Shown piece by piece: positions 1-64,000 of a DNA stretch of 64,000 nt. Source of the stretch: Klebsormidium nitens. Taxonomy: Eukaryota > Plantae > Klebsormidiophyceae. The stretch is taken from assembly GCA_000708835.1 (NCBI GenBank), contig DF237314.1, forward strand, positions 1 through 64,000, given 5' to 3'. A model generated the notes under the pieces. It saw only the letters and a program-made list of their open reading frames with translations, was not told the DNA's origin and did not search any database. The position numbers and the translations under genes were made by a program. Position 1 is the first letter of the stretch, and every line of letters begins with the position of its first letter.

Positions 1-513
1 AACTAGCGAATCGGAAGAAAAAAAGATCGCAGCCTTCTCAACGTGCTACGGGCAGGTACAGCTCAGCAGGTACTCTGAAGGAAATTCGATTAGTGACATC
101 AAACAGACAGCAAGGAAAAGGGTGCGAGTCCGGGCTCGAAACAAAGCCCCGTATGTACTTGAACAGGCCTGTGACCGAGGCAGAATGCAAGGGGAGCCAG
201 AGGATACTCTTCGACAATCCATTTGCCGCTGGTGCTCTATCTGAAATCATTGGGAGCCCGCTCACTGCTTTTGACTTTACCCCTGGCCATGCCAACTTTC
301 TCGCAGGGGACCCGCAGATCCTTCAACTCACAACTCACGCATCGCTTTTAGTGGTGGCGTTATGGACTGGCTGTAAAAATAAAGACGTACTGAAACAGCC
401 TTTGAGATGAACATTGGTGCTCTCAGTGGTGCTCCTCTATCAAGTTTCCAAACTAAACATACAACAACCAGTACCCTAGAATCACAAGTTGCACTAGTTA
501 CGTATGCCCCCAC

Positions 514-1433
514 CTTTGATGTATCCACCCCAACCACCTTCCCCCTCGTCCTTGACCATCAACCCATGCACGCCGTCAAATATCCTGTGCCGCTCCCAAT
601 GTCGAGCGCCCTGGCCCCGGCTTCAGGTGGTCCTCCAGAACTTCCACGCAGTGCGCATGCATGTGCGCGCTGCCACAAGGAAGAATCAATGTTGCTGAGT
701 TGTCAATCATACTTCGCAACTGCTGTTGATTGAACACTACCTGTGAAACTTGGACATCAGGCCCAGACAGGAGGAAGTGTGTAACAGGAGTTTCAATAAT
801 GAAGCCAATAGTGTACAGCTTCATATTGCCAATGTTTGAAATAATGGCGTAAGAGGGAGAAGTCGAAAGTTGTTATGCATCTTAAGAACCAGCACAAAGA
901 TTTCAAGCGATGCCCTCTGAGCAGAAGTGCCGTGAAGTACTGACTGCATGTATGAAGCAATGTGGAGGCGCCATTGACACACCAGGTCGTTCATTGGTGC
1001 GACTCTTTAGATAAAGTCAGACCCGCAACCACTTACAACATCAGGGAAATCATGTCCCTGTAGACAATACCAGTGGTGACATGTACGACAATCGCTTCAA
1101 ACTGAAGGCAATGTTGATAAACTCAACCATTACACGCCTTCAGCATTGGACATGCAACTTGAAGCTAAGAATGTTCCAGCATTAACTGGACACCGATCTG
1201 AAGTGCACCACTCACTTGGATGCTGCAGTTCTCAAGCGACTGCATATCAAGCGAACAAAGCGAAGAATCTCAATCAAAGTTTTCCTTCGTGTGCACAGAC
1301 CTGAGATTGTTGCATTGAGCCCAGTCGGCAGCGGAGCATCCTGGTACAAAGATGGTGGTAGACAGAGGCCCCAGTCCACTTCCCGCATGGCGTTGGCCAC
1401 CCTCTCGGACTTTATTGCGCTGAATGCTTGCAT
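514..1433 (-). pseudogene. PIMT: Protein-L-isoaspartate O-methyltransferase (PIMT) pseudogene, copy 1 (two recognisable exons: ~1433-1301 and 669-514)
   Basis: Exon A reads AIKSERVANAMREVDWGLCLPPSLYQDAPLPTGLNATIS, ending at a GT donor. Exon B reads (AP)HMHAHCVEVLEDHLKPG/ARALDIGSGTGYLTACMG/LMVKDEG/KVVGVD, the PIMT signature with SAM-binding motif LDxGSGTGY. Exon B needs about four 1-nt frameshifts to read through. Confidence 0.85.
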
Positions 1434-1944
1434 TGACGAATGAGGTCAGCATTTGACGTCCCACAGCTCAGCCACATTCTAATTCTGTGCTTGGACTCAA
1501 AGGGGCTGTATCCGACAGGAGAGCTTTTACATTCAGGAAGACGGCCCTCCTGTCAGTGTTGCAACTTCTTTGAAATCGTCGTCTGATGTGGTCTCGACAA
1601 CTGTTCAAACTCTCCTTCCTGTCATCCTGTTCGAGTGATACCCGCACTAGGGGCCTCAAAACTGCGCGCGCATGCGCTGCGCGCTTGGGCCCTGGGGGAT
1701 CACTCCAGCATCAGACTTGGCGCGGAAAAGATTTGAAATGCGGAGTCAGGCGCAGGCTCAAAAGCTGCACTAACGAGCAGAAGCTTGAGCCTTGACTCTT
1801 GTCATTGAGTCTTGACTCTGAGCCAGCATTCATCTTCAGATTCAAAGCAATGCCGTTGCAGGCAGGTTTGCAGTTCCTGGTTGGGTTGCAACTTGCAGGT
1901 TCATTTTCTCAACTTAGTGCTTAGAGCAATCAGAATCCTGACCA

Positions 1945-3833
1945 ATGGCGCCTCCGAAGGAGAATGCCTTCGACCGCCTTTGTGATGCGTTGCTTGAAAG
2001 CATCTTCGAGAGAGCGCTGTGGAAGCCATGTCTCTTGCGCGATCAGGCCTGGGACAGGGTGGGGCTGGAGGCTGTCTGCAAGAGGTTTCAGGAGGTGGTG
2101 CGCCTCACAGGGTGTCTGGAGTGGGACTTTGACGATTGGCCTCAAAACTAGAGACAATTTATTCGCTACGCAGGTGGCAAAGGGTGCAAGGGTTTCTTGA
2201 GGAAGATAGTGCTGAAAGCGAAGCAGCCTTTCAATCTGATAGCTGTGCTTCAGTCTGTCATACCTCATGCAAAGGACACCCTCCAGGAGGTCTACTTGTC
2301 ATTGGATATCAGCGAGGAGGAAGCGAAGAGCGTCGATTGGAAGCGTGCTCTCGTCATGCTCCAAGAATGCAAGCAGCTGGTGGTGTTGCACATATTTCTG
2401 TGGGAGAGTGGGTGGCACAGCCCGGCCGTCGTCCTGAATGACTTGAGTTTACCGGAGCCCTTTGCAAAACTTAGAGATTTGTCTTTGTTTGGTTTTGCTG
2501 TTCCAAACACTGAGATCGCTTCTTTTTTGAAGTCCTTCCCCAGTCTCAAGACTTTGGAGCTTCACCATCTTGAGGGTCAGGACTATGAGCTGAGCTCTGT
2601 GATTGAAGCCATTGCATGGGGTAGTCAAATAGTCGGTCTGGGCATCGAGAGTAGATCTTTGCCAAGAAGCTTGGAGTTAATCGTGGGTCTTCTGGACAGT
2701 GAAAGCAGCAAAGTTAGGCAGAAGGCTTTAGATATGCTGGCAGACTTGTTGTACGATGGGAAACCTGAGGACGCTATCAAGGTTGCCATTGGCAGTATTC
2801 CAGGGTGCTTGCAAGTGCTGGTCAACCTGCTTAGCAATCAAGAGGAATCTGCACAGGTAGAACTTGCTCTGGATATCCTTGAGAGTTTGGCGATGCGTCG
2901 TATTAATCGCAGGCCAATAGCAACTTGTTCGGGCAGCCTGCAGCGGCTGCTCGACCTCTGTAAAAGTGACTGCGAGACCATACGAGGGACAGCCGCGTCG
3001 ACGCTGGGAAGTCTGGCAGATGATTACTGGGCTAAGAAGCTTGCGGCCCAGCTGGTTCCCGCCATCCTGCAGGGCCTTGTTGACCCTCGACGATGAGAGT
3101 ACAGACGTGCGGAGTATTGCCATAGATTCTTTGGCCCGATTTGCAGACGACTTTGATAGCAGCGAGCTGATTGCAATCATGCCAGGGGCCCTGCAAAAGG
3201 TGGTGAGCTTTCTGGAGTGTGGAAACGTTGAAGTTCAAGCAAGTGCGGCATGGTGTCTGCGGACCTTGGCTAAATATGACTCTGCGACGGCTGTGGTTGA
3301 AGTGTCAGGGTGCTTTGAGGGGTTAGTGAACCTGCTAGGAAGTCCGAGCATTGCCACGCGGGATAGAGCAGCATGGGCGTTGAGTACCCTGGCAGAGACA
3401 GCGAATCGGCCAACAGAATCTCGATGGTGCCTGGTTTTTGGCAGAAGCTGGTGAAGTGCTTCGATCCTAAGAGGGCACTGATCCGGTCTGGACTGAGTAT
3501 CTGCAAAAGGATGTGGTAACCTTGCTTGGGAATGTTGGGGCGGAGGCTGGGGTCTTGGAGGCCATTGCATCTACTCCTGGTTCCTTGCAAGCGGTTGTGG
3601 ACACACTGGAAAGTGACTTGCATTCGACGGTGGAAAGTGCTGTTTGGATGCTCTGTGAGGTGGCGCACGACCAGAGGTTCCGAAAAGCCATAGCCAAGGT
3701 GCCAGGAGTAATCAAAAAGTTGGAGGATTTAATAACGTATGAGGACTTTAAGGATGCGCATGAAGAAGCACGCAAGCTCCTTGACATTCTGCGAGAATCA
3801 GCTTTGGCTACACAACGCTTGAGTGGCTCATAA
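1945..3833 (+). pseudogene. F-box / LRR-like / Armadillo-repeat protein, disrupted copy
   Basis: Colinear with the intact ORF at 8899-10872. In-frame TAG at 2149-2151 aligns to GAG (Glu) in the paralogue. Frameshifts near 3085, 3401 and 3474 split it into ORFs 1945-2151, 2197-3096, 2966-3454 and 3513-3833. Confidence 0.85.
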
Positions 3834-4859
3834 TTGAATCTGAGTAATTGGAGTTAGTTGGTCGTGTAAAGCTCCGTGAGTCCTTGATGACTTTTACTTG
3901 GAGGTTTAAAAAGCTCCATGCAAGAGTGAGCGGCAGCTATGCAAGGCTCTGATCTCATTTGTAGATTCATCTCGCACAATTGAACAAGGCACTTTGAATT
4001 GGTTGTATTGCGATCCTGATGACCAAGACATGTCTATGCCTTCGATCAAGCATCAGATTTGAAGCCTACAATAGTACGTTTGTCTCATGTGAGAGCCGAA
4101 GTGATGTCACGGTGGGCTTGCACATGGTCCGTGCGCAATATAGGACTAATTTTTAAGCCTAGAGACGGTGTCGTTTTGACATCAAGCTGCAGCATGATGA
4201 TCTGGTGGTATTGATTGCGGGCGGCCTTACACTGCAGCGGCGACCGTATATGCGCACATGGTACGTCATGCAAGATCGGGCCGGAGCCGATGGAACAATT
4301 CTACTATGAAAATTGATCGGGACATGAATCTATCTGTTGCCTGCGGCCCTAGGCCCGCGCGGGATTCGGACGTACAGCTGCATGGCCATTAGCGCGCACC
4401 CTGCATACGGACTTGGGTTGATGCGGTCCTGCAATGTCGGATGCTGCCACTGGCTGGAGGCTTGAAATGACTACTTCTAGGTTGCGCCTCAAAGTAAGCT
4501 TGTTCCAAACATTTTATGTTCAATATGGCTTTTACATAGGAGCATAATGTAACGTCTGGCGTTTATACACTCAATCATTCGGTCCAATCCGATCCGGATT
4601 TCACTAGAAGTATGTTAAGGTCGATAGTTTTCTTTTCCAAGTCTTGCATTGTGATTGTGCTTGTGACTGTAAATGTGATGAATAGCCTCTAGGCAATGTC
4701 AAGCATGTGCAAGCTTATTGCAGATTTCGAATCCTGAATATTGTACACAACATCAGTGAAAGTTAAGAAATCCACTTCGTATTCGTATGCCAAGCTAAGA
4801 TAAGTAAGCCTGCACTCTACTTTCCGAGCAACCTGCAAAAGTACCGTTAGTTTGACGTC

Positions 4860-6734
4860 AAATCTAAAACACATGCCTTGCTCGTTCATCGTTCGGAACG
4901 GTCGGCCAATTTACACAACAGCTGCGTCTCTTGGGCGCTCCGGCTTTTACGTCCTTCTATCCGTCATCTTCCTTTTGACTTCATCGTTCCGACACACTGC
5001 CAGGGGACTTTATACCTGGCTGGCTGGCCGATGCTCTTGAAGTCAAGACGCCCCTGTAGAAACAGGGGATTGCAACTCCTCTTGAGCTGGGGGCTCCTGT
5101 TTTACTGGTGACACCTCAATAGGTTGTGGCGCCGCCTCCATCGTTTGGAGGGCCTTTCGACGGCCGGGCCCCAACGGTACACGGTCAAGGAGCCCCGCCA
5201 GCCTCCCTGCGACAAAGATTACATGCGACCTTTTGTCTAGAGAAGTGTTCATAGGAAGGAACATAGAATTGAAAGGGCCCCGGCTTTGAAGCATCTTCTG
5301 ACGTCAGGGTGCGTGAGCGGCAGACTGCCATTAAGTGGTTGGACGAGCCTTTTGTGCCGAGGAAGCTCCAAGTCTACATCCTCTTGCCAAACCGCGTGAT
5401 ACCACTTTCTTGCAACAAAGTCTGAAGCTTGCTTTCAGAAGACCGGCTGCGAACCGACGAGCTTTCACGGGATCCCTTGACGGTTGAGAGACGGAGAAAC
5501 AACACCGATTGCCACGCAAGAAAGTGACCCGGGCGGACATATATTGAACACCATAGCAATGTTTGTAACGGAAACATTTCAATTGCCGTTTGGACTACAA
5601 TTAGTAGAATGGCGACTCGGTTAGATTGGCCGATGACGTTCATTGACCAATTGATGTGGTGCGGATTCTCAGGTCCTGGACGCCTTTTCGCATACCTGGG
5701 TGGTGCTTCGTCCTATCACGGACGTACTTGTCCCGGCTCTATCCAATCTCGGGTACTGCCGCCTCGTGCTGCGTGGCACAACAAAAACACATCAGCATCA
5801 TTTGAGTGACCGCCGACTGAGGTTGTGTTCGTAGATTGTGTATGGACGTCGTTCACAAAGTGACTCGAATGGATGTCTATCAGGAAGTGGCTTGAAAGTA
5901 AAACTGACTTGATCCAATGGACGGCTACGATGAGGCAAACTGAAGCTTGAACGGCAAGCCAAAGACGTCGATGTTTCCAATTCAAAACCTGCATTGAGTA
6001 ATCGGGAGCCGCTCGAACATCAATGATGCTCTTGCAGCTCAGCTCAAACACTCCCCATCCGTGTGTAAAAAGAAGACCAGAGCACCAAGAATTGGAGGCC
6101 TCTCGCCTCGGGGTTTCTTTCGGCTCCATTTGCATCACTTCAATCTATGCGCCGCCGGCAAATTCGCTTAAAGCTATCGAGCTCACCTCCGCAGGTGACA
6201 TCCCGTGCCAGTGCCGGAACTTGCGCAAAGCCTTCTTTTCCTCGGGGTAAACACGTTCCACCGTTCAGATGCTACTCAAGACGTCCTGCAAATCACCAGG
6301 AAGATGATAAGAGTGAAGAGGGAAAAAAATGTTTCGACTCAGCAATCTTCGTTGGAGCTAAACGATGATATTCATTCCCAAACGCTCAGCCATTCCAGTG
6401 CGCTGTGACACATATCCATACCGAAACCCAAAAGCCTCGACCTTTTGCGACTCTAAAAGTCGAAACAATCCAGATAAAACGGACCAGGACACTCCGTTGA
6501 TTCCAATTTCAAATCCTGGGAAGATCGGGTATACTCACTAAGACAGCTTTTCTTATTCGGCAATGCTTAGACGCACAAACAAATCAGATCGCAGCGGCCG
6601 GACCTTGCACGCCTCCAGGTTGCGGTCCTTACTGAGAATGGGCTCGACGAGCTTGGTCACGGCGAGGTCCGAGTTGATGGTCGCGAATGCAGACAGAAGG
6701 CAGGCTCGGGTCGTTGGCCAGCACCTGGCGCAGC
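4860..6734 (-). pseudogene. Partial duplicate (last four exons) of the Popeye-domain gene
   Basis: Exon relics 6734-6604, 6285-6187, 5768-5696 and 5206-~4860 match exons 7-10 of the gene at 11657-18605 (TINSDLAVTKL; PEEKKALRKFRHWHG; HEAAVPEIG*; GRLAGLLDRVP). They contain in-frame TGA/TAG stops and frameshifts. No upstream exons are present in this copy. Confidence 0.8.
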
Positions 6735-7572
6735 CTGCAAAAGCACTTTTCGCTTCGTTAGATAACATCAATATGAGGCTGGACAAGTGAACGGGGATGT
6801 CCACAGCGGATCCCGTGTGACGCACTCGGCGATAGTATGAAACTCGCTTCTGCTCAGAAAGTCGTCTGTTGGAAGAAGGCAGGAAGCCTGAAAGGAAGGA
6901 GGTACGAGGAAGGACGTACAGCGATTCAGGTAACTTCAGAGCCCTTCCGATCCACATTTGCGGGTTTACCAACTTGTTGCAGCAACCTCTGCTTCACTTG
7001 CTCCAAATGGGGCAAGCCTGTTGATGAGCTCGAATCCAACAGTTCAAAATCCAGCGGACTTTGGCTACCGCAGGATACAAAGTCCTTCTCACTCCTGACA
7101 TGCGATAGGCAGATTAAATGCAGCAGGCGATGTGGAGGATATCCAGATAACAACACCAACGAAACAGCAGGAGGAAGGGTGCACCAAAGCCAGTCCGTAC
7201 TTGAAGGTATACCAGTGAAAGAGGCAGAATGCACGAGAGGCCAAATGTTACTATCCAATGTTTCTCTTTGAGTCTCGATTCTCTGTTTGAGTGCAATATT
7301 GTGAAGCTCGCTCAAGCCTTCTAACCCTGCCCCTGAGATAGCGCAATCTTTCTGGCAGGCGACCCGCAAGAATTCCAGCTTAGAAAATGCACGGCTTCTA
7401 GTGAGAGCGTAAGGACTGGCCGTGGTTTGGAAGAACCTGACCGAGAAAAAGTCTGTAAGAGAGTTTCTGACTTTCTTCCAGGGACGCTGCTCGTTCAGAT
7501 CTTCAGAATGCAACTCCTATCAACGGCTGCCCTGCCAGCAATCTACAGGGCAATGGTTGCATGCATCCCCAC

Positions 7573-8480
7573 CTTTGTTCTGCTCCACACCGACCATCTT
7601 TTCCCCCTCGTCCAAAATCAGTAGCCCCATAGTAACCTGTGCCGGCCCGAAGTCGAGCGCCCTAGCCCAAGGACTCAGGTGGTCCTCTGAAAGCTCCAGG
7701 CAGTGCGCATCCGTGCGCGGCGCTGCAAATACAAGGTTGATGTCAAGATGTAGCATGCCCATCACTCATGTTCTGAATCAGGAGGACTAGGCAGTGCAGG
7801 ACACCAGACCAAGACTCTGGCAGCATTTGTGTGACATTCAAAGACTTGGAATTATGAACACCAAGACCCTCCAGAGGTCCAGAGGCAAAGTCCAGAGTTT
7901 CGTGCATTGTGGGAAACAAATGCATATGATATTTGACCATAGGCCCCTTGGTCAGCTCAGTGACTTCCTTATTTTTCTACTGGGGTGAAAGCAGGGGCGC
8001 CAATGACCACTAGGCATTGGTTGGTGCCAGAAGATTGATGCAACCATTTCAAGGTTCCAGCGGAAGTAAGATGCGCAACCACTTTAGACATCAACGAGAC
8101 TCTATGCTTGCAGAAAACATCGTTGCTGACATGCAATCTGACTCTTGCCTCGACATGCGGCCACGTCAATGAGTCGACGGCCATACCACCGCAGCGAGCA
8201 TCTGCAACATGAATTCTCATTGGCTGACTTCGAATACAAACTCAGAATGCACCAGTCTCTCACCAGACAATAGAATCTACATGGCGCACCTCTCATTGGA
8301 CTGCATGTGGCAGTTTAAGAAAAACGTTCTTCCTCATGGTCTTCTTTCATGTATCTGAGATCGTCCCCTTGACCCCATTGGATTGCGGAGCATCCCGGTA
8401 CGCCTCTTCAAATGGCAATACGAAGAGACCCCAAGCTACTTTCATATTGACGTTAGGCACCCATTCAGACGTCATTGCCC
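7573..8480 (-). pseudogene. PIMT: PIMT pseudogene, copy 2 (exon relics ~8480-8355 and 7722-7573)
   Basis: Reads AMTSEWVPNVNMKVAWGLFVLPFEEAYRDAPQSNGVKGTIS and APRTDAHCLELSEDHLSPWARALDFGPAQVTMGLLILDEGEKMVGVEQ. The SAM motif is eroded by a deletion and the exon A donor reads AT instead of GT. Confidence 0.75.
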
Positions 8481-8889
8481 GAAACAGCTTCCAGAAATGA
8501 AGCCCCTCCCGCTCGCCCTCCCCTTGCATATTGTCAGACCTGTACCTGTTGACCTCCTTGTGACCTGGTCCTGAGCGTACTTCAATGCAAGCCGCCGTCT
8601 TTTTGGGCAAGCCGCAGCACTGCTCTTTTCCTTCTGCACAATGCAACACGTCGTTTGAATAAGGCCCCTCACGCAGGTTCTGCCGGCACCTCTCCCGAAG
8701 CTCCAATTAGGGCCCGCCAAGATGAAGCGCCTTGCATGTACCTAGACGTCGGCTGGCACTGGCAGCACAATGCGCGCGCAGGCGGGCTCGGGGGATCCCC
8801 ACAGGTACAGCTCAGCTTTGCCGCCAAATTTCAGAAATTCGTCCATCTTCAAAACTGCAAAACTGCAGTCCCACTGCACAGTTCCATAA

Positions 8890-8961
8890 GGTTCCTACAT
8901 GGTACTTTTGTCACAGCACGGTAGAGGGTTCCTAGGGTACTTTTGTCACAGCACGGTAGAG
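8890..8961. repeat. Two-unit tandem repeat (37 + 35 bp)
   Basis: ggttccta(cat/g)ggtacttttgtcacagcacggtagag occurs twice in a row. Confidence 0.95.
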
Positions 8962-10872
8962 TGGCGGCAGAGCAGGTTCAGCAGCTCCGGGGAGCAACCA
9001 GATTCCCGAGCAAAGGCGCCGGATCAGGAGAACTGCTTTGACCGTCTCTGCGATGCGTTGCTTGGAAGTATCTTTGAGAGAGCATTATGGAAGCCGTGTC
9101 TCCTGCAACATCAGGCCCGGGACAGGGTCCGGCTGGAGGCCGTCTGCAAAAGGTTCCAGGAGGTGGTGCGCGTCACTGGGTGCCTTGAGTGGGACTTAGA
9201 CAATGGGCCTCAGACCGAGCAAAACTTTGTCCGTTACGCACTTGGAAGTAGGTGCAAGGGATTGCTAAGGAAGGTGGTTTTGAAAGCTGAGCGTCCTTTG
9301 GCTCTGATGGGGGTTCTTCAGGCTGTCCTGCCCCATTTGGTAAACACTCTCCAGGAATTCTACTTGGTTCTGGACTTCAGCGAGGAGGATGCGCAGAGCA
9401 TTGACTGGGGGCGCATTCTCGTCATGCTTCAAGAATGCAAGCACCTGGTGGCGTTGCACATCTTCCTGTGGGAGAGCGGGTGGCATAGACCAGCTGTTGT
9501 CCTGGATTCGTCAAAGCTACCAAAGCCTTTTCTAAAGCTTCGGGATCTGTCCCTGTTTGGGTTTGCTGCCCCCAGCACCGGAATCCAATCATTCTTCCAG
9601 TCATTCCCCTCCTTGGAGAATGTAGAGCTCCACCAACTTGAAGGTCATGATTACGTTCAGAGCTCCTCCAGCTCTCTAAAGTCAGCAGTCTTGTGGGGTA
9701 GAATGATATACGGTTTAGATGGCCTGGTGGTGCCCAGGAGCCTGAGGGTAGTGGCGGGTCTTCTGGACAGCGAAAGCAGTGGAGTTCGTGAAAAGGCACT
9801 GGAGATGCTGGCAGACTTGTCACACGACGGAAAGCCTGAGAAACCCGTTAATGAGGCAATTGCTAATGCTCCAGGGTGCTTGCAAAAGCTAGTCAACCTC
9901 CTTGGTGTTCAGAGGGAGTATGAGCAGAAAGAAGCTCTCATGATCCTTGACAATTTGGCCGAGCACTGGCACAACCGCATGGCAATCGTCACTTGTCCGG
10001 GCAGCCTGCAGCAACTACTTAGCCTCTTCAAGAGTAACTGCGAAGACACACGGGGAACAGCGGCATCTGCGCTGGGAAGCCTGGCACAACATCCTGAAGC
10101 TTGTGTGGTTGCCATTCAGCTGGTTCCCGCTATATTACAGGGACTCGTGGACCTTCTAGACGACGAGGACAGGGCGATGCAAAGTATCGCCCTACAAGCT
10201 TTAGTTCACTTTGCAAATGACTATGACAATAGCGCATTCATCGTCGCCCTGTCTGGGGGCCTTGCCAAGTTGGTGAGTTTGTTACAGAGTGGGAGTGCCG
10301 AGCTAGCCACGGGCGCGGCAGACTGTTTGCAGCGCTTGGCCAAGTATGACACAGCGGAGGCTGTCGCTAGGGCGCCGGGGTGCCTAGAGGGGTTAGTGAA
10401 CCTGCTAGGGAGCTCAAGCACTCACACACGGGAAAAAGCGGCATGGGCACTAACTACCCTAGCAGAGCTTGACGAATCGGCGCAGAGGATCCCGTTGGTG
10501 CCTGGGTTCTGGCACAAGCTTGTAGAATGCTTGGATCCAAGCATTGGTGATGATGCAACTTGGAGTGAATACCTACAAGAGGATGCGGTGTCATTGTTGG
10601 CAAACGTTGGCTCGGAGATAGGGGTGATGGAGGCCATCGCCTCCATTCCGGGTTCCTTGCACGTTATCGTTAACGTGTTGGACAGCTGGATGGTTCCATC
10701 AGTAAGAAGTGCTGTTTGGATACTCTTAGAGATGGTGCGAGGTGACATGCAGACACGGAAAGCTCTAGCTGAATTGCCAGGAGTCTTGCAGAAACTGGAA
10801 GGCATCGTAGATTATGAGGACTTCGAAGATGTGCACGTTGAAGCAGCTGAGCTCCTAGAGATGTTGCGATGA
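8899..10872 (+). CDS. Intronless F-box / LRR-like / Armadillo-repeat protein (657 aa)
   Basis: Single long ORF. F-box-like motif FDRLCDALLGSIF...RVRLEAVCKRFQEVVR, then LxxLxL repeats (LQEFYLVLDF, LVALHIFLW, LRDLSLFGF, LENVELHQL), then about 7-8 ARM/HEAT-like repeats (e.g. PGCLEGLVNLLGSSSTHTREKAAWALTTLA). The start codon is uncertain. Confidence 0.85.
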   Translation: MVLLSQHGRGFLGYFCHSTVEWRQSRFSSSGEQPDSRAKAPDQENCFDRLCDALLGSIFERALWKPCLLQHQARDRVRLEAVCKRFQEVVRVTGCLEWDLDNGPQTEQNFVRYALGSRCKGLLRKVVLKAERPLALMGVLQAVLPHLVNTLQEFYLVLDFSEEDAQSIDWGRILVMLQECKHLVALHIFLWESGWHRPAVVLDSSKLPKPFLKLRDLSLFGFAAPSTGIQSFFQSFPSLENVELHQLEGHDYVQSSSSSLKSAVLWGRMIYGLDGLVVPRSLRVVAGLLDSESSGVREKALEMLADLSHDGKPEKPVNEAIANAPGCLQKLVNLLGVQREYEQKEALMILDNLAEHWHNRMAIVTCPGSLQQLLSLFKSNCEDTRGTAASALGSLAQHPEACVVAIQLVPAILQGLVDLLDDEDRAMQSIALQALVHFANDYDNSAFIVALSGGLAKLVSLLQSGSAELATGAADCLQRLAKYDTAEAVARAPGCLEGLVNLLGSSSTHTREKAAWALTTLAELDESAQRIPLVPGFWHKLVECLDPSIGDDATWSEYLQEDAVSLLANVGSEIGVMEAIASIPGSLHVIVNVLDSWMVPSVRSAVWILLEMVRGDMQTRKALAELPGVLQKLEGIVDYEDFEDVHVEAAELLEMLR

Positions 10873-11656
10873 TAAGAGCTGGCGGTATTCCAGATTCTCT
10901 CTGGCAAAGTGATTTGTACGAATTGGCATGGACTGTGTTGCTTGTCAGAAGATGATAGAGTACGTCAATAACTTAGCAACATTTGGAGTTCTATTGCTTC
11001 GACAGACCGAGTGTAGATACGACGAAGAGCCATATGCATTGACCTTCGTTGCATGGCGTGTATAGAACATCCTCAGGCTGCAGCGCACCTGAATGCACGC
11101 GGCCATCTAAAATTATGTTGTTATGTAGACATTGTTGGCCGGGCTAGCTGGTCATGCTAGTGGGGCAACTGTCCAGTAGTAGGTCCACTAACCCTTGCTT
11201 TTATGTTTGAAGTTTAATGGAAGGACCGAGCTAGTAGATTGCACTGACGTCCATCGTCCAATCATCACGTCGATCGTGCTCCAGATGAAATGCCTCCGAT
11301 CTCTGGCCGGCCTTACATTCAACCTACCAAATCCAGCCACACTGCATGGCCGAATCGATTCATGGCAAGGTGGCAACCGAATTGTACACTGCTGAAGTTC
11401 TCCATTGAGTTTCCAATACTTACAATGTATTCTACAACATCACCTGGTCATTGAACTGCGAAGTCAACAATCCCTTTTTAGATTGGGTTTGTACAACCCC
11501 GATCACCTGGCTTACAGAGTTCTGAATACAGGACTTAATACTTACGAGTACGCTATATATGTACAATTCGGAAACAAATGGACAAAACCTGCCATTAGCT
11601 CTATTTTAATCAGTACCCTAAGCGTGCGCTGTGCAACCCCCATAGCTGCTTCGACG

Positions 11657-14600
11657 TCAACTAAAGTTCAAATCAATCGCTCCTCGTTCGTCCTCGGGAA
11701 CTTCCAGCGTCGCATACAAGAGCTGCGTTTCCCGGGCCCCCAACACGGCTTCTACGTCCTTCTTTCTATCCGTCATTTTCGCTTTGACTTTATCGTCCAA
11801 ACACACCGCCAAGGGACTCAAATTCTGCAGGCTGGCCGCCTCTCCCTTGAGGCCCTTGCCTGGCGGAAGTTTCTCACGATTGAAATGAGGAGTTTGCGGC
11901 TCCAATTGCGGTTGAGTCTCTTGTTTGAGTACAGGCACGTCAGCGGGATGCGGACTCTGCTCCATTGTCTGGAGAGCTTTTCGACGGCCGGTCCACCGGG
12001 GCACACGGCTGAGAAGACCCGCTAGCCTCCCTGCGAATGGAAAGGCAAGTTGGTTCTAGACTTTGGACGCACGTACTGGGGATTGCGTAAGACCTGATAC
12101 CGGTGGACACTGCCCGTCGCACACTATCCCGCAACATCCTATCTAAATGCTACAGTCAATAAGGCATTGTACAGGACGGGTTTGGCCTCGGTTTCGTGCC
12201 GAGCTACCACACCGACTTCATACCACATGGTCGCCTCTTCTTGTATCGCAACCCTTGAAAGGGTTGGGCGAAATTACAGACAAGTATACGGCTTATAAGC
12301 AGGGAGTTTGTGCAAGATAGTTTGTGACGGACAGCGTCCACCGGTATCAGGTTGACGCAATCACCAGTACAAGAAGAGTCCGGACAACTTTTGGCAATTG
12401 TGCGCAAGAGTGCGCGTCTTGAGGTTTACTGAAAGTGAACTGGGTCAGTGCATGCCACAAGCATCCAAGAATATGGTACCAGAAGAGCAACGACCCAGCA
12501 AGCCGTCCAGTTCGCCGGTGTATTTACGATCGGCCGAGAAGGAGCGAGACGGAGCGTGACCAGTAACCCGACGCACTGAGCCCTTGGAAAAAAACCCTGT
12601 GCTTCTGGTTATCGCACAGATTACTTAAAGGGTAGCGAAAGCGATACGGCGATAACCATGACCACCCGAAAGGAGAGGGAAAACATGGCAGAGTGCTGGC
12701 ATACCTGAATGGTGCTTCGCCCCGTCGTCGTACTCGTCGAGTGTCCAACCAATCTCGCGGACCGCCGCCTCGTGCTGCAAGGACCAAATGCAGAGACCAT
12801 CAGGTTTCCACACAGCTGTCCACGATACCCATGCATGTTCAATACGAGATTCGGATCTGACCAGACCCAACCCGGCGGAACCGCCTCTTATTAAAGCCAA
12901 TACAGCACCCGCGGAAAGACTCTTTTCCGGCGATCCAAACCCCAAAAGAGTCCGAGTGCTGGGCTTGTTGTCAGCATGCTGAGGCGCAGCCCTGCCATCG
13001 GCTCTGGCTATTACCATCCAAACATCTGTAGGTGTGCTTGCAGGGCCTCGAGTAAGAACAGGAATCTTTTGCAATATGTACTGCCCGTGCTTTGGTTCCT
13101 CTGCTCATTCGAAATAAGAAATTTTTCTCTCAGAGGTTTCCTGATCACGGAAGTCTTCTGCCTAGTACGTTTATCTAGAGCCGGTGAAGCTCACCTCCGA
13201 AGGTCGAATTCCATGCCGCTGCCGGAACTCCCGCAGAGCCTTCTTCTCCTCGGGGCTGACGCGTCCCGCCGAGCAGATGCCGCCCAGCACGTCCTGCAAG
13301 CACCGTGCCCGCGATCAGCAATACTCCTATGAATTAGGTAGGATAGTTTCTAGGTAGGGTAGTAAGAGTCCCCGGCGAAAAGCAGAACTAAAAATCTAAA
13401 CCGACAAAAGTACCCGCTCCGCACCCTTACCCACCCTAACCCCAAAAGCAACCCCACCCGCTCGCCGGGCCGTGACCACACCTATCTAAAACTATCCTAC
13501 CGTATAGGTCTGTCTATCAGCAAGGCGGTGGGAGATTTGCGCAGACCTAAACACCAAACTTTTATACGACAATCAGCGGCCCAACGAGACTCGAAAAGAA
13601 TGCTAATCTTGTGTGCGTACGCTCGAATCTGAATACTTCCACTTCCCATGCATCCTCGTAAGGATCGGTACAAAGGCTTTGACATTTGAAATAGTAGACT
13701 GCGAACCAAACAAGACTGATCAGGCACACCTTATCTCCTGGAAACGTGTCCATGGACCTCTAGAGTGCATGGTACCGAAGACGCAGCAAACCGTCTCGTA
13801 TTACATACTCGGAGACAGTTCGCATATTTCTTCTATACCACGGAGGAAGGCGTGATTGATGCAGCGATGAGTAGGCAAGCAAACCAGTTGCCGCGGCCTG
13901 ACCTTGTACGTCTCCAGGCTGCGGTCCTTGCTGAGGTTGCGCTTGGCGAGCTTGGTGGCGAGGTCCGAGTTGATGGTTGCGGAAACGGACAGGATCAGGC
14001 TCGGGTCGTTGGCAAGCACCTGGCGCAACCTGCAGATACACTTTCCGCTCTTAGGCAGATAATGATTGAAATAAAGATTACACGAAAGCGGGCACGACGC
14101 AGACAAACTTCACCCATTTAGCAAGGTAACAGTCTTTTGAGGAGGGACACGAAGCTCGTTCTTAACCAAATAGCATTTATCCAAGAAGAAAGACGAGTCT
14201 CGATCAACCGACAGTCATCCGAGACTGGACACCATTCTCGCTAAGGTTCAGGAAGGAGACAATCGAGAACAAACACGGGAAGAGGGATTTCATAGCGATT
14301 TCCGTGAACCGCAGACTGAAGGTTTTACTGGTAAAGCTCCCGTTCGGAAAGCTGTATGTTGGAGGACGGACGTTCGATCCAGGTGACAACTACGAAGTTC
14401 GTGTCACGCACTTCGCGGTTTCACCAAATATGCACAGCCAATCACGAATGTGCGAAAACATCAGAAGCGGCATAAGCAGGCCTGCCAAATGAGCCTGGGC
14501 CCAGCCAAAGCTTTTTTCTATGCAGACTCGGGATAAAGGAACTCCGTTTTACGGGCTATTCCTGACGTGCCGCGGGCGTATGCAGCCGAAATACGACAGC

Positions 14601-17600
14601 AGAACAAACAACAAGCCACACCGAACAAAAAAAACAGACCTCAGACGGGAACAAGATATATTTCTTACTTGTGCTTATCCCAGACCACGACTTTGGTCGG
14701 CACCAGAGTCGTGACGGTGGCACCCGCCAGGTGCCCTTTCGCGAGGAGCGCCGTCTCGCCCACGAGGCTGCCCCGCTGGACCTGCCCCACCGCGCCGCCG
14801 TTCACTGTTACCTCCGCGCACCCGCTGCAGAGCGGAACCGGGATCAGCGAGAGGCAACGACTCTACAAAGGGAAAGCAACACACAGAGCGGAAACGGATT
14901 ACCGAAGTTTGATGACCTTCACCCCCGCGCACCCGCTGCAAAGCGGAAACGGAATCAGAAAGCGGAACGGTGTCACAGCGGAAACTATTTTACAGAGCGG
15001 AAACGGGGTTACAAAGGTAAATCGCCTTTACCTCCGAGCACCCGCTGCACGAGGTGGAAACGGAAGAATTGTGAGTCGGGTTTCCCTGGTGCAGGGCTGG
15101 CTTTCACGGTGATCCGAAAAGGCAGGCATGTACGCCTTTCAAATGGACAGAGCAGGCACGCTTTATCCAAAAAGGCAGGAAACTACGCTTTTGAAAAAGG
15201 CGGGCCGGAAACATTTCTAGAGGGGGGATACGTTTAGGCTGGATACGCACGGAAAGGGTAAAATGAAATCGTTAATCAGGGTCAGAGTTCTTTGTTTTCA
15301 GGCTGGGTGTTTACGGTCAGCCACAGGTGCGAGGCTTGACTAGTCCGAGAAGGCGAGCACGGTATACGGCCTTCGTATACGGCCTTCGGAGAGAGCACGG
15401 TATACGGCCTTCGTATACGGCCTTCGGAGAGAACAAATCAAAAGGGTGTTGTTCAGAAGCTAATTGAAAGCCTTGGCACGAAAAAAATAAAGCCGGAGTT
15501 CACCATGGAAGTGGACGTAGAAATGGAGAATGAATGATGCAGACTGAAGCACGAATATCTTTCGCTACAAAGGCCCTACAATCTGATCGTGACAACGAAA
15601 CCCCCGATGTGTATCAATCTCGCTGAGGCGAACCACTGAACGCACCAGCCAACGTCTGCATAAACACGGGACCGCAGGATCGTGCTCACCTAATGATGAG
15701 ATAGATGTCGTCTACTTGGTCACCCTGCTTCAGAATCTGCACAGCACCCAGAGTTCGAGGTGGCCCGTTCGCATGAGTCAGATCGACCGGACTAGACTCT
15801 GTGTGAAGTTCGGCACCTTGACGTGAATGCAACCACTTCCTTCAGACGGCGTGAGCTGTACGATTATCCAAAAGCTCTGAAAGACTGTGAATGGACGAGG
15901 TGTGATGCGTTCTGAAAGTGAGAAAACGATTCTCTTGGTCGGCCGAAACTTAGAAGAGTTCTCCTCCCTCCGCACATGGTTCATCAAGAAGGGGTGCAAA
16001 CGAGAAGTCTCGAGAAATAGTTGGATTGTGTGGCAATATTCACCTTGGTTCAATTGGATCCGAGCCCGAAAAAGTACTCCCTATGCACAATTGACTAATC
16101 CAGTCAAAACAGCTTTGCGAAACCAAGGATACCTATCATCACAATCAGGCCAATATGGATTCCTTGCTTTCATATCAAGGAGCGACATTGCCCGTCTTCG
16201 ACTTGGCACTGTTGATTTAATCGACAGAAAAAAAGACAAGCCAAACGATGGTGGCAGGTCATCGGCAAAACTTTACAAAGAAGTGCAACCCATCGTTCTC
16301 GATCCGCCTACCACGTGGTCTGTTGGCAGTTCTCGCCACTCCGCCTCTGCATAGCGCATCAGCTTTTTGAACTGGCAGGCCGTGACGCCGTGCCGCTGGA
16401 ACTCCAGCTCAAAAACGTCCAGCTCGTCCGAAGAGAACTCGACCTGCACCGGATGGAGCCTCGGTTGCGTTTTTCCCTTCTGAGTTCCAAGGTATTGTTT
16501 ATGCTTATGTTTACAACCCTAGAGCCTAAGCTTCTTGCGCACCAGCGAGAGTAAATTGGTGTCCAGATGTAATGGCTTAGGTCAGGCAGGGAATGGACTT
16601 CACGTCTGTTGACATTTTTACGTTTCTTCACAAGTTGCAAGCTTCTGAAGGACCCAAGTTGATTAGTCGTCCGTTTGCCACGTCTGGTTTGGCCTCAGAA
16701 TGCATCTTCAAAAGCTTTCACGGTTGGCGTGTCCCCTTAAGCGACTGCAGCAGTGTCCACTTGTTCATCAGGTTAGGTTCTTGTCTGTGACGCCTTTCGA
16801 ACTTGTTTACGAAGTATGGGGCGAAACTTCGACAAGCACCACATACAATATTCAAAATACTTGACTGACTTTCAAACAGGCAGTGAAGCAGCAAGAAGCC
16901 GTGTGTCCTAACAGGGCCTTTTCAAAGCTTCAATTATTTGCAGACCCTTCAATCGTGAGAACTTCGTGAAAGGAAATAAGTCCCATGACCAATTTTGTCA
17001 ACAGGCTTCTCTGGAGTAATGTGCAAAACCTCAAGACTTGGATAAGGAATAGAGTCCAGGAGAAAGGCTGACCTCGCGCCGTTCAAGGAGAAGGATGCCG
17101 ATCTGTGTGAGGTTGATGAGCAGGAAAACGCAGCCCCACATGCTGGGTATGTACATGGGCGTGGGTTGCAGCTGCAAACAAGCAGACTTACTCAATGGAG
17201 CTTAATGGCATTAGACTAGCTGACATGCACGCATGCATAAGATCTGTGCTGCCTCTCAGTATCCTTTAAGGGGCAATCCGATTAAACAAATTGAGATAGC
17301 TGAGCCAAACAGGATTGATAAAGTTTAAGAGCACATTTGGCAGTGGGAGTATACTGACGGACGCAGTAGTATGATCTGTACTGAAGCTAGGGCGGTGGAA
17401 GCGAGCGCGCTCGAATGTCAGGCTTACCATGTTGAAAGTGATCCCGCAGATGCCCCCGCAGACCATGAAACTCCTGAGGAACAGCATGTCCTGCAAAGCG
17501 CAGTTACATTGTCATCTGCTAGGTTCCTAGATTTGAAAGCCCATGCCACGTGTTCCTCCTAAATGCTTACCGTCACAACTCCCCATCAATGCCTCAATTT

Positions 17601-18605
17601 GAATGCAGACCTTGACTCCCTCAGCATTTCAATCATCTTCAGTCATTATTGACCAACCGTACTAAGTAAGTTCCTTCATGACTTTCGATTTGAGGGAAAG
17701 AGGGTGCATATGAGAGGGGCTGGAGGCACCATCGTTGCACGCAAACAATTCCTTCTTAACTGCCCCAACAAATGTAATCAATGAAGCAGTCACGGAAGAT
17801 TACCTACCTTCATAAACAGTGCGATAACTCCAAACAGACTCGCAAGGTGGCCCAAGCCAAGCAGTTGATTGCGCGTCAGTGAAGCGCGCAGCCATCCTAG
17901 GAAAGACGTTTGTTTCTTCTCGCCCCCACTCTTTGCTTGTTCGGTGGCGCCGCAGACTGCTTGTGCTAGAGTAGGATCCAGTTGGGGGTTTACACCCACA
18001 GATGTGACAGGACTAATGGGACGGGCCGCGTGGTGCTCAAGAAAGGGGGGGGGCTGTTCAGAGTAAGGTCTTATTTGCTGGAAGCCGGGAGCCACATATA
18101 GAAGGGGGTTATGTACCGCTGATTGGCTGCCCTCTGGTTTTATTCTAGTCTCAAGTGCATTTGGTGCAAAGAAGTTTCCTATTTGTGAGAGGGGTTTGGT
18201 TGTATTGGTGGGAGCAGGGTAACTTTGCAGATATCCAAATGTGACCAAGAGCTTGGCGTTGGATGATAGCTGATGCTGGTCCTTCGTGAAACCCCCAAAC
18301 ACAGGCTTGCTGGCACCAAAACCACCTCCTGAAGCCGGCTGTTTTACAGTCATTAGGGGGGTACCACACGGAGGCCTCGCAGGCTGCTCTGATTCAACCC
18401 CATGTTTTATAGCACTTGTCTGGGGCAAAGCAAAAGCTGAAAGTCTAGGAGGGGCCTGACCACTCAACCGCAAACACGCAGATTGCCTGACGGTACTACC
18501 ACAAAGCTGTGGGCACAATGCTGTCAGCTCCTGTGGAGCATGGACTGCAATGTCAGGGACTCTGCGCACGGCCTTTGCAATCTGGAAAGCCCACATTGCA
18601 TGCAT
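11657..18605 (-). CDS. Popeye-domain-like membrane protein (3 TM + cyclic-nucleotide-binding-like domain + C-terminal helical domain), ~654 aa, 10 exons
   Basis: Phase-consistent exons 18605-17808, 17490-17428, 17171-17073, 16443-16312, 15676-15630, 14824-14669, 14029-13903, 13293-13195, 12774-12705, 12030-11657, all GT-AG. Spliced core: LGHLASLFGVIALFMK|DMLFLRSFMVCGGICGITFNM|LQPTPMYIPSMWGCVFLLINLTQIGILLLERRE|VEFSSDELDVFELEFQRHGVTACQFKKLMRYAEAEWRELPTDHV|ILKQGDQVDDIYLIIS|GCAEVTVNGGAVGQVQRGSLVGETALLAKGHLAGATVTTLVPTKVVVWDKHK|LRQVLANDPSLILSVSATINSDLATKL. Start ATG (18605 or 18596) is uncertain. Confidence 0.85.
13337..13502. mobile_element. MITE-like non-autonomous DNA transposon with imperfect TIRs, TA-flanked
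   Basis: Left end GGTAGGATAGTTTCTAGGTAGG...CCCCGGCGA is the imperfect inverse of right end TCGCCGGG...CCTATCTAAAACTATCCTACC. TA lies at 13335-36 and 13503-04. The element is absent from the homologous intron of duplication unit 1 (6286-6603). Confidence 0.7.
14810..15065. repeat. Three ~110-bp imperfect repeats spanning the intron 5 / exon 6 junction of the Popeye gene
   Basis: acc(t/c)ccg(c/a)gcacccgctgca..(g)cggaaac at ~14810, ~14921 and ~15030, with additional internal agcggaaac motifs. Confidence 0.85.
15355..15430. repeat. Hierarchical tandem repeat: 2 x 38 bp, each containing 2 x gtatacggccttc
   Basis: gagcacggtatacggccttcgtatacggccttcggaga occurs twice exactly. Confidence 0.95.
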
Positions 18606-19104
18606 CTTGCTTTTTACCAAATTTGGGGCAGACGCCTTGTCCTCAGTCCGTCCTTCTAAATTCAGAAATCTGGCTCCTATCTGCATCTGGCCGAAGTGCT
18701 CTAAGCTGAAGATCCATAAACCTCCAAGCATGAGCAAAGCAGGCTCCTTCCTCTTCATTCAGATCTGCTGTTGCAGCTTCCTACACCTTAATCAGGCAGG
18801 AGAACGACAGGAACGCGGCTATTGAATCTTCCAAGTTAAACAGCAACAAAGTGTGTTGCAATTGCCTCCCTGCCCGGTTGGCCATGGCGCCTTCAAGTTC
18901 GTGATGGACGCCATGGATGCAAGTGGCCGAGTGACTCGGGTCTGGTTCGTTCTTCTTCCTTCTCAAGTTGCATTTAGTTGTCGACGATTGTCGCTGTAGC
19001 CGTCCAATCTATACAAAGTACATCATCGAACGGCTCAGAGTCACATGTATCAAATGCTTGCACTGTATCAGATCAGCTGGTTTAAAAGTTCTCAGGATTG
19101 AAAA

Positions 19105-19113
19105 TTAGGGTTT
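19105..19113. promoter_or_regulatory. Telo-box (AAACCCTAA, reverse strand) in the Popeye/panC divergent promoter
   Basis: TTAGGGTTT ~180 bp upstream of the panC ATG. Function is inferred from plant promoter knowledge only, and a 9-mer can arise by chance. Confidence 0.35.
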
Positions 19114-19290
19114 GCAACAAGGGCGCTGGTGGGCAAAGCGGGGGCAAAGCTTCAAAAGGAGGTGAAAAAGAATCCAGTCTCCAGAAGTTACTGCTCGCAG
19201 CTCGTTATTAGATTGTTGCTTTAGCCAATCCGCGCAGCGGCCTTTCTGAAAGCTGCAAGCTTAGGCTGAGGCTGGATTTTCATTGCAACC

Positions 19291-22343
<3,053 letters not shown>

Positions 22344-23309
22344 GTTCCCCGTAGGTAGCTTATAGTCTGTCCTTACTTTCTGATACGTGAGGCCTTATTT
22401 ATAGATTCGATCTGCGACCAGCCCATCGTGGTCCGGGGTCGATAGCACGTCTGCCACCGCTCTGGAAGGTACACCTGATGCATTGCTCGAATGTAAAAGG
22501 GTCACAGTCCACTTTGAGATTTATTTTGGGCTTGCGCAACGGCGCTCGTTCAACCATGAATTCATGCATGCACTATCATTCAGCTTTGCGCAATTTGATC
22601 CGGAGAATTGTATGACGGTCATGATATGACGATGATAGAGCTGCATTTGTGTATATCGACGGGTCCGACGCACATGTTGCGTGCATGGCCCCCACGTACC
22701 CGCCTCTAGCCCAGTGTGCAAGCGACGACGACTCGCTTACCGGTCCAAGGTAAGATCGAGTAGTCGAGCTTGCGCCGGTAATTGCAAGTCACATGTGCAT
22801 GGCTCGATAATGCAGTTATAGCTCTAAACCGCCAGTACATAATTCCTTTGCTCACTGCTATAACTAGGCATGCTATGCATGTGGGCTTCTATGAGGGGCC
22901 GGCTGCAGATCGTGCGCCTAGTATCTTCAAAGGCGATTGAACTAGGTTCATGACAAAGCCATTCACACCACATCAATGGTATGCCATGCATGGTGTACGC
23001 AGATTGCATTCGCATGACGGATAGCACTTATAACACAATTCCGGAGGAAAACAAACTCTGTTCTGCCTTGGTAGAATAGTCTCAGACGAACGTGTAATTA
23101 AGTTTTAGCATACCGTTGAGCCGTGCAAACGTTCTGGTCGTTATGTAAACGATACCGATGCGTATTGGCTTCGGTCGAAACAACTGCAGTCTATGCTTAG
23201 CACGACTCTAACCTATAAAATCTACTTGAGCAATCAGGTAATCACCACTTCTCTTACTAATGACCACAAATGCAACAAAGGCAAAGCATCTCGTCTGATC
23301 CAGCATTAA

Positions 23310-23389
23310 TCAAACCACTTTCCCGGCCTTAATCTCGCTTTTACCGTTCTCAAACCACTTTCCCGGCCTTAATCTCGCTTTTACCGTTC
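23310..23389. repeat. Exact 40-bp tandem duplication in the panC / Ca-ATPase convergent intergenic region
   Basis: tcaaaccactttcccggccttaatctcgcttttaccgttc occurs twice. Confidence 0.95.
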
Positions 23390-23652
23390 GCATACTCGCC
23401 GTTACCATTTGCCACCGGTAAATGCCCCGAGGCAACACCAGCTGGGGTTTCACCAGCCTGAGCCAATTCGATTGCAGCTCCTGGACAGGCCATTGGACAG
23501 AGATGCCGTCAGTAAAGCAGCAATTTATTTCAACCCGCGATCGGACGCCATTTGTGACTTATCTGGGCCTAGAAGCAAAGCATGAAGCGGCTCAGCTGAG
23601 GTATGAGTGAGCAACCTCATCTAATAGAGAGAGCAGCAGCAGAAGGATCTCA

Positions 23653-26600
23653 TCAAGAGAACTTAGCAAATATGCCTATGTGCCTGGACAAACAGTAAAA
23701 TCTACCGTTGAGGCACTTCCGAACACCCTGCATCCGATGCGTCCTGGCAGCCTCACCTTCCGCCTCTGCGCTACCATTATGGCCGGCAGCTTTCGCCTTG
23801 AGTTCCGCGTGCGCCTTCCGCTTCTTCCGGCTGATCAGGATCTTGGTCAGCCACCTGAAGTAGCGCGTCTCGGGGAACGGTTTGTTGGGCACAGGGAGCA
23901 GCTTCACGAGCGCGGCAATGGGCATGCCAACCAGCCCGATGATCACGCACACGATCCACTGCCACCAATTGAGGGGGGTGGTGGTGGCGAAATCCCCGAG
24001 GAACTCGACGATGATGATCTGCCATAAAGAAGAGACTAGAGTGAGGACTGTTGCGGGTGAGATGAGGGACTCGACGACAATGATCTGCCAGGAAACAAGG
24101 AACTGGAGTGAGGACTGTTGCGGAAGAAGCGGAGGAAGTCCGAAGGTGATCCGTCAAGAATGGAGGAACCAGAGAGAGAGAAGTATACTGTGGGTAAACT
24201 CAGGAAGGGTGCACTAAAATGCACGAAACCAGCTGCAAGCTTAGAAGATGAGAATCATTCTTAAGAGACGCTGACTGCGACTTTTGGTGAAGCAAACCAA
24301 CCGACCAGCTGATTTCAACAAGCAACATCAAATCCCCAATATGAATCAATCACCAGGCTGCAACATCTGGAGAAGACACACCTTCGATAATGCTAAGTGA
24401 GGCGAAGGCTAAAATGAAGTACACGACCTTTCAGACTTGCGGAATGGGGGAGCGCTGCAGACCCGAGTGAAGAGGACGGTTGCAAACAGCTCCGCAGCGG
24501 GAAAATCTGCAGCTGAGCTTCCTACCTGCAGCCCGATCGTGATGAAGATGATGCCCACAAACATCTTGTTCTTGAAAAATCCCTCGAAGCAGTTGACCTG
24601 TTCAGGCTTGCGAGAGCTGATTTCGTTGAAAATCTGCACGGGAGCAACAACGAAGCGCGAGTTGATAGTCGGTTTCGCGCGGGAGTTGCAGAGTGCACGA
24701 CCAAAAAACACACTTTCTACGTGAGAAAATGCAAGACAGGAGAACAGACGAGGAGAGGATGGTACTGCTACGGTACTTCTACATCAAGCAACAGGAAATA
24801 GTTTTCCTTTGAACGGACCTTTTCTGACTGCTTCCATAAGCTTCCTCATCTCAATCGGCCACCCCAGAGACTGACAGGAGTGATGTGCTAGTGAAGGGCA
24901 CGCTAATAGTGGCACATGACTCACTTGGCAGAAGACGAAGGCGTTGAAGATCATGGTGCCGTTGAGGAGCGTGGAGTGCGTCTCTTTTCCAACCCTCGGT
25001 GGCGGGTAGCCCGCGTCCGAGAAACCGAAGATGCTTTTGCCTGCAACAAACAAACCAACCCTCAGATGAAGCTTTCCACGAGTGCAGAGGCTCAGGTATC
25101 AGCCGGGTGTCAATGCTTTGAGCATGTGCGTCCGAGACCGCTAAGGCGTCCCTACAAAGACGCCCTTGTTTCGAGGCTTGCTTCCAAACCTCTCTGCATA
25201 TCTTAAAACCACCGGGCACTATAATACCTCCCTGGACTTGATACCCAACGAATCAACAAAACTTCCCTGCAGAACAGCCCAAAGCAGTACCGAGCGACTG
25301 TACATGTTCCCAACACCGCTCGCAAACCCAAGAACCGGCAGTTGGAGGCAGCAAGCAAAGCCTGCCAAAGCGAACAAGTAAGCGGAGGACCCGAGAATGG
25401 ATCTTGAAAGTCCACCCACCTCCAAACTGCAACGTGAACAGGACGATGAGTTGGTAGACCGCCTGGCCCGCGATGTTGCGGAACATGAAGTTGGTGATGA
25501 GCGGGGCGGTGCGTCCGACGGGGGGGCGCAGCAGGAGGTCGTCGGTGGGGGGTTCGGTGGCGAGTGCCAGCGCGCCCAAAGTGTCCATGATCAGGTTGAC
25601 CCACAGCAGCTGGACGGCGGTCAGCGGGACGTTGCCGCTGGCGAGCGCCGAGACGAAGTTGATGGAGAGCGCGACCACGTTGACGGTCAGCTGGAACTGG
25701 ATGAACTTCTGGATGTTGACGTACACGGAGCGGCCCCAGCGGATGACCTGGAATCGAGAAGGAGGCACGGGTCAGCAGAGTTAAGCGCCGGGGAATTCAG
25801 AGGGAACGAAGTGAAGGGGGATAGTAAGGCGCAAGCGGCTGGATGCAGAATTAGGTGTAGAAAGAAGCTAGAAGAAACAAACAAAAACGACGGCGCTTTC
25901 TGATGGCTGCAAACGCACATTAGGTGTTAAAGAAACTCGAAGAACAGACAAGGACAGTGATTTGCCGACCCACTCTGCCAAACCGAAAAATCTGAAACCA
26001 CTGGAAAAGGCGCCCGCCTGTGATACACGAGGCGAGTCCGTATGATATGGGGGGAAGGGGGCAGGGGGAGGGGGGAGCGTCGTTGCTTTATAAGGCAGCG
26101 TATCAGACTCCTTCAATGAGAGCAATTTTCTCCATCGTTTGCAAAACTCTAGCAAACAAGACCTCCCCATCAGTCAATAATACGGCAAGCGGCCGACGTG
26201 AAGCTCACCTTGACGATGGACGCAAAATTGTCATCCAGAATGATAATGTCGGAGCTCTCCTTGGCGACCTCCGTCCCGGCAATCCCCATGGACAGCCCGA
26301 TGTCGGCCTCATGCAGTGCGGGCGCGTCGTTGGTGCCGTCGCCCGTCACACCGACGACGTTGCCCATCGCTCGCAGCCGCTTCACCAGCATGTGCTTGTC
26401 GGTGGGGGAGGAGCGGGCCATCACCTAGAGACGTAGCTTTCACGAGTCAGGGTCGGGATTGTTGAAAATCCAGGGAAGTGCTGGGCGAGGCTTGATGACA
26501 AGATTCATGCATGAAGCTGCTGGTGAGCGTGCAACGCATTGACAAAGCTGGATCACCGCCCGCGAGACTTTCCGGAAATTTAAGGGAAGAAGCTACGACG

Positions 26601-29600
26601 ACGGTTCCCTATTCAAGCGTGCTTGCCAGATGTTTGGGGAACTGCCTCAAAGCCAGGTCGTCTCTGAAAGGAACGGATCCATCACGAGTGTGTTCTACAT
26701 ACAACCACAATTGATCTGAGTTTCATATCAAAAGCGGCCGTATTTGAAGTCCGCTCGAAAACAAGTCGCCTGGTCATGTAAGTCACAGTTCCCCAACGAC
26801 TTAGAGGCGCTTCCTCACCTGCAGCCTGGGCAGGAGTTTCTCCTGCTCCTCTATGCTCATGACCCGGAAGTCCTTGCCCTCAATGGCGACACCTCCCTCC
26901 GTCAGGATCCCGCACTCCTTGGCGATGGCCTTGGCCGTCACCACGTTGTCGCCCGTCACCATGCGCACCATCACACCAGCGCGCTGGCACAGGGCCACCG
27001 CCTCCGGAACTCCCGGGCGGCACGGGTCCTGGAAAATAGCGGAAACCTTTTGAGATCCCGCCGGGAGGAGGAGGGAAGATTCTCTTTTCAAAGCCCCACG
27101 TTCCTGCTGCTGAAGTTGGTCTGTAGCATATATGACCAGATAGCCAGCGGATGATGTTGTGATGCAAATATTAAGAGTCGCACCACCCTTCTGACAAGGG
27201 ACAAGACCGGCAGCACGGAGAGTGTCAAGCACCACTCAAAGTTTTCCTCCACAGCCGTTTGGGAAATGTTATGGTTGCAGATCGTAAAGATGCCACACCA
27301 GGAACGAGCTGGAATTGACGGGCGGGGATGCACTGAGAAATGAACCGGGCGCCGCACTCGACCCACCAGCAGCCCACCGAACAAGCAAAAGACGCCTCTC
27401 CGTCCCTCACCTTGATCCCCACGATTGCCATGCATGTCAGGCCCTCCTCCGGAACGGGCCACTCCTCGAGGCTCCCGGCAGGGATAGATGCCGGGTCTAG
27501 TTCTTTGTATGCCAGGCACAGCGTGCGCAGGCTGCCCTCTGCCATCCTTTGGATCTCGCCCTGCAGCTCTTGCACCTTCTCCGGGGTCAGGGCGTGCACC
27601 TGGTTGTCGGAGTCGAGGAAAGACGTGCAGAGCCCCAGGACGATCTCAGAGGCGCCCTTCCAATGCACGCGGACGGAGCCGTCCTTTCTCTGCAAAAGTT
27701 AGCAACGACTTGAATTTTCAATTCTAGTTTCAAGTGGCGAGAGAAGCGGAAATAAAACCCAAAGCCCTGTTCTGCAAAGGAGGAGCAGCGTCTAAGTGCT
27801 CAAGCCTATCTTTGGAAGGGGAAAGCAGGGCCCTGAAATTGACCATTCCATCTGCTGGAAGGGGAAGCAAGGACTCGAGCTTCTGACCATATGACCGACT
27901 GAAGGAGATATTACCCGTTGAGAGCAAGTGGACCAAACTGCCACTGGAAGTGACCCCGACAGACCGGTGCATCCAGATTGTCCTCTGAGGTGGTAAGACA
28001 AATTCGATACCAAATCAGAAATGCACCAGCTGAGCATGAGGAAGCCGTAATATCGAGTGTATGTTGGGCGAATAACACATGCATCAGTCAGGTTTTCAGC
28101 ACACGTATGTTTACCGGATATGCCCCTTCTTAGAGAGCTGGCTTACCTTGACAGCGACGCCCATTCTCTTCTTGGCCGAGTTGAAGGGCTCAATAGCGAT
28201 GACGGAAGCCAGGGCCTTGGTCTCTTCGAAGTTGCCTCCGAGCTGTAAAAACCGGACCCTAGCCTTAGCGCGTGATGACAGAAATTCGTAGACCAGATCA
28301 GCAGAGCATTCAAACGGACCGGACACAGCTCAAGACGAAACGGCTTAGAACGACTTCGTCAGGTGCTAGCATCGGTCCGCCCAAAATGGAGAGGCAACAA
28401 CAAATAGATATTAGCATTCCAATTGCCACTCATTGGCATGAATACAGCAACAAAGACCGGTGCCCGACTTTCAGCGAAAATCGACCATGATGAAATTTTG
28501 GAGTCACCATCTGCAACAATCCACTCGGGCTTACCTTCACTCCGAAAGTTAGCACTGCAGCCTCGGTGGGGCTCCCAGAAACCTCGGGAGCGCCACCGTC
28601 CTTGGGCACGAACACGCTCCCGTTGGTGTTGTTAAAGACACTCTCTTTGAGCAAGCCGAGAGCGTCATCTTGGAGGGCAGTCGCCAGGGTGTCGGGCTCC
28701 TTAAGGGAGCCGCAAATCCAGGACGCTACCACCGACATCTGAGAACAAGAACAGAAGGACTTAGTCAGAATAGACGCGCAGCTGGAGATAGGTGTCGATG
28801 CTACAAGCAAGGATGCAAGCTTGATCGCCTTCAAGCTGCACAAATATCAATCATTCCATTAACGGAAAGATGCAGTCCTGCTTCATCTCCTCTCACAGAT
28901 GGTCGGGGGCGCACTGAATCCGACGAGATCACGCTGGCACTGCCAAGAAGATAGGTGAGGGCACGTTTGGAATGAGCCCAGAAGTGCAAACCTTCAGACG
29001 TACAACAGACAGGACAGGTGAGCTGGGAAAGGCGTTAGGAAGATCCCTGACCTGGTTGAGAGTTAGCGTGCCCGTCTTGTCACTGCAAATAGTCGTGGCA
29101 GAGCCCATCGTCTCGCACGCGGCTAGATGCCGCACAAGCGCCTTGTCGTTCATCATCTTGCGCATGGAGTATGCCAAACTGACAGACCCAAACGGAGTGT
29201 TCAGAATCAATAATAATCTTAGTCCGGAAATGAGCCCTCTACAGAAGAGGGCATGGAACGAGGCATGGGCGACGTTTTGACGACCAGATCATCGAAGGCA
29301 TGGGCGTATCACGAGACACGAAAACAATGATAACCCGTGCATCTGACTACGGAAGCCGGCAACAATTGGTAAAAGCACCAAAAAAATCTGATCATTGCAG
29401 CATGGGAAGACTCGTTCAAGTGGGAGGAATGCGCTTCCAAAGACCGGAATCTGCACTTGCAAAGAATCAAAGTGCGACATTTCACTCACGTGAGAGTAAC
29501 AGCCAAGGGCAGCCCTTCTGGCACGGCCACCACCACGATGGTAACAGCAATGGAGAAGTATTCGACAATCCGATTGCCCTCCTCGCCTCCAAAATGGCCA

Positions 29601-32600
29601 TAGTCGACGGTGGCAAAGAACCTGCAAAGCAGCAACTCCCCAGAATGAGGGCGCTGCCAGAAACCTCTGGCCTGTTCTGGATGCCTCAGCAAGTCAGGCG
29701 GTCCAAAGCCTGCGGCAGGCCTTCGAACGGGACTCTTGCTCCTTGACCCAAACGCAACGGAGGTTTAGAAGTCTCAGCCCACAGCCATATCCATATCTTT
29801 GGGTGCAAAGAACGAGCACCTCTCAGGTCGACCACCAATCTGGCCGATAGGGGCCTCAATCGAAGTTGTGGCCCTTCTTGAACAAGCCACTTGGATTCCG
29901 GCACAACTTAGGAAGCACCATGTGCGCACCTGATCATCAACACGATGAAGGTGAACACGGCGACCAGCAGACCCATCTTTCCGATGGCGGTGGCAGCTCC
30001 GTTCAACCGCACTTGCAGCGGCGTCTCCTCATCGACATCCTCGCTCAGGGTCGCCATCACCTTGCCCCACTCGGTGTGCATACCCACTCCCGTGAGCTGC
30101 GAAAAGATTCTCCGGATCAGCCACAAGCAGAAACGGCTTCAACCTCTAGAAGGAAATTCGCATAAAGTGATGTTACCGAGGCGCAGAATTCCAGCTTGCA
30201 AGAAAAGTTCGCCAACCAAATCTCTGTGGATATCTTGGATGCCATACGCTGTGGCAGGTCGTCAACAAAAGATGACATTGAGGGCGGCCAAAACAAGGTG
30301 ACGTAAGCTTCCGATCTCACAGGTTGGTGACTCAGGAAGACCAATTACCACATAGTCGGCTACCTCGTATTCTTGCGATTGTGGGGAAGGAAGGATGGGA
30401 GGCCTCAGGAGCTCACCACCATGGTGCCCATCCCATCAGAAACCTTGGTTCCCGCCATCATGAACGGCTTCTGCTCGTTCTTGTGCATCTGTGGGGCAGG
30501 GGACAAGCGCGCTATGTAAGGTGCGCATGTAAGAGAAGGTGAGCAGAAGAAGACACTTTCAATCAAACTCTGCGAAACCATTTGTTTGCAGCGAAAAGTG
30601 GGGCAAAGGCAAAGTGCTGCTAGTGCTATCAACCAAGGATATCAAGTTGCTCGCACTCACTGGCTGGCTTTCCCCCGTCATGCTGGACTCATCAATGGTC
30701 AGCTGGTGACCCTGGACGAAGATACCATCTCCTGGAACCTGGTCCCCGATGTTGAGGAAAATGATGTCCCCCACGACCAAGTCAAAGATGAGCACCTTCT
30801 CCCGCTTGCCGCCACGAACGACCTGCGAATCAAGCCTAATTATCGGTTCTTTGTCCTATGACCAGAAGCAGCCAGCACAATCCCTCTTGGCATGTCTAAA
30901 ATCACAACGATTTCAGCTTACCACAAGTCGGACTCGCAGACTTGGTCGATGTCAGGCTCTAAAGAAGTTTGAGATCCTCAGAAGATTCAGATCCTCATTA
31001 TCTCGAACCACCAAGCACCAACAGAGTCCCCTGCTTTTGTGATGATCAGTCCAATTTGTGGAAAGCTGGCAGTGTGTGCCTTCTTCACCATGCGTAAGAA
31101 ACAAAATCGCATCAGCTTCCAGCAATGGTGCAACATACGTCTTTCAAAGCTGTGGTTGACTACCTGACAGTAGCAGTGGCAAAGGGAACTGCAAGCCATA
31201 CTTACATTTATGTAGATCTTGCCCTTCTCTTTATTCAAGTTCGCAAACTGCAGGGACTGCCTCCAATCACTGATAGCTGCAAACATTGTGAAACATGGGA
31301 ACATCAGGGCATGCTCGAGAAAAACTTAGCCTTTCTCTTCAGAAAACTCGACTCGAGACCGTGCCAAACCAAACAACGATCTTAGCCAGAGTAAAACCTG
31401 GCTGACACGAGATATCCTGAAAATCAGGAGGGGACTCAACCAAGCAACGCCTCTCTCTCAAGAAGGAAGGTGCGCTGCATGTCAACATCTCCCGGATCAC
31501 ATGAACACATTAGTGGTTGTTATGACCACAGATGACACCACTGGCCACTACAGCCACCTGAAATTTGTAAGATAGCCAAGAACAAAAAAAACAGTCATTG
31601 CTCCACAGACTGACCTGTGACAAAAACACAAAGGGTGACGGCAAAACCAATGCCTGCACCGTCGTACCACCCAGTTTTCGTTCCCTGGCAAAACAAACAA
31701 GGATGTCAGCTGAAGCCCGATTGGGTCACCACCTTAAACTGACCCTTACGTAGCGACCACTTCCCTTTCTGCACTTCATGTTTCACAACGGTGCTCTTGG
31801 CAGACTACTTCTCATCCATGTATGCTTACATGCACAAATGGTCTCAGCCAAGTGATTGACAAAGATAGTCGCTTTCTTTTGATGCTTCTCTGATCAATCT
31901 CATCTCACCTGTGTATTCATCTCCACCGCCAAGGAAACAACAGCACAGATTGCTAGGATGATCAAAGTCGTGTCCTGGCAAGCCTCCCAAACAAAACGCT
32001 GCGGACAAAAGATGCAGGGAGGGTTTGGTTGACAGCTTCGTGGGAAGCTGAACAAGCACTGTGGCAAAGTATGGAGGAAAATGGTAGATGGCTAACACTA
32101 TGCTGAGGTATGCAGACCAAGATATATTGGCAATCTTTGCAGCATCGACGACCAAACGGGAAAGTAAGCTATAATCCGATCAATCTGCTGTTGACATGGT
32201 CAGCTCAAAGAGGCCGGCATCAATCATAGATGAAGTAGCTCCCAACACGCAGCTCAACGAAACACATACCCAAAAAGGCTTTCGCGGCTTCTCTGGATGA
32301 GTGTTGGTTCCAAACTTCTCTTGGCGGGCCGCGACATCCTCTGGAGTTCCAGAAATGCCGTCTTCAGGATCAGTCTTCAAGGTCTGGCAAATTCCTTGAA
32401 CCTGGAGCAATCAAAATATCCAATGAGCTGAATAAAAGGGTGGAAAGAAATTGCTTCTTTTGCCACTTGAACTTTTCACCGAAAAGGCGATGGTGGCATT
32501 CTGCTGTGCCCACATTCCCATGAAAGAGTTCTTCTCAGCTGCCAGATGCTCCTGAGCTGCACAACCTGAGCTCCATAAAACTTTCGAAGGGAATAGACTG

Positions 32601-33906
32601 CCAAGCTCAATCATGGCGTTAGCTGTTGCCGACATGTCATCGACCATCGGTCATCGGTCTTCAGTTTTCAAATCCCGATGTCCCTTCTCAAGAGCAAACA
32701 AGCGTCTAAAGTTACTCATTGGGCGCCTGACTATTGCACGGGAACAACCAGCATACCACCAATCTTTACATCAGATCAACAGATTTGTTGACATGTCAGC
32801 TCTCGCCACACCAATCTTGCCTGTGAGGGGTACTCCGATTGTTTGTTGAAGCTCAACATCTCACATGGAGGTGTCTAAAGGACAAACCACAAATTGAGTT
32901 CAAGCGCCTGTAGCTCTCCACCGCAAGCAAGGCATGGCTTACAAGCAACACAAGCTGCAAAATTAATCATTTGAAAACAGTGAGTACTATTCAAAGGAAG
33001 CTTGAAACTCACCCCTCCCAGTTGAGGAAGAACTGACGCGTCTCCTGCTGCAACAAGGTCCGAGAGCTCCTCCGCAGTATAATCTGCCGGCACCGCAACT
33101 GGAAAACAACAACTCGCCATCAATGAAGACGACAGCAATCCAGTTGCTTGCAGCATATCAAAGTAAGGAAGCCGAATCACAAAAGCGAACACGTCTGATT
33201 CGATCACATTATGCAACACATAAGGGCTGAACGAAGCAGCTCAACCATCAGGATGCGAGCGTCAAGTAACTTGCCTTCCTGTGTCTTCTTCAAAGTGGAG
33301 TTCTTGAAGCGGGCCGCAGCCTGCATTCACAAAAGCGCAAGTAGCGTCAGAGACACCAGCCTCTCTTCTCCATGTTACCTTACATAAATTTGATGCTGGG
33401 ACACCAACTAGGAAATCCTTGATATGCATGCAGCTCAAAGAATAATGATGGAATTCAGCACTTTCACAAATTGAGTTCCTCCTTGCTGGGTTGAAAACAG
33501 GGAACGCTGGCATGATGATATTGTTGGCACTCACCATGGCAACATGTCCTGCTGTTTTGAAACGGCCCAGGCGCTGCAGTCTCCTCTCCTCAACCCGATT
33601 CAAGTTTGCGGTGTACCGGAAGCGCCTTGATGCATTCAACGCCAGCGTGGCACTCTGCATACGTGGGATTCTGATTAGAAACCATAGACGTTGAATTCCA
33701 AAAGCAAACGATCGCACATCCGCACCACTTTCGCGTCCTGAGAGCATTCAACCAGGACTCATGCAGAAGGGATGGCAACATACCCGCCATTTTCGTAGTG
33801 CGTCGACAGGGGGTTTCGGGGGGATGATGAAAGGGTCCTCATCATCCATAACCTGGCCCGCCTCTGAAAGCTGTGGCGAAGCAAGTGGCTTTACTGCTCC
33901 CGCCAT
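23653..33906 (-). CDS. ACA: Autoinhibited P2B-type Ca2+-ATPase (ACA8/9/10-like), ~1106 aa, 22 exons
   Basis: Phase-consistent exons 33906-33784, 33654-33535, 33320-33275, 33098-33013, 32401-32270, 31998-31909, 31684-31615, 31276-31206, 30822-30661, 30488-30417, 30096-29930, 29621-29490, 29178-29052, 28738-28535, 28242-28147, 27689-27411, 27028-26819, 26424-26209, 25747-25420, 25040-24925, 24633-24526, 24018-23653. Motifs DPFIIP...LRKWR|[15 protein letters not shown] (CaM-binding), [42 protein letters not shown]. The extreme C-terminus is uncertain. Confidence 0.97.
24002..24123. repeat. 66-bp-period duplication of the last acceptor site and exon start of the Ca-ATPase
   Basis: Minus strand ...cctggcag|atcattgtcgtcgagtcc (24084) repeats ...ttatggcag|atcatcatcgtcgagttcc (24018). 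Confidence 0.9.
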
Positions 33907-36093
33907 CTCTGATCTTCAAAAAGGCCTGCCCAGCACAAGGTGAAAACAAACTGTCACAGCCGCGTCTCCTCGGCTACAAAACCTAAAACTTTGTGACAAT
34001 TTTCCCAACTCTTCCTGTAAGCCCTCCCTGTCAGGTGCCGTCCTCCAGAAACGGCGCCTTCTTCTGCAAGCGCCGACAGAGGTCTGCCCCAATCGCTATC
34101 AACACTTCCAACTTGGCATCAGGAAAGGAGGCTGCAGTGTACTGTGTGAGTCGTGACCCCTAAAACTTAGTAGAGGGCGCAGTCCGCATGACTGAGCAGT
34201 ACCTAGATCAAGACTCGAGCGCTGTACTGAGAGGGGTTGCGCAGAAATTTCCTGCCAGGTGTTGTTTCCTGCCTCGTACTAAGGCCGCCCACTGGTAAAT
34301 CCATGTTTAAACGGTAGGTTGGTTTGTGTCAAACTTCACACCTAACCGTTTGCACTTGAGCCCCCAATCGTACGCCCTTCGCTTCTGTATATCACATCGG
34401 ACGGCCTCGGGGTCTTCATAGTCCCCGATGTCGGCGGTTAGGCTGTGTCTTGTTTGCTTAACTTGCATCAGTTAGTGCACTAAACAATTAATCAATTGCA
34501 ACTCGCTTTGCCAGGTGGACTCGATGACACCATCAAGCACCTGGTACATACCGACTGTACTCTGACACCCAGGTACCTACCGCGTAGCGGACAGTGAAAT
34601 TTGCAAAAATTGATATGCCCTCTGACAACCACCGGGCACAAACGATGAGAAAATAATTGTACCCAATCTTGCAGAACGAGTTCCCGGGCGCACCCGTGAG
34701 GGTCTAGTCAGATCTAGTGCCTACACTGCCTAGTGTTATAGGTACCCAAGTTTTAGAACGCACGAGGACAGAAATCTTACTGGGTATGCAATTCATACGA
34801 CTCCATTTACTTGTACCGGCTGAGGTGCACCCACTTTCCACGAAGTTGAACGAAACGTGTGTTGACATCTGTTCATGTCCTCATTCGCGTGAGTCGTGGA
34901 AAAAGATTCGCCAGAGTCGGATACCGGTATGTCCCGAGTTCCGACTCCCAAGTCCCGGGTGCGTTGATGCAGTGTACCTGCTGTGTCACCTTGAGGCTTG
35001 AGTGTGCACCCTGGCGGGTATAGGCTGTAGCTACCCACTTAACCGGGTGTTTCCACTAACCTCCTTGAAAATACTTTGGGAGCGGTGTGAAATGGCGCCA
35101 TGAAGCACAATGAGCAGCTTGTACCTACACAGGTACGGTACCAACCTCGGTACCGTACTACAGATTGTGTACAACGATGAGTACTGGGCTCGAGCCGGGC
35201 CGCCGGGCCGGCCAGTTGCGCTTGGCAATGCGATGTCGACACCGGAAGGTGTACATGGTGCAGCCAGTTCCGCCATGATGTCGCACGGGCGATGGCTGTT
35301 TGTAGTACCGGTACTACCTACTGGTACCTACTACGTACCTACTAGCCACACAGAAATGGACATACATACATGAACCATGCGAGAACCTATCCAGCATTCC
35401 AGCATGCTGATTACTGATTACTGAGTCCTCGTCTTTCCGTTCTCCGGGCCGGCGTTTGGAGTACGGTATGGAGACTTCTCTTAAAGCTGTAAAGCCCGTG
35501 CGTATCAAAGGCATGGGGCGCGTGACACATGGTAGTATCACATGGTGTGGGGTCAGCAATCCGGACATCGTCCAAATTCCGCTAAACTTAGAACGTATCG
35601 ATTCTTGGAGCTTTTCAGCTTTGAACCTTGACAGCTTGAGCATCTTGCACTTTGCATGAAGAAAATATCATCTGGCCCCCACTTATCATTGCATCTTTCT
35701 CAGCGAACTTCTCCTGCAAGCTCTTGCCTGATGGATGCGAGCTAGGATCACACGCTAAGAGGTCTCCTGATTTCACTCCTCAATTGTGACAAACCCCAGC
35801 AAGAAACGACGTAATTGCATACGATTTACCAGCATTGTGATTTTCAATTATATGACCTCCATACCGAACCTTAACTTACTCGGTAGACTTATCTACACAC
35901 AAACTTATAAGAAAAGAATCTTTCGGTTTACCTTTCAATGATGACGATCCTATTGGATTGTACACTAGCACTACTGCAAGCACCTTGCATTCACTCCACA
36001 TCACTTTCCGGGGCAGATGTGGTTAGATTAAAGTTGCATGAGCTTTTCAACACAGAAGCGGAGGGGCGGATTATGCAAGCTCACAACAAGGCA

Positions 36094-39000
36094 TTATTCT
36101 TTTGAACTATGGGTTCGCATACCGTCTGCTTCACCGCTCCTCATGAGCGCAGCGTATAAGCCTGGACCATGCACTGTGACTAGGCGGTCGAGTTTTTGTT
36201 TCCTCTTCTTCGGGGACAGCTTTTCTCCTCCAGCCTTGAGGACTTTCGCAAGGGGCGACGAAGTCTTTGCCCGACTCAGCATGATCGGTGACGAGGACTG
36301 TTCGTCCTCCACTTCGTCTCCATCTGCTATCCTCTCTAACGATCCCAGCGTATCTAAATGGTGCCACGACCGCCCCTTGCTCCCCAAACGACTCATGTGC
36401 GCACGACCATCTCCGCTCTCATCAAAAGAGATCCTCGGCCCCGCGACCGACAACTCGTCAATCCTATCCAGGGTTTGCGCGGCACGCCGGCCGGACCCTT
36501 TCCGGCCCCGCGACCTTCTCTGCTGGGCGGCCAGCTGCCGACACTCCAGGATCTCGAGAAAGTCCGCGGCATCAAACGAAAGAAACGCGTCGCTCTCGTC
36601 GGTTCCAAGCATGCGCACGCGCAGGGCGACCAGCTGGCTCGCCTGCTCTTTCAACCCGACGTCGGCGACCAGCGCCTCCAGTTCCAGCTCGGTAAGGTCG
36701 CCGCTGCTTCCCTGCACGAGGCCAGACGATGGCAGTCAGCCAGTGGCTATAGTGTCAATCAAAAACCAGTTTTGGTGGGTCTTCAGACCAACCCGGAGGC
36801 AGGGCTCGTGGTGAGCGCGGCTCTTCAATCCAATGCGATCGTCAGTCGGTGTCCAGATGCTGATTGACTGACGGACTGAGGTGGCCCTACCGACAACGTA
36901 CGCGAAAGCGAAAATGCGAGAAACGAAGGGTCCAATAGCAGGACACTGTTAGTTCGCAGCGTTCTTCCCCCCCAACCGCAGCTCGGTGGTCGAAAAACCG
37001 GAGCACAGGTACGGCAAGTGGTTCGCTGTCAAGACAAACTTCCGCGCAGTGTGTACAAAAGCGTCCACGCTGGGTCCGCGTCCCTTGCTATTCACTCGCC
37101 CCAAAGAGCTCAGGACCATTCGTTTTGTCTATCTTTAGGAGCCGGAACGTACCTCCTAAGCACATGCTCACCGGAAGTGGGATCGGGTGATCGGATTACA
37201 ATCCTCAGCCTGTTCGATTTCGATTAATGGGCACCCTTACGGGCGATGTTCGAAGCAGGTAACCAGCATGCGCAAGTCAGTAGGAAAGCTGAAAAAGCCG
37301 CCCACCTTCAGTTGCCGGATCTTGTTTGCGAGCAGAGTCATCTGGTCGGAATCGACGGTCACAGAGAGCAGCACAACGGCCGCCTTTTGAAACTGCAAGC
37401 GCGGACGGAAAAGGGGTGAGGAAGAGTCCGGGATGCGGGCAGATTGTTGTTCCAATCGTCGAGCTTGTATTTTACTTCCCTCGACCGCGACACTGGAAAC
37501 TGAGGAGTGACGGGGGGCCCCTTACGGTTTTGGGTGCTGATTTCAAGACGAGGAACTATTGACGAGATTCCGCAACGGGAAAGAACGACCCCCTGGACAA
37601 CATGTGTTGGCGCATTCAAAGTCAACGCTGACATACGTCTGTTGGGCGTATAATTAACGAGCCAGCGAGCACATAGCACTTCCTGTAGCTAAGTCGGAGC
37701 TCAAAGCAAGGTTATGTGGCGCCTATAAAAGCGCAAGATTGCGCAGTACCTGTAATGGTTGGTAGGCAAACCGCAGAACTGTCAACATTTCCGGCCGCTG
37801 GTTCAAATCACCCCAAATCGTGTCCGCAATGACGAATATGCAGGCAGGGCCGACTTATGTAGTTTTGCCTGATTGTTGTGACCGGGCAATGCAAATAGTC
37901 GTTTCAAAGCTGGCCGCTTTGACCAGAATTGATCCTGCTATCCAAAGCAATTGAGCCGTCCCCCCCACGCCAGAAAACATCTGGAAGGCCTAGATTCCGA
38001 TCGCCAAAAAGAGGGATCTGGACCAGCGGCGAAATCTGAGAAGGGTGACTGGCGTCCGAAGAATTTTCTAACGACGTACCGTTACACGCGTGGTCCAATA
38101 TGGAACACAAAACCTACGTCGACGTTTGCACAACTTGTGAATGTGGCCGCTTAACCCGACTCCAAGGTTCGAGCCCGGCAGCCCATACAGAGCCGCCCAC
38201 CCAAAGACACAAAAAAATCCATATGTAGATTCACTGGCAGAACTCCGTCCTTATGCACCAGGCGGATCTTTCGATACGACCAGAAATCTGAGGAGGCACG
38301 GTTAGCACCAAATTTGAAGAGCCGGCAGCCATGTTCAGTCGCCCACAAACGAGACGGCAGAAGTCAACATATGATTTCCGCTTCTTCACAAGCGGAATTC
38401 CGTTCTTTACGCACCTGGCGGATCTTTTGGTACGCCCGGATGTTGCGGATGGACCCCTCCAGGTTGCGCGCGTTCTGCTGCCCCTCGCCCCGGATCCAGC
38501 GGTGCTGCAGCGCCGCCGACGCGGTGACCCGCTTCTCCGGGTCCGGCTCCACCAGCTGCGTCAGCAGGTCGCGCAGCTCGGGCGAGATGTGCTCTGGGAG
38601 GCCCGTCACCTTGCCGGCCTGGGTTAAGAGCAGGGTTATGATTTAGTGTCTACACTGAATGGAAGAGTCACGGTGCAAGGCCGGGGTTGAAAATGGGGTG
38701 TGGACACTCGGAGTTGAAAGCTCGGAGCGAAGCACGGGGAGAACTGGAGCATGGGTGAATGTTGAGGTGGAAGGGCAGGCTCGTCACCTTGCCGGCCTAG
38801 GTTAACGAGAGGGTTACGAGGTAGTGCTGAGATCCGAGTGGGAAAGGCAGAGTGCAAGGTCAGAATAAGAAGGTGTAAGAGCAGGTAAGAGTCGAAGTGG
38901 GAACCTTAGGGGAGGGACGCGGAAGCATGAAGCCGGTGCGCGATATGACACACAACAACGGCAGGTCCGAACTTGTTCCGGCCTGGGAAAACACCTGGGA

Positions 39001-42000
39001 TCTCAGAATAGGGAGGAGTGGGGGGGCTAAAGTCAACGAGGTTCATTGGGGTCAAGCGAGAGGTGATAGGGGGAGAATGCGGGCGAGTGAGGAGAGACGA
39101 GAAGTGACAAACAAGCAAACTGTCCATCTCAGCTTAAGACAGAGCCGAAGGCCCCCCAGAAATAGCAGCGAAACTTCGAGTTGGAAACGACAGCCCCGCC
39201 CTCGCTAACCTGGTCGTACTCGAACGTCAAGAGACGATAGAAACTTAGCGCTGGATCGGGAAAGTCCCAAGCCCAAATTTCAAAGCGCGCAGGCATTCAG
39301 AATCCTTGTGGACTCTGCCAAGTTCGAAGATTGATCTGAAGCCACAAGGTGGCCAGAGTCCTATCACGCATCAGCGAAGTCATGATCGATGAACGCGAAG
39401 AGACGGGCCAGTCAATCACGAAGTTGCTAAAAGCACTTTGGAGCGTACAAGGGCCGAAGTCCACCGCTTTTCTCCTCACCTGCAAGTCGACCCAGGTAGG
39501 GTTCTTGTGCGCCGTCTGCCGCGTAAGCGCAGGCGGTAGGCCCCCGACCAGCACGTACAGGATCGCCCCGATGCTCCAGATGTCGCATTCGGGCCCGTAG
39601 TGCCGCTCCCACACTTCGGGCGCCGCATAGAAAGGGGTCGCCATAAAGTCGCGCAGAACGGTGGAGTCGTCGACTATGGCCGCGCTGCCAAAGTCGACGA
39701 GCTTGATGTCGAAGGAGTGGTCGTTCACAAATAGAATGTTCTCCGGCTTCTGTTGCATTAAAGGAGGAAATGTTAGAAAGGTCGGGGAGAAAGAGAATGT
39801 TAGAAAGGTAAGGAACAAGAAGAGGAGGAGAAGCGCTGGAAGATAAAGGAGAGCTGGATGCTAGGGATGGAGATTTCAAGGAGGCCAGAGGGTCCAGGCA
39901 AAGACTATTAAAATGTTGGACTGTTGGAATATGTGAGCGAACGATCGCACATGGTCGAAGTTTGAAACTTCCGTTTCTGCTTTGCGGGGCCTTTAGTAGT
40001 CTGGTTCAAGGGCGGCGGAGAGTCAACCCATAACAATGCGAGAAGGGGACACTTTCTCACGGTTCTTTCGACTTTTGAGGAGGAAGGGGGGTCTCACCAG
40101 GTCTCGGTGCACCACTCGGTGGGCATGGCAGTGCTGGATCGCCAGAAGCAGCTGCTGGACTGCACAATACATTCAGCGGGCGCAGATCAGGGCGCCAGGA
40201 AGGTTGTTAACTCATCACACCAGTGGGAGGGGAGTTGTTGAAACCCTGCTTGACAGAACGTTCTTAACAAAAAGGGGTCAATACTTCGTCCGTCTGGAAG
40301 AAGGACAGACGCGTTGGCCAGCTCAGTGGCTAGACGTTCAAGCCAACGTGAACCTATCTACTTCCTGACGTATATGTTCAAAGTCGATCCACTTCTGCCT
40401 TAATCAAGGTGCCCGAAACAGACTCTATCACAAATTCACACCGTTCCCAAACAATACTTGATATTTGATCAAGAGCCTGTCTCAACAGGACAACACGTCG
40501 GAGAAAGAACAAGCTTGCGTGTCATGTCTAAGGTTCGCAAGTCGTCACGTGCCTTGAGCTTTCCGCTCAGTACAATTCCTTCAATTTGCACCAGATTTAC
40601 AGAGAGAAATCACCAGAATATATAATCGGCTTTCCCTGCGACCCTTGACAAGGCTTTCTCCTGAAATCCCAAGACTCCCCTGACATCCCTTTTTTCGCAA
40701 TTCTCATGATCCGAATCCTATGTCCAAAGCCGTGGAAGAGTAGACGCCCGCAGCCTTTCTTAGCGAAAATTCCTTTCAACAGACGTATTGCAGTGTCGAT
40801 TCTAGATGCTAATAGACTTGCAGCATCGCCCGGTTCACTAAGGCAAGAATGGGCAAAGACAATTCGGCTCACTTATGTAGGCAGCGTCCTGCTCCAGGAA
40901 GACGTCCCGCGTTGCAAGGTTTTGGAAGAGGTCTCCGCCACTGCAGAGCTCCATGACGATGTAAAAGTAAATGGCGTCTTCGTACGTGGCATACAGCTCC
41001 ACCACCTTATTTGTGTGTGCGTGCCCCTCAAATATCTGTGCGAAAGAACCAGGTAAAACTCAACATACTTATCATGTTTCTGTTTGTCAAACCTCATTGG
41101 TTTTGGAGCGGCATCCTCAATTCGTTCATGTCCGTGTGCCCCACATATGTGTGAAGATTGAACGAGAAAGCTTTTGGTTTGAACACCGTAGGTGTAGGCC
41201 AGTGTTCCACTAAGAAAAGACACGGGCAATCGTGTCACAAGTTCGAGTCCCGTTGGTGTGCACATTAACTCAGGACTTTGATTTTACAAGAGCTCGGCGA
41301 GTTCTTCCCAGCTCAAAGGCCTTTTGGTATATGAGAAACAACAAAAAGATCAAGAACTTACATCCCTTGGTGCAGGGTTTTGTCAGACACGCTTGAGACA
41401 GTTTGACCTGCGTTCAGGATCTCAGGTCTCCCACGCAATCAGTTCTCCTCCATATCGTTTTCAAAAGTGCTGGTTTGTGGCTCACGTCTGTCGACCAGAA
41501 AAGCTGGATTCATCATGCAATGTCAAGTAAAGAACTCTTAGAGAATCTTCTTTCTGAAAAGGCTTTGACGACCTCTCTCTGCCCCTCTGTTGGCCCTGGA
41601 AACAAACAACACGAGTTTCTAAACTGGAATACTCGAAAAGCAGAGGGGAAACTTGGGGTCAAAATCAGCAACCCAGAACGATCTAGATTGCAAGAGCGGC
41701 AACTCTCCAAGAGTGGCTGAATCTCCAGAGACCTGGAGGTTCAGAAAGCTTAGACCTTGCCACCCTCAACTCCCCTCATCTTTGGACAACAATGAAGACG
41801 CCTCACTGTTTTCACATTTCCCCGATTTTCTCACACCCTCATTACTTCGTAAAAATTCAACCATCACAATCCTAGACGATGTCGTCCAGAGCAGATTGTC
41901 CCACAGTCCAAAATACCGTGGCCAAGTAAGACGACTTTCTTTAGCAGGTGCAAAGTTTGAGGGGTGTGTTCGATACCTTCTGCAGGGCGTGAATCTCTGA

Positions 42001-42572
42001 GACCTTGCTTATTCTGGCGGGCCGAGTGGACAGCACCTTCTTGGAGCAGGCCTTGATGGCCACCTTCCTTCCCGTCCTCTTTTCGACTCCTTGCCTGCAT
42101 ATCAGTTGACCTTTCAACATCCCAATAAAAGTCATAGAATTTAAAAACTTTGTGTTGTCTATTATTTTGACTTCAGGAAGAACAACACAATAGATTGCAG
42201 GCGGTTATATCACTTCAAGCATTGTGCGTCAAGACACCAATATTCTCACATCATGGTGCATTATACTCCAGTTGATAAGCAGATTGCTGGCTGATACCAG
42301 AAGTCAAATGGTGTAAGTAGACCATACAAAATCGTGGCAGAATCAATCGCTGATCAAGAAGTAGAACAGTGGCAGGAGAAACGCATTTAAACCCATGAGA
42401 GGGGGTTCTGCATGCAAGCTGACCTGACAGTCGCCACCCTGCCATACCCAATGCTGCCTCCCAAAACTTTGTAATCATCTCTTAAATGTGCCCCCGCCCC
42501 AATTTTCGTCTTTTCATCGAGCCAGCTGTCCTTTGCTTCAACCTCCGCTGGCTCCCCAAAGCAGTTGCCCAT
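36094..42572 (-). CDS. CDPK-related Ser/Thr kinase with N-terminal acylation motif and degenerate EF-hand region, ~556 aa, 8 exons
   Basis: Exons 42572-42424, 42094-41977, 41035-40873, 40159-40098, 39749-39480, 38618-38415, 37392-37306, 36711-36094. Motifs MGNC, IGYGRVATV, VAIK, HRDL|KPEN, DFG, ATPFYAAPEV, YGPECDIWSIG, and a junction-like IRNIRAYQKIRQ|FQKAAVVLL. A possible 9-nt micro-exon at ~39210-39218 is not resolved. Confidence 0.9.
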
Positions 42573-43456
42573 CTTTTTCAAATGCCTTAACAATGGTTCT
42601 ATCAAGGGCAACGCTCATGAATGTGTTTCTCAAACTGATTCTGCATTGTACCGCAAAGAACGCGACTGTCTGTTAGCTGTGAGCATGCTTGAGAAGAGCA
42701 CAGCCTCTGTTGCACAGCAAGGGAGCAGGAACGATTTGTGAGAGCATCGGCTCGTAGTAGAATCGGGCTTTCCTCTATCTTTTCTTCAAGGGATCCCACA
42801 ACACCTATGCACTGCCCCCAAGAAAAGCAAAAATAGGTACTGCCAGAGCGGGGACAATGGTCGGAAGGAAGCAATTTTGCAAGCTCAGAAACAAGAGGGG
42901 GCGCACAGGTCGTCTTCTTGTTTGGGCCAGCTGTGCAAAAAATTTGGCTCAGGTACCTACACCAGTTGCCAGCTGTCACAAGATGTTCTGATCAAGCTGC
43001 GTCTTTTCAGAAAGATGCCCCTTTCTGTACGCTTTGACACCATTTTTGCCAGTGTCTTGCCCCCGGTCATTCCTGATTCAGAATGCAGCTTCTACACAGC
43101 CACCAGGCTGACCGGAGATGTCGATCTTGATGCCTGAATTGTCCACATCGGTCGCCAGATTAATCACTGGTATACCAAAGCCAGCCCTCTCCGTCGAATA
43201 GTGTCAAAGCAAGTTCTTCCACACTCGCAGACAGCTTCCTCCATGTGAATTTCATCAATCGCACTGCATGTGGTCCAAGGAGCACTGGAATCTGGAATGC
43301 ATTGATCAGGGTGCCCTTTGCAGTGGCGTTCCTGCCTGGATGAAATGGTGATGTTGACAGCACGACAGCGTTCCAAGCTGTGAGTCAGCTGGTGCTGCCG
43401 TTGTGAGGGAAACCAGCAGCCGCCCTTTGTCAGCATGCAATGCCGTAGAGTCTGCG

Positions 43457-46400
43457 ATGGGGCTGTCCCACCGGAATGCTGCTCGACCTACTCAAAATAT
43501 TGCTGAAGACAAAAGCTCTGAGACCGTAACCTATGCTGACAAGCAGAGCCCGAGCAGTGCCCCTGTGGGAGGCCCCCGTCCCAGGCTGCAGAAGAAGTCC
43601 TCCTTCAAGGAGTGGCTCCAACGGAAGCGCTCTTTCACCGACCTCTTTGATTCCGAAGGATACACTGGCCTGTCCAAGCAATGGAGTTCTCTCAAAGGGA
43701 AGGCTGAGGAAAAGTTCGGGTTTCGGAAAGTGGAGGGAGGGGAGCCAGGCCAGGGCAATGCGTCCCCCCTGAAAGGACGGGCGGCCCTGCGGAACGTGGT
43801 GGTGAAGCAGGACACGTCCCTCTGGACGCACTTCTACGACAGCTACATCTACCTCCTCCGCCTCCCGGCACACCTGTTCACGTTCTACTGTATGCTGGCG
43901 CCTTTCCTCGTTGCAATGCCTTTCACACTGGTCTACCTTCTCGACCTTGAAGGTCAGTCCTTCAACTTCCTTGGAACAATGTTCTCGCATGTCAAGCCCG
44001 TTGATCATCATTCACCATCGCATCAGAATGGGGTCAGTAAGAAATCATGGCAGGGACGGCAGACCTTAGACTGGATTGTACAAAACTTCATGTCCAATGC
44101 ATTGCTAATCCATTGCTTATGCAGGGGGAAGATTGATAGGCTGTCTGCCGCTGCTGCCGCAAATGGAAGTTGGTGGCCTCTTCTCAAGCGAGCCCGTGCC
44201 CATGGATTACAATGAGACAGGAAAGAGAATTCTCATCTTTTGTTTGATCGCAGGATTTATCTTCCAAGAGAAGCAGCAGACGGTCTCCCTCCTGGAGCTG
44301 TCAGAGGGCCGCGTCCCCAGGCTGGGGCAACAAGGCGTGCTGCTCGAAGTATACCTGTACAGCCTGTCGCTGTCTACAACGTTCGGGGCCTCCCGTATTG
44401 ACGCTCGCTCACCATTCTGTCTCCTTGTGGCAAATATCAACACGCTGGTAGCTCAGCTTATGTTCGTCTTCTTAAGCGGCGCTGTGTTTCAACGGCTGAG
44501 CCAGCCGAGTCAGCCCGTGAGAATCGCAACGCTGGCGATCCTTACAGACGACTTCTTCGAGGGGGAAGGGGAGCGCGACAGCTCCGCAGACAAGAAGTAC
44601 AAGTAAGAGCGTACTTTGAAGTTGCACATAAAACGCAATTTCCAGCTTCTTCTTATCTTGGACGCCTAGCTCTTCAGTCTAATGGAAGCATATATGGGCG
44701 ATGAAAGGGCAGCAGCATTGTCAACAACAAAGTGGGGTGCTGTGTCAAATGATGCTTTTACATAAGTATATTCTTGTGGCTGGCTAAGTGGCTGCATCCC
44801 TGACACACGCCCTCTGAAGCCGCTAATCATCTTGGTCCTTGCTTCACTTCGGACAGAAGCTGTTATCATTCTGATCATCAGCAGATTGTTCTTCAAGGAA
44901 CGCTTTCTCATTCTGTGAACCTTTCAGACTGTGTTCGCAGGTCCTCCGTCCCTCTTGTTTTCGATCTTGAGTCCAAGAAGGCAACTGTCCATTTCGAAGT
45001 GAGATGTTAAACGTCAATTTGTCCATTTTTCTTGTCTCGGGCCTCCTAACAAAAAAGTTGTTCGGTCTGCTTCTGCTTGACAGCATCATTCCCTCTTAGA
45101 ATACCTCATGTCTATCGTAGTTGCGTCCTTTTCTTGGGTTATTTCGACCAGTCTATTATCAGTCAAATCTCAGGTTTTGTTCTGCTGACGTCACGCCTAT
45201 CCTTCTTGCAGGATTCTGATGACGCGCCTCGTCCTGACGGGACCTGGTTCGAACCTGATCGACGCCAAGTTGGACTTGGTGTACCGTCACATGATGCAGT
45301 TGCCGGGGGGATCCCCCTTCATGTCCACGCACTCCCTCAAACTGGTCCGATCAGAGGTACGAAGCGTGCCCCTCTCTGTTTTCAATATACAATCTGCAGA
45401 AAACGCTTTATTTTGAGCCTGAGCAATATCAGAGCTCGCAGTTTTCAAGAGCCCGGATTCCGCTTTGCTCTTACGTATCCTTGGCTACGGCTGTCAGACG
45501 AAAGTGTCGACAGAAAAAGGTTGCAAAAGCGGTCCTCAAGACGGGAGCTTAACTTTCTGACGTCTTTTCGAGGTTGGAGACGGAAAAGCTTGAAAGCAGA
45601 ACCCTACTCTCGAAAGCGGAACCGTCCCACTTAGCAACCGTCCGCGCAGTTTTGGGGCGTGAGCACATAAACCGAGGAGCTTAGTGTGGCACCCGAAAAT
45701 GTTCCTTGCCATGAGGTGACTACCATGTAAAGACGACCCATTTGCTGGTCATCGCCATGAGAAGATCCTAGACCTCTCTCCCCACTCTGGCCGTTCTGAA
45801 ACGCTTTCAAAAGTTGACCGGTTGCCTCTGCTTCCTCGCTCCAATTAGCTTCCGGGACATGTGGCGGATCCCTTCTACTTCTCAAACGCTTCAATGCCTT
45901 TATTGTAACCATATCATGGTTCTTTCCAAGAGCGTCTTCATATCTGCATTGGCGGGGTCTTCATTCCATTGGGCATTCCGGAGTCTCGACTTCGGGCACA
46001 GCAACAGAGCGGTGCTGCTATCAAGGATACCGGCTATCTCAAAAGTTTGAACCCCGAGGTGCCTTTCGAATGCGGGGCAGCGCCTTTGCATAAGAAAGAG
46101 TGGACGTGCAAAGTTGAAAGCTTCTTCGAGGGCCCTTGACGCTTTCCACTCTGTCCCATCCGCAAACTTTGAACCAAGGGTTGGCCTCGCTTGGATCCGC
46201 TGACGTCATTCGCCGTCTTATACCAGTCGTCCAGCCTGCGGTACGGCATGCTCATTCGCCACGTCATCAACGAGGAGAGCCCTCTGTTCGGCGCCTGCAG
46301 CCAAGAGCAGCTCCTGGCGGAGGACGCCAACTTTCAGGTGAGAGCTCGCAGGTCGAGCGGGTCGCAACCATTTTTCCAAGTGTGAACGCGCTCGCGAGTG

Positions 46401-47126
46401 GCGCAGTCTCATGTTTGAACCCTGTCGGATGCGACGCCGCGACGACTAGAGGTTTGCTTTTCTGGTATCGAGATTTCTTCTTTTCACTTTGATGTCCTTC
46501 CAATCGCCTGGCATTGGACTTTCTTCCTGCTGAAAAGTGGTTGGGTAGTGCTCTCCAGTCACCTCGACACGAAGGTCTGCGCTCGAGCATTTGAACCTAT
46601 CTGTCAACTTCCTCTTCGTTTCTGCAACTGGTCGGCAAGGAAGTTGGGCGGGTTGTCGGTGTTGCTCAGAACCGGTCGTCATCATGCCTCGAATTTGAGT
46701 CCAAGTCTTTTTGCTCCCTTTCATACCTACTCTCAGATACAGGTCACTAGTAGGTCGGGTCGATTGCCCCACCTTGATAGGCGAACCCAGACAACCTGTC
46801 CCGGCTGCTGAACCGACCGGCAGCATTGCACCTTTTAGAGCAAACACGAAACACGACGATATTGGCTCACGTTGCCAGCAAAGTGTGAACTCACTAATAT
46901 TGCCGTGTGATCCATGTTGCAGCTGACAGTGATGGCCACGGAACGGTCTTCGATGCAGCCGGTTTTCGCGGACCAGATGTTCTTCGTCACGGACGCTGAG
47001 GTGATTTGGGACGCCCACTTTGTGGACATAATTAGTTTGTCGAAGGGGAAGCGGGTCATGGAACACAGTAAGCTGAACGCGTATAGAAAGGAGGGTAAGG
47101 TGTTGTATCACGTTGGAGGCGAGTAG
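43457..47126 (+). CDS. Inward-rectifier (Kir/KirBac)-like channel, 434 aa, 5 exons, non-canonical selectivity filter
   Basis: Exons 43457-43952, 44254-44602, 45212-45356, 46227-46337, 46923-47126. Slide helix/TM1 YDSYIYLLRLPAHLFTFY...PFTLVYLLD, pore YLYSLSLSTTFGAS, TM2 ending GAVFQRLSQP, cytoplasmic domain ILMTRL..., IRHVINEESPLF, VIWDAHFVDII. Confidence 0.85.
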
Positions 47127-48164
47127 CAGAGCGCTGCGCTGGCTTCTATAATCGGCCCTCAGTGATGTCCGTCATGACTCTGTACATACCGTTGTATATT
47201 TTCCAGGGGGCACTGCAGCGCGCACTTCTCTGTCTTGAAAGGTCGGTTCATTTTGGGCTTCAATCACTGAGTACTGGATACAGGCCGACATGTGTCAGTG
47301 CACGTGAACCTTTGCCTGTCTTGCAAATCATCATGCATACATGGTTACCTACTAGCCCAGGCCGTCTGACGAGCACACGCCTGGTGGATGGCCCACGTGT
47401 CGAGTGAGTAATTAACATGGACATATATTTCACTACAAGTGTACGCAACTCCATATTAGTCATGCGCCGCGATATCTATTGGTAGAAATAAGCCTTCTAT
47501 AGTTCCGCGCGATCATATGATGCCTATGGATGCAAGCTGAAAGTCGGATTTAGGTTCCGTTTAAACGCCGGCGCACACTATACTGCCGCCAGATCGTTGT
47601 AATGCCGTGCGCGCGTGCGAGGGCTTGCCAACCACATGCATGCGGTTGCATGTCTGAGTTGGCAATCCACACGTATCTAGTGATTGATGTAGTATATATT
47701 TTATAAGGATGATCGGGTATTGCGGGCCGATGTGTATTCCATCCGTTCCTAGATCGCCGGCGGCGTTAGACGGTTCGTTCGCGTTTTCCCTACGGATATC
47801 TCTGTGCAATATGTTCGATCAAGCTGATGCGCGAATAGGTGGCGCGGCCGCCCTGGCCGGGGGTCATGCAGACTGGCAGCACAAGGGCTCTTACTCTGAC
47901 GGTTATTGAATTTGGTGGGAAACCGGATTGAACGTTCCTTGTCGAGGCTTCAGTGGACCGTGGAACCGCCATATAATAGTGGCTTAGCGGTCAAGGACTC
48001 ACACTTCATTCGTACGTTCGTTTGCTTTTCCATGTTGGGCCTAGGTCTGTTAAGCTTGATGGAATCTACTCACGCCTATATACACTCTCTGACCGAAGTC
48101 TTTCCAACGTAGTTCGTGTCAATTCTGGTCATCCAATCTGGTCGCCCTCATCTTCTCGCCAAAG

Positions 48165-50151
48165 TCAGTATAAGTATACCCCAAATGCTGTAGCGACGCA
48201 AAAGATGGTCTCGCTGAGGAAGGTCTCTTCAGCATAGTTGTCCGTGTTTGTATCCCAGAAGCAGCTGCACAGCGAAAGTAAACAGCCGGTCTGGATGGTA
48301 CTGTTTTCCGCAGCAAGCAAGCAATGGCCTTTCAAGACGGTCTATGTAGCTTGCTCGCTTCAACATCGGGAAAAGTCACAAGTTGCACCGCGTGTTTTAG
48401 TGCTATTTAAATTGGCTCCATTTCATAACTTGTGTGCATGCGTGCGTGATCGCATCGTCTCAAGGAAAGCCCTCATGAACCTTCCTACCTGTCATCTTAG
48501 AAATGAGCTTAATGACTTCTTGCGAGTTGCAAAAGTATCATTCAGATGACGTTCTGAGGCCAAGAAACCTAAAGACTTATATTCGAGGCGGCTCAACCGA
48601 GGACGGACAAGAAGAGCAGCAGACGAAGAGAATTGTGGCGCATCCGCTTACCGACAGCCCATTCTGACGCCTTCTCCCCTTTGTTCGCCAATCACGACCT
48701 GAACAACGAACTTGTATCGTTCCAGGCCAAGACCTGCGAAAAGTGTGCAGGCATCTCCGATTCTGCGCGGATGTGTTGCACAGCAAAATTGGGACGAACG
48801 GTTTGCGAAGATCACGAAATGAGCTTGCCTCACCAAGTACGAGTTCTTTACATCTGTAGAAGCGAAAGTCGTCTTTCGGTGGCTGGCTCTTACTGCTGAA
48901 GAAGAATCTGTGTATTCAGCTATGTTCAGGAATTTTGATCGACCTCCCTCCGCTTTGAGCTTCAGTCGGTGGCTCAACGGCTGTGAAACGTGTAACGAGT
49001 TATAAACCAATAGACCAAGCGCACAGACAGACATGCGGCCAGGATGGCCACTAGTTCGGTACCAAAGCCATGGAGTCCTTTGGAAGGAGCACAATACCGT
49101 TGGGTTCCAAAGACGTCTTGTCAGCACCCAACAGGAATGAAGAAGACCTCTAGACCTCGTCATTCTCCACGCTTCAAGCACTTCGATGCACTACCTCGCA
49201 TCCCAATCCTCATTGCTATTGAAGAAGTATTGGAAGTATGTCATGTACCTTTCAGCTTCGTCTTGATTTCGTCTGCAATTTCAGTGGTCCAGCCCGACGT
49301 ATTGTCCGCGTGGTACTGCACCCCTGTCAACTTTGACCGTAAGACTTGGCTCATGATTGTGCGCGCCTTTGCTGGCCGGAACCTGGAAGAGTAGGATACG
49401 CAATTTTGCAAAGGTGCACTTATTTTTGCAGGCCACAAAAGTCCCGACAATCAGAAGTCAAGAGGAGCGTGTAATGTTTGAAAATTCTCCACCCTATTTG
49501 ATTTTGCACAAGTCCCTCCATTGTCAGTTTGGCATGCCTTTGGCAACACCGTGACTGCCTTTGGAACAGCTTCCTTTAATGGAGCAGCTCAAGGGTCCAA
49601 CAAAATGGTCCAACATAATGGTCGTGTGGGCTCATGGCGTAACTTGTTCGCAGTCCATCATGGACTTCGTGAGTGATGCTGCATGGACTACAAGGTGGGG
49701 TGCTACTGACACCGGGCGTCCTAATGCAATGCAGATAATTCGCTCTGATTGGCTGTCCATTTTTCGTCAGTAACACAAAAGCAAGTTAGGAAGCCAGGTG
49801 ATTGGTAGGATGTTGAATGCAGCAGTGGTAAATTAGAAGCTGACAAAAGTTGAGCTAAAGCACGTCAGAATGTAAGCAAGATGAAATGGATTCCGTCAAC
49901 CTACTTTGAAATTAACTATGGTTGTAGTACACCAGTTTTTCAAAGGAGAAGCACAGCTAATAAACTCATTTGGAACTCATGTGCATTAAAACAGGGACTA
50001 ATTAAAGAGAGAGATTCGAAGAGAGATGGTCCAGATCGGCTGATTTGGCAGAACCTCACCTTTTGCTGAACTCTGGCTCGATGGGGTAGTCTGCTGCGGA
50101 TGTGCTTGCCACAGGTGACATCTCTGGGCTAGCTGCATCTTCATCCTGCAT
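48165..50151 (-). CDS. TCTEX1D2: Tctex1-domain dynein light chain (TCTEX1D2/DYNLT2B-like), 135 aa, 4 exons
   Basis: Exons 50151-50060, 49382-49249, 48733-48652, 48264-48165. Protein ...KRFRPAKARTIMSQVLRSKL...IADEIKTKLKGLGLERYKFVVQVVIGEQRGEGVRMGCRCFWDTNTDNYAEETFLSETIFCVATAFGVYLY*. Subfamily assignment is from memory of the family. Confidence 0.9.
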
Positions 50152-51269
50152 TTTGATTGCTCTTCAGCTCTTGCAAAACTTACAAAGATAGATATATGTA
50201 GGAGCGAGCTCAATAGATACTTGTATGGTTGGTTGAAGACTACTGGCACCTAGTCGCTGCGTAGATAGTGCAGACAACGCCTGGGTGATGCTCTTCTATG
50301 CATGTGTGCAGCTTCTCGAGGTTTATCCCACCAGAGGAAGTCCAGAAGGCCCTTCAGGAACTTTTGCAGATCAGAGCGAGCTATCGTTCAAAATGGTTAA
50401 GCTTCTGCCTCTCAAAACATCTTTGTAGTACACGAACTGAAATCAGCTCTGTTTGCTTCTTTATTCCAGAACGTCGTGATGCATATGTAGACGTACGTGC
50501 CGCAGATGTCTAAATAAGGTGGGATAAGGTGGCACAGACTCACGATCAAAACCACATCGATCGGTGCTGAGGTGAGCAAGTCTGAGGTTTGAGGCAGCAA
50601 ATTCCTGCTGAGTTCCGATTCGTGCCGACGCGACAACGGTAAAGATTGGAGCTACAGACAGAGCCTCTCGTTCTCGACCGTCGATCCCCCGGCGCAGCCG
50701 CAATTTGGAGGTGCACGCACGCTCACGCGTACCTATCTTTGGTCCCACTCAGAACGCCGCATGTCCAAAAATCATCCATTTTGATTGGGCCGCGTGTCAC
50801 TTATATAGAGGGGTCGCAGTCGCTTCAAATTGAACCTGATGCAACGTCATTTAGTCGTCACACTCAAAATTCACACCATCGAGCGGCCACGGTAATCTAC
50901 AATGACATATCGGACGGCCAAACAAGGCTCCTCAGTATATAAGCGGTATGATCATAAGTTGTTGAATACCTAAATCATTACGCTGATGAATTCGCTCCTA
51001 GATATCTCTCTTTTTCTCTTATTTCTCCCCTTTTATCTCTTTTTCCTCCTTTATCTCTTGGCTGTGAGTGAGACCCCACCTGTGATGCTCTCAGCAAGCA
51101 CAGCAAGCTCAGCCTGCTCAGTTTGGCCCTGGGCAGCCATTCCTCGAAGATTTCCTATTCTCAGGTGTTGCTCTGCAGCAACTTGTGTAGTCTTACGTCT
51201 TCAATATGTCAATAGCTGTCAATAGCAAGCGGGTTAACGTCGTCTTCTTTTAGGGGCGTGACCTTCATA

Positions 51270-53864
51270 ATGGGGAACAAGCGGCAGCGCTTGGCGCGGA
51301 AGAAGTTTCGGGATGAGAACCCTGTCCCTGAAGAAGTGAAGCCTGCGGCCGCAGATGGGGAGGAGCTGAAACCAACCAATAAGAAGCTGAAACTAGAGCG
51401 GTGGAAGAAGAGGATGGAGAAAGAGAGGGCCAGGGAAGAAAAGCTAGCGGCCAAGAAGAGATCGGAAAAGCCGGTGGGGAGTTGCTGGGCGTGTGGAGAG
51501 GACGGGCACCGCTCAAGTGATTGCCCCAGCAATAACAGACACAAGGCAAGTGACTTGAACCCTCGTCGCTGTCTTGTTTGATTGGAAGAAACTGTCACAC
51601 ATTTTCATTGAGGGTGGATTTGATATGGTGGTGCAAAAATCTGCTTGACATTGCCAGCATCACTCGAGCTGGAGAGTTGGAGAGCACCACGCCTGATATG
51701 GTTTGCATCGAGTGCACAGATACTGCACACCTCTTGCTGGTAATGGTCCTGCTGAAGCACTGGTCTTGATCTACCCGCCACTGCTTGTCACTGCAGTCGT
51801 GCGTACAGCAACTGGCCACATCAGAATACCTGTCCGTACCCTTTAACGAAGCTCTGCAAATTAGGGTTTGCCCCGCTATTTTTTTTGCCATCCTTGGCCA
51901 TTGCTTTTGAATTAGTGTCGCTTGGTCGAAAGGGCGCCAGAAGGCGTCAATCTTCCACAAGCCTTTTTTTGGATTAAGAGTACTTTTCTCTATGATGGCC
52001 AATTTAAGTCGCAGTTTGCGAACGCATCTCATCGATAAGTTGGTACATTTCCAATGCCCTTCTGGACTCTTCTGCCCTCCACCCCCCCGCTTGTACGATT
52101 TTGGGGTTTCACAATAGACCATCTCTTTCTGGCAGATTTGCCTGGGGTGTCGAGGCCGGGGCCACACTCTGAAGACGTGTCCAAATGCAACAGGGGCGGA
52201 GCGAGGTTCAGAAGGGCCCTCAAAAGGGGCGACGAAGTTCTGTTACAATTGCGGGGAGGAGGGGCATAACCTGTCTGGTTGCAAAAAGCCTATCAAAGAT
52301 GGTGAGCGCTTGCGTCGTTTGGTTTCTGTTCTTGTTTCAAAGCCTGGTTCTCAAGTGCCACTTGCCAGATAGAACGTGGACGGGGGTGTCAGGCAGTGAA
52401 GATTCCAGTTTTCGAATTCCGGGGCAAGCGCCCGACATTGCCCATGCTACACAGCACTTCGTTCTGACATGGTGGAATGTTTATTGAAGGCTCCCAAGAG
52501 CGCCAATTCAGAAGTCTTCTGAACGAGTGTCGACCAATTTCTTGGGTGTCTTGGTTTTTGGGTGAGACTATTCTGCTCGCATGCTTCATGCCACATATCA
52601 AGCTCTCTGAATAGGTTCGAACTCACAGCATGGGTGCTCTGTCGTACTAGGTTTGTGAGCAAGCAAAGAGGCAGGATGCTCGCACAGCGGTTCTACTACA
52701 CTATTGGATAGGACCCAAACAAAGTCTGGTTTCTGGATTTAACAGACTTCGTCGAGAGGGCCGGGCTGCTGAATGGCGAGGGCTATTTGTCACGCCCGTG
52801 GTAACCAATAGTGGTGTGTAGGCATTTTAGCGACAGCAAGAAGCTCCGTTCCGTTTTGTTCCGTTCCGTTCCGTTCCGTTCCGTTCCGAAAATGAACTTG
52901 TGACATGAGTGCGTCTCATGCTGACTGGGTGCTTGCATGCTGCAGGGGGCACACAGTTTGCAACGTGCTTCGTGTGCAAGCAGAAGGGCCACATTAGCGC
53001 GGCCTGCCCACAGAACGAGCATGGCATCTACCCCAAGGTAAGAATCTTTCGAAAGTTGACAGGTCTACAGAAGATTATACGCACAAGTGATAGTAACCAG
53101 TTCGTCCTAGTAATCATTGGGGAAGGGCCATATAGAGCTTAGTCGACTCAGATTCTTGAAGCAACGTACATAGTTCTTCTTTCACGTCATAAGATGCTCG
53201 GTGATGCCTATTCGAAAGATGCTGTTACTTACGAGCCGTTTGTGCACTGCGGTGCTCATCACGTGTTTGTGGCCCTAGTTGTTTTCGTTCTTGGTGTTTA
53301 GCCTATTCGGTCGTCCCAATGCCTTTCTAATAAAGGTCTTCTTGTCCCATGCTTCGAATCTGTCCTAGAGCAACTGAAAAGCTCTATTCTCGTACAAACG
53401 TATCTGAGTTTCCTCTTTTGCAGGGTGGTTCGTGCAAGCACTGCCAAAGCGTCCGCCACCTTGCGAAGGACTGCCCCGAAAAAGCCCCGAAGAGTACCGT
53501 GTATGGTAGAAATACGCCAGCCCCGCCGGCGGCAGGCTTATCAGCGAAGAAAACCGTCTTTGCGAGCGGGGACGATTTAGAGGATGATTTCACGGGGCTC
53601 GAAACGCCTGCAAAAGCAATCAACTGGGGGAGCGACGACGAAGCTCGAGAAGGGGATGCGGGAGAGGACCCCGATAGCAAACGGGATGACGAGGTTGTTT
53701 TCGAAGCGCTGGGAGAGTCGAAAAATGTGACAAGGAAACGGCACAGCGTCGGGAGCGAGTCGAAAAAGAAGCGGAAGGCGTCGGAGGATGAAGATGATAG
53801 AGCGATGCCGCAGTCGGCACCGGCAAAAATGACCAAGAAAAAGGCAAAGACAGTGACGTTCTAA
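51270..53864 (+). CDS. ZCCHC9: CCHC zinc-knuckle protein (ZCCHC9-like, likely nucleolar RNA-binding), 324 aa, 4 exons
   Basis: Exons 51270-51545 (GC donor), 52136-52301, 52946-53037, 53424-53864. Five CX2CX4HX4C knuckles, the hallmark GGTQFATCFVCKQKGHISAACPQNEHGIYPKGG.C, and a Lys-rich N-terminus and tail. Confidence 0.88.
52846..52888. repeat. (CCGTT)n pentanucleotide microsatellite in ZCCHC9 intron 2
   Basis: About eight CCGTT units with one imperfect unit. Confidence 0.95.
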
Positions 53865-54988
53865 GTACACGTATCCCGCTCTGGAACGCACATATCCTGA
53901 GAGCTGCGCATGACTGACCCGATGAATCGACTTGACGGTCCGGATCATTCCGAAACGGAAGTATAATTTCCACCATGTTTCCAAGCTCCAATTCCAAGTT
54001 GCAAGGTGCGTCTCGGAACTTCCTACATACAGATCGACGACACGGGGACCGATCACATATAGCTCGACCAAGGCATGTTAGGACGCCACCTGGCATGTAC
54101 AGATTGCTTGCTTGACAGGTGCAATCTATCAGCTAAGCTCAAGTCCAAGTAGAGTACGACATCGACATCATGCAATTCCGACTCACAGCGGCGAAGCAAG
54201 AAGCATGATCGATCTTTTCTATAAGATTGATGTTGATATTGCGTGACACATGACTGAGCTTGCCACAATAAAAGCACCCTCTACGTACGTCGTTTTATCT
54301 TCTATCATTGCAGCCGCCAACGTACACGCGCATACAAAACATGTAAGACATGGGCAATTTGATATGGGCTTGCTGCGTGGTGCGCGCATGTTGGCGTCTG
54401 CCTTTACACGCGCGATTCAACTAAGTTCCTTCATGATTCGGATATGGCATATGCAGAATTTATTCAAAGGAATGGAAGCAATCATGTACGTACTTACACA
54501 CGAAGAAATTGGAGATGAACATGGGCTCAATCAGATGCGCTGCCATGCAAGCAACTGCAGAAAACCGCGAACAGTTGTGATTTTGGTCGGTCCATCCTTG
54601 CTCCGCAGGTGCTCCGCGGGTATACCAGCGACGGCCAGGCCGCAGCAGATACGTCTCAAGTTCGCATGCAAGGGCGACCGCAGTCACGTGAATTTCAGAA
54701 GGGTTGCTTGTGTATGAAACTTCATTCGTCATCCATGCCCAGAGTCCGGTCAGTAACCTCAAGTTGCACCTGAATGTCCATTTTACCTATCTAGTCAGCA
54801 ACATAGGATAATTGAATGAAAACGGCTATTCCTCCTAGGCTATCGCAGACACACTCTACAGGACAGCGCTGCTCCTGCTCTGATCTCTACATACCGATAC
54901 CGTTGTTTGTACCTGGACTTTCGCACCTCGGTCATGCTTTCGGCTGCTCGGTTGGGCCCCCCGACCACAGCGACTCCCCTTGCGTCAG

Positions 54989-57900
54989 CTAGTCGTCTAG
55001 CTGAGTCAGCAGCGCCACCCCCCGCTTTATCCAGTGCGCCTGCGGCCGATCCGACGGCAGCCGCACCTCCATGACGTAATTCGTCGAGTGCCCGGTGGTC
55101 GACAAGATCCCCCGCCGGTCGCTCGTCTTATAAATAGGGCACTCGTAGTGCGGGAATGACGTCATCTTGGCGATCTCCCGAGGGATCATCCAAATAACCG
55201 GGGCCTGCGTGTGCAGCTGCTTGGGCAAAGATTCCCCGAGCACGTGCCCGGTAGAGTCCCACCGGGCGCCTTCGAGGAACAGCCCGCGGCAGTAGACGCC
55301 GTCCTCGGGCCGCGCCGCGAGCGCGGCCGGGTCGTCCATGACCTGGAAGTCGAAGTCAATGACATCTGCAGGGAAAGGAAAAGAGCGAGTGTGTTACAAA
55401 CGTCAGAGTATAGCGCAGGGTTTGGTGGCAACTGCAGCAAACTAACTTCGCCGTTTGCTTTTGCTTTCAAGGGGCCCTCCAGGCAATTTATGTCTCGGGG
55501 CAACTCGGAAGAGCAGAAATTTCCATCCTGAAACAGGTCCTTGGATAGTCTATGTGCTAATACCTGCAATACCAGAGTTGGTTATTCATCCCAGTATTAG
55601 CTTGTTCATCCATACGAAACTGGAAGACTGCAGCCGTCACACTCCAAACCGCCCGCCACAGAAGAACAACGACAAAGTCGAATCACAGTCAAACAATCTC
55701 TGAATTCCAAACCAATCTCCCAAACCAGAATCCCAAAAACCCACAGACGCCTCGACTTACCGATGGGCACCTTGTACTTGCGCGCGAAGTTCTGCTTGGC
55801 GCCCGTGAGGAACGACTGCGTGAAGAAGAAGCCCGAGAGCCAGAAGACGGTCGGGGGGCCGACGTCCACCCAAGACTGGAAGAACGCCACTTTTTCCAGC
55901 AAGTCTGCCACGTAACTCGCTAAGGGTTTCCGGCTGGGGTACGACCGGGCCGCCCACATGGCCGGGATCTTGCCGTCGAAGAGGGAGTTCCCCAGGGCCT
56001 CGAGCTCGGCGGAAAGGACGATGAGGCCCTTGAGCGCTTTCTGGAGCTCCAGCAGACTGCAGAACGGAGAAATCAACGATGTTGAGACGAGGTGGGGGAG
56101 GCGAAAACTTAGGAACTTTAAAAGCTTTGTAATTTCAAACGGTCTTCTTCTTGTGCTTCGTGACTGTTTTGGAGGTTGATATTAGCGGAGTCGATTGCGT
56201 TCAAGGGTTGGTGGGCCTCAAGTGCTTTCTGGACTGCAAATTAGAGTTCATTGGGGGCGCATGGGAGATTGGCCTGGAAGGTACGGAACTGACCGTCGAG
56301 AGGTTTTGAAAGTGCATTTTCGTGTTTCAAATGTGTGCAATCGTCTTGCGCACTTCTGAACCGATCGAAGTCCCTCACTGATCAGTGAAGCGATCTTCAG
56401 CTTGGTGAGGAAAGAGCTTCCCATTAGGATGCATACAAGCAGAGCAGCGGTCTTTGAGGGTACGATTACAAGGAACGGGAACGGGAGCGAATGAGCCGCG
56501 AGTCGAGATTCCGGTCCTAGATAAACTAACATAAGGCAACAATTGGCAGGAAGCTCATGTGGAACGGCAGTTTCTCCTGCCGAATCTTGTTTTTTCTGGA
56601 GGACAACAGACAGGACGCAGAAAACGCCTTCAACCTTGCAGCCCGTTACCCCGCTTTGCGCCACGTGGCACCCGCTCACCTGGATCGCACCACCGAGAGC
56701 AGCCGGTTGTACCTCCCCAGCTCCTGGCACAGCACCGTGTTCATCGACTCCAAATAAGTTACCGGGTACTTCAACTGGGCCGCTTCGATGTCGAAGTTTC
56801 CGGGCAGCTTGCTCAGAATATCCGCCGCCAGATTCCCCAGCGTCTCCTCGCGCGTCAACCGCTTCGGCTTCGCCTCGACCTTCTTGCCCGCGGCCGCCGC
56901 GGGCGCGGCCGCGGGAACCGCCGACGCCTGCGTCAGCAGCAGGCTGTCCACCAGCAGCGTCGTCTCGTTCATGTCCTTGGTGACGTCAGCGTTGTCGTGG
57001 AAGCCGAAGACCTCGGGCCGGGGTTGAACCGGTAGTTTCTTGATAAACTCTAAATAGTCGTCATACACCCCGTCGGGGGGGGCGCGGTACAGACCGGACT
57101 CGGACAGCGCATAGTCCGACGTCAGCAGCTCCTCGCAGTAGACGTGCGCGAGCACGGTGGTGAGCGTGCGCCGGTCGTGGTCGTCGGTGACGCGGCCGCC
57201 GTAGTTGCACTCGCCGGTGAGGTAGCGGAGGGCTTTGTACGGGACCTCGTCCGGGTACTCGTCCAAAAACATCTGCAGCTGCCGGACGCTGATGCGCAGG
57301 TCCGCGTCGTTGAACTCGTACGGGATGTTCCACCCCAGCGGGCCGAACTTGCGGCGCTCCTGCAAAAGGAATGTAACGTTCGATCTTGTTTTGGGCTGCA
57401 GAGATCGGTCCCACGGGAATCAATGTATTCTTTTGAGAGCCAGTATGAACGCTGGTGGCATGAGAGGGAGGATCTGAAGCCCCATGTGGAAGAAAAGGAA
57501 GGATGCAAACATCAAAGTGATTGCATTGAAAAGCGCGAACCTGCTAAGTAGCTCGTCGACCATTTGACAGGAAGCCAAAGTTGCTTGACAAACGGGCAAT
57601 ATCGTCCACCTCGGATGTTTCTGGAGGCTTCACTTGGGTTTGGTGAAGGAAAATTTGACGAGTACTGCTTGGAAGTGGCTAACACTTTCCCTACTTTACC
57701 TGATGTCGTTGTCTCGAAGACGAGAAGTAAGAAAGACTCCTGCCGGCGGTGACTCTCAAAATCACGTACGAAAAGCGCGCCCAATCAAGTCAGTTTGCTC
57801 TCCAGGTGCATCGGATCTCCTCTGCAATACTATTGATCAGCTCTCCGAACGACTCAGGTAATTGCGCGCAAACCCAAAAACCCTTACAACTCTCCAACGG

Positions 57901-60900
57901 CACAAACTAACGGACTAAGGCACAATTTTCTTGCCTCGAGCTAGCCTTACCTGCAGGAACGCGTGGAAGAAGCACAGCCCGAAGAGCATCTTCCGCCACT
58001 CGGGCCCCTTGGCGCAACCCCCGAAGAAGCTCGGGTCCGAGATCGGGTGACTCAAATACGACCCGGTTAGGTTAGCCTTCAACCCCTTCGGCGGCTCGTT
58101 AGTCATCTTCAACCCGTTTTGCAGCACGCTGACCGGGAACGCGTCGCTGGGGTAACTCGTCAACCATAACCGGAATTCCGGGTGCGCTTTTTCCACGGTC
58201 AACTCCGTCTCGCACAGCCGCTCCAACGTGGGCATCCAGGAGACCGCCAGGTGGCAGTTCTGGAGCGCGACCCAGAAGCCAGCGCGCGCGGCCTCCGCGA
58301 GCAGCTTTGCGGCGACCGGGCCCTGGCCCTGGCCCAGCGAAACAGTCTCGATGCGCACGTTCTTGTCGCCGGCAAACTTGAGAAGTGACGACATGGGGTC
58401 GGACCCGGGGGAAAGGACGAAGATGAGCGGCGTCGCGGCCGCGGAGTCGCCGAAGCAGGTCTCGAGGTTTAGTGGCGGCGGCTCGACGAAGCGCGCGCCC
58501 AGGGTTTCGGACACGTAGCGGACGATGGCGGGGACGACCTTGTCCGCGCGCAGGCAGCGCAGGACCAGCATTTTCTGCGGGCGCGAGTTGCGCGGTTAGG
58601 ATGAGGGTTAGTAAAACGATCCAAAGGCCTTCGGTAATGCATCTCTAGGTCTGTTCGAGGGTTTGACACGAGATATTTCCGCCCTGCTCCACTCTGGCTC
58701 TGTCGACTGTTGCAACTGCGAAACTGAGAGCCTGCTCCTAAGTTATCCGACCGCCCGCGGATTGAACGGTGGAAGCTCACCAAACGGTCACGCTTGAGGT
58801 TCGACGAGAAAAAGCGGCCGGTGAGTCTAAACGATTTGCTGTCCAAGCAGCATCATTTGCTGGAATAAGTCCCAGCAAAATGCGTAGTAGCACATAACAA
58901 ACTTGCTCGAGATAAGGCAACCTCGTCGAAACCCGCTTGAAGACTCTCCTTGTGCACTTTTGCCACAGCCAAAAACAGGGCAGGTATCGTGCTGTTCTAA
59001 CCCACCTGGAACGAATTGAAGTTTTGGCCATATGGCGCCGGCAGCGCCTCCAGGTGCGGCTCCGCGCTGTCGTAGACCGCCCGCCACTTCTCGGGGGCCG
59101 CTGCCACAGCCTTTTCGAAACCCCCGAACGCCTCCAACTTCGCCAACCGGCAAATCTCGCCCCAGGCCTTCTCCTGCAGCCACGCGGCCGCGTTGCCCGC
59201 CGGCCGCGGCGGCGCCGCGTCGACCGCCAAACCCCCGGTTAACAAAAACCGCAACTCGTCTGCGTCCATCTTCCCTTCGCCGGCGAGTATTTTCACCGCC
59301 ATGAGAAAGGAGAACAGGGTCTTATCTTTCTCAAAAAGCCCGCGACAAACGTTACAGTAGACGGAGTAAGTAAAGTAGTCGTTCAGCGCCTTGAGCCGCT
59401 TGCTCAGGACCGCGCTCTTCTCGCTGTGCGCGATCGCGCGCGTGAAAAGGTCGATGAACCAGGCCAGGCTGTACTGGTACATCGGCTCGATGTTGGCCAG
59501 GTCCGCGACGCAGAAGAACAAAATGCTCGCGAGCGCGGCGACCGGCGTGTAACCCGCGCGCGCTTCGTCGATGCGCGCCTCGGTCTGCTCCGCCACCGCC
59601 TGCTTCGCCGTGATCTCGTCGGACAGGGTTTTGGACGCGGACAGAACCTGCAGGGGACGCGGTTGAGGGTATGAGGAGTTTGTCCGAGTTTTGGGTTCCA
59701 TAATCGGACCGCGAGGACCTAGAGGACCATATGAGAAGGGTTCATGAGAGGGTAAAAGAAAAGGAAATCCCTTGGAGGACCATTTGCTTCTGTTGAACAG
59801 GCGTCGACCTCGCAGCCCCATTCATTACTATGCTAATTAGGAAAGAATCTATTTGTCCTGATGACGCAGAAACTGACCGTATGGATCAAGATGTAAGCTT
59901 TTACATCGTGCCTCAGGCTGTTAGGAATATTGAGAGTCACAACTCTTCTTCGATCTTTCAAGTTTGTAGAACATGTTCATAACCGACACGTTCCAGACGT
60001 TTAAAGGTAGAATGCAGTCTCGGTTCCGTTCCGCCCACCTGGATTCCGCTCTCGTCCTCCAGGATGTTGCCGTCCCGCGAGAGCACCTGCAGGATCTTGT
60101 CCTCGATCTCCGCCAGCTGCCGCTTGTTCTCCGCGCCCTGCAGCAGCAGCGCGTTTTTCTCCTCCTCTAGTTCCGGCCGCTCGCGCGCGACCGCGATACC
60201 AAGCAGCTGGTCCAGCAAACCCTCGGGCGTGATCATGAAGTTGAGCAGCGTCACCTGGCAAAAAAAGGGTTAAGAAGATGGTTACGGCAGATAGAATGAG
60301 GGCACCGGATGCTGTGAAGACTGGTCACACCTCATACTGACTTTTTGGGCTCAAACTTCGGGCAACCCATTCTAGCAAGGGCGTAATTGAAAACTGAACG
60401 TGACAGTCTGATCTCCCGGAGTTCCCGGAAGCTCTTCTTCAGTTTCACTAGAGAAGGGGACTTTAAGAGGTTTCTCTATGTTCATTGGATGGCGCTGAGG
60501 GCGTGCTTACCTTGGTGGACAGTTCCGGCGTGTAGTGCGGGTTCCGCAGCTTGGAGGTCATGTAGAAGCGGAACTGCGGCGAGTACTCGATCGTGTTGTC
60601 GCCCAGCCGGATGCACAGCATGCCGCCCTGCTTGAACGTCTGCGAAAGAAGGGAGAATGAGTTCAGCGTCGCTGTCAATACAGAGATGGAAAAGACAAGT
60701 GCGTAAACGATCCAAGGCGAAGGATTCACAATGAGTCTTCTGCGGATAGCAATCCGGGTGGTAATAAGCACGCGACTCAGGTTTCAGAAAGAGCGTACGA
60801 AGCTTGTTTGCCAAGGTTTGGATGAAAAAAGAACCGAGAAAACCCTGACGCTAACCCCCTCCGAGATAGAAAGGAACCGGAGACATTGCCGCAAGTTGTT

Positions 60901-63884
60901 CTATCCTCCCCAGCCTGATAGGCTCAGTTGACAGGCCGAAACTTGCAATGAACTTCGCTGTAGATATTTTCTCGAACTTGACACATCACGCGGCCGCGCG
61001 CTCTTGCGCTCTTGCGCGCGCTCTCACCTGCTGCAGCAGCAGCGGCTCGAGCGCGGGGTCCAGCTCCTCGCCGACGTTCTCCAGCAGCACCGGCTTCCCG
61101 AACTGGATTGCGTTCTCTAACCGTCGCAAAAAGTCGGCGTCGCTCAGCTTAACCACCGCTAACCCGTTTTCTTTCTCCATGTTCTTCACCCACTTGTTAG
61201 CCTGACCCTGTGGGTCGATCATGAGCGGCCAGCGGCGGCTGTTGGAAACTATGAGTGCGTTGTCCGTGCTGCACTGGTCCTTGGGCAGGCCCGCCAAGTT
61301 CCACGCGCGCACCTGCGCGCGCGCATTGAAAGAGGACGGTCTACGGTTGGATCGGCTTGAACCTGTGGGGTTGTGCGATCAGGCAAGCCAGGGAGGGCTT
61401 TTGATTTGCAAGCAACGCTAATGCGAAGCTGATTTTCCAGGATCCTTTCGAGCTTGGACGACAAGATGATGATCAAGCGACAGTTAAAACCGGTCATCAA
61501 GTCTTCGTGCTCCTAGATGAAAGGCGGATTCCCCCGGAAGCATATTGGGACCTTAGCAGGAAACAGTTTGCGACGTCAAGACGAAAAACAAGTCACAACA
61601 TCATTGCTTGGAAAGTGGTGACATGGTATTAATTCTGCTGTTTCACCGGAGAGAAAATAGGAACCCCAAAGTCCATGTCACGGCCGCCCACCTTGACCGG
61701 GTCCGCCAGCACGGCCGCCAGCGTGAACTCGTCGCTACACGGGAGGCCCTTCTCGCGGCACCGGCGCGCCCAGTCGCGCGCGCACTCCTCCCGGAAGAGC
61801 GGTGTGAACGCGCCCAGGTACGCGATCACACCGGAGCTCAAGAGCACGTCCCCGGTCAGTTTGGTGTACAATTTGCCGTACGATTCCGCGCTTTTCGTCC
61901 ACCGGGCCTTTTCCCCGCCCAAACCAGAGACCAGCTGCGTCGCGCGCTCAATCTTGCGCGCGCACAGGTCCACGTCGGACTCGAGCTTCCGCTTCTTGGC
62001 GTTCTGCTCGCGCAGGTTTGCGTCCAGCGCGGCCAGCTTGTCTTCCACCTGCGATACGAAATGCAATTCTTTTGTCTCAATCCTATTAAGTCCTGCGCGT
62101 GCATAATCAAAGGTAAGAAGCGGAAATTGTGAAAGCTGTGACAAGATTGGATTGCAGGCAAACCCATTTTGACCTCAGACTCTTGCAGCTTTTTGCATCT
62201 GTGAGCGAAATTAAGCCCTTTCCCAGCCGTTCCAAACCGCCATCTGACTCCTGACTGGCAAGTCCGTATTCAAATTCGAAGACGCAAATCCGCAAGCGCC
62301 AAGCTTTCTAACCTCCAGAACCCGCGCCCATTTTGCGCCCCAGCGTTTCCGTATTGGATATCAAAGTGAAGACCGACGCACAGCATCCACAGCCAACGAT
62401 CGAACAACGGATCAAGCCGCCGCGGCCGCGATTGCGCCGCAAAACCCAAACCCCCGCGCACCTTCTGCAGTTCCGCCTGCTTCACCCGCAGCTTGGCCAT
62501 GACGTCATTGTACTCCGCCTCCGCGACCACGAGCGCGGCTTTCTTGGGCGCGACCACTTTCGCGACGCGGTCATACGCCTCCATCGCGCGGACCCAGCAG
62601 GACAGTCCGTACGCGGCGGTCGATACGGACCGGATCTTGTCCGGGGCCATGTCCGGGTTCTCGATGTACCTGATGGGTGTACGCTCGTTTAAAGGGCCAT
62701 CCGTTAAGTGAAAATCCAGAAGAAGAACAAGACAAACCTGATCTTTCTGGACTCGATGTTCAGCCTAGCCAAAGCTTAATCTAGGGAGAAGACGATTAAA
62801 GCAAAGGTTTCATGGCAACCAGTTGCAAAGGGGAGGGTCGACAACAGCACGCTTGAAATGCAGATGCAGCTCGAGAATGTTCAAACCCAGGTATATGTCG
62901 GTACAAAATTCCCAAAAGCCAAAAACCCTTCTTTCCGTTGGATGCGATGCTTCGGAGCCGACTGGTGATGGGAGTTTCCACGCGGAACAGTACCTCATGT
63001 GCGCAAAACTGCGGCAAGCCCGCCATTCGAAGTCCAACCGACTCAAGCGCGCCACGCGTCGACTCACGGGAGGATCATGGAGATCGTCTTGGACGGGATG
63101 TTGTCCTTGTCGAACTCCTTCAGGCTCTGCAGGAACCCTGCGTCGGCCAGCACCTTCTTGCTCGACTCCCAGTAATCGTCCACCATTTTCCCACTGCCCG
63201 GGTCCTTCAACCGGGTAGGCTTCACGTTCTTCATGATGCACACCGCCTCCATCACGAGCTTCACCCCGGCCGGCGGGCTCTTCATGCCCTTGAGTTCCGT
63301 GATGTCGTTCTTGCTTAGAGTGTCCAGCGCCTGCGCGCGCGCGTAAGGAAGTGTTAGCGATTCAAAAGATACGGGTGAAGTTACTCGAAGCAGAGGCAGA
63401 TAAGATTGCGTCTGCTTTTCACTGCGCTCCGCTTAGGCGTTCTTGCTACGCGCGCGCGGGGGGTCAGAGGGGTCAGAATGGACAGGAGAAAGGTCCGATA
63501 TGGATGAGATTCTTCAAGCTGTTGGTGCCGTTATTGTCTGACTGATTTGAACGACGTCAGCGCTTGAGTACCCCCTTTTGACGAGAACGAGATTGAGAGA
63601 ATAAAACCAAATTTCGTTGGAAAGACACCTCAGGACCGTTAAGATGTTCCTAGCCCTCTACAGGAAGCCTGTTGTCACAAGCAGTTGTTCTGGGATGAAC
63701 GACTGACATGCTATAGCAGACCCCTGGACTTTGATCCGTAAAACAGGGAGGCACTTACCCGCAGCGCGGCCTCAAGCTGCGGCATGGCCTCTGCGAGATC
63801 CGCTTCCGTGTCGTCCTTGATGGCCTTCGCGTCTGCTGCCTTCTTGCTCGCAATCTCTTCCTCGCCCTTCACCACCGCACGCAC
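54989..63884 (-). CDS. Axonemal dynein heavy chain, single-headed inner-arm type (DNAH3/7/12-like); stalk to C-terminus, 5' part outside the window
   Basis: Twelve phase-consistent exons: 63884-63759, 63330-63068, 62669-62462, 62048-61692, 61312-61028, 60639-60511, 60254-60039, 59647-59006, 58574-57951, 57359-56680, 56056-55761, 55365-54989 (~1400 codons). Motifs [15 protein letters not shown] (MTBD), [71 protein letters not shown]. Confidence 0.97.
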
Positions 63885-64000
63885 CTGGAGAGAGAGTGTG
63901 TCTAGAGTTTAGCCTTGGTATCGAATTTTTGACCGACCAACGGAATATTGGACTTGAAGCGTACTTAGGTAGGAGAGGAAGGCGACATGATACTCAAATC

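Follow-up and report, generated by a model that had tools for sequence, protein, structure and literature searches.

An expressed, strongly conserved gene for a Popeye-type protein in Klebsormidium nitens

Introduction

Is a Popeye-type protein encoded in an alga related to land plants, and, if so, what might it do? A review of the POPDC family reports no evidence of it in plants or fungi (PMC4918794). The question is raised by a locus of Klebsormidium nitens within a window of 64,000 nucleotides (contig DF237314.1, assembly GCA_000708835.1, positions 1 to 64,000). The initial annotation of the window, made from the sequence alone, proposed that ten exons encode three membrane segments followed by a CNB-type beta roll with an unusual binding cassette. 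The gene model, its transcription, the domain assignment, the relatives and the selection on the locus are described here.

Results

Gene model and transcript support

The locus is a real, expressed and strongly conserved gene of K. nitens for a Popeye-type protein. Its ten exons lie on the minus strand and join in phase into a protein of 654 aa (Table 1). All introns run from GT to AG, all exons are at the places first proposed, and the joined frame consists of 654 open codons. Transcripts are assembled as Logan contigs in four of four runs, each from a different study; these runs, for which culture conditions and life stages are not recorded, give no link between the gene and zoospores. Introns 1-8 are spliced out at the exact junctions of the model (CT..AC on the plus strand), and the 3' junction of exon 1 falls at 17807/17808. 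Intron 9 is supported by a contig whose loose end at 12704 runs on into 12001-12030. All nine introns are therefore backed by transcript contigs, and the whole mRNA is covered by a single contig of 2547 nt. On translation, the 5' leader contains an upstream ORF of 31 codons.

The start codon is backed by a related Klebsormidium-like contig (L001), which has the same opening (MHAMWAF) and shares both the exon structure and the neighbour gene (PanC). The start is not placed at an in-frame ATG further upstream (18758), since the matching region of the related contig carries stops.

The gene is already public in shortened form as KFL_003650040, a "hypothetical protein" of 390 aa that carries both Pfam matches described below. 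This entry begins at M265 and is identical to residues 265-654 of the model. The public annotation therefore lacks 264 N-terminal residues and with them helix 1, one of three membrane helices, and is corrected here. A degraded partial copy of the gene is found 5 kb away.

Table 1. Features of the Popeye-type locus, with positions in the window
Feature	Position	Strand	Residues	Content and evidence
Coding region	11657..18605	minus	1-654	Read from 18605 to 11657; ten exons
5' leader of mRNA	18606..18929	minus		Transcript contig; at least 230 nt past 18699
Upstream ORF	18819..18914	minus		31 codons; read from 18914 to 18819
Exon 1	17808..18605	minus	1-266	Start codon at 18605; N-terminal extension and membrane helix 1
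Membrane helix 1	17811..17864	minus	about 248-265	Hydropathy
Exon 2	17428..17490	minus	267-287	Membrane helix 2; hydropathy, contig junctions, AlphaFold helix 2-23
Exon 3	17073..17171	minus	288-320	Membrane helix 3, C-terminal end ERRE; hydropathy, contig junctions, AlphaFold helix 30-54
Exon 4	16312..16443	minus	321-364	N-terminal helices of Popeye/CNB domain (FQRHGVT..QFKKLM) and first strand; contig junctions
Exon 5	15690..15736	minus	365-380 (last codon split)	Beta-roll strands ILKQGD...IYLII; contig junctions
Exon 6	14669..14824	minus	380-432	Remaining beta roll with phosphate-binding cassette; contig junctions
Phosphate-binding cassette	14713..14760	minus	402-417	GETALLAKGHLAGATV; HMMER alignment to PKG and PKA cassettes, family alignment
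Exon 7	13903..14029	minus	432-474	Hinge and lid helices KLRQVL..NSDLATKL (AlphaFold helices 166-175 and 177-197); start of C-terminal helical module
Exon 8	13195..13293	minus	475-507	Core of ENT-like four-helix module (EEKKALREFR)
Exon 9	12705..12774	minus	508-531 (last codon split)	End of ENT-like module (GWTLDEYDDG); junction 12774/13195, loose end 12704
Exon 10	11657..12030	minus	531-654 and stop codon	Variable C-terminal tail; equals C-terminus of KFL_003650040

Membrane helices and N-terminal extension

Three closely spaced hydrophobic segments are seen by hydropathy at about aa 248-265, 268-288 and 297-317, in agreement with the three segments first reported. The motifs LGHLA...ALFMK/DMLFLRS and W..VFLLIN are present. 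Helices 2 and 3 appear as long helices in the AlphaFold model, and the membrane-helix segments are kept in all relatives in the family alignment. Ahead of helix 1 is a weakly constrained N-terminal extension of approximately 247 aa. It contains 5% acidic residues and a single N-x-S/T sequon and has a net positive charge. In amino-acid composition the extension appears to resemble an organelle transit peptide, and the protein may therefore work in a plastid or mitochondrial membrane and not in the plasma membrane.

Domain assignment and predicted fold

The CNB-fold domain begins straight after helix 3. The helix motif FQRHGVT..QFKKL, the roll motifs ILKQGD...IYLIISG.AEV and VGETALL..AGATV and the lid motif KLRQVL..DPSL..NSDLATKL are all found in the translated exons. 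Scored on KFL_003650040 (aa 265-654, without helix 1) instead of the full 654 aa, the protein matches PF04831 (POPDC1-3) with 55.7 bits (E 7.8e-15, cut-off 28.1) over profile positions 25-136 of 140, a range that takes in the membrane-helix part of the profile. On the same sequence, PF00027 (cNMP_binding) is matched with 57.4 bits (E 1.5e-15, cut-off 27.5) over profile positions 2-89 of 89. Both profiles, proposed as checks in the initial annotation, are thus passed. All five relatives also score above the cut-off for both profiles, with 29-73 bits for PF04831. Exon 4 alone matches PF04831 (E 0.0018) and exon 6 alone matches PF00027 (E 4.6e-5). The NCBIfam matches are generic CNB models below their cut-offs, and searches of PDB sequences with exon 4 or exon 6 alone give no useful match.

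AlphaFold, Foldseek and VIA agree in predicting a CNB fold behind the membrane helices. The AlphaFold model contains the roll, hinge and lid (pLDDT 78 overall, 85-94 in the roll). In Foldseek, it matches CRP, KCNH, PKA and PKG with a probability of 1.0. In VIA, it matches HCN, CRP and PKA domains with Z 15-18; Z is 18.1 for 3mdp and 16-17 for HCN2/HCN4, with alignments of approximately 132 residues. Other VIA neighbours are the cUMP-bound PycTIR domain (Z 17.5), FNR, the c-di-GMP-binding CLP and KCNH. Haptophyte, bacterial and arthropod clusters annotated as Popeye align with the model at TM 0.52-0.64, the arthropod POPDC cluster over 169 residues. Bacterial membrane-anchored CNB clusters align at TM 0.58-0.67. 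By language-model features, the core of one relative (P0008) is closest to POPDC1-3 clusters (0.91-0.95), and chordate POPDC2 scores 0.86.

The protein represents a distinct variant of the Popeye family in algae. Profile and predicted-fold similarity suggest orthology to animal POPDC. Like animal POPDC1/BVES, POPDC2 and POPDC3, the Klebsormidium protein has three membrane helices followed by a CNB-fold domain, a variable C-terminal tail, no canonical cassette Arg, and neither an enzymatic nor a pore domain. The N-terminus of the animal proteins is short, N-glycosylated and extracellular, whereas that of the Klebsormidium protein is 247 aa long with one sequon. The animal proteins bind cAMP with high affinity and interact in a cAMP-sensitive manner with partners such as TREK-1.

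ENT-like C-terminal module

Unlike in animal POPDC, the lid helix is followed by a four-helix module (aa 462-536, pLDDT 81) whose predicted structure resembles ENT and TerB domains. ENT is a dimerisation module. The match to EMSY ENT has a Foldseek probability of 0.99, 25% identity and TM 0.63, with an E-value of 0.13 that is below significance. Matches to ENT/TerB Atlas clusters range from TM 0.63 to 0.83, and the same module is found within a haptophyte POPDC1-3 cluster (TM 0.81). Neither Pfam ENT (PF03735) nor TerB matches KFL_003650040 at E up to 1. EMSY ENT sits in nuclear chromatin, whereas the Klebsormidium module is membrane-proximal.

Phosphate-binding cassette

The Gly-Glu pair of the CNB cassette contacts the ribose in cAMP/cGMP binders, and the cassette Arg and Ser/Thr clamp the cyclic phosphate in canonical CNB domains. 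CNB-homology domains that bind no nucleotide also lack these phosphate-clamping residues. The Klebsormidium domain shares its predicted fold, its PF00027 match and the Gly-Glu pair (Gly402-Glu403) with canonical CNB domains (CRP/CAP, PKA-R, PKG, HCN/CNG, KCNH). In contrast to the PKG and PKA cassettes, it has Ala413 at the Arg position, Gly414 at the Ser/Thr position and a one-residue insertion. Where canonical CNB domains are joined to a kinase, channel or DNA-binding domain, the Klebsormidium domain has three short membrane helices as its anchor.

None of the six family members has the canonical Arg or Ser/Thr, and all six share His411. Between Klebsormidium, Chara and Zygnematophyceae, the Gly-Glu dyad and the remaining cassette hardly vary. 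This family-specific cassette (KGH.AG[HA]TV) has conserved His residues and matches neither the canonical cassette nor that of animal POPDC. In animal POPDC, the ultra-conserved motifs DSPE and FQVT mediate cAMP binding (PMC4918794). Neither motif occurs in the Klebsormidium protein or in any relative; the cassette of the protein instead resembles the canonical form (GE.ALL...ATV), and PF00027 is passed as well. The alignments thus bear out the original reading of a cassette without the canonical Arg and without DSPE and FQVT.

Distribution of relatives

The close relatives retrieved are all from streptophyte algae: Chara braunii (CBR_g21134), Spirogloea muscicola (SM000247S08292 and SM000302S11671), Mesotaenium endlicherianum (ME000208S02908) and one transcriptome. 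From helix 1 through the ENT-like module, the proteins of the three named species align collinearly with the K. nitens protein at 42-49% identity, and they share its cassette and both Pfam matches. Their N-terminal extensions and tails differ and are unrelated in sequence to those of K. nitens. Part of the ENT-like module is missing from the Chara model, and helix segments are missing from the Mesotaenium model and one Spirogloea model; these gaps are probably errors of annotation.

Neither an exhaustive phmmer search that used the 51 aa of exon 6 nor two profile word searches retrieve a land-plant relative. The exon 6 search matches only three family members and misses Chara, so its silence on land plants is weak evidence. 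The two word searches recover Chara and K. nitens and none of the haptophyte or diatom proteins. The absence stated here applies only to close land-plant orthologues. In one scan that covered 185,579 species genomes, two family-specific peptide patterns retrieve no relative from bacteria or archaea.

Outside the streptophyte algae, POPDC1-3 proteins of haptophytes and diatoms are present in databases (ESM Atlas clusters). Both language-model features (0.91-0.95) and shape (TM 0.64 over 218 residues) single these out as the nearest clusters. Their absence from the results of the word-based profile searches marks these proteins as distant; they are uncharacterised database entries. Because of them, the family is broader among algae than first implied. 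None of the findings named beforehand as counting against the assignment (a missing profile match or fold, unsupported junctions, known land-plant orthologues) was observed. Literature searches found no paper on Popeye-type proteins of algae or plants. The gene is visible in databases yet absent from the literature searched.

Selection on the locus

Strong purifying selection acts on the core of the protein. Between K. nitens and the related contig, the core differs by 56 synonymous and 4 non-synonymous changes (dN/dS = 0.018). Exons 3, 4 and 6 are each 100% identical, and exon 6 has no non-synonymous change between the two Klebsormidium-like genomes. In exon 1, dN/dS is 0.59 over the first 207 codons and 0.12 over the last 50; in the tail (exon 10) it is 0.28. 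A word search with exon 1, over a length range that did not include full-length proteins, retrieves only exon 1 of the related contig.

Discussion

As a whole, the observations are best explained by a 654-aa Popeye-family membrane protein that is a putative membrane-anchored ligand sensor, a reading to which we give somewhat better than even chances. By analogy with animal POPDC (PMC8706714), it would be neither an enzyme nor a channel. A small ligand, most likely a cyclic nucleotide, would sit in the beta roll through non-canonical contacts, held by the Gly-Glu pair, with the conserved His standing in for the absent Arg clamp. Binding would shift the lid helix, which leads straight into the ENT-like module, and this shift would alter dimerisation or the interaction with a membrane-protein partner. 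We infer that the Klebsormidium protein may sense cyclic nucleotides. It is a candidate membrane effector for cAMP research in plants and algae, besides PKA and CNB-bearing channels.

The readings that compete with a ligand sensor differ mainly in what they make of the pocket and of the Popeye match. The domain could be a CNB-homology domain without a free ligand, as in KCNH, acting as a constitutive membrane scaffold or dimer whose conserved pocket is occupied by the protein's own residues or a partner. The absence of the canonical Arg and Ser/Thr throughout the family and the good structural matches to KCNH fit this reading; the near-invariant Gly-Glu and cassette and the unchanged exon 6 fit a working pocket better, and animal POPDC binds cAMP despite lacking the canonical Arg (PMC8706714). 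We regard a domain without free ligand as unlikely, if still a serious contender. Sensing of a different small molecule, neither cAMP nor cGMP, is rather improbable. CNB folds in CRP/FNR-type and PycTIR proteins do serve heme, Fe-S, cUMP, c-di-GMP and other effectors, the structural neighbours include PycTIR, FNR and CLP, and the cassette differs from the canonical and animal ones. However, fold neighbours do not indicate the ligand, and the ribose-contacting pair is kept.

A slightly less probable reading still is that there is no true kinship with animal Popeye proteins and that short membrane helices were fused independently to a bacterial-type CNB domain, with the PF04831 match reflecting general CNB similarity only. 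The PF00027 score is as high as that of PF04831, the cassette has a more canonical look than its animal counterpart, and bacterial membrane-anchored CNB clusters match in shape. Against such a fusion, the PF04831 match extends over the membrane-helix part and reaches 55-73 bits in the family, exon 4 alone prefers this profile, the arthropod POPDC cluster can be aligned, and the two peptide patterns gave no bacterial or archaeal relative in the single genome scan. The reading of the locus as a pseudogene or as an assembly or annotation artefact, to which the shortened public model and the degraded copy might point, is refuted by the open ten-exon frame, by full-length spliced mRNA in four independent studies and by the core dN/dS; its chance of being right is negligible.

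For the putative sensor, the cassette falls as a natural intermediate between canonical and animal cassettes, and for POPDC research it could help to explain how Popeye domains bind ligands and transfer signals. A speculative extension, which we think has a small chance of being correct, is that streptophyte algae kept an ancestral Popeye form with a near-canonical cassette, an organelle-membrane sensor for a cyclic nucleotide or a similar small ligand, signalling through the ENT-like module for dimerisation, that was lost at the origin of land plants. A family reviewed as absent from plants (PMC4918794) is present, expressed and constrained in the algae closest to land plants. In these algae the family is distributed independently of the sperm-linked CAPE/PKA cAMP module, because it is present in Klebsormidium and Zygnematophyceae, from both of which CAPE is absent (PMC8115329). 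The protein is thus a candidate effector found in lineages without the CAPE cyclase.

Gene structure, expression and constraint

An expressed gene under constraint encodes a protein of Popeye-type family and fold, which stands apart as an algal variant. The peptide landmarks of the initial annotation are found on the minus strand in a six-frame translation of 11000-19500. As that annotation stated, ten exons join in phase: all introns are GT..AG, and the joined frame is 1965 nt (654 codons plus stop).

Features of the Popeye-type gene and its surroundings (exon bounds are from peptide landmarks mapped to splice sites)
Feature	Position	Strand	Remarks
Exon 1	18605-17808	minus	
Exon 2	17490-17428	minus	
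Exon 3	17171-17073	minus	
Exon 4	16443-16312	minus	
Intron 4	15737-16311		retained form
Exon 5	15736-15690	minus	
Exon 6	14824-14669	minus	
Exon 7	14029-13903	minus	
Exon 8	13293-13195	minus	
Exon 9	12774-12705	minus	
Exon 10	12030-11657	minus	
Upstream ORF	18819-18914	minus	31 codons, mRNA 5' leader
Pantoate-beta-alanine ligase (PanC) gene	19282 onward	plus	head to head with the Popeye gene
Degraded partial duplicate of exons 7-10	4953-6736	minus	~5 kb downstream of the gene
111-bp tandem repeat	14808-15065		2.3 copies, 75% matches
38-bp tandem repeat	15355-15432		perfect; 2.1 copies; 38-bp unit itself made of 13-bp units; intron 5

In a sequencing-run index, 20 runs from 7 studies contain part of the window, and contigs from 4 runs (4 studies) were aligned on 12700-18699. 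Introns 1-8 are skipped at the exact predicted junctions by contigs of all 4 runs (CT..AC on the plus strand). At intron 9, a contig loose end at 12704 runs on into the letters of 12001-12030. The proposed junctions thus have RNA support, and one 2547-nt contig spans the whole mRNA and extends at least 230 nt upstream of 18699. None of the contigs resembles human sequence. Lower-depth contigs from all 4 runs enter or cross intron 4 from exon sequence (e.g. 15708-16341), so a retained-intron form exists. Retention would stop the frame a few codons past exon 4, ahead of the beta roll.

Databases already list the gene, in truncated form, as a hypothetical protein. This entry, KFL_003650040 (K. 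nitens, 390 aa), was retrieved by profile search and shows 100% identity with aa 265-654 of the ten-exon model. Its start is Met265, in the Met-Lys that ends exon 1, which leaves out helix 1 together with the remainder of exon 1 (within 17808-18605), 264 N-terminal aa in all. Transcripts and a related genome support the omitted exon 1. A word search with exon 1 finds one protein, at 60% identity, on L001, a 15-kb Logan contig from a Klebsormidium-like genome. L001 is syntenic with the window, a pantoate ligase gene adjoining in both, and carries the same ten exons and the same first residues, MHAMWAF. The in-frame upstream ATG at 18758 is ruled out, as its L001 counterpart is broken by stops; this comparison places the predicted start codon at 18605. 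The head-to-head PanC arrangement is the same in L001 (5733-8079), and the leader around the upstream-ORF ATG is partly conserved there.

In Nei-Gojobori counts between the window gene and L001, exons 2-9 have dS 0.38, dN 0.007 and dN/dS 0.018 (56 synonymous and 4 non-synonymous differences). The dN/dS is 0.12 in the helix-1 part of exon 1, 0.28 in the C-terminal tail and 0.59 in the first 207 codons. The membrane helices, domain and helical module are under strong constraint, in which the N-terminal extension does not share.

Family membership and distribution

The proposed Popeye and cyclic-nucleotide-binding (CNB) assignment is borne out by profiles. Exon 4 by itself matches PF04831 POPDC1-3 (E 0.0018) and exon 6 by itself matches PF00027 (E 4.6e-5). 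The public protein scores 55.7 bits against PF04831 (cut-off 28.1; profile positions 25-136 of 140) and 57.4 bits against PF00027 (cut-off 27.5). Searched exhaustively with phmmer, 1.84 billion representatives give eight matches to exon 6, three of them full-length relatives, and two profile word searches add more. The relatives are from Spirogloea muscicola (two genes), Mesotaenium endlicherianum and Chara braunii (CBR_g21134); one further organism contributes a 512-aa protein, present in six transcriptome runs. All pass both Pfam models. Their alignment with the K. nitens protein is collinear, begins at helix 1 and takes in the whole helical module, at 42-49% identity.

Neither these searches nor a family-pattern scan yielded a protein from land plants, chlorophytes, bacteria or archaea, in keeping with the initial annotation's view of land plants. 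The exon-6 search missed Chara and the profile word searches missed haptophyte and diatom relatives, so only close orthologues are excluded. A review of POPDC finds no evidence of the family in plants or fungi (PMC4918794), and a literature search returned no paper that names these gene ids or connects algae or plants with PF04831 or Popeye. The gene fills a gap in the stated distribution of the family and is a testable candidate effector, with related database entries in other algae. Klebsormidiaceae and Zygnematophyceae lack CAPE, a sperm-linked cyclase (PMC8115329); as both carry the Popeye gene, its occurrence does not track that of the CAPE cAMP module.

Exon-6-sized ORFs ~94% identical to window exon 6 are present on two JGI metagenome contigs, P0002 (33 kb) and P0013 (24 kb), so close relatives of K. 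nitens are probably present in those environmental samples.

Protein architecture, fold and binding cassette

Kyte-Doolittle hydropathy recovers the three expected hydrophobic segments (about aa 248-265, 268-288 and 297-317), with only Lys-Asp between helices 1 and 2. The 160-256 residues preceding helix 1 are unrelated in sequence across all relatives and share a composition (~5% acidic, net positive, rich in Ser, Thr, Ala and Pro) that resembles an organelle transit peptide.

The AlphaFold model of residues 1-275 of the public protein (mean pLDDT 78) has two long membrane helices, two short helices, an eight-stranded roll (pLDDT 85-94), hinge and lid helices, and four more helices. The CNB-like fold read from the sequence is recovered in Foldseek matches to CRP/CAP, KCNH, PKA-R and PKG in the PDB, all at probability 1.0. 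VIA-align gives 3mdp at Z 18.1 (rmsd 2.2 over 132 residues) and HCN2/HCN4 at Z 16-17. The best 50 matches of each list include no solved POPDC structure. ESM Atlas clusters that resemble the model in shape include one of haptophyte POPDC1-3 plus cNMP proteins (TM 0.64 over 218 residues), an arthropod POPDC1-3 cluster (TM 0.52) and bacterial clusters labelled "Popeye protein conserved region" (TM 0.60 by query, 0.67 by target). A rival explanation is that the protein arose by a separate fusion, with no relation to animal POPDC. In language-model features, the core of a streptophyte-algal relative (P0008) adjoins haptophyte and diatom POPDC1-3 clusters at 0.91-0.95, versus 0.86 for chordate POPDC2.

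When the family profile is aligned to the PKG and PKA cassettes, Gly402-Glu403 is retained, one residue is inserted, and Ala413 and Gly414 occupy the positions of the phosphate-clamping Arg and of Ser/Thr, respectively. The family pattern is GE[TS]ALL.KGH.AG[HA]TV, and all six members share His411. The motifs through which animal POPDC1 binds cAMP, DSPE and FQVT (PMC4918794, PMC8706714), are absent, so the initial reading of the cassette holds. The algal cassette is nearer to canonical than the animal POPDC cassette, yet without the canonical clamp. Rival readings of the roll are a ligand-free CNB-homology scaffold and a ligand other than cAMP or cGMP. In animals, a Popeye domain that has bound cAMP interacts differently with TREK-1 and other partners (PMC8706714). 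From this precedent we infer a working model in which ligand in the beta roll would move the lid helix; the helix is continuous with an ENT-like module, which would then alter how the protein dimerises or binds partners at the membrane.

This module (aa 462-536) is highly conserved (EK[RK]ALRE[YF]R ... GW[TS]..E[FY][ED]DG). It has no Pfam match and, modelled alone, forms four helices (pLDDT 81). The best solved match is the EMSY ENT domain (probability 0.99, 25% identity, TM 0.63, E 0.13), and the ENT domain of Trypanosoma brucei is also among the best. Atlas matches are ENT/TerB clusters (TM 0.63-0.83), and the same module recurs within a haptophyte POPDC1-3 cluster (TM 0.81). ENT is a dimerisation module, and a dimerisation or partner-binding role may reasonably be expected here.

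Repeats and partial copy

The pieces of the partial duplicate have 52-92% aa identity to exons 7-10, and in-frame stops interrupt those of exons 8, 9 and 10; copies of exons 1-6 were not found. The 111-bp repeat duplicates the exon 6 acceptor site and first 17 nt into intron 5, so that two acceptor-like decoys lie upstream of the acceptor used in transcripts.
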